Assembly: GCA_047601445.1 (NCBI GenBank)
Contig: JASGJH010000001.1
Coordinates: 6,048,001 to 6,112,000 of the forward strand
DNA from: Myxococcales bacterium
GTDB taxonomy: Bacteria; Myxococcota_A; Polyangia; Polyangiales; DASUME01
Reading direction: 5' to 3'
DNA: 64,000 nucleotides
Shown: positions 1 through 64,000 of the stretch, piece after piece
Layout: each line of letters opens with the position of its first letter
How positions within the stretch are numbered: the first letter of the stretch is position 1
Notes under the pieces: generated by a model
What the model saw: only the letters and a program-made list of their open reading frames with translations
Told to the model about the DNA's origin: nothing
The model's database searches: none
Made by a program: the position numbers and the translations under genes

Positions 1-280
1 GGGCCTGGTCTTCGCCGGCGTCGAGGGCCAGCGTGCTCGCCACCAGGGCACCCGGGAGGTCGCCGCGGCGAATGAAGGCGTCCACCAGGCGTGCCGCGAT
101 TTCGGCCCCGAGCAGGGTACGATCTTGGTCGATCAGCACGCGCGCCACCAACGCCACCGGACCGGGTGCTTCGCGGCTCGCGCGAGCGCAGGCGAGGGCC
201 AGACGCAGGGCGGCTTCTTCGTCCCCGTCGAGGCGATGGGCGTGGGCTTGATCCAGAGGCGAGAGCACGTGATCGGTCAT
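1..280 (-). CDS. Hypothetical protein, 5' part only (runs off window); helical, TPR-like N-terminus
   Basis: Manual translation from ATG at 280: MTDHVLSPLDQAHAHRLDGDEEAALRLALACARAS..., open to position 1 with GC-rich third positions. Not in the ORF track because there is no stop in the window. Confidence 0.6.
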   Translation of the reverse strand, partial: MTDHVLSPLDQAHAHRLDGDEEAALRLALACARASREAPGPVALVARVLIDQDRTLLGAEIAARLVDAFIRRGDLPGALVASTLALDAGEDQA

Positions 281-414
281 GGTTCCTGGGTCTCGAGGTG
301 CCCGCGTCTGCGGGCGAGCGACGCTACGATAACAGCTTTTTTCCAGCCTCCAGAAAGTCCGCGGGTGCATCGCCCCTAGCGGCTCCGGAGCTTTTCGCGA
401 GGGCCCGAGCCGAG

Positions 415-531
415 CGACTTATCCACAGCTCTGTGGGTAAGTCGTGCGTAGAGAATAAACAAGTAATTACGGTAACTAAGAAGCGTTATCGACAATCCGA
501 GGGATGTTTCTTCACAGCCACCTGTGGATGT
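415..531. promoter_or_regulatory. Cluster of DnaA-box-like 9-mers around an AT-rich stretch (candidate oriC or other DnaA-binding locus)
   Basis: Perfect TTATCCACA at 419-427; TTACCCACA on minus strand 432-440; TTATCGACA 486-494; TTCTTCACA 508-516; ACATCCACA on minus strand 523-531; AT-rich 451-482. Confidence 0.6.
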
Positions 532-556
532 CTTGCGAGACCCGCGAGCGCGCCCG

Positions 557-632
557 GAGCGAAGCGAACCTCGCGGCGGGGTGGGCCCGGCGCGGCTTTG
601 CCGCGACGGCGGGGAGGGTGCGTGCCCTCCCC
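557..632. repeat. REP-like palindromic intergenic repeat (~76 bp), same family as 31805-31987
   Basis: Closely matches the reverse complement of the two copies downstream of ggt; internal hairpins cgcggc-ttt-gccgcg and gagggtgcgtgccctc. Confidence 0.8.
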
Positions 633-636
633 GTGT

Positions 637-1845
637 TCAAGACGCGAAGAAGAAGTGCTCGAGCTCGTCACGCTTTTGGGCTGCATCGCGGCGCCCTAGC
701 TCCACCAGCTCACGCACGTAGTTGGCGTCGAACAGCAGGAAGCTCGCCAAATCGGCCTCCGCGGCCTCGCCCACGTCGATGGCGCGGATCAGGGCATGGA
801 CCAGGGCCGTATCGGTGCGCACCCGGCGCGAGCGCTGGGTGAGGTAGCCATGGGCGATGTACCCGAGGTCCACGCTCGGTCGCACTGCGCACACCGTCAC
901 GGGATTGCGCGCGGGCTTCTGGCGGGCGCGGGCCTCGCGGTTGATCTTCTCGATGAAGTCCGGGCCGAACACCGCCTCGCCCATGGACATGTACTCGTTG
1001 ATGCGGCCGATCTCGTGGATGTCGGCCTCGAGGTGGTCGAGGAAGAACGCGTCGAGCACCTTACCGAACAGGAACGGGGCACCCGGAGCGCGGTCGGGGG
1101 CGATGGACAGCGTGCCGCTATCGAACTTGTTGTGGGAAAGGCCCACCACGAACAGCTTGCGCGCGCCCAGGTGGATCGCGGGGGCCGTGGGGGTGTTCAC
1201 ACGCAGGCCACCGTCGCAGTAGAGCTCGCCGTCGATGTCCACCATTGGGAACACGATCGGAATGGCCGCCGAGGCGAGCACGTGCTTGGCGCGCACCGGG
1301 CCCTGACGCATCACGCACTGCCTGCCCACATTGGGCGGCCGTGTGGCCCGGGCGCTCATGTCCACGAAGACGTGGGGGCGGCCGCTCGCCACATGCGTAG
1401 TGCACAGGGTCAGGGCGCGCAGCACGCCGCGGCGCAGGTTGCGCCCGAGGTTGAGCCAGGAGACGTTGCGCTCGATCAAGCGCGCCAACGGCTCCGCGTC
1501 GAACAGGCCCTGCGGCTTGGCTCCTCCGAGCCAGACCCGGTGCAAAAAGGCCAGCTCGCGCACGCCGAAGCCCAGCACCTGCGAGAAATCGATCTCATCC
1601 CAGAGCTCGAGCAGCTTCTCCATGCCGCTGACGGGTTGGTGCGCCACCGAGGCCAGAAAGGTGCCGTTCACGGCGCCCACGCTGCAGCCCGAGATGATGT
1701 CCATGCGGGGCACTTTGCCCGTGACCCGGACCAGCTCGCCGAACACGTAGCTCAGCACGCCGACCTCGTAGGCTCCGCGTGCTCCGCCGCCCGAAAGGAT
1801 GACTGCCAAGGGTTGAGACTGGGGCGCTTCGACGGCTTGAGACAC
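637..1845 (-). CDS. Patatin-like phospholipase
   Basis: LSGGGARG glycine-rich loop, GCSVG nucleophile motif, ASAAIP..FP, DGG motif. Confidence 0.9.
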   Translation of the reverse strand: MSQAVEAPQSQPLAVILSGGGARGAYEVGVLSYVFGELVRVTGKVPRMDIISGCSVGAVNGTFLASVAHQPVSGMEKLLELWDEIDFSQVLGFGVRELAFLHRVWLGGAKPQGLFDAEPLARLIERNVSWLNLGRNLRRGVLRALTLCTTHVASGRPHVFVDMSARATRPPNVGRQCVMRQGPVRAKHVLASAAIPIVFPMVDIDGELYCDGGLRVNTPTAPAIHLGARKLFVVGLSHNKFDSGTLSIAPDRAPGAPFLFGKVLDAFFLDHLEADIHEIGRINEYMSMGEAVFGPDFIEKINREARARQKPARNPVTVCAVRPSVDLGYIAHGYLTQRSRRVRTDTALVHALIRAIDVGEAAEADLASFLLFDANYVRELVELGRRDAAQKRDELEHFFFAS

Positions 1846-1995
1846 GGGAATGTGAGCCTAGCCGACGATGGCGCACCGGTGCCACCAGGTTGTGCGCTCG
1901 TGTTTGCGTCACGGGGACGGCATGCGCCCGCGGCTTGATTCGAGTGTCGCGCGAGTGCGCGCAAGATCCGACCGATTCGCGTTATGATCGGCGCG

Positions 1996-3093
1996 ATGAT
2001 TCCGTTGACGATCCCCGCGCTCGGGGCCGAGGAGATAGCCGCCTGCGAGCGCGTTCTGCGTTCGGGCATGTTGGTGCAAGGCAAGGAAGTGCTCGCCTTC
2101 GAGGCCGAACTCGCGCGGGTCGGCCGGCGCGCGTATGCGGTGGCCGTGGTCAACGGCACGGCGGCACTCGAGCTCGCGCTCGAGGCGCTCGCGATTGGCC
2201 CCGGTGACGAAGTGCTGTGCCCAGCGCTCACTTGGCCGAGCCCCGCGCACGCCGTGCGCCGCGTGGGCGCCACGCCGGTGCTCGTCGACGTGGATCCGCG
2301 CGAGTGGAACGCCACCGAGCAACACTTCGCCGAGGCGCGCTCACCCCGCACACGGGCCGCCATCGTGATCGAGCAGTTCGGCAATCCGGCGCGCCACGAT
2401 CGCATCGCGCAGGCGCTGCCCGGGCTACCCCTCATCGTGGACGCGGCTTGCTCGCTCGGTTCGAGCTATCGCGACGCGCCTTGCGGGAGCCACGGCATCA
2501 TCGCCTGCACTTCATTTCACCCGCGCAAGGTGCTCACCACGGGCGAAGGCGGAGCCTGCCTCACCGACGACGGCGCGCTCGCCCAACGTCTGCGCGTGCT
2601 GCGCAACCACGGGCAGCTCGAGCCGGGGAACTTCGTGACCGCAGCGGGCAACGAGCGCATGACCGAGCTGGCTGCCGCCATCGGCCAGGTGCAGCTGGCC
2701 AAGCTCAATCGTTTGTGTGACGAGCGGCGCAGGTTGGTGGCCGAGCTGCGCGCGCAGTTGCCTACGCTGGTGCTGCAGGAAGCACCTGAGGGCGGTCGCG
2801 AGAATCGCCAGACCCTCGGCGTGCTGGTGGGCGAGCCCTTCGCGGGCTCGGCTGCGCGCGATCGCGCGCTCCCGGAGTTCGCCGCGCGTGGGGTGCAAGC
2901 GGGCAAGCTGAGCTACGCGCTACACACCTTGCCGCAGTTCACGGCAGAGGCCGAGCGGGCCAAGCAAGACGGGCGCACGCTCGAGGTGGCTCAGGACATC
3001 GCGGCGCGCGGTCTGTGCCTACCGCTCTTTCCGGGCATGCGTGCGGAGCAGCTCGAACTCGTGATCCAGGCGATCAAGGACGTGATCGGATGA
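1996..3093 (+). CDS. DegT/DnrJ/EryC1/StrS family PLP-dependent sugar aminotransferase
   Basis: NGTAAL, GPGDEV, DAACSLG, SFHPRKVLTTGEGG (PLP Lys), LPLFP; alternative start at 1984. Confidence 0.9.
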   Translation: MIPLTIPALGAEEIAACERVLRSGMLVQGKEVLAFEAELARVGRRAYAVAVVNGTAALELALEALAIGPGDEVLCPALTWPSPAHAVRRVGATPVLVDVDPREWNATEQHFAEARSPRTRAAIVIEQFGNPARHDRIAQALPGLPLIVDAACSLGSSYRDAPCGSHGIIACTSFHPRKVLTTGEGGACLTDDGALAQRLRVLRNHGQLEPGNFVTAAGNERMTELAAAIGQVQLAKLNRLCDERRRLVAELRAQLPTLVLQEAPEGGRENRQTLGVLVGEPFAGSAARDRALPEFAARGVQAGKLSYALHTLPQFTAEAERAKQDGRTLEVAQDIAARGLCLPLFPGMRAEQLELVIQAIKDVIG

Positions 3094-4037
3094 GCCCCGT
3101 ACTAGCCGTCGAGGACATACACAAGACCTTCAAGATCGGCTTCTTTCGCAAGCGCGTGGAGGCCGTGCGCGGCGTGAGCTTTCAGGTGGCACAGGGCGAG
3201 ACCTTCGGCTTGCTCGGGCCCAACGGCGCCGGCAAGACCACCACCATCAAGTCCATCTTGCGCCTCATTCAGCCAGACCGCGGCTCCATCGGCGTGTTCG
3301 GCAAGGCGCTCTCGCTCGAGAGCATGCGCCGCATCGGCTACATGCCCGAGAATCCCTACGTGTACCAGTACCTGCGCGCGCCCGAGTTCTTGGACCTGTG
3401 CGGGCGCCTGATGGGCATGCCGCGCGCTCAGCGCGAGAAGCGCAGCGCGGAGATGATCGAACTCGTGGGGCTCGCGCACGCGGTCGATCGTCCGATTGGT
3501 CGCTTTTCCAAGGGCATGACCCAGCGCATGGGGCTCGCGCAGGCGCTCTTGCACGATCCCGAGCTCCTGATCCTCGACGAGCCCATGAGCGGCCTCGATC
3601 CCATCGGCCGCAAGCAAGTGCGCGACATCATTCTGGCGCAGCGTCTGGCGGGCAAGACGCTGATCTTCACCAGCCACGTGCTGAGTGACGTGGAGATGCT
3701 GTGCGATCGCATCGCCATCATCAACAAGGGCCGCGTGGTGGCGCGCGGCACGCTCGACGAGCTCCTGAAGCGCGAGGTGCGCCGCGTGCGCATCCAGCTC
3801 GCGGGGACGCCGCAGGTGTTCAAGGAGACCCTGGTGGCGCGCGGTTTCGGGCTGCGCGAGGTGGAGGTTCGCGGCCACGAGGCGAGCGATCTCGAGGTCA
3901 CGATCGAGGGCGATCAGGGCGTGAGTCCGCTGCTCAAGGAAGCGCTCGAGGCCGGTGCCCAGGTGGTGGAAGTGGAGCAGGAGCGCGAGACGCTCGAGGA
4001 GCTCTTCGTGCGCAACGCGGTGGCCAGCGGGGACTAA
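3090..4037 (+). CDS. ABC transporter ATP-binding protein (ABC-2/PilH-like)
   Basis: Walker A GPNGAGKT, signature FSKGM, Walker B LLILDEP, H-loop SH; ATG overlaps the upstream stop (ATGA). Confidence 0.9.
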   Translation: MSPVLAVEDIHKTFKIGFFRKRVEAVRGVSFQVAQGETFGLLGPNGAGKTTTIKSILRLIQPDRGSIGVFGKALSLESMRRIGYMPENPYVYQYLRAPEFLDLCGRLMGMPRAQREKRSAEMIELVGLAHAVDRPIGRFSKGMTQRMGLAQALLHDPELLILDEPMSGLDPIGRKQVRDIILAQRLAGKTLIFTSHVLSDVEMLCDRIAIINKGRVVARGTLDELLKREVRRVRIQLAGTPQVFKETLVARGFGLREVEVRGHEASDLEVTIEGDQGVSPLLKEALEAGAQVVEVEQERETLEELFVRNAVASGD

Positions 4038-4054
4038 GCTAGCGCACCGTGGCG

Positions 4055-5089
4055 CTAAAAGTTGAATACGCCGGGTCGCGGTAGCTCACCTCGCACGAAC
4101 ATCTCGAGGCGCGAGTCGCGGAACAACAGCGGGATCACGGCGGACAGGGTACTGGTCAGGGTGGGCGCGCCGGCGATCAAGACCCAGGGCTGGTCGGTCA
4201 TGGCGGCTCCAGCGCTGACGGTGACGAGCGTCAACAAGCCCGCGATCAGCGCGACGCCGGCCTTGGCGCGCGTGCGGTGGTCGCTTTCGATCAAGAGCTC
4301 GGTGGCTGCTCGCGGGCGCGCTGCCACTGGGCGCCCGAAGTACGTGTCGTAGACCTGCTGACCGACGCCGCGATCGAGGAACGCGAGGGGGATGGTCCAC
4401 AAGAACTGGCTCGCCAGGGCGGCGCCGAAGAACACGCTGGCCACACGCTCGTCGTGGGTGCCGTGGTTGCCATCGCGGTCTGACCAATCGAAGCAGAAGC
4501 TGGTGGAGAGCGTGGCGGCGCCCAGTGCGAAGCCGGTATACGCCCACGGCGTCGCGCGCTCGGGCGGCAACAGCAGGCCCAGGGCGACGGCCGCGCTGAA
4601 GGGCACGATGGAGGAGCCCATCATCCAGCGTGGTGTCTTGGCCTCGACCTCATCGAGAGAAAGCAGCAAGCCGGCCGTGGCGATCATCGCGCCCGACATG
4701 ATCACGGACATCCAGCGACCGCCGGTGCGGCGCTCGTGTTCCTTGCGAGCCATCTCCTGGATCCAGGCATCCGCGCGCTCCGCATCCGCGACCAACGTGG
4801 CATCGAGCTGAGGCTCGGGAAGGGGCCCAGGTGCTGGCAACACCGCGGGTGGGGTCACGACGAGGGGCAGCGGCTCGGTGCTGGGAGGCGGCGTCGGCGT
4901 GCGATCGGAGCTCGGAGGTGTGAGCAGCGGGTCGCCGGGCACGGGGGGAGTGTCGGTGACCGGGGCAGGGCCCAAGTCCGCTGCAGGGGCGAGGACTTGG
5001 TCAGGTGCGACTTCAGCCGGCACGACGTCTTGGGCCGACACCGGCTGCACGCACCAGAGCAAGACGAGGAAGAACGTAAGGAAGTGCAT
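4055..5089 (-). CDS. Hypothetical membrane protein (signal peptide, Pro-rich linker, several TM helices)
   Basis: N-terminal hydrophobic signal ending VSA-Q, Pro-rich region, multiple hydrophobic segments. Confidence 0.65.
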   Translation of the reverse strand: MHFLTFFLVLLWCVQPVSAQDVVPAEVAPDQVLAPAADLGPAPVTDTPPVPGDPLLTPPSSDRTPTPPPSTEPLPLVVTPPAVLPAPGPLPEPQLDATLVADAERADAWIQEMARKEHERRTGGRWMSVIMSGAMIATAGLLLSLDEVEAKTPRWMMGSSIVPFSAAVALGLLLPPERATPWAYTGFALGAATLSTSFCFDWSDRDGNHGTHDERVASVFFGAALASQFLWTIPLAFLDRGVGQQVYDTYFGRPVAARPRAATELLIESDHRTRAKAGVALIAGLLTLVTVSAGAAMTDQPWVLIAGAPTLTSTLSAVIPLLFRDSRLEMFVRGELPRPGVFNF

Positions 5090-5192
5090 TGGAGGCGGCA
5101 CGATAGAAGTTGAGGGAGGGAGCTGTCCACCGGGGGATTTCGAGGGCTGTGGGCGGGGGGCAATTCACCTTTAAATTGATTGGTTTCGTCGC

Positions 5193-5408
5193 CGTCGCCG
5201 TCGCCGTCAACCGCTGCGCTGACCACGTCAACGTCAACCGCTGGCGCTGACCACGTCAACGGGAGCCAATCCCAGTCGGCTTACCAGGTTCCGAATACGG
5301 GATCGGATCGGAAGCCGAGAGCAGCGCGAGCCTGCCCACGTTGACGTTGTCAGCGCCAGCGGTTGACGTCGACGTGGTCAGCGCAGGCGGTTGCGGGCGA
5401 CGGCGACG
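5193..5408. repeat. ~70-bp inverted repeat (arms 5193-5261 and 5339-5408) with a 77-bp spacer
   Basis: Arms are reverse complements with about 5 differences; each arm contains a ~27-nt direct repeat gtcaaccgct(g)gcgctgaccacgtcaac. Confidence 0.85.
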
Positions 5409-5436
5409 CTCTCTCTCTGGTCCGCCCGCCCCCAAC

Positions 5437-5850
5437 TTAATCCCCATCCCCCAACACCCGAAAGATCTGCATCCCTCCCAACATCGCCACCACGAATACG
5501 ATGGAGGGCACGGCCAGGCTTCCCGCCGAGACCACCGCCGGACCCGGGCAAAGGCCAGACAGCCCCCAGCCTACGCCGAACAGTCCCGCGCCCAACAGCA
5601 GCCGGCCGTCGATATTGCGCCGCGTGGGCAGCTGAAAGGTGGCCGCGAATTTGGGGCGGTCGTTGCGGTTGGTGAGCTTGTAGAGCGGTGCGAACACGCC
5701 GACGGCGCCCAGGATCACGAACGCCAAGCTGGGATCCCAGTGCCCCGCGAAGTCCAGGAAATCCAGGATGCGGGCGGGCTCGGTCATGCCCGAGAGCACC
5801 AGACCGACGGCGAATACGAGGCCCGAAAAGAAGGCGATGAAGAGCGTCAT
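5437..5850 (-). CDS. YeeE/YedE family sulfur-compound transporter subunit (DUF6691-like)
   Basis: GL.FA.GL.LSGM..P...L.FLD, WDPSL, FG.GWGL.GLCPGPA; ATG overlaps the upstream stop. Confidence 0.85.
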   Translation of the reverse strand: MTLFIAFFSGLVFAVGLVLSGMTEPARILDFLDFAGHWDPSLAFVILGAVGVFAPLYKLTNRNDRPKFAATFQLPTRRNIDGRLLLGAGLFGVGWGLSGLCPGPAVVSAGSLAVPSIVFVVAMLGGMQIFRVLGDGD

Positions 5851-6260
5851 AGGACATGCCTCGTGACGAAGACCGTGAATGCCGCCGTGCCCATGAACAC
5901 CAGGGTGGCCACCATGGAGCGCGGTGAGCCGCGTCCGATCCCGCACACGCCGTGCCCGCTCGTGCAGCCCTCTCCGAGACGCGTGCCGATACCGACCAGG
6001 AGCCCCGCGCCGAGCAGCACCGGCAAGCTCGGCAGCGCGCCCAGGTCGAAGCGCTGCGGTACCGCGAAGTGCAAGAGTCCCCCGAGCAAAAGGCCCGCCA
6101 CGAACAGCACGCGGGCCCTGCGCTCGTCTGCGTTGCGGTCGAGGATGCCCGCGAGAATGCCGCTCACGCCCGCGATGCGCCCGTTAGCCCACCACATCAA
6201 GGCAGCAGCCAGCCCAATCAGCGTTCCACCCAACAGCGCAGACCACCACTCCGGCTTCAT
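5847..6260 (-). CDS. YeeE/YedE family sulfur-compound transporter subunit
   Basis: GG.LIG, NGRIAGVSGI, GLLVG.GTRLG.GCTSGHGVCG..R.S.RS. Confidence 0.9.
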   Translation of the reverse strand: MKPEWWSALLGGTLIGLAAALMWWANGRIAGVSGILAGILDRNADERRARVLFVAGLLLGGLLHFAVPQRFDLGALPSLPVLLGAGLLVGIGTRLGEGCTSGHGVCGIGRGSPRSMVATLVFMGTAAFTVFVTRHVL

Positions 6261-6352
6261 GGCGGTCAGCCTAGTGCCGGTCGGTGGAGTGTGCGAATGC
6301 AGCCGCGTGAGTCGTGCTCCCGCTGCGCGCGCCTCGCCTGCTTCGTGCGCGC

Positions 6353-8833
6353 TTACTTGCCCAGGCGCTTGGGGGCGTCGCGATCTGCCGGGTCGACCTC
6401 GAGGGCCTTCTCCCAGGCGGCGCGCGCTTCTTCGTTCTTGCCCTGGGCCTTCAGTGCGTCGCCTAGCTGTACCCGGTATCGCGAGCGCTTGGGACGCAGC
6501 TTGATGGCGGTCTCGAACGAAGCCTGCGCCAGCGCCGGCTCGCCGAGCTCGAGCAACGCCTGGCCGAGGCCGGCCTGGGCGTGGGGATTCTTGGAGTCGC
6601 GGGCCAAGGCAGCTTCGAACAGGGGCTTGGCCATGCTCGGGTTCTTCTCCGCCAGGAGGCGGGTGCCGTCCTTGATGAGCGCTTCGAGCGCTTCCGGATT
6701 GGCGGCGCCTTCGTCGGCTGGAGCCGCAGCTGCCGGCGCCGCGCTCGGTGCAGGCGCGCTGGGAGCCACGGTTGGTGCTGCGGGTTCGGCTGCGGCTGCT
6801 GCGGTCGGTGCAGATGCAGCGGGTGCGGCTGCCGGCGCGGGCGCCTGGGCTTCCGCACTGGGAGCTGCCGGGGCCGTCGGCGCGGGTGGCTGCGCTGTAG
6901 GTGCAGCGGCGGCGGGCGCGCTGGGGAGTGCCTCGGCCTTGGCAGGGGTCGCCGGCGCTGCCGGCGCAGATGCGACGGGAGGCGCGGCTTGCTTGGTGCG
7001 CGACCAGACCACGTAGCCGATCTCACCCGCAGCAAGCAGGAGCAACACAGCGAGCGCGATGGTGCGACCGTTGCGCTTGACGCTCTCGGGTCGCTCCATC
7101 GTGATGGTCTCTTCCTGAGACTCATCGCGCGAGAAGTTCATGGGGCCGGTGCCCGTCGAGACGCGCGTCGTAGGCTCTGCCGAGCGCGCCAGGGAGCTCG
7201 CATCGAAGGGCACGGTCGCAGCAGGGGCACGCACGTCGTTGCCGAAGCCCGCGAAGTCGTCGCCGAGGGTGGAGCCGGAGTCGGACAGCAAATCGGCTTG
7301 CCGCATCTTGGCGACCTCTGCTCGGATCTCGTCGATCTTGCCGCTCTGCGTGACCGCCGTGTCTTCCTCGCCCTCGAGCTCCATCGGATCCCCGGGCTGC
7401 GACACGCGCGGCGGGGCGGGATCGGTGGGAGTGTCACCGAGGCTGACGCGCTCGATGCGTTCGACGCGGCTACCACCGAGCTCGTTGAAGTGGAGGTCTG
7501 CCTCGCTGGGGGCCGGGGCCGGCAGCGTGGGCATCAGCTCGCGTTGGTTGTTGGCGGGTTCGAAGTCCAGATTGTGCAGCAGATCCGAGTCCGCCTCAGG
7601 CACCGCGCTCTGGGCAGGGGGCACCGGCTTCGCTTCCACGCCGGAGGTCATGCTGCGCCCTGGGGCCGCCACATGCGTGGGCGTGGGCTGGAGTTCCATG
7701 GGCGCCGGAGCCGGCGGCTCGGGTGCCTCGGGCTTGGCCGGCGAGCGCACGCCGAACGCGCCCAGGGCAGGCAAACTGCCGGGCGCAATGCCCATCATGG
7801 TGCGTCCGGGCTTGCCGAGCTCTGCGCCGCCCGCGGGACGCGCTCCGCTCTGGGGCACGCTCGCGACCGGGGCCATTGGCTTGGCGGCGGCAACATTGGC
7901 CGTGGGAGCGGGCGGCGGGGCCGCGACCTTGGGTGCAGGCGGAGCTGGCACCGGCGGCGCGGGGCGCGCGATGGCGGGTGCCAGTCCCATGATGGTGCGC
8001 CCGGGTTGCACGCGCATGTCCTTGGCCGCACTCACGGACGAGCCGAGGCTCGCGGGGCTGGCAGGCTTGAACGGCTCGGCTGCCGGCTTGGCTTCCGCCT
8101 TCTTGTTCGCCGCGTCTTCATTGGCGATCTCGGCCGCCGCCGCGTGGCGCTCCTGGGCCGCGGTCGCCAGCGCCTGATCGAGCGGCTCCATGATGTTCAT
8201 GGCCGACGGATGCTGCAGGCGCGCCACCGTCACGCTCGCGTCACTCAAGCCGAGCACGCGCGCCAGGGCCTTCCAGGCCTCGAAGCGCGTCCCCGCGCGT
8301 TCCATGAAGCAGCTCACCAAGAGCTCGTTGGAGAGCGTGAGCGAAGCCTTGCCCTCGCTGCCGACCGCGAACTCCACCTGCAGCGTGGTCCCCGCCATGC
8401 CCAGTGCGCGCAAGATGCGCGTGGGTCCGAGCGGCAAGAGATCCGTGGTGAACGACGGCTCTTTGCGCGCGCGATCCGTGAGCGCGCGGTCTGCCGCCGT
8501 CACCGGGGCGAGCGCGTTCTCGAGCAGCGCGAACTGCAGCTCTCCGCCGTCGGGCAGCACCTTGGCGAAGTCCAGGTTTACCACCGACGCCCAGCGTGCT
8601 CGCACATCGGCGCGCATCTCGCCCACGCGTGTTTGCGTGTTCTGGGCGCTGCGCGTGTCGATGACCAACACGTCGGCTCCTCGTAGCGCGATGGGATCAC
8701 GCGACGAGCTCTTGAGATCCCCCACATTGGCCCTGCGTTCACGCAGCGCCTTGCCGAGGGCTTGAGTACGCTGCTCGTCTTCGCTGACGAGCAGGACATG
8801 GAGACCTTCGAGGATGTTGGTGTTTGCCGGCAC
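6353..8833 (-). CDS. Bitopic membrane protein: degenerate receiver-like N-terminus, long Pro/Ala linker, TM helix, C-terminal TPR repeats
   Basis: HVLLVSED and ADVLVID receiver-like strands; TM TIALAVLLLLAAGEIGYVVW; TPR-type helices (A...FE.AL..DP..) at the C-terminus. Confidence 0.7.
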   Translation of the reverse strand: MPANTNILEGLHVLLVSEDEQRTQALGKALRERRANVGDLKSSSRDPIALRGADVLVIDTRSAQNTQTRVGEMRADVRARWASVVNLDFAKVLPDGGELQFALLENALAPVTAADRALTDRARKEPSFTTDLLPLGPTRILRALGMAGTTLQVEFAVGSEGKASLTLSNELLVSCFMERAGTRFEAWKALARVLGLSDASVTVARLQHPSAMNIMEPLDQALATAAQERHAAAAEIANEDAANKKAEAKPAAEPFKPASPASLGSSVSAAKDMRVQPGRTIMGLAPAIARPAPPVPAPPAPKVAAPPPAPTANVAAAKPMAPVASVPQSGARPAGGAELGKPGRTMMGIAPGSLPALGAFGVRSPAKPEAPEPPAPAPMELQPTPTHVAAPGRSMTSGVEAKPVPPAQSAVPEADSDLLHNLDFEPANNQRELMPTLPAPAPSEADLHFNELGGSRVERIERVSLGDTPTDPAPPRVSQPGDPMELEGEEDTAVTQSGKIDEIRAEVAKMRQADLLSDSGSTLGDDFAGFGNDVRAPAATVPFDASSLARSAEPTTRVSTGTGPMNFSRDESQEETITMERPESVKRNGRTIALAVLLLLAAGEIGYVVWSRTKQAAPPVASAPAAPATPAKAEALPSAPAAAAPTAQPPAPTAPAAPSAEAQAPAPAAAPAASAPTAAAAAEPAAPTVAPSAPAPSAAPAAAAPADEGAANPEALEALIKDGTRLLAEKNPSMAKPLFEAALARDSKNPHAQAGLGQALLELGEPALAQASFETAIKLRPKRSRYRVQLGDALKAQGKNEEARAAWEKALEVDPADRDAPKRLGK

Positions 8834-8997
8834 GCTTTAAGTGGGTTGAGTCTATCACCACCCGTTCTCGATCCGTGCTTTTAGAATCCTTGTTTTCATC
8901 GGTCGCACGGTGTAGGAGCCTTTCGCCCATAAGGCGTCCTGAACGGGAGTGACCTTTGATTGAACCTGGTAAACCCAGCGCGCGCGTCGACCCCAGC

Positions 8998-10230
8998 ATG
9001 GCGGCGTCCCCACCGACGCGGCTCGACTCCTACCAGCGCAAGTTGTTCGTCTTTCTCGGGGTCGCCACGTTTTTCGAGGGCTTCGACTACGTGGCGCTCT
9101 CGCAGCTGGTGCCCGCACTGCGCGCCGAATACCAGCTCTCGGTCAGCGAGGGCGGTCTCTTGCTCGCGGTCACCGGGTTTGGTGCGCCGCTGTCGTACGT
9201 GCTCATACGTCGGGCAGACGTCGTCGGCCGGCGTCGCATGCTCAGCTACACCATCGCGGGCTACACGCTGTTCTCCCTGCTCTCCGGCTTCGCCCCGTCG
9301 GCGTGGCTATTCGGCGCGGCCCAGCTGTTCGCGCGGGCCTTCCTGCTGGCCGAGTACGCCCTCAGCATGGTCTATGTGACGGAGGAGTTTCCCGCCGACC
9401 GACGTGGCTTCGCCGTGGGCATCATCCAGGGCATGAACAGCCTCGGCTCCATCGTATGCGCCGGCCTCGTGCCCATGCTGCTGAAGACCCCCGCCGGCTT
9501 CCGCAGCGTGTACTTCGTGGGCGCCATCCCGCTGTGCATCCTCATCTGGCTACGCCGCAACGTGCGCGAGACGGGCCGCTTCACACGCCTCAAGGAGAGC
9601 GGACAGCTACCTCGCCCGGACCTGCTGCGAATTTTCCGCACGCCGCACCGTCGCCGGTTGCCGTTGCTCGCCACCATCTGGTCGCTCACCTACATGTGTT
9701 GCTACGTCTCGATCCTTTATTGGAAGGAGTTCGCAGTGCAGGAGCGCGGTCTGGTCGACAAGCAGACCTCCCTGGCCCTGATGATCGCCGCCCTCGTCTC
9801 CCTGCCCCTGGTGTTCGGCTCGGGAAAGCTCCTCGACGCCATCGGCCGCAAGCGCGGCGCCGTGATTATCTTCGGCGTCGCCAGCGCCTCGGCCATCCTG
9901 GCCTTCGTCCCGCACAACTTCTGGCTACTCACGGCGGGGCTCACGGGCGTGATCTTCGCGTCCAGCGCCTCGCTCCCGCTGCTCACCGCCTTCACGCTGG
10001 AGTTGTTCCCCACGGAGCTTCGGGCGGATGGCTTCGGCTGGGCCAACAACCTCCTGGGACGCATCGGCTACGTCGGAGGCCCCTTCCTGGTGAGCCAAAT
10101 CGCGCAGCACCACGGCTACAGCCATACCATCGCCGCCACGGCCATCTTTCCGATGATCGCGCTCGTCCTCATCCTCACGCGCCTCCCCGAGACCGGCAAC
10201 CGCGAGCTCGAGGACACCAGCGCGCTCTAG
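8998..10230 (+). CDS. MFS transporter
   Basis: FFEGFD, motif A (ADVVGRRR; LLDAIGRK), E.FP..RRG, ELFPTELR, PET; about 12 hydrophobic segments. Confidence 0.9.
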   Translation: MAASPPTRLDSYQRKLFVFLGVATFFEGFDYVALSQLVPALRAEYQLSVSEGGLLLAVTGFGAPLSYVLIRRADVVGRRRMLSYTIAGYTLFSLLSGFAPSAWLFGAAQLFARAFLLAEYALSMVYVTEEFPADRRGFAVGIIQGMNSLGSIVCAGLVPMLLKTPAGFRSVYFVGAIPLCILIWLRRNVRETGRFTRLKESGQLPRPDLLRIFRTPHRRRLPLLATIWSLTYMCCYVSILYWKEFAVQERGLVDKQTSLALMIAALVSLPLVFGSGKLLDAIGRKRGAVIIFGVASASAILAFVPHNFWLLTAGLTGVIFASSASLPLLTAFTLELFPTELRADGFGWANNLLGRIGYVGGPFLVSQIAQHHGYSHTIAATAIFPMIALVLILTRLPETGNRELEDTSAL

Positions 10231-10244
10231 CGGGAGCTGCTTGC

Positions 10245-10395
10245 CGTGAGCGTGGTGGTGGACGTGAACTTTGATCGGCGACGCGGACGGTGTGCGTGGA
10301 CCCCCCGATCGTCGACGACCGGAGCGCTCGCGCAGGCGGTCGCCGTCGCTGAGCAAGTCCACGGCCCGACCAAGTCGAGGTCAACGTGGTTCACG
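10245..10395. repeat. Degenerate inverted repeat rich in gacgtg/ggcgac hexamers between convergent genes
   Basis: gtgaactttgatcggcgacg pairs imperfectly with cgtcgctgagcaagtccac; hexamer vocabulary shared with 5193-5408. Confidence 0.45.
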
Positions 10396-10417
10396 ACGAA
10401 CTGTCGAGACTGCCCCT

Positions 10418-10477
10418 TAAAACGCCGAAGGCCCCGGCAAGCGGGCGCTTTCGCCCTGCACGCCGAGGCCCGTTCGG
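10418..10477 (-). terminator. Putative intrinsic terminator after the 10520-12004 gene
   Basis: On the minus strand a GC-rich stem (ggcctcggc...gccggggcc) with an inner hairpin gggcgaaagcgccc, followed by TTTT. Confidence 0.45.
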
Positions 10478-10519
10478 GACTCCAAGAAAGTTCGATTTAA
10501 GCCTGGAAAACTGGGTGAA

Positions 10520-12004
10520 TCAGGGCGTGCCGACGCTGCCGCCCACGTTGACGCCGCCGCTGGGCGCCACGGTGGTGCCGGTGGTGCCGTTGATGGCGCC
10601 GCCCGTGCTGCCCTCGACGGGCGCGGGAGGTGGAGGCGGTGCGTACTCGGGAGTGGCCGCGGGTTCCACGGGCTCGGAGGGCACGGGCTCGGTGGGCTGC
10701 GGCTCGGCCGGAGCGACCTCGACCTGGCTGGTGCCGCTCGAGAACACGTCGCCGAACTTGTAGGTGAGCGTGGCCATCGCGAGGAAGCCGTTGGCGTTGC
10801 CGCCGATGAAGTTCGGTCCGCCCGTCACGAAGCCGTTCTGGACCACGCCGTCGAAGGCGAAGTTGTTCTTGGCCAGACCGAGACCCGCCGTCCAGATGAA
10901 GTTGCCCGTGCTGGCGCGCTCCTTGGTGGGGTTGTCGGTGGTGTCGCGCACGCGGTCGATGCTCCAGCTGTACTGGGTGCCGGTGCGCACGTAGAGCCAA
11001 TCGAGCAGCTGCACTTCGGCGGCCATGTTCACCATGGGCACGAAGAAGTTGAGGCTCTTGGTGGCGTCGTTGTCGGTCTTCGTGTCCGGATCGCTCTTGC
11101 CGATCGCACCCAAGAAGCCGCCGTAGGCCGCGATCTTCGCGATGGCGAGGTTGATCACCGGACCGATGCCGCCCATCAAGCCCACGTCGAACGTGTTGGC
11201 CTTGAGATCGGGGTCCTGGGTCTTGTCCTTGAAGTGCTCGTTGGTGAACGACGCGTTGCCGAGCAAGCCGATGTCCACGACGTCGTTGACCGGGATGTAG
11301 CCGCGGGCGAGGAAGCCGGCGCGCACGCGTGTGCCGCTGTTGATGTCTTGCTGGTCGCCGGCGGCGTCCAGGCCGGTGGAGTTCGCGAAGGCGACCACCA
11401 CGTTACCCGACAAATCCAGGCGCAAGCCCTGCTTGGGCAGGATGCTGTAGCCGGCCTGAAGGGCCGCGAAGGTCTGCTGCGCCTTCTCGGTTTCACCGTC
11501 CACGTTGCGGGCCTGAATGCCGCGCCCGAAGCCCAAGCGCAGACCGAAGGCGTTATCGCCAATGGCCTTGCCGTACATCACGTCGAACACGGTGGCCGGT
11601 GCGATGGGCCCGGCGTTGGAGCCCGCCGCGGCCGGGGCGGCGAAGACGCCAGTGGTGGGGGCGGTGAAGGGGTTCTGCACGCCCGACAACCACTCGAGCT
11701 CGGTGTTGAAGCCGACGATGTCGGGGCTCAGCAAGTCACCGCGGTGCAGCGCGATACCGAAGGCGTGGTTCTCGTTGCCGAGCGTCAACACGCCGTTGCC
11801 GGAGCCAGAGTTTCCGCCGTAATCCAGGCGGATCATGTTGCGGTGCAACACCGTGGTCTGCGGGAAAGGGAAGACGTCGTCCGGATCCTTGATCAGCAAG
11901 TTTCCGCCGAGCGAAGTACGTCGATCTGCTTGGGCCGTCTCCACCAGCCAGGTCGCATTGGCCGTTAGGCACAACAAGCCCACCAAGAGCTTCCGATTTT
12001 GCAT
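10520..12004 (-). CDS. Putative outer-membrane beta-barrel protein with Pro-rich C-terminal tail
   Basis: Signal peptide MQNRKLLVGLLCL...AQA; alternating aromatic/Gly beta-strand pattern ending ATLTYKF; then a P/E/G-rich extension. Confidence 0.65.
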   Translation of the reverse strand: MQNRKLLVGLLCLTANATWLVETAQADRRTSLGGNLLIKDPDDVFPFPQTTVLHRNMIRLDYGGNSGSGNGVLTLGNENHAFGIALHRGDLLSPDIVGFNTELEWLSGVQNPFTAPTTGVFAAPAAAGSNAGPIAPATVFDVMYGKAIGDNAFGLRLGFGRGIQARNVDGETEKAQQTFAALQAGYSILPKQGLRLDLSGNVVVAFANSTGLDAAGDQQDINSGTRVRAGFLARGYIPVNDVVDIGLLGNASFTNEHFKDKTQDPDLKANTFDVGLMGGIGPVINLAIAKIAAYGGFLGAIGKSDPDTKTDNDATKSLNFFVPMVNMAAEVQLLDWLYVRTGTQYSWSIDRVRDTTDNPTKERASTGNFIWTAGLGLAKNNFAFDGVVQNGFVTGGPNFIGGNANGFLAMATLTYKFGDVFSSGTSQVEVAPAEPQPTEPVPSEPVEPAATPEYAPPPPPAPVEGSTGGAINGTTGTTVAPSGGVNVGGSVGTP

Positions 12005-12233
12005 TTGCTCCACCTCGTCGGGCGCAGGGCCCCCCTGGTCGATGCGCAACGGCACCGACACGTCCCACACGGACGCGGTCGAACGCTATCAATGCTCACT
12101 CGGAAACCAAAGAAACCGACACGTCTTCGGTAACGAAGACCGGCAAAACACCCAGAAGTCCTAACAAACCGCTAGTTTCGCGTCCCCAGGCAGGGGCGCA
12201 CTGAAGTCTGATCAGCGATCCTGAGGGTCTGAA

Positions 12234-13076
12234 CTAGACCGGTTCCAGACGCGCCATCACGTCTGCAAGATTCTCGCGCCAGTCGGTCATGGGGCCGACC
12301 AGGGCTTCGGTGGGAGCGAGGTCGAGCACGCTGTAAGCGGGGCGCTTGGCGGGGCGCGCAAAGTCTGCTGAAGTCGTCGGCAAGACGCGCGCCTTGTGGC
12401 CCGCGATGCGCACGATGGCGCTGGCGAACTCGAACCAGGTGCACTCGCCGCCGTCGGTGACGTGCAGCGTGCCACGCGCACCCTTGTCGAGCAGCGCGAG
12501 GGTCACGCGCGCCAGGTGCTCGGCGCTGGTGGGCCGGCCGCGCTGATCGTTCACCACTTTGAGCTCGTCACGCTCACGCGACGCCTTGTAGATGGTGCGC
12601 ACGAAGTTGTTGGCCCACGGCGCGTAGAGCCAGCTCGTGCGTAAAATCAGGTGCGGTCCTTTGGCATCCCAGATGGCCTGCTCGCCCACGGCCTTGGAGC
12701 GCCCGTAAGCGTTGACCGGCGCGTGCGGCTCATCCACGCGATAGGGATGACTCGACTCGCCCGGGAACACGTAGTCGGTGCTGTAGTGGACCAAGGGAAT
12801 GTTCCGCTTGGCGCAGGCCTCTGCCACGATGCGTACGCCCTCACCGTTGGCGCGGGTCGCCGCGGCTTCGTCGGCCTCGGCGCCGTCGACGTTGGTGTAG
12901 GCCGCGCAGTTGAGCACTGCGGAGAAGGGCTGCGCGAGCACGCTCTCGACGTGCGCCGGATTGGTCAGGTCGAACTCGGGCAAGTCGACGCCCACGAAGG
13001 ACTCGCCGCGCGCCGTGAGGAGCTCGCGCAGAGCGCGCCCGAGCATGCCTCGTGCTCCCAGGATCAATGTGCTCAT
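12234..13076 (-). CDS. rmlD: dTDP-4-dehydrorhamnose reductase
   Basis: ILGARGMLG, NCAAYTNVD.AE, HYSTDYVF, YGRSK, RTSWLY, DQ.G.PT, A.RPAYSVL; own ATG at 13076. Confidence 0.92.
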   Translation of the reverse strand: MSTLILGARGMLGRALRELLTARGESFVGVDLPEFDLTNPAHVESVLAQPFSAVLNCAAYTNVDGAEADEAAATRANGEGVRIVAEACAKRNIPLVHYSTDYVFPGESSHPYRVDEPHAPVNAYGRSKAVGEQAIWDAKGPHLILRTSWLYAPWANNFVRTIYKASRERDELKVVNDQRGRPTSAEHLARVTLALLDKGARGTLHVTDGGECTWFEFASAIVRIAGHKARVLPTTSADFARPAKRPAYSVLDLAPTEALVGPMTDWRENLADVMARLEPV

Positions 13077-13637
13077 CGGAAGTCCTCGTAGCGCGGCAGC
13101 TTGTTGGGATCGATCTGCGAGAGCTTGGGGTTCTTGAGAATCCTTGGCGCCCAGCGTCGGGTTCTTGATGGGCCAGGCGATGGCCACGTCCGGATCGTCC
13201 CAGGCGATGCCCACCTCGCACTCCGGGTGGTAGAGGTCCGTGCACTTGTAGGCGAACTGCGCGAACTCGCTGACCACGCAGAAGCCGTGCGCGAAGCCCG
13301 GTGGCACCCAGAGCTGATGATGGTTCTGGGCCGACAAGGCCACGCCGGTCCACTTGCCGAAGGTTGGCGAGCCCACGCGGACATCGATGGCCACGTCGAA
13401 GACTTCGCCTTCCACCACGCTCACGAGCTTGCCCTGGGCGTGCGGCAGCTGCATGTGCATGCCGCGCAGGATGCCGTGGGAAGAACGCGACAGGTTGTCC
13501 TGCACGAAGGGCAGCCGAATGCCCACCTCGGAATAGCGCTTGGCCTGAAAGGTCTCGATGAAGAAGCCGCGCTCGTCGCCGAACACCTGCGGTTCGATCA
13601 AGAGCACCTCGGGCAGTGATTGTGGAGTGACCTTCAC
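13073..13637 (-). CDS. rmlC: dTDP-4-dehydrorhamnose 3,5-epimerase (extra base near 13140 fuses it in frame to rmlD as read)
   Basis: VFGDERGFF.E, QDNLS.S, LRGMH.Q, QGKLV, VFDVAIDVR.GSPTFG, WVPPGFAHGF, YKCT..Y, WDDP. A native-looking C-terminus (LKNPKLSQIDPNKLPRYEDFR*) lies in a shifted frame. Confidence 0.9.
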
Positions 13638-13641
13638 GTGA

Positions 13642-14520
13642 CTACCTACCCCGCTGAATCAGTTCGATCAGATATTGGCCGTAGCCCGTCTTCTTGAGCG
13701 GCTCTGCCAGCGCGAGCACCTGCTCCTGCGACAGCCAACCCTTGTTGAACGCGATCTCTTCCGGACACGCGACCTTGAGGCCCTGGCGCTGCTCGATGGT
13801 CTGGATGAAGGTGGAGGCCTGCATCAGCGAATCGTGCGTGCCGGTGTCGAGCCAGGCCACGCCGCGTCCGAAGATCTCCATGTTGAGCTTGCCCTGCTCG
13901 AGGTAGAGCCGATTGAGGTCGGTGATCTCCAGTTCCCCGCGCTTGCTGGGCTTGAGACTGGCCGCCAGGTCCACCACCTGATTGTCGTAGAAGTAGAGCC
14001 CGGTCACGGCGTAGTTGCTCTTGGGCTGCGCGGGCTTCTCTTCGAGGCCGACCACCTTGCCCTGGGCGTTGAACTCGGCGACGCCGTAGGCCGTGGGATT
14101 CGAGACCCAGTAGCCGAACACGGTGGCACCCTCGCTGCGCTTGCTGGCGTCGCTGAGCATGCCCTGGATGCCGTGGCCGTAGAAGATGTTGTCACCCAGC
14201 ACCAGCGCGCAGGGGTCCTTGCCCACGAACTCGCGTCCGATGATGAAGGCCTGCGCGAGTCCGTCGGGGCTCGGCTGCACGGCGTAGGAGATGTTCATGC
14301 CCCACTGCTTGCCGTCGCCCAGAAGCCGCTGAAAGCCGGCCTGATCGTGAGGCGTGGTGATGACCAGTACCTCGCGGATACCTCCCAGCATCAGGGTGCT
14401 GAGCGGGTAGTAGATCATGGGTTTGTCGTAGACCGGCATGAGCTGTTTGCTCACGGCGATGGTCAACGGATGAAGGCGTGTGCCCGAGCCGCCCGCCAGA
14501 ATGATGCCCTTTTTGATCAT
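13642..14520 (-). CDS. rmlA: Glucose-1-phosphate thymidylyltransferase
   Basis: [56 protein letters not shown]. Confidence 0.97.
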
Positions 14521-14563
14521 CGTTTCTCCGCTCGCGTCGCCCGAGGGCGCGCTTCGACTTCCT

Positions 14564-15613
14564 TCAGCGTGTTCCGTAATTCTGGTCGATCCATTTGCGG
14601 TAGTCGCCCGAGCGCACTTCCTCCACCCAGGCCTTGTTCTCGAGGTACCAGCGCACGGTCTTACGGAAGCCGGTCTCGAAGGTTTCCTTGGGTTTCCAGC
14701 CGAGCTCGCGTTCCAGCTTGGTGGCGTCGATGGCGTAGCGCAGGTCGTGGCCCGGACGGTCGGTCACGTAGGTGATGAGCTTGAGCAGCTCCTGCTCGTC
14801 GGCCCCGGTCTCCTCGGCCACCACGCGGATCAGCTTGTGCACCACGTCGATGTTCTTGAGCTCGTTGAAGCCGCCGATGTTGTAGGTGTCGTCCACCTTA
14901 CCCTTCTGGATCACCGTCCAGATGGCCTCGCAGTGGTCGGTCACGTAGAGCCAGTCGCGGACGTTCTCACCCTTGCCGTAGACGGGCAGGGGCTTGCGCT
15001 CCACGATGTTGCTGATCATCAGCGGGATGAGCTTCTCGGGGAACTGCAGCGGGCCGTAGTTGTTGGAGCAGTTGGTGACCTTGGTGGCGAGCTTGAAGGT
15101 GCGCGCGTAGGCCCGCACCAGGTGGTCGCTGGCAGCCTTCGACGCCGAGTAGGGGCTCGAGGGGTCGTAGCGAGTCTCTTCGGTGAAGAGGCCGCTGTCG
15201 CCCAGGGAGCCGTAGACCTCGTCGGTGCTGACGTGGTGGAACAGACCATAGCCGGGCTTCCAGTTGGCGCGACACGCTTCCAGCAGGTTGAAGGTGCCCT
15301 CGATGTTGGCACGCACGAAGGCTCGCGGGCCCTTGATGCTGCGGTCCACGTGGCTCTCGGCCGCGAAGTGCACCACCAGTTCGGGGTTGTACTTCTTGAA
15401 GAGGGCGTCCACGGCGTCGAAGTCCGCGATGTCCACGCGCTCGAAGACGTAGTTCGGCAGCTTGTCGGTGCCGCTGAGGCTCAGGTTCTTGAGGTTCGCG
15501 GCGTAGGTGAGGACGTCGACGTTGATGAAGGTATGTTCGGGGTGCCGGGGCACCAGGAGATTCAGGAAGTTGGAACCGATAAAGCCGGCGCCGCCGGTGA
15601 CCACGATCTTCAT
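14564..15613 (-). CDS. rmlB: dTDP-glucose 4,6-dehydratase
   Basis: [64 protein letters not shown]; start set at MKIVV. Confidence 0.97.
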
Positions 15614-15902
15614 CTCGCAAGGGTAGCTGAAGGCTTGCGGAGGTCGAAGCGGGTCGCGTGTCGCATGAGATGGGGTCGGAGCGCGCGGAACTGCTCGCAG
15701 TTTCAGCCCGAGTCGACGCGGCACGAGGGGGCGAAGCTGTCGAGGGAACACCGCCCAAATCGCGATTTTGCTACGCTGAAATCTCAACCGTGCCCCGAAG
15801 GCCGTCGAGTCGGGGTCGCATCCTGGTTTTGCTCGCTGGCGGGTCCGCCCGCCTCGAGGGGCCAAAAGCGCGGCTTTGCCCGCGATTTCCGAGGGTGACC
15901 GA

Positions 15903-16217
15903 ATGACGAGACCGACCATCAGTTTGGACAGCGTGGTCCAGGCGACGCCGCGCCAGGTTTCCACCGAGCTGGGCGAGGAGACGGTGATCCTGGGCGTCGA
16001 ACGCGGGCAGTACTTCGGGTTGAGCGAGGTGGGGACGCGGCTCTGGGCGCTGGTGCAGGAGCCCACCTCGGTGGATGCCCTGTGTTGCGGCCTGTTCGCT
16101 GAGTACGAGGTGAGCCGACCGACCCTGGAGTCCGACGTGCTCGAGCTGCTGGCTGCGCTGCATGACCAGGGCCTGATCGACGTCCTGCCACGACCGCAGC
16201 CACAGCCGGTCCCGTGA
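15903..16217 (+). CDS. PqqD-family RiPP recognition element (lasso peptide B1 protein)
   Basis: ~104 aa; ETVIL...GQYFGL.EVG..LW, L..EYEV.....DV..LL..L...GLI pattern; overlaps the cyclase start (GTGA). Confidence 0.88.
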   Translation: MTRPTISLDSVVQATPRQVSTELGEETVILGVERGQYFGLSEVGTRLWALVQEPTSVDALCCGLFAEYEVSRPTLESDVLELLAALHDQGLIDVLPRPQPQPVP

Positions 16218-18085
16218 CGGCCCTGTTCGGTGCCTATAGCCCGGTCGGGATGGCACTCCCGGAGGGGCTCGGTGCGGCCATGGCGCGGGCCCTGCCGCGA
16301 CCCGTCGACGCGGAGGGCTTCATGCAGCAGGGCCCGCTCTTGCTGGGCGCCCGCGCGCGCTGGTGGACGGAGTCCGAGCTCGGGCTCGTGCCGCCGTGGT
16401 GCGATCCCCACAGCGGTGTGACGGGCGTCTTCGATGGGCGCCTCGACCACCACGAGCAACTAGCGCTGGACCTGGGGGTATCCGCCACGCTCTCGGACTC
16501 GGCCTTGATGGTGGCCGCGTACCTGCGTTGGGACGACGGATTCCTGCGGCGATTGCGCGGCGACTTCGCGCTCGCGCTGTGGGATCCGCGCGCGCGCAAG
16601 CTGCTCATCGCGCGCGATGGGTTCGGTGTCAGACCTCTGTACTGGGCCCAGCTGGCCTCGGGGACGCTCTTGTTTGCGTCGCGCGCGAGCGCGCTCTTCG
16701 CCCACCCCGAGCTCACGCAGGAGCTGGACTCCCTGCGTATCGCCCAGTACCTGGCCAGTAGCTTCACGGACCTCGAGCGCACGTTCTTTGCGCGCGTGAA
16801 GCGCTTGCCGCCCGGACATTTGATGGTGCTCCACGAGGGAGAGCGCCAAGCGCAGCCGCACCGCTATTTCGCCTTCGATCGCGAGCGGGTGTTGCCCTCG
16901 CGCGACAATGGCGCCTACGCGGAGCAGTTTCGGGCGCTGTTCTTCGATGCGGTGCGTACGCGCACCCGCACGCGGGAGCCGCTCGCGTGCTTGTTGAGTG
17001 GTGGGCTCGACTCGTCTGGGCTGCTGGGGACCCTGCGTGCGGTCTTGCCAGAGCAGGCCATCCCTTGCTTCTCGGCGCGCTTCGTGGACTTTCCCGAGGT
17101 GGACGAGGGGGGCTGGCTGGCCTTGTTCGACGCCGACGGCACGCGACGCGGCGAGCTGCGCGCGGATCGCATCGGGCCACTCGACTCCATCGACGAGCTG
17201 CATCGTGACCTCGACGAGCCCTTCCACGCGCCCAATCTCTTCGTCTACGAAGCCCTGGCACGCCTGGCCCACGCGCAGGGCGCGCGCGTGTTGCTCGATG
17301 GCCTCGACGGCGACACCGTGGTGGACCACGGCTACTTCGCGCTGCGCGAGCTGCTGTTTCAGGTGCGCCCCCGGCGCCTCGTGGCGGGCATCCGCGCGCT
17401 GCATCACCGGATGGGCTTCGGCTACGCTGAGATTCTCCGGGGCTTCGTGCTCGAGCCGGAGCTGCGAGCGGTGCAGCACGCGCTGTCGCGGGTGGGTTGG
17501 TTGCCGAGCGGCTACCTGACGCGTGAGTTGGCGCGCCAAAGTGGACTTGCCTCGGAGCTGGCCCGGCATGCGGAGGAGCGCCTGAGCGACCGTAGCTTGC
17601 GCGCGCTCCATCATCGCGCGGTGACGGCACCCATGCTGCCCTTCTATCTGGAGGTCTACGACAAGCTAGCCGCCGTGCTCGGTGTGGAGCACCGGCATCC
17701 GTACTTCGATACGGCGCTGGTGGAGTTCTGTCTGGCGTTGCCGCCGGAGCAGCGCCTGTTCGAGGGGTGGGATCGCGTGATTCAGCGGCGCGCCTTCCAG
17801 GGGTTGATCCCGGAGCCGATCCGGGCGCGACAGACCAAGTCCGTGTGGAGCGCCAACTTCGAGCGCCAGTTGTTCTGGGGACGGCCCGAGCGTGTCCGCG
17901 GGCTGCTGGAGAGCCACGAAAGTCCGCTTGCAGCCTACTGCGATCTCAATCGCATGCGGCGTGACTTGCCGCGGCTGGTAGCAGGTCGCGCGCCCGAGCG
18001 CGTGATGGATTTCTGGTGCGCGCTGAGCTTGGGCCTTTGGCTCGAGGGCCGGCACGCAGACGCACCGCAGGCGCCGGAGGCGTGA
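16214..18085 (+). CDS. Asparagine-synthetase-like lasso peptide cyclase (C protein)
   Basis: GDFALALWD, ARDGFGVRPLY, LSGGLDSS ATP-binding motif, HPYFD..LVEFCLALP; lacks the N-terminal catalytic Cys of true AsnB; flanked by RRE and precursor genes. Confidence 0.88.
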   Translation: MTALFGAYSPVGMALPEGLGAAMARALPRPVDAEGFMQQGPLLLGARARWWTESELGLVPPWCDPHSGVTGVFDGRLDHHEQLALDLGVSATLSDSALMVAAYLRWDDGFLRRLRGDFALALWDPRARKLLIARDGFGVRPLYWAQLASGTLLFASRASALFAHPELTQELDSLRIAQYLASSFTDLERTFFARVKRLPPGHLMVLHEGERQAQPHRYFAFDRERVLPSRDNGAYAEQFRALFFDAVRTRTRTREPLACLLSGGLDSSGLLGTLRAVLPEQAIPCFSARFVDFPEVDEGGWLALFDADGTRRGELRADRIGPLDSIDELHRDLDEPFHAPNLFVYEALARLAHAQGARVLLDGLDGDTVVDHGYFALRELLFQVRPRRLVAGIRALHHRMGFGYAEILRGFVLEPELRAVQHALSRVGWLPSGYLTRELARQSGLASELARHAEERLSDRSLRALHHRAVTAPMLPFYLEVYDKLAAVLGVEHRHPYFDTALVEFCLALPPEQRLFEGWDRVIQRRAFQGLIPEPIRARQTKSVWSANFERQLFWGRPERVRGLLESHESPLAAYCDLNRMRRDLPRLVAGRAPERVMDFWCALSLGLWLEGRHADAPQAPEA

Positions 18086-18226
18086 CAGAGATGGTCGCCA
18101 CAGTGGGCGAAACGGCGCCTCGGTTAGCCGCAGGAGGCGTTGCGGTGGCGGTCAAAAGCACCGCTAACGCGAGGCACGTGCGTGAGCGGACGTGTTCGGA
18201 CCCACCGAATCACGAGCGCGTGAGCG

Positions 18227-18242
18227 CGGCACGCAGATTGCT
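18227..18242 (+). promoter_or_regulatory. Sigma54 (-24/-12) promoter upstream of the lasso precursor
   Basis: CGGCAC-GCAGA-TTGCT, exact GG-N10-GC spacing, ~85 bp before the precursor ATG. Confidence 0.65.
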
Positions 18243-18325
18243 CCACTTCCACCCAGGCAAGCGCGCGTCGGGCGCCGCGCCAGACGACCCGTGGATGATG
18301 GATGAACCCTCGGGGGAGGGAAGCA

Positions 18326-18508
18326 ATGGAAAAGGGAACAGGCAAACGAGCGTATGTGAAGCCCCAATTGCGGAACCACGGCAGCGTGGAGCAGGTCACC
18401 GGTTGGTGCGGCTCTTCGTCGGCCGAGTTCTTTGGTGGACCGCAGGGGGCCTCGCACGGGACCAACAAGATCGGCTTTCATCAGAGCGGGCCGGGCATCA
18501 GCCACTGA
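18326..18508 (+). CDS. Lasso peptide precursor (60 aa)
   Basis: GGGAGG RBS; MEKGTGKRAYVKPQLRNHGSVEQVTG|WCGSSSAEFFGGPQGASHGTNKIGFHQSGPGISH; leader matches YxxPxLxxxGxxxxxT; Glu at core position 8. Confidence 0.88.
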   Translation: MEKGTGKRAYVKPQLRNHGSVEQVTGWCGSSSAEFFGGPQGASHGTNKIGFHQSGPGISH

Positions 18509-18580
18509 GCCTGACGCGCGGCAGGGTAGAGCAGGACGAAGGTCGTGGTCGTCTGGGTTCCCTGGTAACCTGGGGAGCAC

Positions 18581-19495
18581 ATGCATCGCTATCGGGTCTA
18601 CGGCCTGACCATCGAAGCGGACTCCGAGTTGACGGAGCTGCTACCGCTCGCGTCGCCCGGCGAAGGTGACGTCTCGGCGGAGCCGCCCGAGATCGACGTG
18701 CGGATCCGCGTCGCGCCGGCGCAGAGCGCGAGCCAGGCGGCGAACGAGCCGGGCAGCTGGGCGCAGCGACTCGGGCCCAACACCATCGTGAGCCAGTTCG
18801 AGAACACCGCGCGCTTCGTGGTGCTGAGCGGACGCGACGTGCTGGTGGAGCCGTGCGCGGGGGCCGATCCCGACCTGGTGCGTCACCTCTTGCTGGGCCC
18901 GGTGTTCGCGCAGGTCCTGTGGCAGCGCTCGAAGTTCGTGCTGCATGGGTGCGTGTTGCGCGTGGGCTCGCGCCAGCTCGGGTTCATCGGCATGTCGGGG
19001 GCCGGCAAGTCCACCCTCGCGATCGCGCTGCACGAGGCCGGGCACACTCTGGTGTGTGACGACGTGGCGGCGCTGGAGTGGAGCGCGAGTCCGGTGCTGG
19101 TGCACCCGGCGTTGCCGCGCATGCGGGCCTTTGCGGACACCCTCGAGCAGCTCGGCGTGCCGAGTGCGGGCCTCGCGCGGGCTCATCGCGACTTGCCCAA
19201 GTGGTTGCTGCCAGCGCAGCGCTTTGCGGACACGGCGCTGCCGCTCGACCGTGTTTACGTTCTGAGCGCGGGCGAGCGCTGCGAGGTCGCGCCGCTGAGC
19301 CGAGCGGAGGCCATGCTCGAGCTACTGCGCAACACCTACTACGCGGAGCAGTACGTCGGCCTGTTCGGGCCGCAAACGCACATGGAGTTGGCGGGTGCCC
19401 TGGCGAACGGGCTTTCGGTGCAGCGCCTCGCGCGTCCACGCGAGTGGGCTCGGCTGCCGGAGCTGGTGCGCTTCATCGAACGCGAGTGCGCCTGA
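18581..19495 (+). CDS. HPr-kinase-like protein (paeninodin-type lasso peptide kinase)
   Basis: YRVYGL.I.A start, LHGCVL (His), P-loop GMSGAGKST, CDD motif; directly downstream of the precursor. Confidence 0.82.
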   Translation: MHRYRVYGLTIEADSELTELLPLASPGEGDVSAEPPEIDVRIRVAPAQSASQAANEPGSWAQRLGPNTIVSQFENTARFVVLSGRDVLVEPCAGADPDLVRHLLLGPVFAQVLWQRSKFVLHGCVLRVGSRQLGFIGMSGAGKSTLAIALHEAGHTLVCDDVAALEWSASPVLVHPALPRMRAFADTLEQLGVPSAGLARAHRDLPKWLLPAQRFADTALPLDRVYVLSAGERCEVAPLSRAEAMLELLRNTYYAEQYVGLFGPQTHMELAGALANGLSVQRLARPREWARLPELVRFIERECA

Positions 19496-19508
19496 CGCTC
19501 GAGCCGAG

Positions 19509-20114
19509 TCAGACCCACTCGGCGCGCAGCTGCAGCCGCGTGCCTGGCGACGGCGACTCGAACTCCCGCACCGTGACCTGACGTCCGCCACAGACCTTGA
19601 TGCCGGCCATGAAGACGCCGCGCACGGCCGAGCGGAAGTAAGCTGTCCGCGCCAACGTCATCTCGCGCAGCTCGATCAACGCGTCCGTGGGGCCGCGCTT
19701 GGTCACGCCGATACCGCCTCCCTGGAACACGCGGTCCCACAGCCGAGGCAGCTGGCCGATGGGGGTCCAGGGCGTCAGTCCGATCGAGCGCGCCCCGCGC
19801 AGCAAGGTCCCCATGAAGGTGCCCTGCACGCGCTCACCGACCTCTTCGCCGAGACCCGCCACTTCGTTCTCGCTCAGCCCCAGCTCGTCGCAAGCCTCGT
19901 AGTGAGCGAGCGCCACGTTCACTGGCAGCCATTCCGGGGCCAACGAGCCCACGATGCGTTCACGGTGCTCGGGACTGAGGTCATTGAGCCTGGCGAGGTA
20001 GCGCTCCTGGTGACCGTGGTTGCGCAGCGCAGTGATGGAAGACTGAATGAGAGTGCTGCGAACGGAACGCAGAGGGGTCACGCTGCGTGGGAGCTCGACG
20101 ACGCAGATCTCCAT
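19509..20114 (-). CDS. Hypothetical protein (myxobacterial type)
   Basis: ~200 aa ORF with WLPV, HYEACD, RLWDRVFQGG; start placed at MEICVV because the longer ORF extends into a simple repeat. Confidence 0.6.
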   Translation of the reverse strand: MEICVVELPRSVTPLRSVRSTLIQSSITALRNHGHQERYLARLNDLSPEHRERIVGSLAPEWLPVNVALAHYEACDELGLSENEVAGLGEEVGERVQGTFMGTLLRGARSIGLTPWTPIGQLPRLWDRVFQGGGIGVTKRGPTDALIELREMTLARTAYFRSAVRGVFMAGIKVCGGRQVTVREFESPSPGTRLQLRAEWV

Positions 20115-20295
20115 GAATTTGTGTAGCACGGGAAATTGGAAGAAAGGCCGTGCAAGAAGACGGAAGACGAGAACGTGCACGAAGACGAGGGCGCGCAGGC
20201 GCACACGGACGCAAACGTGAACGTTGGCGATGACATGAACGTAAACACTGCCCACGCAAGCATCGCTCTGTCATCGCCTCCGTTCGCGGTTCTTC

Positions 20296-20712
20296 CTAGA
20301 GGGCGCTTAGTGCGAAGCGAATCCACAGCACGCTCAGGACAACGTTGCTGCTGGCGAACGCGGCCAGGCGGTGGATGACGTTGTTGTAGCTCAGGTGAAT
20401 GGTCGAGTGCGTGAAGCGCAGGGCCACGTAGACCCACGCGATGGTCACAGCCGCGGCGTCGACCTTGTTGGTTACGTACATGCTCAAGCACACCACGTAG
20501 AACAGCACGGGCAGCTCCAGCAGGTTCATGTAGTTGCGGTTGGGCAGGCGGGTCTCTGGCGGGACTCGTTCGCTTTCGCCGAGGCGAAAGTCGCCCACGT
20601 TGACCTTGCCGGCGGAAGCGGCGCGGAAGCGAGCGATGGGGATCATCAAGAGGACCGAGAAGGTAAGGGCCACCAGGGCGAACATCGGCAGTAGAATTTG
20701 CGCGGCAGGCAT
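20296..20712 (-). CDS. MAPEG family membrane protein
   Basis: NY.NL.ELPVLFY and AWVYV.LR..HS.IH motifs; four hydrophobic segments. Confidence 0.85.
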   Translation of the reverse strand: MPAAQILLPMFALVALTFSVLLMIPIARFRAASAGKVNVGDFRLGESERVPPETRLPNRNYMNLLELPVLFYVVCLSMYVTNKVDAAAVTIAWVYVALRFTHSTIHLSYNNVIHRLAAFASSNVVLSVLWIRFALSAL

Positions 20713-20860
20713 GGTCCCCCTGTGTACGCGAGTCGCCGGCCTGCTGGCAATGGCTCTCGCGCAACGCTCAAGGACGACTCAGGCCCGAGTGGCCAGGGGT
20801 CTCAGAGCGGTTGCGCGCCAGTTCGGAGGCATCGATCTTGTCTCCTGAGGACGTGCTCAC

Positions 20861-22792
20861 GTGCTAGGAAGTGGGAGCTTGAGTCCAACGCGCTTTCAAG
20901 ATTGCGATTCGTGCATCGAGGCCATCCTCGAAAAGCTCGGGAAGCGCATCGTGCTGGGGACGCCGCTCGGCATCGGGAAGCCCAACGCCCTGCTCAACGC
21001 CCTTTACCAGCGGGCCAAGCGCGACGCTTCCATCGAGCTCTCCATCATCACGGCGCTCTCCTTGAACCCGCCGCGCGGCAAGTCCGAGCTCGAAGAGCGC
21101 TTCTACGCGCCCATCCGGGCCCGCGTGTGGGGTTCCTACCCGCGCCTGGACTACCTCGACGACCTGGAAGCTCAGGCGCTGCCGCCCAACGTTCGGGTGC
21201 ATGAGTTTTACCTACGCGCGGGTGCCGGACTTGGAAACCCCGTTGCCCAACGTGACTACATTTCCAGCAACTACACCCACGTGGCGCGAGACATGATGCT
21301 GCGCGGGGTCAACCTGGTCATGCAGGCGGTGGCCGTGCGACCCGGCGAGCACGGGCCCCGCTACAGCCTCTCCAGTAACCCCGACGTTACGCTCGAGCTG
21401 CTGCCATTGCTGCAGGCCAGTTCACGCAAGTGGTTGGGCGTGGCCCAGGTGAATCGGGGGCTGCCCTGGTTGGGCAATTCGGCCGAGTTCTCGGGCGACC
21501 TCCTGCACATGTTGGTCGACAGTCCGGCCCTCGATCACCCGCCGTTCGCCGTACCGCAGGAGCCGGTAGACACGGCGGCCTGGGCGGTCGGCTTGCACGC
21601 GAGCACGCTGGTTCAAGATGGCGGCACCTTGCAAGTGGGCATCGGCGCGCTCGGCGATGCCGTGTGCCATGCGCTGCGCCTCCGCGAGCGGGAGAACTCC
21701 ACCTATCTCGACGCGCTGTCGGCGCTCGGCGGGCGCCGCGCGCGGCCAGAGCTGGGCGGGGTAGGGCGCTTCGAACTCGGCCTGTACGTCGCGAGCGAGC
21801 TGGTGTCGAACGCGCTGTTTACGCTGTTCGAAGAGGGCCTCGTGCGCCGCCAGGTCTACGAAGACCTGACGCTCCAGGAGCGCGCCCTCCACAGCCCGCA
21901 CGAGCTGCCCGCAGGTGGCACCGCGGTGCAGGGGGCGTTCTTCGTGGGTCCGAACGACTTCTATCAGCGCCTGCACGCGCTGCCGGAGGCCTCGCGCGAG
22001 CTCATTGACATGACCAGCGTGGCCGAGGTCAACCGCATCTACACGGATTATCGGCTCGAGCACGCCCAGCGCCAACACGCACGCTTCCTGAACATGACCA
22101 TGATGGTCACGCTGCTGGGCAGCGCCGTGTCGGACCAGCTCGCGGACGGCCAGGTGGTCTCGGGCGTGGGCGGACAGCAGGACTTCGTCTCCATGGCCCA
22201 CCAGCTTCCTGACGGCCGCTCCGCGTTGCTGCTCAAGGCCACCGGACAGCGCAAGGGCGAGCTCCACTCGAACATCGTCTGGCAGTACCCGCACAGCACC
22301 ATCCCACGCCACATGCGCGATCTGTTCGTCACCGAATACGGTGTGGCCGATTTGCGCGGCAAGAGCGACAGCGAGTGCGTCGAGGCCTTGCTCTCCATCA
22401 CCGACAGCCGCTTCCAGGACGAGCTACTCGCGCAGGCTGCGCGCCACGGCAAGCTCTCCCCCGACTACCGCATTCCCGAAGCACAGCGGCACAATCTGCC
22501 CGAGCGCATCACCGAGGCCCTCGCACCCTTCCAGCGCGGCGAGACGCTCCCCCTGTTGCCCTTCGGCAGCGATCTCACGCGCGCCGAGTGGTCCCTCGGT
22601 GGCCGCCTCAAGAAGCTCGACGCCGCCACCAAGACCCAGCGCGGACGCATGGAGCTCGCCAAGGCCCTGTGGTCACCCGGCGTCACCACGCCCGAAATCG
22701 ACGCGGCGCTGCGGCACCTCGGCTTGGGCCGGCCCAGCGGTCCCAAAGAGCACCTGCTCGCACGCCTGGTACGGGCGGCGTTTTCGCTCTGA
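20861..22792 (+). CDS. Acetyl-CoA hydrolase/transferase family protein
   Basis: LG.PLGIGKPN, YISSNYTH, DGGTLQVGIG, VVSGVGGQ.DFV, TIPRH.RD.FVTEYG.ADLRG; true start may be slightly downstream. Confidence 0.85.
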   Translation: MLGSGSLSPTRFQDCDSCIEAILEKLGKRIVLGTPLGIGKPNALLNALYQRAKRDASIELSIITALSLNPPRGKSELEERFYAPIRARVWGSYPRLDYLDDLEAQALPPNVRVHEFYLRAGAGLGNPVAQRDYISSNYTHVARDMMLRGVNLVMQAVAVRPGEHGPRYSLSSNPDVTLELLPLLQASSRKWLGVAQVNRGLPWLGNSAEFSGDLLHMLVDSPALDHPPFAVPQEPVDTAAWAVGLHASTLVQDGGTLQVGIGALGDAVCHALRLRERENSTYLDALSALGGRRARPELGGVGRFELGLYVASELVSNALFTLFEEGLVRRQVYEDLTLQERALHSPHELPAGGTAVQGAFFVGPNDFYQRLHALPEASRELIDMTSVAEVNRIYTDYRLEHAQRQHARFLNMTMMVTLLGSAVSDQLADGQVVSGVGGQQDFVSMAHQLPDGRSALLLKATGQRKGELHSNIVWQYPHSTIPRHMRDLFVTEYGVADLRGKSDSECVEALLSITDSRFQDELLAQAARHGKLSPDYRIPEAQRHNLPERITEALAPFQRGETLPLLPFGSDLTRAEWSLGGRLKKLDAATKTQRGRMELAKALWSPGVTTPEIDAALRHLGLGRPSGPKEHLLARLVRAAFSL

Positions 22793-22831
22793 GTTACGAC
22801 TTCGCTGCGACGATGTGGAGGGTGAGTAAAA

Positions 22832-23335
22832 TCAGTCTGCGATCTCGGGTAGCGCTTCGCCCTCCACGATGCGCATGAAGATGGCGGTCTGGTCGCCGGT
22901 GTACACGAGCTTGCCCGCCTGACTGAAGCGGAAGTCGTAACGGCCCAGCACGCGCTTGGGGCCCTGGCGCAGGCGCGAGGCCTTGCACTCGATGATCACA
23001 GGCTCGTCCGGCACCGCCAGCGCGTGGAAGCGCGCCGCGTGGATGCGGGCACCGAAGCCGATCCAACCCTGAGCGTGGCGCAGATCGCTCACGTAGTAAG
23101 CGTGGGCAAAGCCGACGATGCCCGTGACGTGGACCATCAGGCCGCCGGCCAGGTGACGCGGGTGGAACACCGGGTGCACGCGCTGATCGCGCGTCAGGGG
23201 CAGCTCCGCGTGGCATGGCATGCGCGCCACGATGCGCTTGTCGGCGCGGTCGACTTCCAGGATCTTGTCGATGATCATGCCCGTGGGCGCGTAGGGACAA
23301 TCGGCGACGAAGTCAGGCTCGAGTTCCGTGGACAT
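22832..23335 (-). CDS. Hotdog-fold protein (FabA/FabZ-like dehydratase-related)
   Basis: PY...MIIDKILEVD, HP.H..G.LM, ARF..L..P pattern and a C-terminal Y.G...AIF strand. Confidence 0.5.
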   Translation of the reverse strand: MSTELEPDFVADCPYAPTGMIIDKILEVDRADKRIVARMPCHAELPLTRDQRVHPVFHPRHLAGGLMVHVTGIVGFAHAYYVSDLRHAQGWIGFGARIHAARFHALAVPDEPVIIECKASRLRQGPKRVLGRYDFRFSQAGKLVYTGDQTAIFMRIVEGEALPEIAD

Positions 23336-23423
23336 CGCGCTAGCTAGTGCACCGCAGGCGCAAGCGCGTCAAGCCAGGCAGGCTCGAGGCAGGTCAAGGC
23401 AGCGTGCAGCGGGGCAGTGCTGC

Positions 23424-24236
23424 TCAGCGACGCTCGAGCTCGGCCACGAGTCCAAAATGATCACTCGGGAACACCTCGCCCGCGCTGTCGAGGGCGTCCG
23501 TGCCGAGCAGGCGGATCTCGCGGGGCACGAAGCAGTCGCTCTTCACGAAGATGCGATCGATGCGCTGATGCCGGTCGTCCTTGATGCGAGCGAGCATGGT
23601 GTTGCGGGTGGTGTCTCGCGTGTAGCCCGGCGAGCTCTCGAGGTCGGCCCACGAGTCGGCGAAGTGCGCCCGAATGCGTGCGTCCTCTTCGGTCTCCGGG
23701 GCCGCGTTGAAGTCGCCCACCCAGATGGCGCTGCGTGCCTGGTTGAGCACGGGCAGGCACTCCTCGATCTGCGTGAGGCGCGCGGGCGTCTGGTCGCGCA
23801 TGCTCTCGAGGTGGACTCCAGCCACGGCCAGGGAGCCCTCGGTGGTGTCGAACTCCAGCGTGTGCATGCGACGCCCCATGATGGAGGTGAGCCCATGTGC
23901 GAGGAAGCGCCCCGGCATGCGGCTCAGCATCACCACGTCGTAACGCTGCGCGGGTTCCACGCGGTCGCGCGAGACGCGATATTGTTCCCGCACCCAGGGC
24001 GTCTTGAGCAGCAGCTCGAGGAACGGTTGGGTGACCTCCTCCAGGGCGATCACATCGGCGTCTTCTTCGGCCAGAATCGAGAGCACCGCCGCGCAGCGGC
24101 GCTTGAGCTCGAAGGGGTCGAACCAGACGTTGTAGGTGGCCACGCGTAGGCGGTCGATGGAGAGGGGACCGTTCGTGTGGTGTTGCGCGGGCAACCAGCG
24201 GTCAGCGCTTTCGGAGAAAGCGAACATTGGGTGCAT
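23424..24236 (-). CDS. Endonuclease/exonuclease/phosphatase family protein (TDP2-like)
   Basis: TYNVWFD, DVIALEEV, VHLES, GDFN, RIDRIF, PSDHFG. Confidence 0.88.
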   Translation of the reverse strand: MHPMFAFSESADRWLPAQHHTNGPLSIDRLRVATYNVWFDPFELKRRCAAVLSILAEEDADVIALEEVTQPFLELLLKTPWVREQYRVSRDRVEPAQRYDVVMLSRMPGRFLAHGLTSIMGRRMHTLEFDTTEGSLAVAGVHLESMRDQTPARLTQIEECLPVLNQARSAIWVGDFNAAPETEEDARIRAHFADSWADLESSPGYTRDTTRNTMLARIKDDRHQRIDRIFVKSDCFVPREIRLLGTDALDSAGEVFPSDHFGLVAELERR

Positions 24237-24350
24237 GATGGATCCGTTCGGGCGCGCTTTCCAAGATCTCTGGCATCTGGGCGCGTTCTCGGCGGTGTCC
24301 GGCGTCGGGCAGGTTTCGAAGCCGCAACTTCTGGCGCCCAGGGACGCCCT

Positions 24351-24797
24351 CTAGTGCTGATGACCAGGCTGGGCGTGATCGTGATCATGGGCCGCCTGCG
24401 TCAGGCGCGCGCTCAGGTACGAGGCCCCGGCGAGCACCAGCGCACCCGCAATGGAGAAGCCGAGCCCCAGGTTGCTGCCCTCGTACACGTGCCCGAATAG
24501 GTACAGTGCGAGCCCCACACCCATGCCCGCGAGCACCCGCAGATCACGGTGGCGCGAGAAGCCCAGGGCACCGCTGGCTGCCACGCTTCCCACCACGGCG
24601 AAGGTCAGTAGCGTGTCGACTCCGCTGCCCGCCGTGACGACGTGGCTCGCGCTGAGGGCAGGCAAGAGGCCTCCGATCAGCGGGAACACCAGGCAGTGCA
24701 CGGCGCAGGCCAGACTCAGCCACGTGGCCGCGCGCTCGAGGCGGCGTGGCTCGAGTTCCTGCTGAGTCGGGGAATGGGCGTGAAGGGGTTCAGACAC
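24351..24797 (-). CDS. MerC-domain membrane protein with His-rich tail
   Basis: SLACAVHCL..P motif, GF.RHR, four TM segments, C-terminal HDHDHAQPGHQH. Confidence 0.8.
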   Translation of the reverse strand: MSEPLHAHSPTQQELEPRRLERAATWLSLACAVHCLVFPLIGGLLPALSASHVVTAGSGVDTLLTFAVVGSVAASGALGFSRHRDLRVLAGMGVGLALYLFGHVYEGSNLGLGFSIAGALVLAGASYLSARLTQAAHDHDHAQPGHQH

Positions 24798-24827
24798 GGA
24801 AGGCTTAGAATGGGGGTTGGTCGGTGT

Positions 24828-24850
24828 AGATGCAACCTGGTTACAAGAAG
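24828..24850. promoter_or_regulatory. Operator-like palindrome 1 (Fur/Zur-type)
   Basis: AGA-TGCAACCTGGTTACA-AGAAG; near-duplicate of 24943-24965; lies in a divergent promoter. Confidence 0.6.
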
Positions 24851-24942
24851 CGTCGTTTCATCAATATGTGAAGTGTTCCTTCGAAAAACACAGGGCTTTT
24901 CGACCGTGAGCACGGGGAACGCCCGTGCTACGTCAGCCGCAC

Positions 24943-24965
24943 AGATGCAATCGTGTTGCAAGAAG
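24943..24965. promoter_or_regulatory. Operator-like palindrome 2 (Fur/Zur-type)
   Basis: AGA-TGCAATCGTGTTGCA-AGAAG (TGCAA-N5-TTGCA); overlaps the likely receptor start codon. Confidence 0.65.
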
Positions 24966-27596
24966 CCAGCGCTCGCGTGGTCCCTGGCGCTGCTGCTGTC
25001 CGGACTCGCGCCACGCGTGGGGTTGGCGCAGCCAGTCGGTGAAACGCCCGCAGGCGAAGGCGCGCCGAGCAACCCGCCACCAAGCCCCACCGATGCGCCC
25101 GCGGCTCCAGCGCCGAGCTCCCCCGCTCCCGGCGCACCGGCCGCGCCCGCGCTGACCCCGCCGCGTGTCGTGCGCAGCGTGCCTCCCGTGTATCCGGTTT
25201 CCCATCTCACACACGGCGAGCATCCCACGGTGGTCCTCAAAGCAACCATCCTGGCCGACGCCAGCGTGGCCGACGTGACGGTGGAGCACTCGGCCGGGGA
25301 GGACTTCGATCAGGCTGCCATCGAGGCAGTCCGGCAGTGGACCTTCGAGCCCGCCAGCCGCGAGGGCGTGGCCATCGCCAGCCGGGTCGGCGTGGCCGTG
25401 CATTTCGAGCTGCCCGAGCTGGGCACCTTCGACGTGGTCTCGGTGACCGCGGCCGAGCCCGTCATTCCGCATCCGCACGAAGAGTCTGCGCCCCACGCAT
25501 CCGAGCCCGAACCCGAACCCGAGTTCGGCGCCCACGCCAAGGTGGATCCGATCTTGCGCGACCAGGACCGCGGCAATAGCGACTACCAGCTCGACCGGGC
25601 GGTGCTGAGCGCTGCACCCCACGTGGACGGCGCGGACCTGCTCAAGACGGCCCCGGGCATGGTCGTCACGCGCGTGGAGGGCGATGCCGTGGGCCATCGT
25701 TTGATGCTGCGCGGCTTCGACGCCGATCACGGCCAGGACATCGAGCTCACCCTGGACGGTGTGCCGCTGAACCAGCCCTCCCACATCCACGGGCAGGGCT
25801 ACACCGACCTGGGCTTCGTGATCCCGGAGGTGGTGAAGGAGCTGCGCGTCACGGAGGGCGTCTACGATCCCTGGCAGGGCGATTTCGCGGTGGCCGGTAG
25901 CGCCACCTTCAACCTCGGGGTCGAGCAACGTGGCACGCAGCTCTCCACCAGCTACGGCTCCTTCAACACGTTCCGTGAGCTTGCCGTCTGGGCTCCCAAG
26001 GGGCAGCCCGACGACACCTTTGCGGCCGTGAACTTCCGCAAGACGCACGGCTTCGGCCAGAACCGCGAAGGCGAGAACGGCGGTGCGATCGCGCAGGGCA
26101 GCTTCGGACACGGACCCTTGAAGTTGATCCTGCATGGCTCGGCCTACGCCTCGCGGGCCCGCACGGCCAACGTGTTGCGCCGCGACGACATCGAGTCGGG
26201 CCGAGTGGGCTTCTACGACGTCTATCCCTACGCCACTGCCCAGAGCCAGAACGGCACCGCCTCGCGCGTGCAGCTCTCCGCCAAGCTGCGCTACCTGGGT
26301 CACGCCGGCGAGAACGCGGAGCTCTTGCTCTTCTACGTGTTGAACGACTTTCGCCTGCTCGCCAACTACACGGGCTTCGAAGAGGTCTCGCATTTCAACC
26401 CGCAATGGGCCGGCCGGGGCGACCTGATCGAACAGAACAACACCGACAGCACCGTGGGCACCCGGGCGCGCTACCGCAGCGTGACCTACGCGCCGCATCC
26501 CCAGGCCAAGGGCACGCTGGAGCTCGGTTTCAGCGCACGAGTGGACCAGATCGACCAGAGTCAGAACCTGGTGCAGGCGCCGCAGAACGCCATCTGGGAC
26601 AAGCGCGTGGATGCCAACATCGTCGGGGTCGACATCGGGGGCTACTTCGATCTCGACACGGCGTTCACCAAGTACGTGCGCTTGAAGGGTGGTGTGCGCG
26701 CCGATCTGCTCTCGTATCGCATCGACGACGCGCTGCAGAACTTCATCCCCGCCGACCGACCCGCGAACTTCATCATGGGCTATCGGCGCACGGCCGCGGG
26801 CATCGTGGTGAACCCGCGCGTGGTGCTCGAGGTGGAGCCCATCCAGTCGCTCGTGCTCAGTGCCGCCTACGGTGAGGGCTTTCGCTCTCCACAAATGCTC
26901 CTTCTGGACGAGGGCGAGCCCGCTCCCTTTGCCAAGGTGCACTCCAGTGATCTCGGCGCGCGCGTGGCGCTCGGTCCACGCGAACAGGTGCACCTGCGCG
27001 GCACGGGCTACTACACCGCGCTCAGCCAGGACATCGTATTCGACGTGCGCGAGGGGCGCGCGCAGCCCGTGGGGCCGAGTCAGCGCATGGGCATGGTGCT
27101 GTACGCCGATGCGCGTCCTTGGTCGTGGTTGTTGGCGACGGCCAGCGTCACCTACGTGCACGCGACCTTGTCTGGGCCACCGCCACGCACCGCCTTCGAC
27201 CCGAATCCACCGCTGCGTAAGGGCGATCTCTTGCCCTACGTACCACCCTGGGTGCTGCGCCTCGACAGCCACGCAGAGCACGCGCTCACCGACATCAAGG
27301 GGGCGCCTCTCGTGGGCCGCGCCAGCCTGGGCTTCACTTATTGGGCGCGTCGGCCGCTGCCTTACAGCGAGCGCGCAGCCCCCGTGTCGCTGCTCGACTT
27401 CGCGCTGCGGGCCACCTATCGCCTGGTCTACGTCGATGCTTCCGTGTTCAACCTGATCGGTACCGAGTACGCCGCCATGGAGTTCAGCTACACCTCGAAC
27501 TGGGATCCAAGCGCCATCCCCTCAAGGTTGCCTGCCCGCACCATCCAGGCGGGGGCGCCGCGCACCTTTCTGTTCACGCTGGGGGTCACGCTATGA
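24945..27596 (+). CDS. TonB-dependent receptor with N-terminal TonB C-terminal-like domain
   Basis: Signal peptide; PVYP...FDQAAIEAVRQWTFEPA (TonB-C); plug LRGFDADHGQDI...DGVPLN..SH.HGQGY.DL.F..PE; C-terminal GAPRT; start uncertain. Confidence 0.88.
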   Translation: MQSCCKKPALAWSLALLLSGLAPRVGLAQPVGETPAGEGAPSNPPPSPTDAPAAPAPSSPAPGAPAAPALTPPRVVRSVPPVYPVSHLTHGEHPTVVLKATILADASVADVTVEHSAGEDFDQAAIEAVRQWTFEPASREGVAIASRVGVAVHFELPELGTFDVVSVTAAEPVIPHPHEESAPHASEPEPEPEFGAHAKVDPILRDQDRGNSDYQLDRAVLSAAPHVDGADLLKTAPGMVVTRVEGDAVGHRLMLRGFDADHGQDIELTLDGVPLNQPSHIHGQGYTDLGFVIPEVVKELRVTEGVYDPWQGDFAVAGSATFNLGVEQRGTQLSTSYGSFNTFRELAVWAPKGQPDDTFAAVNFRKTHGFGQNREGENGGAIAQGSFGHGPLKLILHGSAYASRARTANVLRRDDIESGRVGFYDVYPYATAQSQNGTASRVQLSAKLRYLGHAGENAELLLFYVLNDFRLLANYTGFEEVSHFNPQWAGRGDLIEQNNTDSTVGTRARYRSVTYAPHPQAKGTLELGFSARVDQIDQSQNLVQAPQNAIWDKRVDANIVGVDIGGYFDLDTAFTKYVRLKGGVRADLLSYRIDDALQNFIPADRPANFIMGYRRTAAGIVVNPRVVLEVEPIQSLVLSAAYGEGFRSPQMLLLDEGEPAPFAKVHSSDLGARVALGPREQVHLRGTGYYTALSQDIVFDVREGRAQPVGPSQRMGMVLYADARPWSWLLATASVTYVHATLSGPPPRTAFDPNPPLRKGDLLPYVPPWVLRLDSHAEHALTDIKGAPLVGRASLGFTYWARRPLPYSERAAPVSLLDFALRATYRLVYVDASVFNLIGTEYAAMEFSYTSNWDPSAIPSRLPARTIQAGAPRTFLFTLGVTL

Positions 27597-28300
27597 GCCG
27601 CCTGCTTGCGATCTGCGCGTTGGCTTGTGGCTTGAGCAGCGCGTGCGGGGAAACCGGGCAAGAGCGCATCGAGCTCGATCTCGCCGTGCGCGGTACGAGT
27701 GCCACCTCCCTCGAGAGCGACGGCGCGGTGTTCGTGCTGGAGCGCGCCGACGTGGCGGTGGGGCCGCTCTATTTTTGCGCCTCGGAAGGAGCCGACGTGG
27801 AGCTCTGCGAGACTGCACTGGCCCAACTCACCCAGGTGATCAGCATCAACGGCCTCGCACCCCAAGTGGAGCTTCCCGCCAAGCTCCAGGGCACTACAGG
27901 CGAGGTGCGCTCGGCCCTCTACGACTACGGCATCAGCTGGTTCCTCACGGAGACGGCGCCTGCTCCCGCCGGGGACCCGCAGCACAGCGCGGTGCTCGAG
28001 GGCAGGGTCGCGCGGGACGGGCGGGAACTGAGGTTTTCGGCCCTCGTCGACGTGGTGCCGCTCACCGTAGGGGGCTCGGCGGTGCACGGGCAGCACACGC
28101 GTCACGAGCTCTCCAACGGCGATCTACTCACCATCGCAGTGGACCCCTACGCGTGGTTGCGCCCGGTGGACGTCGACGCGCTGTTCGCGCTCGACTCCGA
28201 GGGCACGGGCAGCGTGATCATCGAACCCGGTAGCCAGGCCTACGAGGCGATCCTGCAGAGCATGCAGAATCGCGCGCCGATCCAGTTCGCGTGGGAGTAG
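27593..28300 (+). CDS. Lipoprotein partner of the TonB-dependent receptor
   Basis: ATGA overlap with the receptor stop; signal peptide ending LSSAC; GPLYFC...C pair. Confidence 0.75.
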   Translation: MSRLLAICALACGLSSACGETGQERIELDLAVRGTSATSLESDGAVFVLERADVAVGPLYFCASEGADVELCETALAQLTQVISINGLAPQVELPAKLQGTTGEVRSALYDYGISWFLTETAPAPAGDPQHSAVLEGRVARDGRELRFSALVDVVPLTVGGSAVHGQHTRHELSNGDLLTIAVDPYAWLRPVDVDALFALDSEGTGSVIIEPGSQAYEAILQSMQNRAPIQFAWE

Positions 28301-28388
28301 GGCCTAGCAGTTCCCACACCATGTCGTACGCGATCTTTCGGAGAGTCGGGCACGGGCACGTGGAGGTCAGGGGTGGGACTGGATACGG

Positions 28389-28835
28389 TTAGGCACAGGC
28401 GTCGCACTGCCCTCGGATCTGAATCTCCAAATCCCCGCCCTTGCGCAGCGCGCTGGGGGCTCCGCGCAGGGCCTTGATGGCGATGCTGCCCGAGGGGAGA
28501 CACGAGACCTTGCCGCAGTCGGTGCACACGAAGTGCGGGTGTTGCTCGCTGTCGTGGGCGTTGCTCGAGCCGCCAGCCAGCTCGAAGCGCCAAATGTGGC
28601 CCACGTCACTGCGACGCAGGATGCCCGCCTCGGCCAGGTCGACCAAATTGCGGTAGACCGTGGTGCGATCGAGGCCCTGCTGCTCCAGCCGCGCCGCCAC
28701 GTCGGCGTGGCTGAGTGGGGTATCGGCGCCGCGCAGCACATTGATGACGGCGGTGCGAGACGAAGTCACGCGCAGTCCTGCGGTCTTGAGGAGCTCGCGG
28801 GTCTGCTCGCGGTCGTCCTTCTTCGCGCCTTTCAT
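28389..28835 (-). CDS. Fur-family transcriptional regulator (possibly Zur-like)
   Basis: GLRVT..R, DR.TVYRNL..L.E.G, HPHFVCTDC and C-terminal CDAC zinc motifs. Confidence 0.92.
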   Translation of the reverse strand: MKGAKKDDREQTRELLKTAGLRVTSSRTAVINVLRGADTPLSHADVAARLEQQGLDRTTVYRNLVDLAEAGILRRSDVGHIWRFELAGGSSNAHDSEQHPHFVCTDCGKVSCLPSGSIAIKALRGAPSALRKGGDLEIQIRGQCDACA

Positions 28836-29025
28836 GGGGCTGACGCTACCTCAGGGTCCAGCTCCGGACAACTGCGTGTGGGCTCGCGCCAGTAGCCCTG
28901 TTTACCCAGCGCCCCGCTCGCCAGTGAGCTCACCGTGTTCCTGGGCCTTCCATCTCGAAGCACGACCGTGCGAATAGGAATCTTGGCGCGTATCATTGGT
29001 CGCCGCGAAGGAGTCGTAACGAAGT

Positions 29026-29967
29026 ATGTCCAAGGCGCAGGTGAACGGGATTGAGCTTGCCTATGAGACGTTTGGCAAGGGCGAGCCGGTGATTCTCATC
29101 ATGGGCATCGGGGGCCAGATGGTGTTCTGGGACGAGGCGTTCTGCCATGACCTCGCGGCGCGCGGCTTCCAGGTCACGCGCTTCGACAACCGGGACGTGG
29201 GGCACTCCACGCGGCTCGAGCACCTGGGCGTGCAATCCCTGAACGACGTGATCAAGCAGCGCCTGCTCGGTGGGAACGTTCGCGCCGGCTATTCGCTCGA
29301 CGACATGGCCAAGGATACCGCGGGCCTGATCGAGGCGCTCGGCCACACGTCGGCCCACGTCATCGGCATGTCCCTGGGCGGGATGGTCGCGCAGTGCCTG
29401 GCGATCAATCATCCGGAACGCGTGCGCTCGCTGAACTTGATCATGACCACGCCGGGCGAGCTCTGGGCCAACGTCCCCACCTACCGCGCCTATAGCGCGT
29501 TGACGGGCAAGCCAGGTCGCACGCGCGAGGCCGTGATCGCGCGCCAGGTCGACGTGTTCAAGAAGATCGGCGGCTCGCGCCATGGTTCGCCAGCCAGCCT
29601 GGTCAGCAAGATGGCCGGCCTGCATTTCGACCGCGGGACCTATCCCAAGGGTTTCATGCGCCAGTTCGCGGCGGTGCTCTCGGCACCCGGACGCCTGCCG
29701 CGCTTGACGCGCGTGCGCATTCCGACCCTGGTGGTGCACGGCTCCGAGGATCCGTTGGTGCGTCCGCTGGGCGGCCGCTTGCTGGCGGCCGCGATCCCCG
29801 GGGCCCAGCTGTGCATGGTGCAAGGCATGGGGCACGATTTGGGGCCCAGTATTTGGCCCTTTTTCATCGAACGCTTCGTGGAGAACAGCAAGCGCAAGGT
29901 CTCCGATCTGCCGAGCAGCCCCTCACTCAAGCCGCTGATCGCACCGCCCATCTCCGTGCCCGGCTGA
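29026..29967 (+). CDS. Alpha/beta fold hydrolase
   Basis: LIMG.G, FDNRDVG.S, HVIGMSLGGM.AQ nucleophile elbow, VHGSEDPL, GMGHD. Confidence 0.92.
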   Translation: MSKAQVNGIELAYETFGKGEPVILIMGIGGQMVFWDEAFCHDLAARGFQVTRFDNRDVGHSTRLEHLGVQSLNDVIKQRLLGGNVRAGYSLDDMAKDTAGLIEALGHTSAHVIGMSLGGMVAQCLAINHPERVRSLNLIMTTPGELWANVPTYRAYSALTGKPGRTREAVIARQVDVFKKIGGSRHGSPASLVSKMAGLHFDRGTYPKGFMRQFAAVLSAPGRLPRLTRVRIPTLVVHGSEDPLVRPLGGRLLAAAIPGAQLCMVQGMGHDLGPSIWPFFIERFVENSKRKVSDLPSSPSLKPLIAPPISVPG

Positions 29968-30054
29968 GCAGCCCGAGGTCAGATCAGCGCTCGAGTAGAG
30001 GCCGATTCGCTCTCACGGCTTGCAAGGCAGCCTCGGGTGGGCTTCGCTCACGAC

Positions 30055-31785
30055 ATGACCTCGCTGCTCCGTGGCTCGCTCCTTCGCCTTGCGTGCGCGC
30101 TGTTTTTGCTGCTGTTCGGCCTTTCCTGGTCGCCCCTCGTAACGCACTCAGCAGACGGACCGACGTATGCCGAATACGCGGTGGCCGCCGACAACGTGCA
30201 GGCCTCCGAGGCTGGCGCCAGTATTCTGGCGGCCGGTGGCAACGCGGCCGATGCGGCGGCTGCGACGATGCTCGCGCTGGGTGTGGCCAGTCCCAGCTCG
30301 AGTGGGCTCGGCGGCGGTGGCTTCGCACTCTATTACCGCGCTTCGGACAAGTCCCTCAGCTTCCTCGATTTCCGCGAACGAGCTCCGCGCGGCGCCACGC
30401 CGGACATGTACAAGCGCGGCCCGAACGAGACCCAAGAAGCCGCCGACGAGCGTTCGCGCGTGGGAGGCCTCGCGGTGGCCGTGCCCGGGGAGCCGCTCGG
30501 GGTGGCCGAGTTGGTGGCGCGCTTCGGCAAGCTGCCCTTGAAGACCGTGGTGGAGCCCGCCCGCAAACTGGCTCAGGACGGCTTCAATCTCAGTGCCCAC
30601 ACGCTGCGCATCCTCGGCTTCGTGGGCAAAGAATTCCTGCGCGATCCGCTGGCCGCCAAGCTCTACGGTGGCTCCCCGGCCGTCGGCACCGCGCTGAAGA
30701 ACCCGGCACTCGCCAAGACGCTCGAGCTGTTGGGAAGCCAGGGCGCGCAACCCTTTTATCGCGGCGCCATCGCGCGCCAGATCGTGGCGGCCGTGCGCAG
30801 CCACGGTGGCGTGATGACGGCCCAGGACCTGCTCGACTACAAGACCGTCGATCGTAAGCCCCTGCTCGGCACACGCTTCGGCTACGACTTCGCCACCGCA
30901 CCGCCGCCGAGCGCCGGGGGGTACACGATCCTCACCAGCATGGCCCTGCTCGAGCGCTGGCTCCCCACCAAGGCCCACTGGCAGGGGCCTGAGCGCTATC
31001 ACGCGTTGATTGAGTCCTGGAAGGGCCCCTACCTCGATCGCCAGAGTTACCTGGGCGATCCGGACGCGGTGGCACTCCCGCTCGAGGCGCTCTCCGCGCC
31101 CGAACGCCTGACCGAACGCGCGAGCCGCTACCACCCCTTGCTCGCCGCGCCGGTCGATTCGTACACGCAGCCGTTACCCGCTACTCCCGCGCCCGCGCTA
31201 CAGCCCGACAACAGGGGCACGTCGCACCTGTGCGTGGTCGACGCCGAGGGCAACATCGCCGCGGTCACCACCACGGTGAACCTGCCGTTCGGAGCTCGCA
31301 TCTCGGTGGCCGGCATGTGGCTCAACGACGAGATGGACGACTTCGCCAGCGAGGTGGGCGAGCAGAACGCCTTCGGCTTGAGCGGCGGCGCGCCCAACCT
31401 GCCCGGTCCAGGCAAACGCCCGGTCTCGAGTATGACGCCCACCATTGTGTTCAAAGATGGCACGCCTATCCTGTGCGTTGGGGGCAGCGGCGGCAGCCGT
31501 ATCGTTACCGCCGTGCAGCAGGTGGCCCTGGGGATCTTGATCGACGGGCTCCATCCCGCGCGCGCCGTGGTCGCCCCACGCCTTCACCACCAGGCCGTGC
31601 CGGCCCACGTGGACGCGCGTGACCTGCCTCAGGCGACCTTCGACGAACTCGTGAAGCGCGGGCACGCGATGCGGCCGATGGGCTTCTCCGCGCACGTCCA
31701 GGCCATCGCGATCGGCGCGCCAGGACCCGAGCGTCTCAAGGCCGCCAGCGACCCGCAAAAAGGCGGCGAACCGCGCGGGAAGTAA
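30055..31785 (+). CDS. ggt: Gamma-glutamyltransferase
   Basis: GGNAADAA, SGLGGGGF, DFRERAP, VPGE, PPPSAGG, GTSHLCVVD (autocleavage Thr), LNDEMDDF, PGKRP.SSM.P, GG.GG.RI. Confidence 0.93.
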   Translation: MTSLLRGSLLRLACALFLLLFGLSWSPLVTHSADGPTYAEYAVAADNVQASEAGASILAAGGNAADAAAATMLALGVASPSSSGLGGGGFALYYRASDKSLSFLDFRERAPRGATPDMYKRGPNETQEAADERSRVGGLAVAVPGEPLGVAELVARFGKLPLKTVVEPARKLAQDGFNLSAHTLRILGFVGKEFLRDPLAAKLYGGSPAVGTALKNPALAKTLELLGSQGAQPFYRGAIARQIVAAVRSHGGVMTAQDLLDYKTVDRKPLLGTRFGYDFATAPPPSAGGYTILTSMALLERWLPTKAHWQGPERYHALIESWKGPYLDRQSYLGDPDAVALPLEALSAPERLTERASRYHPLLAAPVDSYTQPLPATPAPALQPDNRGTSHLCVVDAEGNIAAVTTTVNLPFGARISVAGMWLNDEMDDFASEVGEQNAFGLSGGAPNLPGPGKRPVSSMTPTIVFKDGTPILCVGGSGGSRIVTAVQQVALGILIDGLHPARAVVAPRLHHQAVPAHVDARDLPQATFDELVKRGHAMRPMGFSAHVQAIAIGAPGPERLKAASDPQKGGEPRGK

Positions 31786-31804
31786 GAGCTGGCATTCTGT
31801 TTTC

Positions 31805-31987
31805 GGGGAGGGCACGCGCCCTCCCCGCCCGTCGCGGCAAAGCCGCGTCGGGGCCCACCCCACGGCGAGGTTCGCTGCGCTCACGAATGCGCTCGCAAGT
31901 TCTATCAAGAGGGCACGCGCCCTCCCCGCCCGTCGCGGCAAAGCCGCGTCGGGGCCCACCCCACGGCGAGGTTCGCTGCGCTCACGA
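31805..31987. repeat. Two tandem identical 79-bp REP-like palindromic repeats (31808-31886 and 31909-31987)
   Basis: Exact direct repeat separated by 22 nt; internal hairpins; third diverged copy at 557-632. Confidence 0.9.
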
Positions 31988-32061
31988 CGTGGCTTGATTG
32001 AAGCGTTTGCTTTGTTCACGACTTCCTTGCTCACAGGCGTGACTCGGTGTAGCCCGAGAGG

Positions 32062-33000
32062 ATGCGCTTCGTTTTCGTGATGGATCCGCCCCATGCAATC
32101 AAGTTCGAGTCGGACACTTCGTTCGCGTTGATGCTGGAGGCGCAGGCTCAAGGGCATCGCGTCGACCATTGTGAGGCCAAAGATCTGTTTCTCGTCGGTG
32201 GTGTTCTGCACGCACAAGTCACGCGCGCTCAGGTTCAGCGCGACCCCATCGAGCCCATCTCGCTGGCGCAGCGCGAGGACGTGAACCTCGAGCACGTCGA
32301 CGCGGTGTTCGTGCGCACCGACCCGCCCTTCGACTCGCAGTACCTCTGGTGCACGCTGATGCTCGAGCGCCTGCGCGACAAGACCCTCGTGGTCAACGAT
32401 CCGCGCGGCCTGCGCGAGGCCAACGAGAAGCTCTACGCCTGCAACTTCCCGGAGCTCATGCCGGAGACATTGGTCTCCAGCCATCGCGATCGCATCCGCA
32501 ACTTCGTGCAGCAGGTCGGCGGGCGGGCGGTCATCAAGCCCATCGATGGTGCGGGCGGCGTGGGCGTGATGGCGCTCATCGAGGGCGACCCCAACCTGCG
32601 GGCCATCATCGACAACACCACGCACAACGGCACCCGGGTGGCCATGGTGCAACGCTTCTTGCCCGAGTACAAAGCTGGGGACAAGCGCATCCTGTTGCTC
32701 GATGGGGAGCCCATCGGGGCGGTCCTACGGGTACCGCGGGCGGATGACATCGCGAGCAACCTGCGTATGGGTGGCAGCGCCGAGGCCGGTGGCATCGACG
32801 ACGCCGACCGCCGCATCATCGAGACGCTGGCCCCGCGCCTGCGCAAGGACGGGCTCTACTTCGTGGGGCTCGATGTGATCGGAGGCTTCCTCACGGAGGT
32901 CAACGTCACGAGTCCCACCGGCATCCAGCAAATCTCCCGCCTCAACAACGAGAACGTGCCCAAGCGCGTGATCGATTGGGTGGTCCGCAAGGCCTCCTGA
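32062..33000 (+). CDS. gshB: Glutathione synthetase
   Basis: FVMDP, DTSFALMLEAQ..G, R.DPPFD..Y, VVNDP.GLR.ANEK, KP.DG.GG, GDKRI, FVGLDVIG..LTEVNVTSPTG. Confidence 0.95.
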   Translation: MRFVFVMDPPHAIKFESDTSFALMLEAQAQGHRVDHCEAKDLFLVGGVLHAQVTRAQVQRDPIEPISLAQREDVNLEHVDAVFVRTDPPFDSQYLWCTLMLERLRDKTLVVNDPRGLREANEKLYACNFPELMPETLVSSHRDRIRNFVQQVGGRAVIKPIDGAGGVGVMALIEGDPNLRAIIDNTTHNGTRVAMVQRFLPEYKAGDKRILLLDGEPIGAVLRVPRADDIASNLRMGGSAEAGGIDDADRRIIETLAPRLRKDGLYFVGLDVIGGFLTEVNVTSPTGIQQISRLNNENVPKRVIDWVVRKAS

Positions 33001-33033
33001 GCAGACGCTGACGAACATCAGCGCCTACTCTTT

Positions 33034-33059
33034 GCCCGCCTTGCGCCAGCAAGGCGGGC
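33034..33059. terminator. Stem-loop downstream of gshB
   Basis: Perfect 11-bp stem gcccgccttgc-gcca-gcaaggcgggc; no clear U-tract. Confidence 0.45.
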
Positions 33060-33313
33060 CCGTGCCGGCTCCTGTCGCGCCTCCCGCCGCGCGTGCTGCA
33101 AACACGCTGCAAACTTGCGCGCACACGGTTTTGGGACCGATTTAGGCGCGTCGCAAGATTCGCGCGCCACAGGAGCGGTCAAGTCATTGTCCCCAGTGGC
33201 CTGGTCAGCCGCGCCCACTGCGGTGGTCGTTTCTGTCATGGATGGCTGGTTGAAACGCCTCGTTGTGCTGGCGGCCATGCACTCCGACGGCGTTCTCGAA
33301 AGACCAGGAAGAC

Positions 33314-34435
33314 ATGTCCTCCCTTCGCCTAGCTAGCGCTTCGCTTCTGTGGGCCCTGAGCGGCGCGCTCGTCGCTTGCGGCAGTGATCCCGAGCCTCTC
33401 TCCTCCGGTAACCACGACATCCACGGCGACGGGGATGGAGATGGCGACGGGGATGGCGATGGCGATGGTGACGGTGACGAAGGCGACGGCGATACCGGCG
33501 ACGGCGACACTGGCGACGGCGACCGCGGAGACGGGGATGTTGGCGACGGCGATGTCGGCGACGGCGATGTCGGCGATGGCGACGGGGACGTGGTCGGGGA
33601 CGGCGATGGCGACACGGCCACGCCCGGGTGCTGCAAGGACTGCATCTGCCGCGGAGCCGATCCGGCGGACGGCGTGCTCGACAAGAACGGTCCCTTCAAG
33701 ACCGCCAAATACACTGACGGCTTCCGTAACGGTCCCGAGTTCGGAGCGGCCACCGTGTACTACCCGACCGACGCGCCGCCTCCCCTGGCTGGCGTGATCA
33801 TGTGCCCCGGCTATACGGCCGTCCAGAGCTCCATCGCGGCGTGGGGGCCCTTCTTCGCCTCCCACGGCATCGTGCTGGTCACCATCGACACCAACACCAC
33901 CGGAGATCAGGTGCCCCAGCGGGCCAAGGCGCTGCTCGACGCGCTCGATTCCCTCAAGCAGGAAAACACGCGCGACGGCAGTCCGCTCAAGGGCAAGCTC
34001 AGCAAGGATCGCTACGGACTCTCCGGCTGGTCCATGGGCGGAGGCGGCACCTGGATCGCCACCGCTGCGCATCCCGAGCTCAAGACGGGCGTGACCCTGG
34101 CCGGCCACAACGCCACCGCGGGCGGCGGCCAGATCGCAGCCGGCTCCAAGGTGCCCACCCTGATGCTCAACGGCGCCGACGACACCTCCATCCTCGGCGG
34201 ACAAAACCAGACCCAGAACGCCTATGCCGCGATCCCCAGCACCACACCCAAGCTCATGTACATCATGAACGGCGAGGGCCATTTCTCCTGGGGCACGCCC
34301 ACCACCAACGGCAACGCATCGGGTCGCTACGTGATGGCCTGGGAAAAGACCTTCCTCGAGGGCGACGAGCGCTACCGCAAGTTCCTGTTGGTGGAAGGCC
34401 CGAAGGCGGCCGTGTGGGAATCGAACCTGAAGTGA
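33314..34435 (+). CDS. Lipoprotein with Gly-Asp repeat linker and cutinase/PETase-like alpha/beta hydrolase domain
   Basis: Lipobox LVAC; (GD)n tract ~33424-33615; PGYTA.QSSI..WGP..ASHG, TIDTN, GWSMGGGG, VPTL...G.DD, GEGH, AW...FL.GD.RY. Confidence 0.85.
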   Translation: MSSLRLASASLLWALSGALVACGSDPEPLSSGNHDIHGDGDGDGDGDGDGDGDGDEGDGDTGDGDTGDGDRGDGDVGDGDVGDGDVGDGDGDVVGDGDGDTATPGCCKDCICRGADPADGVLDKNGPFKTAKYTDGFRNGPEFGAATVYYPTDAPPPLAGVIMCPGYTAVQSSIAAWGPFFASHGIVLVTIDTNTTGDQVPQRAKALLDALDSLKQENTRDGSPLKGKLSKDRYGLSGWSMGGGGTWIATAAHPELKTGVTLAGHNATAGGGQIAAGSKVPTLMLNGADDTSILGGQNQTQNAYAAIPSTTPKLMYIMNGEGHFSWGTPTTNGNASGRYVMAWEKTFLEGDERYRKFLLVEGPKAAVWESNLK

Positions 34436-34468
34436 AGTGAACTAGGGCGGGGGCGCCGCAGCCACGGT

Positions 34469-36559
34469 TCAGAGCGTCTCTAGATAGGCGCTCAAGTCCT
34501 GCAAGTCCTGCTGCGACAGATGCGACACCTTGCCGTGCTTGTCGCCGCCGCACCTGGCGTCGAAGCGGTCGAGTAGGGTCTTGGCGCAGCCATCGTGCAT
34601 GTAGGGTGCGCGCGTGCCCACGCCGCGCAGGGAGGGCACCTGGAACATGCCGCCCGTGCCCACGTCGGCGCTCAAGTTGTTGGTGAGCGTGGCCCCTTGG
34701 TGGCAGTCGGTGCAGCCGACCGCATCGGACACGAACAGCGATTCACCACGTGCCACGCTCGAGCTGTCGCGGGCTTCGAGTTTGAGCGCAGGTTGCACGT
34801 CGATCCAGCCCGAGAGCGCGTCGGCGTAGCGCTGCTCGACGGCGAAGCCACCCATGCGGCCCGTCATCACGTTATCCACCAAGTGCTTGAAGGTCGGCAG
34901 GTCTCCATCCCAGTGGAAGGGCGCCGTGGCCAGGAACCCTCCACGCATGTTCTGGGTGCGTCGCGGACCGATGCCCTCGAAGGTCCACACGTGGCCGTCG
35001 TCGAGTGCTTCGCCATGGCAAGAGGCGCAGGCGAGTCCGCTGCCCACGTTGGCATGGAACAGGTCGTGGCCCGTGTCCTGGGCTGACGTGTCGTTCAGGG
35101 AGATTGCGAGATCCTCGTTCACCGAGCTCAAGAACTCGCTGCCCGGCGTCAAGTCGACGAGGTCCGTCGCGGATGCCTTGAGCGTGTACACACGGAGCGT
35201 GGCGGGCTCGCGGCTTTGCACGTAGAGCTTTCCCTTGCCATCGAAGGCCACGGCGGTGGCCTGATAGTCGGTGCCCACCGAATAGGTGGAGAAGCTGCAG
35301 CCTCCCGGGATCATCGTGGGGATCCCCGCGTCGGAGCCCGGCAAGCCCGCATCCTTCTCCGTGCCTGGCGAGCCCGCATCCTTCTCCGTGCGTGGCGTGC
35401 CCGCGTCCTCTTCATCTCCATGGTGACGACAGTGACGTTCGTGCCCGCCGACGTTGTAGTGTGCGTTGTAGAAGAGCACGGTGGGGCCGCCCTGCAGGTA
35501 GTTGCCCGCTGCAGCCACGACGAGCCAGACGTTGTCCGGCGAGAGCACGGCATCCACCGCCACCGTCGCGTCGGTCATCGGCATCACGGCTTCGTTGGGT
35601 CCTTCCGGTCCGGTGAGCGTGGCGGCTGCTTGCGTGATGGTCCCGCAGCCTCCGCCGTAGCCGCCCGGCTGCGTGGAGACCTCTTCGCGCTGGGAGCGCT
35701 GGTGCAACGTGAAGACGGTGTCGTCCGGTCCGAGCATGCTGCGCCAGGCCAGTGTGGCGCTCATGGTGACTTCGGTGGGCGTCAGCGTCCCCGGCTGGGG
35801 GGCAAGCTCCGCGGACATGCCATCGGGCGGGAGCAGGGGAATCCCGCCGGCGAAGCGCGACTCGTGGGAGTCGGGTGGTGCTAGACGCGCGAGGACCTGG
35901 CCCTTGGAATCGAGGCGCAGCAGTTCGGCACTCCGGTAACGCGTGACGTAGAGCGCATGGTTCGTGACCACCACGTCGCGCAGGTCGTGATCGATGAACA
36001 CGCGCTGCTTCTCGGAGTAGTCGCTGGCCGAGAGCCACACGACATCGCCGCTACTGCACGCGACCACCAGGGAAGCGCTTTTTGGATCGACGGCCACTCC
36101 GCGCGGCATGTCGCACACGCGCGTGCTGCTCGCGAGCTTGAGCTTGGCAAGGTCGAGGTGTGCCAGCTCACCGGTGCCTCGCATCACCACGTGGGCTTGG
36201 CCGCGCGCATCGAACAGCACACGCGAGGGCTCGCTGCCGTTGGGCATCTGCAACGTGGTGACTTGCTTGGTGGCCAGCTTGACGAGGTAGATGGCGTCCC
36301 GATCCGGGTCCGAGGCCACCGCCAAGGTGCCGTCCGCGGACACGGCGAGGGTGCCGCCGCTGATGGCGGGTGGGCGCTTGGTCGGGGTGATTACGTCGCC
36401 GAGGCGCGCGGGGGGAGGCAGGGTGGCGAAGTCGCTGCCCGCATCCAAGGGCGAGGGCTCGAAGCCATCCCCGATGGGTCGTGACAGATGGCCCGATTCT
36501 CCGCACGCGGCCAGACACAACAGCCCAAGACCCAAAGACTTTTTGACGGTGGTCCGCAC
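34469..36559 (-). CDS. Lipoprotein with beta-propeller (YVTN-like) and C-terminal di-heme cytochrome c domain
   Basis: Lipobox LAAC; SDPDRD and EP.RV propeller motifs; CASCH and CTDCH; APFHWDG and PSLRGV..RAPYMHDG; 27-bp in-frame repeats at 35345-35413; GTG start with GGAGG. Confidence 0.82.
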   Translation of the reverse strand: MRTTVKKSLGLGLLCLAACGESGHLSRPIGDGFEPSPLDAGSDFATLPPPARLGDVITPTKRPPAISGGTLAVSADGTLAVASDPDRDAIYLVKLATKQVTTLQMPNGSEPSRVLFDARGQAHVVMRGTGELAHLDLAKLKLASSTRVCDMPRGVAVDPKSASLVVACSSGDVVWLSASDYSEKQRVFIDHDLRDVVVTNHALYVTRYRSAELLRLDSKGQVLARLAPPDSHESRFAGGIPLLPPDGMSAELAPQPGTLTPTEVTMSATLAWRSMLGPDDTVFTLHQRSQREEVSTQPGGYGGGCGTITQAAATLTGPEGPNEAVMPMTDATVAVDAVLSPDNVWLVVAAAGNYLQGGPTVLFYNAHYNVGGHERHCRHHGDEEDAGTPRTEKDAGSPGTEKDAGLPGSDAGIPTMIPGGCSFSTYSVGTDYQATAVAFDGKGKLYVQSREPATLRVYTLKASATDLVDLTPGSEFLSSVNEDLAISLNDTSAQDTGHDLFHANVGSGLACASCHGEALDDGHVWTFEGIGPRRTQNMRGGFLATAPFHWDGDLPTFKHLVDNVMTGRMGGFAVEQRYADALSGWIDVQPALKLEARDSSSVARGESLFVSDAVGCTDCHQGATLTNNLSADVGTGGMFQVPSLRGVGTRAPYMHDGCAKTLLDRFDARCGGDKHGKVSHLSQQDLQDLSAYLETL

Positions 36560-36713
36560 GCACGCCTCCACTGATTTCGGCGCCAGCCCGCTCCACCAGG
36601 GAGGGTGGGAGACCGGCGCCAATCTATCTGTGCATCGGGTAACGCCAAACAGCTCAACAAAAAGTCCGCGAGGTCGGGGCGATGCGGGCTTTAACCGCGC
36701 GTTTCACCCTGAC

Positions 36714-37979
36714 TCAGCGCCGATAGATGGGTAGGTGCATCCCGAACTTGGAGCCCTTACCGAGCTCGCTGCTGGCCGAGATGAACCCGCCGTACTGCGT
36801 GACGATATCGCGTGAGATGGTGAGGCCCAAGCCCGTGCCCTTGCCGGCAGGCTTGGTGGTGTAGAACGGCTCGAAGATCTGCGACACCATCTCCGGTGCC
36901 ATCCCGCAGCCCGTGTCCTCCACTTCGACCACCACCTCGCGCCCCGTGAGCTGCGTATTCTCGAGATGACTCGCGTCGCTGGCGGGCACTTCGCGAACAC
37001 GCACGCGGATCTCGTGTTCGTCGGGGGCACCCTCCGGGATGGCCTGGGCAGCGTTCACCAGCAAGTTCAGGATGGCGTGGGCCAAGGGACCCTCGCTCGC
37101 GCGCACCAGCGGCACCGGCTCCAGCTGCGCGATCACGTGGGCGCGATTCTCCATCTGGTGCGCGGCCAGGCGCGTCGCTGCGTCGAGTGCCCGTAGCGGG
37201 TCCGTCATGGGCTCGTCGCTCTCGCCAGTTTCGCGGAAGGTCGTGAGCAAGCTGACCGCGAAGGCCACGCGCTCGGCTTCCGAATAGACCCGCTCCAGAA
37301 GCTGACGCAGATGGGGACCGCCGCGCAGGCCCGTGCGCTCGTCGTCGTAGTTGGAAGCGTTCGCCGCGTCGTCCTGCTTCGCGCGGGCTTCGAGCTCGCC
37401 GCAGGCACCCAGTGCCTTGTCCAGGAGTTCCAGCATGCGCCCCACGGGGGTGTTGATCTCGTGGCTGACGCTGGCCACCAACATGTTCAACGACGCCATG
37501 CGCTCCACCTGAACGGCGCGTGCCGCGAGCCGACGTCGCTCGCTCGCCAGCAACACGTGCTCGATCACGCTGCAGAGTCGCTCGAGGTCCACCGGCTTGC
37601 TCAAGTAGGCCGCCGCGTCGATGGCGGCCGCGAAGGGCGAGGTGTCTCCCGAGACTGCGATCACCGGGATATCGAGCAAGGAAGGTTGCTTCTTTTGTTC
37701 CACGCGAAAGTCCCATCCGTTCATGCCGGGTAACATCAGATCGAGCACGATGAGGTCGGGTCGCCCTCCGTTCAACATCGCCCGCAATGCCAGGTCGGCG
37801 TCCGCGTAGCACTCCACGCGATGGCCCCTCGCGCGCAAGCGTTCACTGAGCAAACGGGATGTGTCCTCGTCGTCGTCGATGATGGCGATGGACGTTGCGT
37901 GCTGCTCTTCATGCTGTTCCGGCGCGCGGCGAGCGTGCTCGCGCGCCGACCCGCGCGCGCCGACCTCTTGGTGCGACAT
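36714..37979 (-). CDS. Hybrid sensor histidine kinase (receiver, HisKA, HATPase)
   Basis: IIDDD, LIVLDLMLPGMNG, KP; H-box SHEINTP; NLLVNA, DTGCGM, FEPFYTTK, GTGLGL. Confidence 0.92.
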   Translation of the reverse strand: MSHQEVGARGSAREHARRAPEQHEEQHATSIAIIDDDEDTSRLLSERLRARGHRVECYADADLALRAMLNGGRPDLIVLDLMLPGMNGWDFRVEQKKQPSLLDIPVIAVSGDTSPFAAAIDAAAYLSKPVDLERLCSVIEHVLLASERRRLAARAVQVERMASLNMLVASVSHEINTPVGRMLELLDKALGACGELEARAKQDDAANASNYDDERTGLRGGPHLRQLLERVYSEAERVAFAVSLLTTFRETGESDEPMTDPLRALDAATRLAAHQMENRAHVIAQLEPVPLVRASEGPLAHAILNLLVNAAQAIPEGAPDEHEIRVRVREVPASDASHLENTQLTGREVVVEVEDTGCGMAPEMVSQIFEPFYTTKPAGKGTGLGLTISRDIVTQYGGFISASSELGKGSKFGMHLPIYRR

Positions 37980-38241
37980 GTGGGCTCCTCGAATTGAAAG
38001 CTTCCCCGCCGCGAAGGCCTGCAAGAAATGGGCAAAAATCGGCCGTCAGAGTCCCCGTTGGGGATCACTCGGGTTTCACCAAATGGCGGCCCAATCGACG
38101 CACTGGGGCCTCTCGCAAGAACGCCACGCTGCGCCACCTCTGCGCGCGATCTTCCACGTGGTCCTCCTCTTCAGCTCACGCTCTGACTGCGACGGGCGCA
38201 GTTTTGCTGGAACTTCCCGCTGGTTTTCCTGCGTCCCAGAA

Positions 38242-38257
38242 CGGCACGCCTTCTGCA
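38242..38257 (+). promoter_or_regulatory. Putative sigma54 promoter
   Basis: CGGCAC-GCCTT-CTGCA, GG-N10-GC spacing, ~100 bp upstream of the DUF1328 gene. Confidence 0.5.
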
Positions 38258-38354
38258 CTGGCCCCAAGACAGGTTCGGTGAGGCGCGCGACAAGCGCGCG
38301 AGAGGACGAAGGAAGCGCGCTTTTCGAAGCGCGCATGAGACAGGAGGGAAACCC

Positions 38355-38531
38355 ATGCTTCGCTACGCCGTGATTTTCTTCATCGCAGCCCTGGTCGCTG
38401 CCTTCTTCGGGTTCGGCGGTATCGCCTCGGGTGCCGCGTCCATCGGCAAGCTGTTCTTCATCGGCTTTCTGATTTTGGCTGTGATCAGCGGCGTGGGACA
38501 CCTCGTGGGTGGCTCACGACGGCTTCCATGA
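38355..38531 (+). CDS. DUF1328 (UPF0391) small membrane protein, 58 aa
   Basis: Manual translation MLRYAVIFFIAALVAAFFGFGGIASGAASIGKLFFIGFLILAVISGVGHLVGGSRRLP; AGGAGG RBS; below the ORF-track cutoff. Confidence 0.9.
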   Translation: MLRYAVIFFIAALVAAFFGFGGIASGAASIGKLFFIGFLILAVISGVGHLVGGSRRLP

Positions 38532-38709
38532 GCGGCTCGCTAGGCCCTGTCCGATGCTCGCACGGCCAGGAAAAACCGGCCGGCGACATCGCGACAGAGC
38601 GCTTTCGCTTGATGCGGGACCACGCGCGTGCGCGTCTGCGTGCTCTTGGCGAGCTCGCGCGTGCGCGCTTGCGCGCCCATGGCCTGATGCTGCGTTGGTC
38701 CGGGATTCC

Positions 38710-38725
38710 TGGCATAGCCGGTGCT
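38710..38725 (+). promoter_or_regulatory. Putative sigma54 promoter
   Basis: TGGCAT-AGCCG-GTGCT, GG-N10-GC spacing, ~75 bp upstream of the 38800 ORF. Confidence 0.45.
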
Positions 38726-38799
38726 CCCCTCCAGCTACCGAACCAACATGAACTCAGCGCGGGCTGAAGAAGCCGGCGACGTTTCAATCGGAGGCGCCC

Positions 38800-39036
38800 A
38801 TGGAGAGCGTGATCGGACAATACGCGAGCGAGGAAGAGGCAACCCAGGCGGTGCGCGCCCTGGAGCGCGACCACCAGATGTCCATCCAGGACCTGTTCAT
38901 CGCTGACCGCAAGCGAAGGATTTGGCGTCGGTTCACGCCTCCGCAAGGGCGATCGTTTTCCGAGAACGCGAACTTCTTGGTGGTGATGAGAGGTGAGGCA
39001 GGCGACATCGAGAAGGCGAGGAAGTTTCTGGATTGA
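38800..39036 (+). CDS. Small protein, 78 aa (resembles general-stress-protein/YflT-type fold)
   Basis: GGAGG RBS; VIGQY.SEEEA..AV..L at the N-terminus and FLVV.RG....IEKA...L at the C-terminus. Confidence 0.6.
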   Translation: MESVIGQYASEEEATQAVRALERDHQMSIQDLFIADRKRRIWRRFTPPQGRSFSENANFLVVMRGEAGDIEKARKFLD

Positions 39037-39045
39037 GGAAGAATG

Positions 39046-39200
39046 GCGGTGACGGGGGCGGTCGCGGCTGAGGCGGGTGACCGCGGCGGGTGACCGCGGC
39101 GGGTGACCGCGGCGGAGGCGGAGGCGGAGGCGGAGGCCGTGGCGGTGGTCGAGGCCGTGGCGGGTGACCGTGCTGGTGGCGGGAAAACCGTGGCGGTGGC
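39046..39200. repeat. Low-complexity G-rich hexamer tract (ggcgga / gtgacc / gcggcg)
   Basis: Tandem gggtgaccgcggc units followed by ggaggc repeats. Confidence 0.7.
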
Positions 39201-39246
39201 TTCACCGTTGTCGCTGTGCCGGGGGATGCGCTAGCGTTGGGGCATC

Positions 39247-39576
39247 GTGAAGATCTCGCGCATAGCGCTCGCCCGCACGTTCCGGGCCTGGTTGGCAGGC
39301 GCGATTCTTTCGCTCACGTTCGTTCCAGCGGTGTCGGCTTGGTCGGAGAGCGGGCCTGCGCCGAGTGCGCAGGTAGCGCGCGCCACCGCAGCCCGTGCAA
39401 AGCTCCCGCGAGCGCAGGGCTCGGAAGAGGTCCGCGCGGTCTGCGCGCTTGCGGAACCTTCGGTCGCATCGGCATGGGCTCCCGCTCCCCTCGTGCACTC
39501 GGTGCCGGCTGCGGCCACGCCGCTGCGTGTACCACGGGTAGCTCGCTACATCAGACACTGCTCGCTGCTCCGGTGA
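39247..39576 (+). CDS. Hypothetical small secreted protein ending YIRHCSLLR
   Basis: Signal-like N-terminus, Ala/Pro-rich middle, distinct C-terminal motif. Confidence 0.4.
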   Translation: MKISRIALARTFRAWLAGAILSLTFVPAVSAWSESGPAPSAQVARATAARAKLPRAQGSEEVRAVCALAEPSVASAWAPAPLVHSVPAAATPLRVPRVARYIRHCSLLR

Positions 39577-39633
39577 AGGGCTGATCGCGTCGCTCGCGAT
39601 CTCGGTTTGCCCTCACTCACAGGAGCTTTTCGC

Positions 39634-39843
39634 ATGCCCTTTCCGCAACGGGCGGCCGCGCGCCGTCCGAGTTTGCTGCGCACCATCGTGCGCGGCTGTT
39701 GGCGTTTGCTTTGGCGAGCCCTGCGCATCCTCGCGCTGGTGATGATCGCCGTGTCACCCAATGCGCCTCCACCGCCGCTGCCGCGTCCGCCGCCTATTGA
39801 AGCGCGGGCAGAGGAGGGGGAGGGGGATGAGGAGGAGCCTTGA
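39634..39843 (+). CDS. Hypothetical small protein (basic N-terminus, hydrophobic helix, poly-Pro, acidic tail)
   Basis: AGGAG RBS before ATG 39634; 69 aa. Confidence 0.5.
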   Translation: MPFPQRAAARRPSLLRTIVRGCWRLLWRALRILALVMIAVSPNAPPPPLPRPPPIEARAEEGEGDEEEP

Positions 39844-39926
39844 GGGCATTCGCTTAGGGCGGCAATGCGTAGAGGAGGTTCCTCAGAAGTACCAGCCGGT
39901 CCATGATTTCGTGCTGCGATAGGACC

Positions 39927-41156
39927 CTAAAACCACGCCGTCCCTCCGATCGTCACCGTATTCTGCGCCCGCCGGTTCGGCACGTACGCGCCGTCCGGCG
40001 TCTCTCCAACCGCTCCACCAAAGTACATGCGCCCGCTTGCCTGATCGTGGCGATACTCGAGTCGGAACGAGATTTGTTCGTGGGGCCGATAGTCGAGGGT
40101 TCCCGTGCCCTCGGCCAGCCAGGTCACGGGCCAGAAGATCGCGCCTGTGCGCACGCCGTCTACGCGCGGAGCGTGCTCATAGAAGGCGTCGCCGCGGGCT
40201 GCCAGGTAGAGCACGGACAGGAGCTTCACTCGGGCGTAGAGAGCTCCGGCGATCCAGCGATCACGGCCGATGCGATTGGGTTCGAAGCCGGAGGTGGCCT
40301 GGCCGATCAGAGACACGCGGTCGGTGATGGTCCAGGTGGCGTGGGCGTCGAACAGGTTGCGCCAGGGTTGGCCTTCGGGACTGCCGTTCGAGCGTTCGAC
40401 GCCGCCGAAGTACAGGAGCTGCGCCGACAGCGTGCGGGATGTGTAGTTGAGCTGTGTCGAGAGCGACTTGCGGAAGTTGTTGTCGACCACGGAGTTGTAG
40501 CCGTTGTAGGCCGCGAGCGTGAACGACCAGGCGTCGGTGAGTGCGTAGGTGGCGCGGGCACCGGTGTGATAGAAGGGAAAGCCGAAGAACAGGTTTGAGC
40601 GGGACCAGTTCCAGTTGTCGCGCACGGCCATGGACTCGGGGCCGATGGGGGACAGGAAGAGTCCGGCAGCGACCTCGAATGCGGGCACGAAGCGGTACCC
40701 GAGGTAGGCCTGTTGTACGTACTTCCAGAGCGCTGCGTTGCTGGCGTTGGCCCCGCTCGAGCCCCGCTTGTCGGGCTCGGACATGTAGTAGGTGGACGGG
40801 GTGTGGCCGACCTGCAGGGTCAGGCGTCCGAAGATGTCGTGATAGTCCCAGAGCGCGTCGAGCGCGACGTTCGAGAGCGTGAAGGTGTCGTGGCGGTTGT
40901 CGAAGCCGCGATAGTTGGTGATGCCGTTGTTGGGGCGGTTGAAATTCCACTGATAGAAAGCCTCGGCGTAGGCCCCGAGGCGGAAGGCAGGAGGCTTGTG
41001 CGCGGGCGCTGCCGCAGGCTCGAGTGCCTGCGAAGGCTCGGGCGCCGATACAGCTGCAGGCGACCGCGCAGGCGCGTCGGCCTCTTGGGCGCGTGCAGAC
41101 GTATGCAAGCAAGCCAAGAAGATCAGGCCGAGTGACCAGCTGCCGAGCGTTCGCAT
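39927..41156 (-). CDS. Putative outer-membrane porin (BBP2/DUF1597-like)
   Basis: Signal peptide; YQWNFN.P, VQQAYLGY, AGLF.SPIG.E, NWNWSRS.LF...PFYHTG.R, NGYN.VVDNN, RLEYRHD; terminal Phe. Confidence 0.8.
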   Translation of the reverse strand: MRTLGSWSLGLIFLACLHTSARAQEADAPARSPAAVSAPEPSQALEPAAAPAHKPPAFRLGAYAEAFYQWNFNRPNNGITNYRGFDNRHDTFTLSNVALDALWDYHDIFGRLTLQVGHTPSTYYMSEPDKRGSSGANASNAALWKYVQQAYLGYRFVPAFEVAAGLFLSPIGPESMAVRDNWNWSRSNLFFGFPFYHTGARATYALTDAWSFTLAAYNGYNSVVDNNFRKSLSTQLNYTSRTLSAQLLYFGGVERSNGSPEGQPWRNLFDAHATWTITDRVSLIGQATSGFEPNRIGRDRWIAGALYARVKLLSVLYLAARGDAFYEHAPRVDGVRTGAIFWPVTWLAEGTGTLDYRPHEQISFRLEYRHDQASGRMYFGGAVGETPDGAYVPNRRAQNTVTIGGTAWF

Positions 41157-41267
41157 ATCCCCGGCCAGTCCTTGTATCTGCTCTGCGCTTGAGCAGCACG
41201 AGAAAACGTGCCCCGCTGGGCTCAAGAATTCATCAAGACGCGACGCGCTTCCTATGAGGGCGGCGCG

Positions 41268-43100
41268 TCAGGTGCGGCCGAGCTGGCTGAGCGCGGTGCG
41301 CAGGCGGTTCTGCAGGGCGGGGTCCGGCTCCGGCAGAAAGCGGGCGGCGTCCAGGGCGAAGCGGAAGAGCAGGGCGGCGTCGTGGTGGTCGAGTCGTCGC
41401 TGCGCGTGGGTCGCTGCCTTGGTCAGCCAGTCGATCGCGACGCGTGGGTTCCCCTCGGGCAACGCCTGGTAGAGGTGATGGGCGAGCTCGCGGATGCCTT
41501 CGGTACCACGCCAGGGCAAGCTCTCTTCGCAGGCAGCGGCGGCCAGCAGATGAAAGCGCTTCTTGGCCTGCATGCTGAGATCGGCGCGCAAAGTGTCGCG
41601 CACGAGGTCGTGGGAGAAGCGATAGGTATCGACGCCCGGCATCGTCACCACGATGCGCTGGGTGGTGGCCGCGTCGAGGGCCGACAACACCTCGGGTCGC
41701 TCCATGCCCGTGACTCGCTCCAGGTTCTTGGCATCCCAGGTCGACGCGAACACCGATGCGGCCTCGAGTACCTGATAGGCACGCTCGCCCAGGCGCGATA
41801 CCCGGCGTCGCAGCACGTTTCGCACCACCTCGGGCGGTTCGAAGCCCTGCATGTCGTCCAGGGCTTGCTCGTCGATGCGCCCGCTGCCATCCGCGTACTC
41901 TGCCAGCGCCTCGGCGAGCTCGCGCAAGAAGAGCGGGTTGCCTCCGGACTTCATGTGCAGCTTCTTGACTTGTTGCTCGCTGAGCGGATGACCGAGCACG
42001 CGCAGCAAGAGGTCGGCGCTCTCGTTCTCGCTCAAACCGCGCACGTAGATGGACTGACAGCTCGGGTTGCGCGCGAGCTCACCCACGTGCTTTTGAACGG
42101 GCTCGAAGACGGTCAGATCGTCGCGTCCGCGCAAGGTGGCGATCACCAGCACCGACAGCTTCTCCAGCTGCGGTGCCAACAAGCGCAGCACGTTCCACGA
42201 CGCCAGATCGGCGCGGTGCATGTCTTCGAGCACCAACACGCGCAGGCGACTGGCACTCGCGTAGGTAAGCAAGCGCTGCGTGGCATCGAGCATGCGGAAG
42301 GTCGCTCGGTCGTGCTCCTCGGCGCCCTCTGCGCTCGGGCCGGCATCCGGCAACAGCCCCTCGGGAGAACTCACTTCGGTGGCCAAACGCAGGAGGGACT
42401 CGAGGTTGCCGCCTAGCCAATCGCGCACCAGGGGTTCGCCCTCCGAGATGATCGCGCAGCGCACCATCTGCTGCCAGATCCACAGCGTGGGCGTGCCCAC
42501 GCCCTCGGGGCACACACCGCGCCAGAGGTCTGCGTTGAAGCGACGCGCGATCTCCGACACGCGGCTCGCCAGGCGCGTCTTGCCCACACCGGCCTCGCCC
42601 GTCAGCAAGCACACTTGACCCTGGCCGAGCTGCGCGTTGTTCATGCTGATGATCAGGCGTTCGAGCAGGCTCACGCGGCCCACGAAAGAGGCATCCTGGG
42701 GCAGCTCGAGCTCACTCGGTGTCGGGGTGATGGCACGCTCGCCCACGCGAGCGACGGCGCGCTCGCTCACGCGCAACATGGGTCCGCTCGGATGGCGCTG
42801 GATCACCGGCATCGCGAGGCGATAGCCGCGTCCGTGGACCGTCTCGATGGGCGTGCGTTCTCCGCGCTTTTGACCGAGCGCCTTGCGTAGCACGTTGATG
42901 TTCGCGGGTAGCACGGCCTCGGTGACGACCTCCTGCGGCCACAGCGAAGCCAACAGCTCCTGTCGGGTCACCACCCGATCGGCGTGCCGCACGAGATAGA
43001 GGAGGACGTCGAAGACCTTGGGCTCGAGGCCGACGATCTCACCGCACCGACGCAGCTGAAAAAGCTGCGGGTCAAGTACGAATTCCCCGAACGCAAACAC
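41268..43100 (-). CDS. OmpR/CadC-type winged-helix regulator fused to AAA ATPase
   Basis: FGEF.LD, LEPKVFDVL.YL, LRKALG, IETVHGRGYR; FVGR, GEAGVGKTRL, LVLEDMH.AD, GGNPLFL.EL, F.HDLVR. Confidence 0.88.
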   Translation of the reverse strand: MFAFGEFVLDPQLFQLRRCGEIVGLEPKVFDVLLYLVRHADRVVTRQELLASLWPQEVVTEAVLPANINVLRKALGQKRGERTPIETVHGRGYRLAMPVIQRHPSGPMLRVSERAVARVGERAITPTPSELELPQDASFVGRVSLLERLIISMNNAQLGQGQVCLLTGEAGVGKTRLASRVSEIARRFNADLWRGVCPEGVGTPTLWIWQQMVRCAIISEGEPLVRDWLGGNLESLLRLATEVSSPEGLLPDAGPSAEGAEEHDRATFRMLDATQRLLTYASASRLRVLVLEDMHRADLASWNVLRLLAPQLEKLSVLVIATLRGRDDLTVFEPVQKHVGELARNPSCQSIYVRGLSENESADLLLRVLGHPLSEQQVKKLHMKSGGNPLFLRELAEALAEYADGSGRIDEQALDDMQGFEPPEVVRNVLRRRVSRLGERAYQVLEAASVFASTWDAKNLERVTGMERPEVLSALDAATTQRIVVTMPGVDTYRFSHDLVRDTLRADLSMQAKKRFHLLAAAACEESLPWRGTEGIRELAHHLYQALPEGNPRVAIDWLTKAATHAQRRLDHHDAALLFRFALDAARFLPEPDPALQNRLRTALSQLGRT

Positions 43101-43146
43101 GCTAGTCCGGAGTCTAAGCGCTTTCGACGAGCAGACGAAGCGCTAC

Positions 43147-45420
43147 TTACAACGGCTTGAGTGACCAGTTGAAACGCACGCGTACCGTCCCAACATCGGG
43201 TTTGATGTCGGAGCGCAAGCGACGCATCACGCCGCTGACGCAGCTCGAGAGTCCAGGCAGGGTCGTCGATTGCACGTTCGCTTCGCGTACCGATCCGGTC
43301 TCGTCGAGCAGCAGTACCACCGACAGCGAGGAGAAGTCGTTGCGTCCCGCCGAGGAGGCCGCTTTCGCGTAGCATTCGCGCACCAGGCTCGTCGAACGCG
43401 AGAGCATGCGCGTGATGACGCCCGTGCCGAGGGAACCATCGGCGCTCAACTCGGCCACGCTCGGTTCGGCACGCAAGGGAAGTTTCACGGGGGGCGCAGG
43501 CGTCGGCTTCGGTGCGCTCGCTGCTGGTGGTGTGGGTTGCGACGGAATCGGTGCGGCGGCGACGTTGATCGGGCGCGTCGTGTCGAGCGTCGGAGCCGGA
43601 GCCGGGGGAGGTGGCGGAGCGGCCGCGGCGACGACGGGTTCGCTCGCGTCATGCGCGACGTGTGAGGGAATCGGGACGGGCTCGCTCGGCGCGGGCTCGG
43701 TGTGCGCGTGGTTGGTCGCGGCGGGCGCAGTCTGTCGGTAGTTCACCCCGAAGCGACCGCGTCCAGAGCGCGTCTCGAAGCCCATGCTGCGCGCGGGCGG
43801 CGCGCTCGGTGTAGCTGGCTCCGATTCGGAGCTATTCCCGGCACCGGGCAGCGCACGCTCGTCCGCTTGCTGGCTGGTGCGCTCGGTGTGGGCCGGAGCC
43901 CGCGCGTGGGCGGGTCTCACCGGCTCGATCGGTGTCGGGGCAACGGGAGGCGCAGCGGCCTGACGCGCGGAGGCCCCGGCGAGCAACGCGGGATCGCCGG
44001 CGCTCGGTGGCGGCGCGTCGACATGAGTCAGACGCAGGCTCACGAATAGCGCGCAGGCGACCAGGGTTCCCACCGCAAGACCGTACTTCTGGCGGTCCAA
44101 TATTTGCGCATAGTGCTGCCATCCTGCGCCCCCTCCGCTGCGGGTGGGCTGCGCCTCCTGGGGGTGCCCCGACGCTGCCATCGTGTCGAGACCGGGTGCC
44201 CCACTGCGCGCGCTCGCCAAAGGTGCCGAGGACGCCCCGGCCGGTGCACCGGATGGCAGCTCCTGCGCGCGCACGCGGGCTCCGGAGTGGGTCGGTACGC
44301 GCGGAAAGCTCGCCGTGCCCTCGGTCCCACCGTCGTCGCCGCTGCGCTGCAGGGCCAGGTTGGCCAGGCGACGCTTGCAGGTGATCTCGTCAGCGAACAG
44401 CTCGCTCATCCACAGCTCGAGCTCGAGCGGACCGAAGGCCAGGTGATTCATGCGACAGAAGCTCATCAGGTCGCGTCCCAGCTCCCGTGCGGTCGGATAG
44501 CGTTCGTCGAGCTCGCGTGCGAGGGCGCGCATCACGATCTCGTCGAGCTCGGCGGGCAAGCGCGGGTCGACCTGACTCGGCGGGCGAATCGGATCCACCA
44601 TCACGCTCATCAGCGTGTCGGCCTGGGTGGGGCGCTGAAACAGGCGCTCCTGGGTGAGGCCTTCCCATAGACACACGCCCAGTGACCACACGTCCGCGCG
44701 CCGATCGATCTCGGACTGACGCACCTGCTCCGGCGCCATGTACGCGAACTTGCCCTTGATCACGCCGGTCGCCGTGTGCTGCAAGCGATTGGCTGCGCGC
44801 GCGATGCCGAAGTCCACCACGCTGACGTTGCCGTCGTAGGTCACGAACAGGTTGTGGGGAGACACGTCGCGGTGCACCACTTGCAAGGCTTGCCCGTCGA
44901 GACCGAGTGTCTCGTGGGCCGCGTGCAGGCCCTCGCAGGCATCCGCGATCACCTGGCTCACGTATCCCAGATGGTCGGTGCGCGGCCGTCCCTGCTTGGC
45001 CAGGCTCTTGAGGCGCATGTTGATCTCGCGCAGGGTTTGCCCAGCGAGATACTCCATGGCGATGAAGTACGAGCCGTCGCACTCGCCGAAGTCGAACACG
45101 CTGCACACGTTGCGATGACAGATCGACGACGCAATGCGCGCCTCGTCGAGGAACATGCCCACGAAGGAGTCCTCGAGCGCGAGGTTCGGGTGGATGACCT
45201 TGAGCGCTACCAGCTTGTCGAGTCCATCGACCACCGCGAGGTAGAGCTTGGCCATGCCACCCGAGGCGATTTCACGCACGATGCGGTAGCGCCCGAGGCG
45301 TGGGGGAATCGGCCCGGTGAGCAGCGGTGGCGAAGGCGCCCGCTCGTCCTGACCGTCCTGGGGAGAGCCTTGACGCTCGTCAGGAGCGCGCAGCTCGCGA
45401 CTATCGGCATTGCCCATCAC
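43147..45420 (-). CDS. Membrane-anchored Ser/Thr protein kinase with C-terminal AgmX/TonB-C-like domain
   Basis: IASGGMA, VALK, F.DEARIA, VHRDVSPHN, DFGIA, GK..YMAPE, DVWSLG; TM helix; C-terminal ECY...SCV pair. Confidence 0.92.
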   Translation of the reverse strand: MMGNADSRELRAPDERQGSPQDGQDERAPSPPLLTGPIPPRLGRYRIVREIASGGMAKLYLAVVDGLDKLVALKVIHPNLALEDSFVGMFLDEARIASSICHRNVCSVFDFGECDGSYFIAMEYLAGQTLREINMRLKSLAKQGRPRTDHLGYVSQVIADACEGLHAAHETLGLDGQALQVVHRDVSPHNLFVTYDGNVSVVDFGIARAANRLQHTATGVIKGKFAYMAPEQVRQSEIDRRADVWSLGVCLWEGLTQERLFQRPTQADTLMSVMVDPIRPPSQVDPRLPAELDEIVMRALARELDERYPTARELGRDLMSFCRMNHLAFGPLELELWMSELFADEITCKRRLANLALQRSGDDGGTEGTASFPRVPTHSGARVRAQELPSGAPAGASSAPLASARSGAPGLDTMAASGHPQEAQPTRSGGGAGWQHYAQILDRQKYGLAVGTLVACALFVSLRLTHVDAPPPSAGDPALLAGASARQAAAPPVAPTPIEPVRPAHARAPAHTERTSQQADERALPGAGNSSESEPATPSAPPARSMGFETRSGRGRFGVNYRQTAPAATNHAHTEPAPSEPVPIPSHVAHDASEPVVAAAAPPPPPAPAPTLDTTRPINVAAAPIPSQPTPPAASAPKPTPAPPVKLPLRAEPSVAELSADGSLGTGVITRMLSRSTSLVRECYAKAASSAGRNDFSSLSVVLLLDETGSVREANVQSTTLPGLSSCVSGVMRRLRSDIKPDVGTVRVRFNWSLKPL

Positions 45421-45431
45421 TCACCTCCCCT

Positions 45432-46601
45432 TCACAGCACCGCCACCACCCCGAGGGTGGCGGCGATCTCGTTCGAGAAATCACTGAAGTCGTAGTACTC
45501 GCCCGCCAGTTTCAGACGCACGCCATGCCCGAGCGTGAGGTCGAGCCCCAGCGTGTAGCGCAGCACCGCGCTGACCTTGCGCAGTGGGCTCGTCACCGGC
45601 ACGTTGCCCAGTCGCCGCAGACCGTCGAAGCGTCCCACCAGCTCGAGCCGCTTGAACAGCGGGATCAAGCCCTCCACGTAGAAGCCGTCCTTGACCATGT
45701 AACGGGCGTACTTGCCGTTCTTGCCCGGGCCGTACTTGAAGCGCGTGTCCGGGTCCTCTCCCAGGCTCATCTCGGTGCGCCGCACGAGGTACTCGCCGCG
45801 CAGCTGGAAGGAACCCAGGCGTGCATAGAAGTCGACGCCTCCCAGCTCGTACATCAGCTTGTGATCGGGATCGTAGAAGCCGTACATCCCCGAGGCCCCC
45901 AACGTGAACGAAGCCTCCGAGCCCAGGTCCAGCGTGCCCGCCACACGCCCGCCGTAGGTGGGTCGCGAGTTGTTGTCGATCACGTAGAAGCTCGAGCCGC
46001 GCGACTGTGTGAAGTCGATGTCGAAGCCCTCGTTGTCGCCGCGTAGCCCGCCCACCGCGTAGGCCGCGTAGTCGAGCTGGAACGAGAGCCCGAACCAGTG
46101 CGTTCCCGAGACCTCGATGCCGTTGTCGACATAGGGAGCGGGGAGCACACCCATATTCCACTCGCGCAGGCGGATCATGCGGCCCATGTCGTAGGGCAAG
46201 GGCTTGTCCACAGTGCGGTGGTTGGCCGGGTCGTGGCGCAGGGGGAACTCGCCGAACGCGGGCGTGAAGCGCCCCACGCGGAAGCGCAGCTCGTCGCTCA
46301 CGCTGAGATCGATGTACGCCATGCCCAGCTCGAAGCCATGGCAGCCGTAACACAGCTTCACGTTGGTGGAGACGTGCTCGTTGAAGTCCACCGCCAGCTT
46401 GAGGCTCAGCTCGGTGGTGAAGCCATCGAGTGCGCGCTTGCGCGCTTCGATGCTGGGATCGTTGACGTACAGGTAGCCGGCCTGGATCGAGCCGGCGAAG
46501 TTGCGATCCTGCCCCCGCGCCCGCGGCAACAGCAGGGCGAGTAGTGCCACGCTCAGGAGGCCCGCCACCACACCGAGTAAGCCGCGCTGTTCATGCTTCA
46601 C
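45432..46601 (-). CDS. Putative outer-membrane beta-barrel protein containing a CxxCH motif
   Basis: Signal peptide; porin-like strands (FRVGRF.PAFG, YGGRV, LRGEY); KLCYGCHG; GTGA overlap with the upstream gene. Confidence 0.7.
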   Translation of the reverse strand: MKHEQRGLLGVVAGLLSVALLALLLPRARGQDRNFAGSIQAGYLYVNDPSIEARKRALDGFTTELSLKLAVDFNEHVSTNVKLCYGCHGFELGMAYIDLSVSDELRFRVGRFTPAFGEFPLRHDPANHRTVDKPLPYDMGRMIRLREWNMGVLPAPYVDNGIEVSGTHWFGLSFQLDYAAYAVGGLRGDNEGFDIDFTQSRGSSFYVIDNNSRPTYGGRVAGTLDLGSEASFTLGASGMYGFYDPDHKLMYELGGVDFYARLGSFQLRGEYLVRRTEMSLGEDPDTRFKYGPGKNGKYARYMVKDGFYVEGLIPLFKRLELVGRFDGLRRLGNVPVTSPLRKVSAVLRYTLGLDLTLGHGVRLKLAGEYYDFSDFSNEIAATLGVVAVL

Positions 46602-47005
46602 GGCTTCGCCTCCTTGATTGCCTGTTCGACTGCCTGCTTGCGCTCGCTCTCAGCCTGTTCGCGCTCGTTCTCGGCCTGCTCGGCGCGCACGCGCTCCTGG
46701 GTATGCCAGTGCAAAAAGCGCAAGATGCTCGGCGCTTCGGCGGGGCTGATGCCGCTACCCGGCGTGCGCGCCATGCGCGCGACGTAGCGGTTCCAGTGCT
46801 CCACCCGCGTGATCGGAGCGTTGAGCGCGCGCGCCAGCTGGTGGCACTTGCTGCAGTTCACCGCGAAGCACTCGAAGTCCAGCTTGAGCTCGGGCGGGAT
46901 CTTGGTCTGCTCGAGGTACACGCTGGCCTGCTGCGCGGGCGTGGTGCAGCCCACGCAAGACAGACACAGGCCCAACAGGAGAGGGGCGAGGGGCTCAATT
47001 GTCAC
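46598..47005 (-). CDS. Lipoprotein monoheme cytochrome c
   Basis: Lipobox-like CVGC; NCSKCH; W..YV.RM distal Met; overlaps both neighbours. Confidence 0.75.
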   Translation of the reverse strand: MTIEPLAPLLLGLCLSCVGCTTPAQQASVYLEQTKIPPELKLDFECFAVNCSKCHQLARALNAPITRVEHWNRYVARMARTPGSGISPAEAPSILRFLHWHTQERVRAEQAENEREQAESERKQAVEQAIKEAKP

Positions 47006-47441
47006 GGGCGCCCTCCGCGATCCAGTCGTGGAGCAGGTCGCGCTCCTCGCGCGACAGATACGGTCCGAAGGTCGGCATGCGCACGCCGAAGGGCGGGGAT
47101 TCGCTGACCTTCTGCACGATGATGCTGTCGCAGGGCATCTTCGGGACCACGATCTTGTCGCCGGAGTTGGCCCCGCCGCGGCGCACCTTGGCGTAGTTCT
47201 CGACGCTGAAGCCCACCAGGTCGATGGCCGAGCCGCCCTTCCTGGGGTCGTGGCAGCTGCAGTTCATCTCGAGAATCGGCGCGATATCGGCTTCGAAGGA
47301 GATCTCTTCGTCGGGGTGCTTGTCGTCGTTCTTGCACACGCCGGCGGTCAACTCGCCCACGTCGGGCTCGTAGCTGTCGAGGCAGCCCGCGAGCCCTCCC
47401 GACAGCACCCATGGCAGAAACCAAAGCGCGCCACGTTTCAT
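46995..47441 (-). CDS. Lipoprotein, Planctomycete-type cytochrome c-like domain with contracted CxCH motif
   Basis: LAGC; ISF..DI.PIL..NCSCH, GG..SG..IV, RMP, WIAEGA. Confidence 0.7.
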   Translation of the reverse strand: MKRGALWFLPWVLSGGLAGCLDSYEPDVGELTAGVCKNDDKHPDEEISFEADIAPILEMNCSCHDPRKGGSAIDLVGFSVENYAKVRRGGANSGDKIVVPKMPCDSIIVQKVSESPPFGVRMPTFGPYLSREERDLLHDWIAEGARDN

Positions 47442-48382
47442 GGCACCTCCACGCTGGGCAGCTGCTGCGGCCGGTTGACCGTGTTTCCGCTGGCCTTGGC
47501 GCTCACCACTTCCGGCGCGGCGGGCTTCGGCGTGCCCTTGTCATCCAGCGTCACCAGCGCGCTCTCGCGGTCGAACAGCGTGAGGTCGGTGCCCGCCTTC
47601 ATGGTCACGGCGATGACCTTCCACGCCGGCGCGTAGCTCGGGTTGCGTTGACCGTCTGCTCCGATCAACGCCTGCGCGAACACCACGCGCTCGATCTTCA
47701 TGCTGCCCTCGAACGAGAGCTCGTACACGTTCTTGGCGGCGATGCGCTTGTCCACGAATGGGAAGCGCCCTTCTTGCGGCTCCGACGACACGCAGTCGAA
47801 CAGCAGGTCATCCACGTAGACTTGACGGCCGCTCAAGCCAGGGCCGGGCATCTCGCCCAGGGCCACCATGTGCACGTCGAGCCACTCGGTGGGGTCGTTG
47901 GGTTCGCGCACCAAGCCCAGGTCGATGGCATCGCTCAGCGCCGCAGTCGACGCGATGATCTCGCCAGCATAGTCATCGGTCACGCACACCGCGTACAGCG
48001 CGCGGAAGGGGGTGTAGTCGGGGGCGCCCGGGATCGCGTCGGAAAGCCACGGGTGATCGAGGGCTCCACCGGGCAATGGTGCGCGATGCTCCCCACAGCG
48101 CGTGAGGAAGTACGTGGGTGCGATCGTGCCCTTGGCGACGCCGAGATCCCAGTACTTCACGCCCTGGCCATCCGCGAAGCCCGACTTGAGCGGGATCGGG
48201 CCCGCTTCGAGCCCGTCGTTCATGTCGACTTTGTGATTGGCTTCGTAGTCGTCGCGCGCAGCTTGCACGCGCGCGTCCGGTGGCAGGACGTAGCGACTGT
48301 AACCCGGCTTGTCACTCGCCAGAGGTCCGAGGCAACCACCAAGCGCACCAAGGCAAAAGAGGTGCGTCACGCAACGCTGCAT
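47438..48382 (-). CDS. Hypothetical lipoprotein (first gene of the cytochrome/porin operon)
   Basis: LGGC lipobox; GF.DG..V.YWDLG, IPG.PDY.PF, Y.P.W, VNRP; ATGA overlap with the next gene. Confidence 0.7.
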   Translation of the reverse strand: MQRCVTHLFCLGALGGCLGPLASDKPGYSRYVLPPDARVQAARDDYEANHKVDMNDGLEAGPIPLKSGFADGQGVKYWDLGVAKGTIAPTYFLTRCGEHRAPLPGGALDHPWLSDAIPGAPDYTPFRALYAVCVTDDYAGEIIASTAALSDAIDLGLVREPNDPTEWLDVHMVALGEMPGPGLSGRQVYVDDLLFDCVSSEPQEGRFPFVDKRIAAKNVYELSFEGSMKIERVVFAQALIGADGQRNPSYAPAWKVIAVTMKAGTDLTLFDRESALVTLDDKGTPKPAAPEVVSAKASGNTVNRPQQLPSVEVP

Positions 48383-48684
48383 GCATCCCCCTCGAAAACT
48401 GCGTCCGAGACTCGCGCCAGTATCCGCGGCCGAACGCCGAAACCAGCGCGCTTTTCGAGTCCCCTAGAAAATCACTAGAACTGTGCGATGCGCGGACAAC
48501 TGCGCTTGCTCGCGCTGCCAGAGCACGCGCACTTGCGTGAGTGCAGCGGCTGTTATCAGGGATTTCTAGTGATTTCGTGACCAGCATAGGCACGCACCAA
48601 AGGCCTGGTTAGTCTCGGTCTCGCAGCGCGCTCCCTCGTCCACCGAGCTCCCGTGCGTTGCGTGCAATCCACCCGGAGGTCCCC

Positions 48685-49107
48685 ATGCGTTCACACGCTC
48701 AAGTGCTCGCGCTCGGTTGTTTGCTTGCAGGCTGTGGTTCGAGCGCATCGCAGGAAGGCGCGGTGGAGAGCTTCTCGGCGCTCCATCAGGACGTCTTCGT
48801 GCAAGGGGGCTGCGTCAAGTGCCACGACTCCGATGGACCTGCGGGGCTCGACCTCAGCACGCCTGAGCTGGCGTACCACGGGCTCGTCGGCGCGCGCGCG
48901 CAGGGCACGAAGTGCGCACCGAGCGGCAGCATGCGCGTGGCACCAGGCGACTCGAGCGCGAGCTTGCTGATCCACAAGCTCGAGGGCCACGACGCCGCCA
49001 ATCAACCGGTGTGCGGCAAGCCGATGCCACAGATGGAGCGCCTGGCGAGCGACGAGATCGAGCGAGTGCGGCTGTGGATCGACGACGGAGCCGAGTCGGA
49101 TCTCTAG
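48685..49107 (+). CDS. Lipoprotein monoheme cytochrome c
   Basis: GGAGG RBS; LAGC lipobox; CVKCH; RV.PGD...S.L..KL, CG..MP, WIDDGA. Confidence 0.8.
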   Translation: MRSHAQVLALGCLLAGCGSSASQEGAVESFSALHQDVFVQGGCVKCHDSDGPAGLDLSTPELAYHGLVGARAQGTKCAPSGSMRVAPGDSSASLLIHKLEGHDAANQPVCGKPMPQMERLASDEIERVRLWIDDGAESDL

Positions 49108-49119
49108 TATCGCTCGGGC

Positions 49120-50244
49120 CTAAAACAGCCCGTCGTTGGTCTCCCAATCGAAGTCGTAGCGAGCCACCGCGTCGGGGCGCACGAAGGTTCCGCAGTCGCT
49201 GTTGCGCACGTAGAACGCCTTGCGCTGTGCCGAGTAGGTGAGCTCGTCGGGTTCGAATGGGAGCTCGACGCTCACGCGCTTCCAGCTCTTGCCCAGATCA
49301 TCCGACACCAGTACGCCATCGTTCCCCAACGCCGCGATGCGGCCATCCGGCAGGAGCACCGGCGACAGACCCTTGAGCATGTGCTTCGGCGTGACCTCTT
49401 CCCAGGTCAGACCTTCGTCCATGCTGTGCATGAGCGAGCCGGCAGCAGTGGGCCAAAAGATGCCCGACTTGGGCGTGGCCAGCGGGGGCATCACGCCGCC
49501 CGTTCCGTCCACCATGGTCCAGGTCGACCCGGAGTCGGCGGAGCGGAAGATGCCATCGCCCGTGAAGCTGCAACCCACCAGGTAGGTGGTGGCGTTGACG
49601 ATGAGGGGCCGCGTGCAAGAGAGGACGGGTGGCAGGCCGGCGCCGACGTCACTCCAGGTCTTGCCGCTGTCTTCCGAGCGCATCAGCGTCTGCGCCCGTT
49701 CGTGACTCCCCACCAACATCACCTTTTGCTCGGGATCGGCGAAGTCCACCGTGAGTAGGTCGTTGTGCCGCACGTCGCCGAGGGGCGTGAGCAGCCCACC
49801 GTTGTTGTGGGTCTCGTAGACGCCCTGTCCGCTATAAATGACGGTAATCCACCAGTGCATCGGGTCATTCGGGTCGAACAGGAACGACACCACGCCGCCC
49901 GGAATCTTGGCCCCACCCGGCGCGAGGTTCGCTTGCTCCCAAGTCGCCCCTCCGTCGCGCGAGTAGAACACGCCGGTGTCCTGCACCCCCACGAGCAAGA
50001 GGTCCTCGTCGGGCTTGGCCACGATGGCGCTCAAGTTGCCGCAGGCGGAGGGCAGGTTGGCCAGATTGTTGGTGACGTTCACCCAGGTGCCGGTCGGCTG
50101 CGGCCCCATCATGGGCCCGCCGTCGGAGCCGGCGTCGCCCAGGGCCGCGTCGCCTGCGTACCAGTCGGGCGCATCGAACTTCCGATCGCAGCCCACCAGC
50201 GTGAGGAGCAGAAAGACGGCTTGGAGTCGCGTGCTGAGGCTCAC
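49120..50244 (-). CDS. BNR/Asp-box repeat (sialidase-like propeller) lipoprotein
   Basis: LVGC lipobox; repeated S.D.G.TW Asp-boxes. Confidence 0.8.
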   Translation of the reverse strand: MSLSTRLQAVFLLLTLVGCDRKFDAPDWYAGDAALGDAGSDGGPMMGPQPTGTWVNVTNNLANLPSACGNLSAIVAKPDEDLLLVGVQDTGVFYSRDGGATWEQANLAPGGAKIPGGVVSFLFDPNDPMHWWITVIYSGQGVYETHNNGGLLTPLGDVRHNDLLTVDFADPEQKVMLVGSHERAQTLMRSEDSGKTWSDVGAGLPPVLSCTRPLIVNATTYLVGCSFTGDGIFRSADSGSTWTMVDGTGGVMPPLATPKSGIFWPTAAGSLMHSMDEGLTWEEVTPKHMLKGLSPVLLPDGRIAALGNDGVLVSDDLGKSWKRVSVELPFEPDELTYSAQRKAFYVRNSDCGTFVRPDAVARYDFDWETNDGLF

Positions 50245-50493
50245 CTGGGCTCCCGGGGACGGCTAAAGCGTGACCGTATGGCCATAGCGCTCGCCAAGAA
50301 CGCCATCAAGTCTGTGGTGTCCCCAGTTTCTGGGTTCACGGGGCCTTTGCTTTAGGGCCTTCGCACCCTATCTTGCGTGGGGGGCGCTGTCGCCCGCGCG
50401 GGGCGACGGTGGCCAGGCTTGCCACTGCGACCCGGCTTTCGAGAGGCCTGCAGCGGATCGATGAGTGTCATGTACGCGATGATGCCTTGGGTG

Positions 50494-51645
50494 ATGCGAC
50501 GGGCGCTGTTTCTGTGCCTCGTCTCGATCCTTCTCTCGGTTTGGTCTTCGGCGTCCTCGGCGCAAGAACAGCCGGCCGCAGCTCCCGAGCAGCAGCCGGA
50601 AGGCCCCCAAGTCGGACCGGATATGGTTCGCCTGCGCACGGGAACCATGTGGCGGGGCACCATCGTCGAGCGCACGCCATCGCGGGTGGTCATGGTCACC
50701 TATAGCGGTGAGACCAAGCGTTTCGAGTCCTGGAACATCGACTTTGCGGGGCCTGCGCCCACGGCTTCCGAGCAGTGCGTGGCTGCTCCGAGTGTCCCCG
50801 GGCCCAGCGTGGAACCCACGCCTAGCCTGCCGGCACCCGCACCCGTCGCCCCGGCCCCCATGGCACCGACGGTTTCCCCCAGCAGCGTCCAGCTCCGGCT
50901 GACCCCGCTCGACGGCTACTCCATCTACCTCGACACTGGCGGCGGCCTCAGCCGCCCATGCGTCGGGCCCTGCGTGGCCAAGCTCGCCCCCGGCCTCTAC
51001 CGCACCGGCGTAGGCAAGGGTGGCCGCCCCACGGCTGCCCCCGGCACGCTCGAGATTCGGCAAGACGACGAGCTGCGCGGTTCGTTCCTCTCGCGGCGCA
51101 AGCAGCGCATCATCGGCGGCATCATCCTCGGACTCGGCGCGCCGCTCGGCGCGGGGCTGGTCGCGGCCGGCATCCACGTGAAGGACCTCAAGGTAAGCTG
51201 CGAGGTGGGCGGCGACTGCAACGTCACCAACAACAAGCTCGAGCCCTTCCTGATCACCACGGGTGTCCTGGTGGCCCTGGCGAGCGCCATCACGGGCGGC
51301 TACTTCGTGGCCCAGAAGGACCAAGCCTTCGTGCAGGCCCAAAAGGCGCGCGTGGTGTTCGACCAGAAAGACGCGCCAGGACCTGCTCCCTTCGAGGACA
51401 CCGATCCTGGCGCGCATCTCAGCGATTCTCAGTTGCTCGAGGCCAACCGCGAGGGCCTGGCGCGCTGCAACAACGGCTATCTGAGCAACGTCCACGTGCT
51501 CGTGCAGATCACGGCCGAGGGCAGCGTGAGCCAGGCTGCAGTGCAGAGTACCGATGCCTGGACCATCCGCTCCTGCATGGAGTCCGTGATCCAGAGTCTT
51601 CGCTTCCCCGCCGGCAAGCCGCGCAGCGTCGAGCACACGTACTGA
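50494..51645 (+). CDS. Hypothetical secreted/membrane protein with C-terminal AgmX/TonB-C-like domain
   Basis: Signal peptide, Pro-rich linker, two hydrophobic helices, C-terminal G.V......SCM......LRFP; start uncertain. Confidence 0.6.
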   Translation: MRRALFLCLVSILLSVWSSASSAQEQPAAAPEQQPEGPQVGPDMVRLRTGTMWRGTIVERTPSRVVMVTYSGETKRFESWNIDFAGPAPTASEQCVAAPSVPGPSVEPTPSLPAPAPVAPAPMAPTVSPSSVQLRLTPLDGYSIYLDTGGGLSRPCVGPCVAKLAPGLYRTGVGKGGRPTAAPGTLEIRQDDELRGSFLSRRKQRIIGGIILGLGAPLGAGLVAAGIHVKDLKVSCEVGGDCNVTNNKLEPFLITTGVLVALASAITGGYFVAQKDQAFVQAQKARVVFDQKDAPGPAPFEDTDPGAHLSDSQLLEANREGLARCNNGYLSNVHVLVQITAEGSVSQAAVQSTDAWTIRSCMESVIQSLRFPAGKPRSVEHTY

Positions 51646-51663
51646 GAGCGCTCCCGTGCAGGC

Positions 51664-52864
51664 TCAGGGCTTGCGGTAGTCGTAGGCCATGCTGAACACG
51701 GCGTCGCTCGGCAGGTTTCCCGAGCAGTCGTTGTGATTGATGAAGAAGGCCTTGGCGCCCACCGAGTAGGTGAGCCCGTTGATGCCGCACTTCTCGGCCG
51801 CGTAGGGCAGGGCCTGGCCGAGCTTCTTCCAGGTCTTGCCCTTGTCGGAGCTCGCTAGCAGGGAGTCCGCGCCCAGGGTCACCACGCGCCCGTCCGGCAG
51901 CTCCACGGGAGAGCTCCCATAGGACAGCGGCGCGGGGCCCTCTCCGGCCGTGCGCCAGGTGACGCCGCGATCGTTGCTGACGATCATGCCGCCGTCCGCC
52001 AGGCCCCAGTAGAACCGGCCGTCGTTCGCCCACAACGGCCTGCCCACCGGCACCTGGGTGGCCGTGCGCGTCCAACTTTCGCCGGCATTGTCGCTGCGCA
52101 GCACCCCGCAGGCGCCCATCGCGGGACCGCAGGACCCCACCAGGAAGGTCATCGAGTCGATCACCAAAGGGAGCGTGGAGAAGTTGGGGGCCACCGGCAG
52201 CTTCTTGCCGATGTCCGTGAAGGTCATGCCGCCGTCCTTGGAGAGCCAGAGCTGGTTGGCCACCTGGTGGGGACCCGCGAGCATGGTCTTGCGATCTGGA
52301 TCACTGAAGTCGACGCTGACGAGCTCGTTGTCGTCCGTGGCATCGAGGTGCTTGAAGGTGAGCCCGCCGTCGGTGGTCTTGAAGACGCCCTTGCCGTCGA
52401 TGCCGACCTCCCACCAGGAGATCGGGCTTGATCGGGTCGAAGACGATGGTCGTGGGCAGGTTGTCGATGGCGTCCGAGCCCTCGCCGGTGCCCAGGGCGC
52501 TCCAGGTCGCTCCGCTGTCCGCGCTCGCGAACAGGCCCTTGCCCGAGATGCCTGCCAGCACGCGCATCCCCGTGGGCTCCGCGATCACCATGGAGATGTC
52601 GCCCGTGGGGCCCGCGAGCGACCCGAGGTTGTTGGTCACGTTGACCCACGGGGCGTCCTGGGGGCCCGCATCGCCCTCGCCTGCATCGGACCGACCTGCG
52701 TCGGACGGGCCTGCGTCGGACGGGCCCGCGTCGCTGCCGCCGTCCCCGTCGCCTCCGAAGCAAAGACGGCCGGCATCCGTGACGCACTCGAACTCGAGCG
52801 TGCGGCAACCGGTCGATATCAACGAGAAAAGACCGAGGACCGAAAGCTGCACGCCGATCTTCAC
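51664..52864 (-). pseudogene. BNR/Asp-box lipoprotein paralog of 49120-50244, split by a +1 frameshift near 52418-52420 (pseudogene or sequencing error)
   Basis: 5' frame (WVNVTNNLG...VFDPIKPD) continues in another frame as WWEVGIDGKGVFKTTDGG...VDFSDP, colinear with the paralog's FDPNDPMHWW...VDFADP. Confidence 0.75.
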
Positions 52865-53034
52865 GCGAACGTCTCCCACGGGTCGAGCAAGAGGTAAGGG
52901 GGACCCGACGCGACAAGTATACGGATCTTGCCCACAGAGGCTCCCGTGAGAGCACATCTATCTCGTAACATCGCGCGCACACGATTGTTTGCGCGCCCAC
53001 CGAGGGGGGATCTCGGTGGGGGCCCCGACCGACC

Positions 53035-56000
53035 TTACGGCTCGTAGTTCAGGTTCGGCGCCAGCCAGCGCTCCACCTCGGACCGCGTCATGCCCTTGCG
53101 CTCGTGGTAGTCCTCGACCTGATCGCGGTCGATCTTGCCGAGCGTGAAGTAGTGGGATTTGGGATGCGCGAAGTAGAGGCCGCTGACGCTCGCGCCAGGC
53201 CACATCGCGAAGGACTCGGTGAGCCTGATGCCGGTCTTCGCCTCGGCGTCGAGCAGTCGCCATAGTGTGCCCTTTTCCGTGTGGTCGGGGCAGGCCGGAT
53301 AGCCGGCGGCGGGACGGATACCGCGGTACTTCTCGCCGATGAGCTCCTCGGGGCTGAGCTTCTCGTCGCGGCCGTAGCCCCACTCGCGCCGCACCCGCTC
53401 GTGCAGGTACTCGGCGAAGGCCTCGGCCAGACGGTCGGCCAGGGCTTCTGCCATGATGGCGTTGTAGTCGTCGTGTTCGGCCTTGAAGCGCGCGGTCAGT
53501 TCCTGGCTGCCGATGCCCGCGGTGACCGCGAAGGCGCCCAAGTGATCCGGCAAGCCCGTCTCCTTGGGGGCGATGAAGTCGCTCAGTGAGCGACAGGGGC
53601 CGTCGTCCTTGTCGCGCTGCTGGCGCAGGAAACAGAAGCGCTCGCGCACGGTGTGGCGGCTGCCGTCCGTGTACACCTCGACGTCGTCGCCCACCGCGTT
53701 GGCCGGGAAAATGCCGTACACGGCCCGCGCGCGCAGCAGCTTCTCCGCGATGATGCGGTCGAGCAGCTTTTGAGCGTCCGCGTAGAGACTCTTGGCCTGC
53801 TCGCCGTAAATCTCGTTCTCGAAGATGCGCGGGTAGATGCCCTTGAGCTCCCAGGTGTGGAAGAACGGGCTCCAGTCGATGTACCTGCGCAACGTCTCGA
53901 GCGAAAAGTCCTCCAACACGTGCAGTCCGGTGTGCTCGGGTTGCGGGATATCGCCGGGGGCAAACGCGATCTCGGGCCTCCGTGTGCGCGCCTCCGCGAG
54001 GGACGGCAGCTTTCGGGCCGGCGCCGCATGGCGCTTGCGCAGCTGGTCGTACTCGGCCCTGTGCTGCTCGACGAACTTGCCCTTGTCGGTGCCGAGCAAG
54101 CTGGTGGTCACGGGCACGGCGCGACTCGCGTCCAGGACGTGGACCACGGGCTCGTGGTAGTTGGGTGCGATCTTCACGGCAGTGTGCGCGCGGCTCGTGG
54201 TCGCGCCGCCGATCAAGAGGGGCAGCTTCATGTCCAGGCGCTGCATCTCGCGCGCCACGTGCACCATCTCGTCGAGGGACGGCGTGATCAAGCCGCTGAG
54301 CCCGATGACGTCGGCCTTCACTTCCTTGGCTCGCTCGAGGATCTTCTCGCAGGGCACCATCACGCCCATGTCGATGACCTCGTAGTTATTGCAGGCGAGC
54401 ACCACGCCCACGATGTTCTTCCCGATGTCGTGGACGTCGCCCTTCACCGTGGCGAGCACGATCTTGCCCTGGGTCCGCACTTCTTGGCCGGCGGCGCTCG
54501 CCGCTTGCTTCTCCGCCTCCATGAACGGAGTCAGGTACGCCACCGACTTCTTCATCACGCGCGCGGACTTCACGACCTGCGGCAAGAACATCTTGCCCGC
54601 GCCGAACAGGTCGCCCACCACGCTCATGCCGTCCATCAGCGGACCCTCGATCACCGCCAGCGGCCTGCCGAACTTCTGCCGCGCCTCCTCGGTGTCTTCG
54701 TCGATGTGGGTATCGATGCCCTTGACCAGCGCATGGGCCAGCCGCGCTTCGACCGGGGCGTTGCGCCACTCGGCCTCCTTCGCTTCAGCGGCCTTGCTGC
54801 CGGCGCCCTGGGCCTTGAGCTGCTCGCCGTATTCGACCAGTCGCTCGGTGGCGTCGGGCCGACGGTTGAGCAGCACGTCTTCCACGAGCTCCTTGAGCTT
54901 GGGCTCGATCTCCTCGTAGACCTCGAGCATGCCCGCGTTCACGATGCCCATGTCCATGCCAGCGGAGATGGCGTGGAACAGGAACGCGGAGTGCATCGCC
55001 TCGCGCACCTTGTTGTTGCCGCGGAAGCTGAAGGAGATGTTCGAGACGCCGCCGCTGACCTTGGCGTGCGGGAGGTTCTGCTTGATCCAGCGCGTGGCCT
55101 CGATAAAGTCGACCGCGTAGTTGTTGTGTTCCTCCATGCCCGTCGCGACGGTGAGGATGTTCGGATCGAAGATGATGTCCTCGGGGGGGAACCCCACCTC
55201 GTCGACGAGGATGCTGTAGGCGCGCTGGCAGATCCGGATCTTGTCCTGGAAGCTGGCCGCCTGGCCCTGCTCGTCGAAGGCCATCACGACCGTGGCGGCG
55301 CCGTAGCGAAGGATGTGGCGCGCACGCTCGCGGAAGACGTCTTCGCCCTCCTTGAGGGAGATGGAGTTCACGATGCCCTTGCCCTGAAGGCACTTGAGGC
55401 CGGCCTCGATGACCTCCCACTTGGAGGAGTCGACCATGAGGGGAACCGCCGCCACCTCGGGTTCGCTCGCCAGTAGGAGCAAGAAGCGGGTCATGGCGGC
55501 GACGCCGTCGATCATGCCCTCGTCCATGCAGACGTCGATCACGTTGGCGCCGTTCTCGACCTGCTGGCGGGCGATGCTCACCGCGGCTTCGTAGTCGCCT
55601 TGCTTGATGAGGTTGGCGAACTTGGGCGATCCGGCGACGTTGGTGCGCTCGCCGATCATCATGTACACGCCCTGCTGCTGCGTGAAGGGCTGGGAGCCGG
55701 AGAGTCGGAGCGGCTCGAACTCACCGGACGACAGCTTCGCCGGCACGCTGACGAGCACCTCGCGGTCACGCTCGCCCGCCTCGGCCTGCGAGCTCGAAGC
55801 CGCATCGAGCGGGCGCGGAGCCTTGCCTTCCAGGGCCTTGGCGATGGCCGCGATGTGCTCGGGGGTGTTGCCGCAGCAGCCTCCAGCGATGTTGAGCGTT
55901 CCGGCGCTGGCGAACTCGTCGAGGAAGCGCGCCATGTCAGGCGGCTCCAGATCGAAGCCGGTGGGCGAGAGCGGGTTCGGCAGGCCCGCGTTGGGATAGG

Positions 56001-56877
56001 CCGACACGGCGGCCGTGGCCTTCTCGGAGAGCTCCGAGAGGAACGGGAACATCAGGTCCGGACCGAGCGAACAGTTGAGACCCACTGACAGCGGGTTCAC
56101 GTGCTTGACAGCGTTCCAGTAGGCCTCGATGGTTTGCGCGGAGATCATGGTCTCGCCGCCGCGTCCGACCGCCGCCGAGATCATGATGGGCAGGTGCTTC
56201 TTCTGCGCGCGCAGCACCTCCTGAACGGCGACCAGGGCTGCCTTGGCGTTGAGCGAGTCGAAGATGGTCTCGACCAACAAGAGATCGACGCCGCCCGCGA
56301 TGAGTGCCTCGACCTGCTGGGTGTACGCGAACTTCACCTGATCGAAGGTGCACACGCGGAAGCCCGGATCGTCGGCATCGGGGGAATTGCTGAGCGAGAC
56401 CGTCAACGGCCCGATGGCACCTGCCACGAAGCGCGGCTTGCCGTCGCGATTGGCCACGCGGTCGGCCCAGGTGCGGCACTGGCGCGCGGACTGCTCGTTG
56501 ATCTCCCAGGCCAGCTCGTTGAGGAACGGGGTCTCGATGATCTGCTGGTAAAAGGCGGGATCCTTGCGGCCGCCGTGCTCGCGCGGGTCGTCGACGAAGA
56601 ACTCACTCTGCGTGATGCCGGTGGCGCCGAAGGTGTTGGTCTCGATGATGTCCGCGCCGGCCTCGAGGAAGCGTCGGTGGATGTCGCAGATCATGTCCGG
56701 CTGCGTGAGCGAGAAGAGGTCGCCGTTGTTCAGCAGATCCTTCTTCGAGTCCTTGAAGCGCTCACGACGGATGTCGGCCTCGGTCATGTTGTAGGTACGG
56801 ATGGTCGTCCCCATCGCACCGTCGATGATGAGGATCCGTTCCCGCATTAGCTTCTTGATGGGATGTTCCAGCGACAT
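53035..56877 (-). CDS. metH: Cobalamin-dependent methionine synthase
   Basis: [39 protein letters not shown] (B12-binding), [11 protein letters not shown]; 1280 aa. Confidence 0.98.
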
Positions 56878-56880
56878 GGC

Positions 56881-58014
56881 TCACTTGTTCCCGCGGCGCG
56901 CGCCGCGGTGTCGAAGCGCACCCTCGGGTGCGCGAGCGGATGATGAACGGGCACCCTCGGGCGCGCGAGCGGATGATGAACGGGCACCCTCGGGCGCGCG
57001 AGCGGATGGTGAACGGGCACCCTCGGGTGCGCGAGCGGATGATGAACGGGCACCCTCGGGTGCGCGAGCGACAGACGAACGTTCCGCCGTGACGCGGGGC
57101 CTTTCGGCCTCGGCGAGCACGACGCGAAGATGGGGTTTACGTGCCTCTTTGCAGGCGATCTCGGCGCGCGACACAGCGAGGCCCGCGTCCTGGAGCAGGG
57201 CCCGCAGTTTGCGCGCGGAGAAGCCAGGGTGGAGCAGCCCGTAGGCGGCGCTGATCTCGTGCTCGTCGTGGCGGTCCAGGCACAGCAGCACCACCCGGCC
57301 CCCGGGACGCAGTACCCGCGCGCACTCCGAGAGCGCCCGCGCAGGATGTTCTGCATAGGTGAGCGTGTGAAAGAGCAGCACGTCGTCGAAGCTCTCGTCC
57401 GGGAACGGCAGCGCTTCCACGTCAGCGGCCTGAACCCGTGCATGGGCGTGGCCCGAGAGCCGATCGCCGGCAGCCTGGATGGCCCGCTCGTCGTTGTCGA
57501 TGCACGTCAGCGTGCGGCAATAGGGCGCGAGCACGCTGGCCACGGTGCCGTCTCCGCAGCCCACGTCGAGCACGTCGCCCAGGCGCAGCAGCGAGGCCGC
57601 GCCGAGCGCGAGCGACTGCCAGGTGCGGCCAGGAGAGTAGTCACGGTCGAGCTCGAGGATCGCCGACTCGGGCAGACCCTCGTGTCGCTCGGCGTCGAGC
57701 GCGGCCAGACGCTCGCGGTCCGCTTTCAACGTGCGATCCGAGGAGGTGGACACCTCCAGCAGGAGTCCGCGCACGGTCTCGGTCATGCCGTCGCGGGCCA
57801 GTCCGTAGAACGCCTGCGCGCCGTTGCGCCGATGCCTGAGGAGCCCCGCTTCACGTAGCCGGGCCAGGTGGGTGGAGACGCGCGATTGGGCCATGCCGGT
57901 GACCCGCACCAACTCCGAGACGCACAGCTCCCGCTCCGCCAGCAGCGCGCACAGCCGCAGCCGGTTTTCGTCTCCGAGCAGGCTCAGGGCCTCGGCGTAG
58001 TTGCCCAGTTCCAC
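56881..58014 (-). CDS. ArsR-family HTH plus SAM-dependent methyltransferase-like regulator (SahR/SamR type)
   Basis: RLRL..LL...EL.V.EL, QSRVSTHL..L.EAG; YSPGRTW; VLDVGCGDG; RVLRPGG; 3 bp upstream of metH. Confidence 0.88.
   Translation of the reverse strand: MELGNYAEALSLLGDENRLRLCALLAERELCVSELVRVTGMAQSRVSTHLARLREAGLLRHRRNGAQAFYGLARDGMTETVRGLLLEVSTSSDRTLKADRERLAALDAERHEGLPESAILELDRDYSPGRTWQSLALGAASLLRLGDVLDVGCGDGTVASVLAPYCRTLTCIDNDERAIQAAGDRLSGHAHARVQAADVEALPFPDESFDDVLLFHTLTYAEHPARALSECARVLRPGGRVVLLCLDRHDEHEISAAYGLLHPGFSARKLRALLQDAGLAVSRAEIACKEARKPHLRVVLAEAERPRVTAERSSVARAPEGARSSSARAPEGARSPSARAPEGARSSSARAPEGARSSSARAPEGALRHRGARRGNK
56918..57082. repeat. Five tandem 33-bp repeats within the 3' end of the ArsR-methyltransferase gene
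   Basis: Unit gcaccctcgggtgcgcgagcggatgatgaacgg starting at 56918, 56951, 56984, 57017 and 57050 (last degenerate); encodes (SSARAPEGARS)n. Confidence 0.95.
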
Positions 58015-58519
58015 GAACGTCCATCCTACAATCTGAATGTGCGGATACGTCGTAAATCGGCGGCCGTCAAGCCGCGGGGCACCCTCCAGGACCCCTTTCA
58101 GCCCGGCGGCCGGATGTTCTCCCGCGGCGCTCGCCTTAGAGCCGACTGTTCTCTGCGTGTCTCGGCACCGCTGTCGCGCTCATGGCCGAGAGAAAAATCG
58201 TGCTTCGAGCGTGCGCGTTGGGCGTGAGCCGTTCGGGAGATCACCCGGCCCCTCGTCCCCCGGGTGTGGGTCCGCGGTCGAGCTCACCAAGCGCGCGCTC
58301 GGGCGTGCGAAACCAGAGCACAAACGACAGGTCGGGTGTCCCGCTGCTGCGCCGCTTGCGTCGCCATTCACGAGGTCGCGCAGCTCACCGCGAAGCTGGG
58401 GACGACGCCGCGAGGTGCCTCACCGCTCGCACGCTGCCAGCCCGTCGCCTCCGCGTGCCACGACGGAATGTGCGTCGTGGTGTGTGCGTAAGTCGGGCGC
58501 AACAGGGGGAGCGAATCAA

Positions 58520-59125
58520 ATGCGCACGAAGGGAGCAGCAGACGTTCGGAAGTGGAATTTGATCACCGTGGTGCCGATGGGCCTCGTGGTCTCGCTGGCC
58601 AGCGCTTGTGCCGGAGGCGGCGGTCAAACGGGCGCGTCGGACGGCGACCAGGAGGGGACCAAAGAGCCCTTCGTCCAGAAGAGCCAGACCCAGACGGACG
58701 ATGCCGCCGTGCCTACGCCACCAGAGTTCGATCCATGCGCAGACGACCCCTGCGAGCACGACGGAGTGTGCAGGGTCGACAACGATTTCTACGTATGCGC
58801 CTGCAGCAGCGGCTGGACCGGCGAGAACTGCGAGGAGCCTGCGCCTCCGCTCACCACCCTCGTGGTGGACCCGCCTGCATGCGAGCCCGCCTGCCAAAAC
58901 GGGGGCGAGTGCGTAGACGGCGCTTGCGTGTGTCCCGAGGGCTGCTCGGGCGTGGCCTGCGAGATCATCGATCCACCGAACGTCCAGCCTGACGATCCCT
59001 GTGCCAGCCAGCCCTGCTCGAACGGCGGCTTTTGCGTGGTCAGCGGCGAGTCCTTCAGCTGCGCCTGTCCCGAGGGCTTCAGTGGCCCAACCTGTGAGCT
59101 TGAGGAAGAGCCCTGCGAGGAGTGA
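58520..59125 (+). CDS. Putative lipoprotein with three EGF-like domains
   Basis: RBS GGGGAG; hydrophobic segment ending ASAC; DPC...PC..G.C......C.C..GW/FxG..CE twice plus one shorter EGF-like unit. Confidence 0.8.
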   Translation: MRTKGAADVRKWNLITVVPMGLVVSLASACAGGGGQTGASDGDQEGTKEPFVQKSQTQTDDAAVPTPPEFDPCADDPCEHDGVCRVDNDFYVCACSSGWTGENCEEPAPPLTTLVVDPPACEPACQNGGECVDGACVCPEGCSGVACEIIDPPNVQPDDPCASQPCSNGGFCVVSGESFSCACPEGFSGPTCELEEEPCEE

Positions 59126-59130
59126 GCCGT

Positions 59131-60021
59131 TCAGCGCTCGCCCGGCAGCAGGCCCTTCCAGAGTCCTCGCTGCACGCTGTCCGATAGCCACGCGCTCGCG
59201 TGGGCCAGCAGCTCGGTCCGTTCTGCGGCGCTCGCCGCTTGCTCGAGCACACCCAGGGCACTCTCGAGCGGGCGCGCCCGCAGCTCCTGTAGGAGCTTGG
59301 CCCGCAGGGTCGGCAGCGGCGTCGCGAGGATGCCCCGCGCGGCCGTGGAGATCAGCCAGTGGGTCTCCCGGTCGTGCGAAGGCGGGAGCGGCACCGCGGC
59401 GTCCTGGCTGCGCGCGAGCACGCTATCTCGCAGCGCGACCAGGGGCCAAGACTCGGATACCAGCGCCCAGTTGTCGGCGGGCACGAGTCGCGCCGAAGGG
59501 AGCAACCGCGCGTGCTCGTTCGTGAACGCGAAGCCCGCCTCGAGTGGTGCACGGATCACCTCGCGAAACGCTTGATCGATGCGCACGGCTTCGAGCAGGG
59601 CTCGGCTCGCCAGGCTGGTGCCACCGGGCAGTGGGACCTCGGCCTCGGTCAGCGCCCGCGCCATGAATCCATCGAAGCCGTCTCCGGCCGCGTGGATATC
59701 GAAGTGACGCGGCGGGTGCAGCGCGAGAAACCTTGCGGCGTAGTCGTTGAACGTCCACAGACCGAGCAGGTGCGCCGTGAGTGGATACTCGCGCTGCAGT
59801 ACGTCGAGCAGGCGAAACCAGTATTGTCGCTGGTAGGCCGCGATGCGCTCGCGGGCGCCGAGCTCGGGCCCGTCCGCCAGGGGTTCCACGCCGGCCAGCG
59901 GATAGTCCTCCGGATCCGCGCGCAACCTGCCCTCGCCGCGCTGCAGCGGGCGCCGCAGCACTTGGCTGAAGCGCGCTTGCAGCTCGGCCAACCAGCGCTG
60001 GGTTTCGGGTGCGCTCCTCAT
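59131..60021 (-). CDS. DUF2063-domain partner protein of MNIO (HvfC/BufC-like)
   Basis: LQ..F...L, ERI..Y..QYW.RL...L...YP....LLG...F......FL..HPP; ATGA overlap with the DUF692 stop. Confidence 0.82.
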   Translation of the reverse strand: MRSAPETQRWLAELQARFSQVLRRPLQRGEGRLRADPEDYPLAGVEPLADGPELGARERIAAYQRQYWFRLLDVLQREYPLTAHLLGLWTFNDYAARFLALHPPRHFDIHAAGDGFDGFMARALTEAEVPLPGGTSLASRALLEAVRIDQAFREVIRAPLEAGFAFTNEHARLLPSARLVPADNWALVSESWPLVALRDSVLARSQDAAVPLPPSHDRETHWLISTAARGILATPLPTLRAKLLQELRARPLESALGVLEQAASAAERTELLAHASAWLSDSVQRGLWKGLLPGER

Positions 60022-60851
60022 GCCCTCACCGTGCGCGCTTTCTCGAGCTCTTCCATCACCTCGGGCAGTGACGGGATGGCAGCATCCCATTCGAGCAAAG
60101 TCGGGAAGGGACCGTGGACTCGATAGGCATCGCGATAGAGCGACCACACGGCGTCGCTCACGGGGCGATCGTGGGTGTCGACGATGGTCCCGTCGGGCTC
60201 GCGCGAGTGGCCGGCCAAATGGACCTGGAGCACGCGATCGAAGTCGATGGCGTCGAGGTAAGTACGGGGATCGAAGCCGTGGTTGACGCTGGATACGTAG
60301 ATGTTGTTGATGTCCAACATGAAGTAGCAGCCCGATTCGCGCACGACCGCCGCGTAGAACTCCCACTCGCTCAAGCTGGATTCGCGAAAGCTCACGTAGC
60401 TCGAGAGGTTCTCCAACCCAAAGGGGCGGCCCAGCTGCGCCTGGACGCGCTGGGCCCGAGCGGCCGCGAACTCGACCAACTCGGGCACGTAGGGCGTAGG
60501 TAGGAGGTCGTGATGCGTGAGGCCATGGGCCCCGGTCCAACACAGGTGGTCCGAGACGAAGCGCGCGTCGACCTGGGCGGCCAGGCTCGTCAGGCGCCCC
60601 AGGTAATCGGGATCCAGCTCGGCGTGTCCGAGGAGATTGAGACCCACACCGTGCAACACCAGGGGATAGCGCGCCTGCACACGCTCGAGCTTCTGGCGGG
60701 GTAGGGCGGCATCGCCCATGAAGTTTTCGCTCAAAACCTCGAAGTAATCGACCGGCGGCCAGTGCTCGAACAGATGCGCATAGTGTGCTGCGCGCAGCCC
60801 GAGCCCGAGCGCGTCGCGCGGGAGCGTGGGGCGTGGCGTCGCCGAGGACAT
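60018..60851 (-). CDS. DUF692 multinuclear non-heme iron-dependent oxidative enzyme (MNIO; MbnB/TglH/ChrH/BufB family)
   Basis: GLGLR..H, FEV.SENF, LHGVGL, SDHLCW, HDLLP.P, LEN, LD.NN.YV...NH, HLAGH, DTH, LLEWD. Confidence 0.93.
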   Translation of the reverse strand: MSSATPRPTLPRDALGLGLRAAHYAHLFEHWPPVDYFEVLSENFMGDAALPRQKLERVQARYPLVLHGVGLNLLGHAELDPDYLGRLTSLAAQVDARFVSDHLCWTGAHGLTHHDLLPTPYVPELVEFAAARAQRVQAQLGRPFGLENLSSYVSFRESSLSEWEFYAAVVRESGCYFMLDINNIYVSSVNHGFDPRTYLDAIDFDRVLQVHLAGHSREPDGTIVDTHDRPVSDAVWSLYRDAYRVHGPFPTLLEWDAAIPSLPEVMEELEKARTVRA

Positions 60852-60926
60852 CGACTTCACTGTCGCACGGCCGAGCTGTCGGTGCCCGCTGTTGATTTCC
60901 GCGCGTTTCACGTTCATTCTCGCGCC

Positions 60927-61385
60927 ATGACCGGTCGTTCCGATTTCGACACCATGCGTATTCCCGATATCCGCTCGAGCGCCCAGGGGCCCGCTTCGAC
61001 GACCCTCGAGACCGCTGCTCCCCGAGTGCCCGAGGCGCCCAGCGCGAGCGCACCGCTGCTGGCGGCGGCCATCGGTGGCCTCCTGTGTCTGACGGCCTGC
61101 GGGTCGGATGGGTCCAGCGGGTCGGCCGATACGGGCGACTCGGGCGAGCCGGAGGAAAGGGTCGTCACCCTCGAGCGCGTGGATCCCGACATGACCGAAC
61201 AGCGCTTCAAGGACGCCTGCGACGTCGCCATGGGAACCATGGAGACGCATCCGCACTGCGGCGGCATGAACTCGTGCAGGGGCTTCTCCTACGACCGCAC
61301 GACCCAGGTCTACAGCGAGCACACGTGCAAGCAGCTGAATAACTGCACGGGGTGGAGCTGCGTAGTGCCGGAGGAGAAGGGGTAG
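60927..61385 (+). CDS. Cys-rich lipoprotein, candidate MNIO substrate (bufferin-like precursor)
   Basis: h-region LLAAAIGGLLCLTAC; G/S/D linker; HPHCGGMNSCRG and EHTCKQLNNCTG motifs; 75 bp from the divergent DUF692 start; alternative start at 60954. Confidence 0.72.
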   Translation: MTGRSDFDTMRIPDIRSSAQGPASTTLETAAPRVPEAPSASAPLLAAAIGGLLCLTACGSDGSSGSADTGDSGEPEERVVTLERVDPDMTEQRFKDACDVAMGTMETHPHCGGMNSCRGFSYDRTTQVYSEHTCKQLNNCTGWSCVVPEEKG

Positions 61386-61464
61386 AGCGGTCGCGGTTTT
61401 GCGACGGCGACGGCGACGTAGTCCTGGTCGATCCACATCGCCGCCGCCCCGAAGAGTAAGAAGA

Positions 61465-64000
61465 CTACAGCGCTACATCCTTCGCCGCGTCCGCATACTC
61501 CTCAATCTGATCAAAGTTCATATAGCGGTACACCTTGGCGGCATCCTTGTTGATGATGCCCATGTCGGCGTGATACTCGGCCACGGTCGGGATACGCCCG
61601 AGCTTCGAACAGATCGCGGCTAGCTCCGCCGATCCCAGGAACACATTGGTGTTCTTGCCCAGGCGGTTCGGGAAGTTGCGCGTGCTGGTGGACATGCACG
61701 TGCTGCCTTCCTTGATCTGCGCCTGGTTGCCCATGCACAGCGAACAGCCCGGCATCTCCATGCGTGCGCCGGCGCCGCCGAGTGTGGCGTAGTGGCCTTC
61801 CTTGGTGAGCTCGCTGGCGTCCATCTTGGTGGGCGGTGCGACCCACAGCCGAGTCGGGATGTCCTTCTTGCCTTCGAGCAGCTTTCCGGCCGCGCGGAAG
61901 TGCCCGATGTTCGTCATGCACGAGCCGATGAACACCTCGTCGATCTTGGTGCCGCTCACCTCGCTCATGAACTTGCAGTCGTCCGGATCGTTCGGGCAGG
62001 CAACGATGGGCTCGTTGATCTCCGCCAGATCGATGTCGATGACCGCCGCGTACTCGGCGTCGGCGTCGGGCTCGAGCAGCTCGGGCTTCTCGAGCCACGC
62101 CTGCACCGCACGGATGCGGCGCTCCAGCGTGCGCCGATCCTGGTAGCCGTTGGCGATCATGTTCTTCATGAGCACCACGTTCGAGTTGAGATACTCGACG
62201 ATGGGCTCCTTGTTGAGCAGCACGGTGCAGCCCGCCGCCGAGCGCTCTGCCGAGGCGTCGCTGAGCTCGAAGGCCTGCTCCACCTTGAGGTCCGGCAAGC
62301 CCTCGATCTCCAGGATGCGCCCGGAGAAGATGTTCTTCTTGCCCTGCTTGGCCACCGTCAGCAGCCCCTGCTTGATGGCGAACAGCGGGATTGCGTGCAC
62401 CAGGTCGCGCAAGGTGATGCCCGGCTGCATCTTGCCCTTGAAGCGCACCAACACGGACTCCGGCATGTCGAGCGGCATCACGCCGGTGGCCGCGCCGAAC
62501 GCGACCAGGCCCGAGCCCGCCGGGAAACTGATGCCGATGGGGAAGCGCGTGTGGCTGTCGCCGCCCGTGCCCACGGTGTCGGGCAAGAGCAAGCGGTTGA
62601 GCCAGCTGTGAATGACGCCATCACCCGGGCGCAGCGAGACGCCGCCGCGGCTCGAGATGAACTGGGGCAGTTCGCGATGGGTCTTCACGTCGACGGGCTT
62701 GGGATACGCCGCCGTGTGGCAGAAGGACTGCATCACCAGATCGGCCGAGAAGCCGAGGCAGGCGAGGTCCTTGAGCTCATCGCGCGTCATCGGGCCCGTG
62801 GTGTCCTGGCTGCCCACCGTGGTCATCTTGGGCTCGCAATAGGTGCCCGGTCGGATGCCCTGACCCTCGGGTACGCCGCAGGCGCGACCCACCATCTTTT
62901 GCGCCAACGTGAAGCCTGCGTTCGAGGCCTTGGGCGACTCGGGCAAGCGGAACGCGGTGGACGCGGGCAGCTTGAGCGTCTCGCGCGCCTTGCCCGTGAG
63001 CGAGCGACCGATGATCAAGTTGATGCGGCCGCCGGCGCGCACCTCGTCGAACAGCACGGGGCTCTTGAGCGCGAACTGGGCGATGACCTTGCCGCCCTTC
63101 TCGATCTTGCCCTCGTAGGGATAGATATCGACTACGTCGCCCATCTCCATGCCCGAGACGTCGACCTCGATGGGCAGGGCGCCCGAGTCTTCCTGGGTGT
63201 TGAAGAAGATGGGAGCGATTTTGCCGCCGAGGGTCACGCCGCCGAAGCGCTTGTTGGGCACGTACGGGATGTCTTCGCCGGTGGCCCAGATGACGCTGTT
63301 GGTGGCGGACTTGCGCGAGGAGCCGGTGCCGACCACGTCGCCCACGTAGGCCACGAGGTTGCCCTTCTTCTTGAGATCCTCGATGAACTGGATGGGGCCG
63401 CGCTTTCCGTCCTCTTCGGGCGTGATGCCCGGGCGCGTGTTCTTGAGCATCGCCAGGTAGTGCAGGGGGATGTCCGGGCGGCTCCAGGCGTCGGGGGCGG
63501 GCGAGAGATCGTCGGTGTTGGTCTCGCCGCTGACCTTGAACACGGTGACGGTGATCTTCTCGGGGACTGCGGGGCGGTTCGTGAACCACTCGGCTTCGGC
63601 CCAGCTGCGCATCACGTCCTGGGCGAAGGTATTGCCGGCCTTGGCCTTCTCCGAAACGTCATGGAAATAGTCGAACATCAGCAGCGTGCTCTTCAGCGCC
63701 GTGGCCGCGACATTTGCAACCTCCTGGTCGTCCAGCAGGTCGATCAAAGGTTTCACGTTGTAGCCGCCCACCATGGTGCCCAGCAGCTCGGTGGCCTTGG
63801 CGCGCGAGATGAGCCCAACCTTGAGGTCGCCGCGGGCGACCGACGCGAGGAACGACGCTTTGACCTTGGCTGCGTCATCGACTCCCGGGGGCACACGATA
63901 GGTAAGCAACTCCACCAAAAACGCCTCTTCCCCGGCCGGTGGGGTCTTGATGAGCTCGACCAGGGCTCCGACCTGCTTGGCATCGAGTGCGAGCGGAGGA
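61465..64000 (-). CDS. acnB: Aconitate hydratase B / 2-methylisocitrate dehydratase (5' end outside window)
   Basis: [61 protein letters not shown]; frame open to 64000. Confidence 0.97.

Follow-up and report, generated by a model that had tools for sequence, protein, structure and literature searches.

How would a lasso precursor be freed of its leader when its cluster lacks the leader peptidase? This question is raised by a four-gene cluster on the plus strand at positions 15903-19495 of the window (the whole 64,000-nucleotide stretch of Myxococcales DNA that was analysed), which encodes, in intact reading frames, a RiPP recognition element (RRE; B1), an AsnB-like cyclase (C), a 60-residue precursor and an HPr-kinase-like peptide kinase (K). 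The same gene set on one strand had been proposed in a first-pass annotation, and its reading as a lasso-type cluster with a lasso-type kinase is borne out here. That annotation implied a need for the transglutaminase-like leader peptidase (B2) and left the matter unresolved. The absence of B2 from both the cluster and the 64-kb window is real, and it is a more interesting point than the rarity of the cluster.

We favour, with a probability of about 0.6, the view that the cluster is active and directs a phosphorylated lasso peptide, with genes at other loci contributing to the maturation of that peptide. The genus comparison comprised ten genomes, from the source genome (G000; a single contig, 98.7% complete) to G009, and comparative counts are all among kin; eight of the nine relatives are at most 97% complete and every relative genome is fragmented. 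The suspected myxobacterial origin agrees with four MYXO-CTERM and two TIGR02265 matches over cut-off, such matches being found in 0/14 control genomes.

Gene content of the cluster

The B1 gene (15903..16217, plus strand) encodes a 104-aa RRE of the PqqD family (PF05402, 67.1 bits, cut-off 23.4; NF033536, 65.3 bits, under the cut-off of 80), as expected of a lasso cluster. Its Tyr37 is invariant in 13/13 aligned RREs, and an orthologue occupies the same place in all ten genus genomes. The B1 stop codon is overlapped by the start of the cyclase gene (16214..18085, plus strand; 623 aa), for which the lasso cyclase model NF033535 was the best NCBIfam match (387.7 bits, short of the cut-off of 525). 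None of the cluster's genes attained the curated lasso-specific cut-offs for B1, C and K. The asparagine synthase model TIGR01536 also stayed below its cut-off (205.6 versus 267.1 bits), and the N-terminal glutaminase Cys of asparagine synthetase B is absent, position 2 being Thr. The ATP-pyrophosphatase loop (residues 261-267) is conserved, and an AF2 model (pLDDT 84.3) shows the fold of AsnB and beta-lactam synthetase. PDB searches by sequence (five sequences) and by fold returned AsnB-fold enzymes only, so that cyclase and amidotransferase are not separable by this route. In a phylogenetic tree, all 55 precursor-linked or cyclase-like rows grouped in a single clade, separated by a branch of 1.01 (moderate FastTree support of 0.78) from the 11 AsnB-type rows, E. 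coli AsnB among them, and a Met-Cys start was found in 0/16 curated and 0/78 locus-derived cyclases versus 10/11 AsnB-type rows. The first-pass annotation had staked its reading on the cyclase not grouping with bona fide AsnB enzymes; it falls in the separate clade, lacks the N-terminal Cys, and is predicted to be an AsnB-like ATP-dependent cyclase distinct from asparagine synthetases. A phylum search with the cyclase alignment (three candidates scored per genome) matched 286 of 401 genomes, a figure uninformative as a count because ordinary AsnB-type genes pass the threshold.

A purine-rich, ribosome-binding-like stretch precedes the 60-aa precursor ORF (18326-18508, plus strand), which scored 26.6 bits against NF033528 (cut-off 33) and about 18.1-19.2 bits against NF033521 (cut-off 19). 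Its 26-aa leader (18326..18403) carries the Tyr-17, Pro-14, Leu-12 and Thr-2 expected of a lasso precursor, together with Gly-8, and the leader's Tyr, Pro, His, Gly, Ser, Glu, Thr and Gly are invariant in 15/15 aligned relatives. Across the genome's 154,573 stop-to-stop ORFs, the strict leader pattern was found 25 times; eight of these ORFs have 12-50 residues to the stop, and two of the eight lie directly behind lasso cyclases. The kinase (18581..19495, plus strand; 304 aa) scored 26 bits against PF07475, below the cut-off of 33.3. Its His122, Lys143, Ser144, Asp160 and Asp161 are invariant in 11/11 aligned kinases, with the catalytic-residue spacing given for BsfK (PMC10368454).

Divergent from the cluster, on the minus strand, lies an rmlB-rmlA-rmlC-rmlD operon for dTDP-L-rhamnose synthesis (12234..15616; TIGR01181, TIGR01207, TIGR01221 and TIGR01214 over cut-off). 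The operon is a conserved neighbour of the cluster, and a pathway member only as a candidate: rmlB stands head-to-head with B1 in 10/10 genus genomes but near just 4/79 related cyclase loci elsewhere. A promoter and terminator scan returned no promoters and two terminators, with 1.9 expected.

A distant B2 as candidate leader peptidase

The only B2 gene of the genome (G000:C1:6394049-6394525) lies about 330 kb away and is the one match over cut-off. A hidden or divergent B2 near the cluster was rejected, as the B2 profile found a single ORF genome-wide and other PF13471 matches reached at most 16.3 bits. The distant B2 has Cys91 and His126 intact and a dN/dS of 0.35 versus G007, in a relic locus that lacks precursor and cyclase, C, A and K having disappeared there by comparison with G007; no extra precursors were found near it. 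A second precursor of the source genome has a leader ending Thr-Arg, and no homologue of it was found. Each of the ten genus genomes has one split-type B2, located inside this cluster in eight and, for G000 and G007, at the other locus; it shares the operon with the cyclase in four relatives, and in G001 and G009 extra cyclase clusters have no B2 of their own in view.

The B2-less clusters of G000, G007 and L110 form one clade (support 0.947), with cyclases 64-67% identical. Judged from these sequences, the cluster lost its B2 cleanly and long ago. Because the dN/dS of all four genes among these lineages is 0.24-0.48 (rmlB, 0.07-0.15, is well below), processing in trans is the best reading, B2 being most likely supplied from elsewhere on the chromosome. 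At least 5/79 related loci are B2-less. A search of the open literature yielded no paper on a lasso B2 acting in trans.

The same lasso product could arise if a housekeeping protease removed the leader and the distant B2 served the second cluster only. Pseudomycoidin is made in this way by host proteases, forming in E. coli and B. subtilis without PsmB1/B2, and PsmB1/B2 are leader-specific, failing to cut a closely similar non-cognate leader (PMC6993621). The distant B2 is also of another paralogue lineage, being no orthologue of the lost B2 (33-42% identical to cluster-type B2s, from which it groups apart), and the native leader of its type in G007 ends Thr-Arg, not Thr-Gly. However, Thr-2 and RRE Tyr37, thought to be its contact (PMC10368454), are kept in all B2-less members, and so is the single split-type B2 in every genus genome, at either locus. 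We regard the housekeeping route as unlikely.

Predicted ring, tail and phosphorylation site

The annotation had described a textbook leader ending -G. Its leader pattern stood, with the correction that the Gly after Thr is read as the last leader residue and Trp (18404) as the core start, because of the Tyr-17/Pro-14/Leu-12/Gly-8/Thr-2 register. A Gly1-Glu9 register was rejected, since it would make Thr residue -1 and disrupt the Tyr-17/Pro-14/Leu-12 spacing. The inferred core (18404..18508 with the stop, plus strand) has 34 aa, including Trp1, Ser4 (18413), Glu8 (18425), Ser33 (18500) and His34, with calculated neutral monoisotopic masses of 3428.54 (linear), 3410.53 (cyclised) and 3490.49 (with one phosphate). 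Glu8, an acceptor within the core 7-9 range expected of lasso peptides, is present in 8/8 cyclase-linked relatives (G000, G004, G007, G008, L110, L120, L121, L125), and none of the seven relatives whose locus is without a cyclase has Asp or Glu at core 7-9. Glu8 also occurs in 17 of 26 further Trp1 precursors, and 23 of the 26 carry some acceptor at 7-9. Rings closed on Trp1 are known, as in fusilassin (Trp1-Glu9; bioRxiv 10.1101/2020.11.25.399105). The sequence predicts a peptide of 34 residues with a ring between Trp1 and Glu8 and a Ser-His end, the latter also found in five relatives and therefore not an error. No named close relative turned up in searches, in keeping with the annotation's failure to recognise it.

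Solved lasso peptides measure 19.3 +/- 3.9 aa (PMC12214591), and this longer core has a Gly/Ser-rich middle varying by about eight residues among relatives, with few bulky residues before Phe25-His26. The product might then be a branched-cyclic, unthreaded peptide, its ring closed and its long Gly-rich tail not locked, or a linear phosphopeptide: sister lineages have dropped the cyclase entirely, and none of several hosts tried yielded a detected bsf lasso (PMC10368454). We find this doubtful, as Glu8 and the cyclase are co-conserved, an Ile/Val-Gly/Ala-Phe-Arg/His block at a fixed distance from the end in the Ser-His clade could be a plug, and loops of up to 20 aa are known (PMC12214591).

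The predicted lasso peptide is probably phosphorylated. The kinase shares a clade (0.968) with that of a Paenibacillus paeninodin-type locus and lies apart from the Bsf-type kinase, and in the nearest kinase clade the C-terminus of the precursor, wherever one could be assigned (15/15), is Ser (11) or Ser-His (4). By this comparison the phosphosite is most likely Ser33, one residue before the C-terminus. Ser4 is the rival site: within the Ser-His clade it matches Ser33 in being invariant (7/7), and it is exactly this clade that has Lys-Trp where neighbouring kinases have a Lys-Arg motif, so that the phosphosite may have moved. In bsf, a non-terminal Ser can be the target (PMC10368454).

Relation to known systems and proposed maturation

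It is improbable that the cluster is a decaying remnant, non-working since it lost B2. It has neither B2 nor exporter and its dN/dS exceeds that of the housekeeping neighbour rmlB, but frames and catalytic residues are intact in three lineages at that cyclase divergence, dN/dS is far below 1, and the B1-C overlap is clean. An ordinary glutamine amidotransferase of polysaccharide synthesis beside an incidental small ORF, as the AsnB fold, the missed lasso cyclase cut-off and the adjoining rml genes might suggest, is already largely refuted by the missing Cys, the separate clade, the conserved precursor, RRE and kinase, and the B2 in the same operon in four cyclase-bearing relatives.

The cluster appears to work like that of paeninodin without being a family member. 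The annotation's "paeninodin-type" does not hold in the strict sense because the family has Trp-x-x-Pro leaders, is reported from Bacillota only, and takes its phosphate on a C-terminal Ser (PMC13381572, PMC9266682); here the leader is Tyr-x-x-Pro, the markers are myxobacterial and the peptide ends Ser33-His34. Common to the paeninodin and pseudomycoidin clusters (PadeK, ThcoK, SyanK, PsmK, PsmN) are the split B1, the AsnB-like cyclase, the HPr-like kinase with His-Lys-Asp-Asp (here His122, Lys143, Asp160, Asp161), an NTP_transf_5 enzyme in the genome and a polysaccharide-gene neighbourhood; the kinase also sits on the same tree side as a Paenibacillus C-K-B1-B2 locus (L179). The differences are the Tyr-type leader, the lack of B2, exporter and NTP transferase inside the cluster, the Ser-His end, Trp1-Glu8, the 34-aa length and the myxobacterial host.

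The kinase-bearing, partly characterised bsf cluster of Bradymonas sediminis (PMC10368454) is likewise deltaproteobacterial and shares the Tyr-x-x-Pro-x-Leu leader, kinase spacing and RRE Tyr37. It has Ile-2, Gly1-Asp8 and phospho-Ser3 and encodes its B2, exporter and NTP transferase in cis, whereas the present cluster has Thr-2 and Gly3, outside the Bsf subfamily pattern (Ile/Val at -2, Ser/Thr at core 3), and a kinase across the tree from the Bsf-type locus L274. Fusilassin (fuscanodin) and cellulassin are also Trp1 lasso peptides with split B proteins; they differ in being Trp1-Glu9, 18 aa and actinobacterial, and the parts of their descriptions consulted mention no kinase. Linear polyphosphorylated peptides (LPPs; PMC13381572) have in common an RRE, HPr-like kinase, NTP transferase, exporter and Tyr-type leader. 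Of the known systems they most resemble the cyclase-less B1-B2-A-K sister clusters of G002, G003, G005 and G006, which use a lasso B2, unlike the LPPs of Bacillota with their signal-peptidase-I-like protease and phospho-Ser3. The cluster in the window has a cyclase, and no such protease was found among the flanking genes scanned.

We propose that B1 would bind the Tyr-x-x-Pro-x-Leu leader, as in its family, and assist the kinase, which by analogy with characterised homologues would phosphorylate the linear precursor, most likely on Ser33. The distant B2 would then cut after Gly-1 in trans, and the cyclase would use ATP to join Trp1 to the side chain of Glu8, the acceptor supported by covariation, with the tail predicted to be threaded. 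No exporter or NTP transferase lies inside the cluster; an unlinked NTP_transf_5 enzyme (6482891-6484012; NTP_transf_5 in 10/10 genus genomes) may perhaps attach a sugar at the phosphate in the manner of PsmN, and the product is probably exported by the ABC-2 pair adjoining the distant B2. The gene neighbourhood suggests, with low confidence, that the product is most likely a phospho(glyco)peptide, either secreted or surface-associated, whose role would be linked to the polysaccharide of the cell surface and would not be that of a classical antibiotic; the purpose of the knot and of the phosphate in paeninodins and LPPs is stated as unknown in PMC13381572.

A bolder composite is speculative, and we consider it unlikely: a genus-wide lasso toolkit in which clusters that differ in their leaders share one B2 and one unlinked NTP transferase; an unusually long 34-aa Trp1-Glu8 lasso with the kinase shifted from a terminal to an internal Ser and the phosphate carrying, as a cap, a sugar supplied by the dTDP-rhamnose pathway next door; and, through cyclase loss and a shortened ring region in sister species, a second, B2-dependent origin of linear phosphopeptides. 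No paper on B2-dependent cyclase-less clusters was found in a search of the open literature.

The annotation's argument from rarity proved weak. A lasso B2 gene occurs in 57 of 401 sampled genomes of the phylum, a kinase is carried by 70/79 related cyclase loci from many phyla, and bsf is partly characterised. A search of the open literature on lasso peptides in myxobacteria, Myxococcota and Polyangiales found no paper on the cluster, whose genes supplementary predicted-cluster tables may already list. The peptide is new and the kind of cluster common; by itself, the cluster is therefore one more candidate. If one leader peptidase does serve several lasso clusters in trans, that B2 would be promiscuous by nature and of value to engineers, and clusters without a B2 should not be written off as defective. 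The Ser-His clade offers a natural experiment in kinase site choice, and lasso and cyclase-less versions at one locus in sister species would allow a direct test of the purpose of the knot and of the phosphate.

The four-gene cluster and its cyclase

The four genes proposed by the first-pass annotation at 15903-19495 of the window are all present and intact on the plus strand, each with the expected best family: the RRE gene B1 (15903-16217), the lasso cyclase gene (16214-18085), the precursor gene (18326-18508) and the HPr-like kinase gene (18581-19495). In the family model search, B1, cyclase and kinase scored below curated lasso-specific or HPr-kinase cut-offs. The cyclase start overlaps the B1 stop, and the cluster has no leader peptidase (B2) gene. 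The leader register (Tyr-17, Pro-14, Leu-12, Gly-8, Thr-2) sets the core start at Trp (18404), giving a 34-residue core with Glu at 8 and a C-terminal Ser33-His34. A chance match to the strict leader pattern is rare: among 154,573 ORFs, 25 matched, eight with a core-sized tail, two of these eight lying behind cyclases. The presumed myxobacterial host indeed carries marker families of that group, found in none of 14 control genomes.

The large gene encodes an AsnB fold with its ATP loop but lacks the N-terminal Cys. In a 66-row tree (27 curated sequences plus 39 of 78 locus-recovered cyclases, every second one), all 55 cyclase-like rows formed a single clade, separated from the 11 AsnB-type rows by a long, moderately supported branch (0.78), so the grouping with AsnB enzymes earlier named as grounds for rejecting a lasso cyclase was not observed. 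Glu8 occurs in 8/8 cyclase-linked relatives; Asp or Glu at 7-9 occurs in none of seven precursors from cyclase-less loci, which carry Asp at 5 or 6. Since two of these seven are identical to each other and the whole set probably reflects one loss event, we treat them as one natural control. No lasso-type cyclase was found in the four cyclase-less genomes (G002, G003, G005, G006); NF033535 picked out genes in just two of them, G002 and G003, and these encode NAGGN amidotransferases.

Searching 1.84 billion representatives with a precursor profile yielded 104 matches, 86 with strict leader and core. Trp1 was present in 26 of the 86, among them 17 with Glu8 and 22 with C-terminal Ser. Trp1 lassos are already known from passages of bioRxiv 10.1101/2020.11.25.399105 and PMC12214591, the latter giving solved lassos a mean of 19.3 +/- 3.9 aa and loops of 3-20. 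A 34-residue core is unusual for a lasso, and its threaded fold is only predicted.

Elsewhere in the window lie a PET-hydrolase-like (PF12740) protein (33263-34435, plus strand; 174.7 bits) and a probable metal-uptake module (24351-28835) with a MerC-like gene, a TonB-fused receptor, a lipoprotein-like gene and a Fur-family regulator.

Proposed leader cleavage without an adjacent peptidase

The locus adjacent to rmlB was found in all ten genomes of the genus, in three forms. The order B1-B2-cyclase occurs in G004, G008, G009 and G001, with precursor and kinase seen in G004 and G008; the G009 and G001 contigs stop after the cyclase. The window's genome (G000), G007 and metagenome locus L110 share B1-cyclase-precursor-kinase. 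A cyclase-less form, B1-B2-precursor-kinase-ABC, occupies the same rml-adjacent locus in G002:C137, G003:C368, G005:C125 and G006:C55 (L068, L066, L067, L069) and is echoed by L112, L118 and L124. Its precursors have lost the acceptor at 7-9 and carry Ser at the C-terminus; their products are candidate linear phosphopeptides that, in a parallel with LPPs, would be released by a lasso B2. Behind the kinase, ABC-2 pairs are seen in G008, G002, G003, G006 and L125. Separately, metagenome loci L107-L109, L114, L115, L117, L123 and L126 hold very short precursors with Phe1 and abundant Cys-x-Gly-Ser-Gly-Cys, in tandem runs of up to four, several missing the acceptor at 7-9.

In G000, a single contig at 98.7% completeness, the sole B2 (G000:C1:6394049-6394525) follows another B1 and an ABC-2 exporter pair, with neither precursor nor cyclase there. 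Synteny identifies this locus as the relic of one that G007 has in full, with NTP transferase, B1, B2, cyclase, precursor and kinase. Each of the ten genomes, the relatives being fragmented assemblies 72-99% complete, has one split-type B2 (two G007 matches, overlapping halves at contig ends, were counted as one); G004 additionally has a distant RRE-fused B. This B2 sits in the rmlB-adjacent cluster in eight genomes and at the other locus in the two whose rmlB-adjacent cluster has none. Members without B2 group in a single clade, with cyclase identity down to 64-67% and dN/dS of 0.24-0.48 versus 0.07-0.15 for rmlB. Because one B2 is kept per genome at either locus, and the B2-less clade has diverged yet retains such dN/dS values, we read the window precursor as probably cut in trans by the distant B2. 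Against this, the B2 still present is a paralogue that shares only 33-42% identity with cluster-type B2s and has a native leader with Thr-Arg at its end; passages of PMC6993621 also describe both leader-specific cleavage and B-independent production via host proteases.

From the observed gene content and residues, and by analogy with homologues for every chemical step, B1 would bind the leader, the kinase would phosphorylate the linear precursor, the distant B2 would cut it, the cyclase would close a Trp1-Glu8 ring, and the distant ABC-2 pair would export the product. An NTP_transf_5 enzyme is encoded in all ten genomes (6482891-6484012 in G000); in two of them, G006 and G007, it is linked to lasso-type genes. 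Sugar capping by this enzyme, as with PsmN, is plausible; that the sugar would come from dTDP-rhamnose made by the neighboring operon is a guess. Adjacency to rml, seen in 10/10 genus genomes versus 4/79 loci outside, may be simple descent. Within that operon, rmlC and rmlD form one 467-aa ORF (12234-13637, minus strand), their frames fused by a one-base insertion near 13130 relative to 3/3 aligned homologues, probably an assembly error.

Kinase and proposed phosphosite

His122, Lys143, Ser144, Asp160 and Asp161 of the kinase are invariant in the alignment and spaced as in BsfK (passages of PMC10368454). In a tree of 107 kinases, the window kinase fell in a clade of 74 (support 0.968) together with a paeninodin-type locus from Paenibacillus; locus L274, of Bsf type, was among the remaining 33, a poorly supported group (0.389). 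Counted among kin, Ser lies in the last two residues of 41/68 assignable precursors on the window side versus 11/32 on the other, and of 15/15 in the nearest kinase clade. As the precursors are related, the p-value for this difference is given no weight. Our best guess, moderately favored on these patterns, is that Ser33 would be the phosphosite. Ser4 is its potential rival; it is kept in 7/7 His-extended precursors versus 1/22 Ser-terminal Trp1 precursors, the kinase Lys-Arg motif has become Lys-Trp in the clade with the Ser4-bearing His-extended precursors, and internal Ser phosphorylation has precedents in BsfK (PMC10368454) and LppK (PMC13381572), as passages of both indicate.

A second cluster and known lasso systems

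About 100 kb from the window lies a second lasso cluster (L022:9791-16138, equal to G000:C1:6163790-6170137) encoding B1, cyclase, a 59-aa precursor, SAM methyltransferase, kinase and ABC exporter, again without B2. Just upstream, a gene that we take to be RimO-like (L022:8302-9697) is split across two frames, likely another indel error. Across L128-L206 and L274-L293, methyltransferases related to that of the second cluster turn up repeatedly in lasso clusters with a kinase, at 6 of 79 related cyclase loci and at L278-L281; G001 and G009 have them too. A homologue search with the second precursor found none. Its core has two Cys and no acidic residue at 7-9, Glu10 being the first; it may form a natural 10-membered ring, since engineered fusilassin tolerated a 10-residue ring (passages of PMC13352647), or be a decaying gene.

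The architecture is common. Across 79 related cyclase loci, which span many phyla, a kinase lies within about 6 kb in 70, B2 in 61 and an NTP transferase in 31. The order B1-cyclase-precursor-kinase without B2 recurs in at least five (L131, L147, L152, L194, L199); B2 is present in 57/401 genomes of the phylum. The proposed paeninodin-type assignment stood in part: the cluster shares the working mode of paeninodin and pseudomycoidin but lacks two features defining that family, and it differs likewise from the defining features of the Bsf and LPP families (further comparison papers, cited from passages: PMC9266682, PMC10885120). The literature search, which covered main-text passages, found no description of the window peptide, as first suggested, or of a shared lasso B2, and 'myxo' is absent from the passages of a 2026 review (PMC13352647). 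The window cluster is a real, if modest, variant of a known lasso type.

What the first reader, a model, noticed from the sequence alone, without database searches (positions are those of the whole stretch)
59131..61385. MNIO (DUF692)/DUF2063 RiPP system with a divergent lipoprotein precursor
Seen: coupled DUF692 and DUF2063 genes. Only 75 bp away on the opposite strand is a ~150-aa ORF with lipobox LTAC, a flexible linker and a six-Cys domain with two H-x-C-x3-N-x-C-x-G motifs. No DoxX or ECF sigma/anti-sigma genes are adjacent. Known: MNIOs with DUF2063 partners convert Cys in secreted precursors (bufferins, oxazolins) into thiooxazole-type heterocycles that bind copper, and their precursors are usually co-directional and soluble. 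Inference: a variant in which the modified product is a membrane-anchored metal-binding protein with His next to the target Cys. I do not recognise it as described.
Basis: partly seen in the sequence, partly recalled or inferred. Interest (0 to 1): 0.85.

Follow-up and report, generated by a model that had tools for sequence, protein, structure and literature searches.

The report
Rearranged lipid-anchored bufferin-like copper protein
A myxobacterial gene for a predicted membrane-anchored protein with six cysteines faces away from an enzyme pair that likely converts four of those cysteines into copper-binding rings; lipid-anchored versions of such proteins are already published, but this one belongs to an uncatalogued, rearranged family whose relatives often carry a haem domain.

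Summary
The three genes are real: a bufferin-type MNIO (60018-60851, above the BufB cut-off), a DUF2063 partner (59131-60021) and, 75 bp away on the other strand, a 152-aa predicted lipoprotein (60927-61385). The lipoprotein belongs to a Myxococcota family with a ~70-aa six-Cys domain related to BufA2 but rearranged (Cys spacing 13-6-17-6-5 against 6-6-7-6-13; 20.6 bits against a cut-off of 60). The family tracks one MNIO clade, so it is the likely substrate, although 3 near-complete genomes hold the domain without that clade's partner. About 16% of Buf2 precursors are predicted lipoproteins, Buf2 clusters lack sigma genes, and the model buf2 cluster lacks DoxX. His two residues before a Cys occurs in 11 of 29 ordinary BufA2. 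The divergent layout is rare (3 of 54 plain loci; 39 are tail-to-tail). What I did not find in print: the rearranged domain, the opposite-strand layout, and fusion to cytochrome c in 59 of 154 relatives. Modification, copper binding and any redox role are untested. This scan had already noted the family in other genomes. Verdict: new variant of a known kind, interest 0.5.

The parts
59131..60021 (-). DUF2063 (PME1/BufC-type) partner protein, 296 aa
   Evidence: PF09836 54.2 bits, cut-off 27.2; 4-bp overlap with the MNIO stop
60018..60851 (-). MNIO (DUF692), bufferin-maturase type, 277 aa; keeps H67, H102, E147, D180, H211, D225, H227, E254 and D256
   Evidence: PF05114 326 bits; NF050167 319.2 against 310; HvfB model 239.5 against 360. 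Residues invariant in 43 of 43 family-linked MNIOs. Their role as iron ligands is recalled from MbnB/TglH, not from a call.
60852..60926 (.). 75-bp divergent intergenic region; presumably overlapping promoters (inferred)
   Evidence: no sigma-70 consensus found; no telling repeat
60927..61385 (+). Predicted lipoprotein precursor, 152 aa
   Evidence: start supported by homologue P0003, which begins with the same five residues
61053..61100 (+). Hydrophobic signal region and lipobox ending in Cys58
   Evidence: mean hydropathy 2.26 over residues 44-57; Cys58 conserved in at least 90% of 36 aligned plain homologues; lipobox-like regex in 117 of 154 proteins; SignalP not available
61101..61160 (+). 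Ser/Gly/Asp-rich linker; very variable in length among relatives
61161..61370 (+). Six-Cys domain (residues 79-148), a rearranged BufA2 relative: strand, helix with C98, strand, two C-x3-N-x-C-x-G loops, last strand with C145
   Evidence: AF2 mean pLDDT 80.8; hhalign to canonical BufA2 94% over the motif core; all six Cys in 147 of 155 domains
61248..61283 (+). Motif 1: H108-x-x-C111-G-G-x-N115-x-C117-x-G
   Evidence: H108 103/155, C111 155/155, C117 149/155
61320..61352 (+). Motif 2: H132-x-C134-x-x-x-N138-x-C140-x-G
   Evidence: H132 148/155, C134 154/155, C140 155/155

Best explanation
The MNIO and DUF2063 genes encode a bufferin-type enzyme pair that likely oxidises the four inner cysteines of the divergently encoded lipoprotein to 5-thiooxazoles, giving a predicted membrane-tethered protein that would bind and buffer copper outside the cytoplasm. 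Shown here: the three genes, the enzyme family, the six-Cys domain, and its tie to one MNIO clade. Inferred from bufferin 1 and 2 chemistry: the pair acts in the cytoplasm (-4 Da per Cys, probably C111, C117, C134 and C140). The precursor is then exported by Sec, lipidated at C58, and closed by a C98-C145 disulfide. The rings, with H108 and H132 as possible extra ligands, would chelate Cu(I)/Cu(II). The precursor gene is a separate transcription unit that has moved around the enzyme pair in evolution, so the head-to-head layout itself is incidental.
For: (1) The MNIO passes the curated BufB cut-off. (2) The only family model hitting the Cys domain is BufA2 (E 4e-4), and the motif core aligns to 29 real BufA2 at 94% probability. 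(3) GTDB scan: MNIO and/or partner in 34 of 38 loci, adjacent in 33. Metagenomes: 44 of 55 loci adjacent, 9 too short to tell. (4) In cytochrome-fused relatives the domain sits in the classic precursor slot directly upstream of the MNIO in 14 of 21 order-level loci. (5) All 43 MNIOs next to or near the domain fall in one 46-row clade (SH-aLRT 97) apart from 28 canonical BufA2 MNIOs; the other 3 rows come from genomes whose precursor lies elsewhere. (6) In the genus, the 4 of 10 genomes with the precursor are the 4 of 10 with the clade partner. In the phylum sample, 14 of the 15 precursor genomes (of 401) are the 14 best partner hits. (7) This genome has one copy of the domain and one clade pair; its second MNIO has its own small upstream precursor candidate. 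(8) In Caulobacter Buf2 the first and last Cys are unmodified and likely disulfide-linked, and the central ones carry -4 Da shifts; Buf1 binds Cu (PMC11626156). (9) One relative lies next to an MbnP copper-protein gene.
Against: No biochemical or expression data. The precursor scores 20.6 bits against a BufA2 cut-off of 60, and the best of 28 relatives scores 26.6, so chemistry and site choice need not match Buf2. Six of 54 plain and 3 of 21 fused loci have no MNIO within at least 1.4 kb on either side. G292, G708 and G689 (95-97% complete) hold the domain but no clade partner, only other MNIOs. The partner profile A6 was built partly from the same genomes, which inflates their ranks, and kin are not independent. 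The tree is the quick tree; the careful search did not finish. The residue after the presumed catalytic Asp is Ala here, whereas Cys-Lys MNIOs are reported to have Asp. No copper-regulation gene is a recurrent neighbour.
Confidence: 0.6

Rival explanations
1. The domain is modified as above, but the metal site is a redox centre rather than a sponge: a thiooxazole/His copper site that exchanges electrons with a haem, fused in many relatives and supplied in trans here.
For: 59 of 154 relatives carry CxxCH after the domain; 19 of 20 such proteins scanned hit Pfam cytochrome c models. H132 and E131 are kept in both forms, and H108 is better kept in fused forms (83% against 59%). Fused forms occupy the deeper branches of the MNIO clade in the midpoint-rooted quick tree.
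Against: This genome encodes no fused form, and no cytochrome gene recurs beside plain loci. Buf1-cytochrome c fusions are already listed without any function shown. No redox data.
Confidence: 0.2
2. The lipoprotein is the substrate, but the product differs from bufferin: another Cys modification, another subset of Cys, or a metal other than copper.
For: Cys spacing and element order differ from BufA2; the MNIOs form their own clade; C117 is replaced in 6 of 155 domains; MerC-Buf fusions suggest other metals for some bufferins.
Against: The MNIO passes the BufB cut-off, and MNIO plus DUF2063 pairs are reported to install 5-thiooxazoles broadly (abstract and sections of 10.1101/2025.11.18.689057).
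Confidence: 0.12
3. The lipoprotein is an unmodified disulfide or metal-binding protein that merely neighbours the MNIO, whose substrate is something else, for example the EGF-repeat lipoprotein ending 5 bp from the partner gene.
For: The opposite strand breaks the strict bufABC order. In G005 the orthologue sits beside acnB without the MNIO. Three genomes lack the clade partner. The EGF gene fills the tail-to-tail slot that the precursor occupies in relatives.
Against: Linkage persists in four different layouts, including the canonical upstream slot. G005 still carries the clade pair elsewhere. The EGF protein has no homologue among 438 candidate ORFs of the related loci.
Confidence: 0.08

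Closest known systems
Bufferin 2 system, Caulobacter vibrioides bufA2B2C2 (Buf_6/12Cys; NF050166/NF050167; PMC11626156, PMC12452194)
   Same: BufB-type MNIO plus DUF2063 partner; exported six-Cys precursor with two C-x-G-x-N-x-C-x-G-type motifs; no DoxX or sigma gene in the cluster; some members are lipoproteins.
   Different: Precursor far below the family cut-off. Cys spacing is 13-6-17-6-5 against 6-6-7-6-13, and the helix Cys comes before the motif loops instead of after them. His-x-Cys is near-invariant (148/155 against 11/29). The gene is on the opposite strand, the MNIOs form a separate clade, and many relatives are cytochrome c fusions.
DAG-RiPPs (DybA, NedA; PMC13056109)
   Same: MNIO substrate with a lipobox, predicted to be lipidated and membrane-anchored.
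   Different: DybA is a ChrH-type macrocycle and NedA an EGKCG oxazolin; neither motif is present here. Whether this family is in that paper's Table S6 could not be checked.
Captophorins, Cys-Lys group (10.1101/2025.11.18.689057)
   Same: MNIO + DUF2063 (PME1) + Cys-rich precursor.
   Different: Only part of the Cys are followed by Lys/Arg, and the specificity position after the Asp is Ala in this enzyme.
Buf1|Cytochrom_C fusions (PMC12452194)
   Same: A bufferin-type domain joined to a c-type haem domain, as in many relatives of this protein.
   Different: Those are DUF2282 (four-Cys) domains and rare; the passages read list no Buf2-type cytochrome fusion. The window's own protein has no haem domain.

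Membership tests
Bufferin 2 (Buf_6/12Cys) | BufB-type MNIO | tested here: met
   NF050167 319.2 against 310; four clade relatives score 282-315, one of them above the cut-off
Bufferin 2 (Buf_6/12Cys) | DUF2063 partner coupled to the MNIO | tested here: met
   PF09836 54.2 against 27.2; 4-bp overlap
Bufferin 2 (Buf_6/12Cys) | Exported precursor with six conserved Cys | tested here: met
   six Cys in 147 of 155 domains; lipobox by motif and conservation
Bufferin 2 (Buf_6/12Cys) | Precursor matches the BufA2 profile and Cys spacing | tested here: not met
   20.6 bits against 60; spacing 13-6-17-6-5 against 6-6-7-6-13. The Buf_6/12Cys HMM of Antoine et al. was not available.
Bufferin 2 (Buf_6/12Cys) | Gene order bufABC on one strand | tested here: not met
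   divergent here; met in 14 of 21 cytochrome-fused loci but 0 of 54 plain order-level loci
Bufferin 2 (Buf_6/12Cys) | Central Cys converted to 5-thiooxazoles; copper binding and induction | not testable with these tools
   needs expression, MS, NMR
Bufferin 2 (Buf_6/12Cys) | Same fold as BufA2 | tested here: inconclusive
Bufferin 1 (DUF2282) | DUF2282 domain with four Cys | tested here: not met
   no Pfam hit at E<=1
Oxazolin / EGKCG (Lys-Cys captophorins) | Repeated EGKCG motifs and HvfB-type MNIO | tested here: not met
   motif absent; HvfB model 239.5 against 360
Captophorins (MNIO-PME1 class) | MNIO + DUF2063 partner + Cys-rich precursor at one locus | tested here: met
   criteria
Captophorins (MNIO-PME1 class) | 5-thiooxazole product associated with copper | not testable with these tools
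   experimental
DAG-RiPP | Lipoprotein (SPII) signal on the MNIO precursor | tested here: met
   lipobox and hydrophobic region conserved; SignalP itself not run
DAG-RiPP | Actual diacylglyceryl lipidation plus MNIO modification | not testable with these tools
   experimental

The most novel reading that the evidence does not exclude
This family is an MNIO-built copper redox site: a rearranged bufferin scaffold whose thiooxazole rings and conserved His form an electron-transfer centre, wired to a c-type haem in about 40% of members and working as a stand-alone, membrane-tethered carrier here. That would make an MNIO modification a protein-derived redox cofactor and not just a metal sponge.
Probability: 0.2. 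Interest if true: 0.8.

Novelty: new variant of a known kind. Interest (0 to 1): 0.5.

Why it matters
The published survey I read took precursors from the gene preceding the MNIO (PMC12452194). A family whose plain members lie on the opposite strand or elsewhere in the genome would be missed or left unassigned, so some 'orphan' MNIO-DUF2063 pairs may be explained by it. The rearranged domain is a natural test of how BufBC-type enzymes choose Cys and of whether His joins the thiooxazole copper site. The cytochrome fusions, present in named cultured species (Cystobacter fuscus, Oligoflexus tunisiensis), make it testable whether such sites carry electrons. The membrane anchor, the missing DoxX and sigma genes and the divergent layout are not important by themselves.

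Tried and rejected
Structure: PDB sequence search gave one weak, unrelated hit (E 0.009). Foldseek gave none at E<=0.001, the wide structural search best Z 3.9, and the ESM Atlas no usable feature hit. None of this shows a new fold. No complex of the three proteins was predicted because the queue was full. Strict circular permutation of BufA2: hhalign gives the out-of-order helix match only 2% probability (E 0.024), so I claim 'rearranged', not 'permuted'. A clade-specific specificity residue after the catalytic Asp was not found (A15/D10/E7 of 34 against D16/E6/A4 of 28). No sigma-70 promoter or informative repeat in the 75-bp gap. No conserved fourth gene: beyond the three genes only DUF3570 recurs, in 4 loci. 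The EGF lipoprotein as a family component was rejected. Sequencing runs: none was listed. Cluster-member look-up could not be made. Divergent layout as the hallmark was rejected (3 of 54). The next tier of partner hits (G389, G294, G178, G183, G079) turned out to have a different H-x-C-x-G-x-N-x-C-K-G-L-G-G-C repeat precursor. Literature: six searches showed no description of this family in listings. Text search of PMC12452194 found no 'converg', 'opposite' or 'Myxococc'; its two held supplements (one cut when stored; the PDF too large to read) held neither of two family motifs.

Full report
1. Observation. The window carries an MNIO gene at 60018-60851(-) (PF05114 326 bits; NCBIfam BufB 319.2 against cut-off 310) overlapping a DUF2063 gene at 59131-60021(-). 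After 75 bp a 152-aa ORF starts on the plus strand (60927-61385), with a lipobox at Cys58, a low-complexity linker and six further Cys. It has coding-like GC3, pN below pS in 5 of 5 homologue pairs, and it is the only one of 104,516 frames in the genome with two C-x3-N-x-C-x-G motifs. The nearest DoxX is about 100 kb away. The host belongs to the Myxococcota, judging by the titles of related records.

2. The precursor family. A profile search found 204 proteins at E<=0.001 and listed 150. No Pfam family matches the window protein; the only model on the Cys domain is BufA2 at 20.6 bits against 60, and the best of 28 relatives scanned reached 26.6. I took 29 canonical BufA2 from 30 loci of the same phylum. 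Their Cys spacing is 6-6-7-6-13 (24 of 29 exactly); the new domain has 13-6-17-6-5 (40 of 43, the rest with a longer third gap). hhalign matches the two-motif core at 94% probability, but the helix-Cys segment only out of order and weakly (2%). AF2 gives strand-helix-strand-loops-strand for the new domain (pLDDT 80.8) and strand-loops-strand-helix-strand for BufA2 (pLDDT 73.7). It is therefore a rearranged relative; strict circular permutation is suggested, not shown. Of 165 aligned domains, 155 spanned first to last Cys: 147 keep all six, 6 lose C117, H132 is kept in 148 and H108 in 103. His at -2 of the fourth Cys also occurs in 11 of 29 canonical BufA2, so the His neighbour is a fixed version of an existing option. 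In 59 of 154 proteins the domain is followed by CxxCH, and 19 of 20 such proteins scanned hit cytochrome c models. Named examples are in Cystobacter fuscus and Oligoflexus tunisiensis.

3. GTDB pattern scan: 34 of 38 loci hold the MNIO or partner; 33 are adjacent, of which 31 tail-to-tail, 1 head-to-head and 1 upstream on the same strand. Metagenome scan (plain forms only, redundant): 44 of 55 tail-to-tail, 2 without enzyme despite long flanks, 9 too short. Order-level search: 84 matches in 67 of 401 genomes, which I grouped by hand into 75 loci, counting two twice-fetched sites once. Of 54 plain loci, 39 are tail-to-tail, 2 tail-to-tail at a distance, 3 head-to-head (this genome, G008, G676), 2 downstream, 6 without enzyme within at least 1.4 kb each side and 2 cut by contig ends. 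Of 21 cytochrome-fused loci, 14 lie directly upstream in bufABC order, 1 further upstream, 2 downstream, 3 without enzyme and 1 cut. These three sets overlap and must not be summed. A tree of 86 MNIOs (partial genes and four duplicates left out; quick method, the careful search unfinished; row L120 mislabelled, it is a fusion 3 kb downstream) puts all 43 domain-linked enzymes in one 46-row clade (SH-aLRT 97), apart from 28 canonical BufA2 enzymes. The three extra rows come from G005, G010 and G012, whose precursor lies elsewhere. Presence and absence agree in the genus (the same 4 of 10) and in the phylum sample (14 of 15 precursor genomes are the top 14 partner hits of 401), though the partner profile included most of those genomes. 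Against: G292, G708 and G689 hold the domain but only other MNIO types; in all three the C117 position is lost, though that loss also occurs in MNIO-linked copies. In G005 the orthologue sits beside acnB, as here, without the enzyme pair. So the link is strong but not absolute, and the gene moves as an independent unit.

4. Mechanism. By analogy with Caulobacter Buf2, where the first and last Cys stay unmodified and the central ones lose 4 Da each, and with Buf1, which binds Cu through 2 N and 2 S (PMC11626156; passages, section 9), I infer cytoplasmic conversion of C111, C117, C134 and C140 to 5-thiooxazoles. Sec export, lipidation at C58, a C98-C145 disulfide and copper chelation at the membrane would follow, with H108 and H132 as possible ligands (0.6). 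The redox reading (0.2) rests on the cytochrome fusions, but this genome has none. Other chemistry or metal: 0.12. Not a substrate: 0.08. No step beyond the genes and their linkage was shown; no complex prediction could be run because the queue was full.

5. Comparison with print. PMC12452194 (parts 2 and 3 of 8 read, passages, two supplements searched): about 16% of Buf2 precursors are predicted lipoproteins, sigma and anti-sigma genes are absent from Buf2 clusters, bufABC order is called strictly conserved, precursors were collected from the gene preceding the MNIO, and Buf1-cytochrome c fusions are listed. PMC13056109 (passages only; supplements not seen): lipidated MNIO RiPPs, including bufferin-type precursors. 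10.1101/2025.11.18.689057 (abstract and sections 5, 11, 12): captophorin class and specificity residue. Other papers were seen as search listings only. Searches showed no account of this rearranged family, but unseen supplements may list it. It works like bufferin 2 but fails two membership features (profile and spacing; gene order), so I do not file it as a Buf2. Earlier notes of this scan describe the same family in other genomes; I saw them after stating my reading, and they are not independent evidence.

6. Verdict. Observation confirmed with one motif correction; interpretation partly supported. New variant of a known kind; interest 0.5. The most novel open reading, an MNIO-made redox copper site, has probability 0.2 and interest 0.8.

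Noticed in passing
window 58520-59125 (+): A 201-aa predicted lipoprotein with EGF repeats (PF00008 66 bits) ends 5 bp from the DUF2063 stop, in the tail-to-tail slot that the precursor fills in most relatives; no homologue in the related loci.
   Followed up: partly
L002 (own genome, C1 about 3,382,100-3,384,200): Second MNIO pair (below both BufB and HvfB cut-offs) with a co-directional 84-aa predicted lipoprotein carrying S-C-G-G motifs and matching no NCBIfam or Pfam model: another candidate lipid-anchored precursor.
   Followed up: partly
L152, L169-L171, L173: A separate MNIO-partner group has upstream precursors made of H-D/E-C-x-G-x-N-x-C-K-G-L-G-G-C repeats, some with lipoboxes; of two scanned, one scored 21.7 on the BufA2 model and one had no hit.
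   Followed up: partly
L132 446-7840: DUF3570 gene, cytochrome-fused precursor, MbnP copper-binding protein (TIGR04052 197.7 against 140), further lipoprotein genes, then the MNIO pair; DUF3570 also neighbours L120, L121 and L175.
   Followed up: partly
P0008, P0111: Proteins made of three or more tandem copies of the domain; context unknown.
   Followed up: no
P0115, P0143, L124-L127, L280, L281: A subgroup inserts a Cu-binding_MopE-type motif and an EF-hand-like loop before the six-Cys domain and cytochrome.
   Followed up: no
L014, L015, L027, L039: Two or three precursor paralogues in tandem facing one enzyme pair.
   Followed up: no
L050 about 5011-5214: Precursor frameshifted inside the domain and about 3.5 kb from the partner gene, with a short remnant next to the partner; may be an assembly error.
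   Followed up: no
window 56920-57080: Tandem repeat of about 33 bp at the 3' end of the ArsR-methyltransferase gene upstream of metH, giving repeated ARAPEGARSSS units.
   Followed up: no
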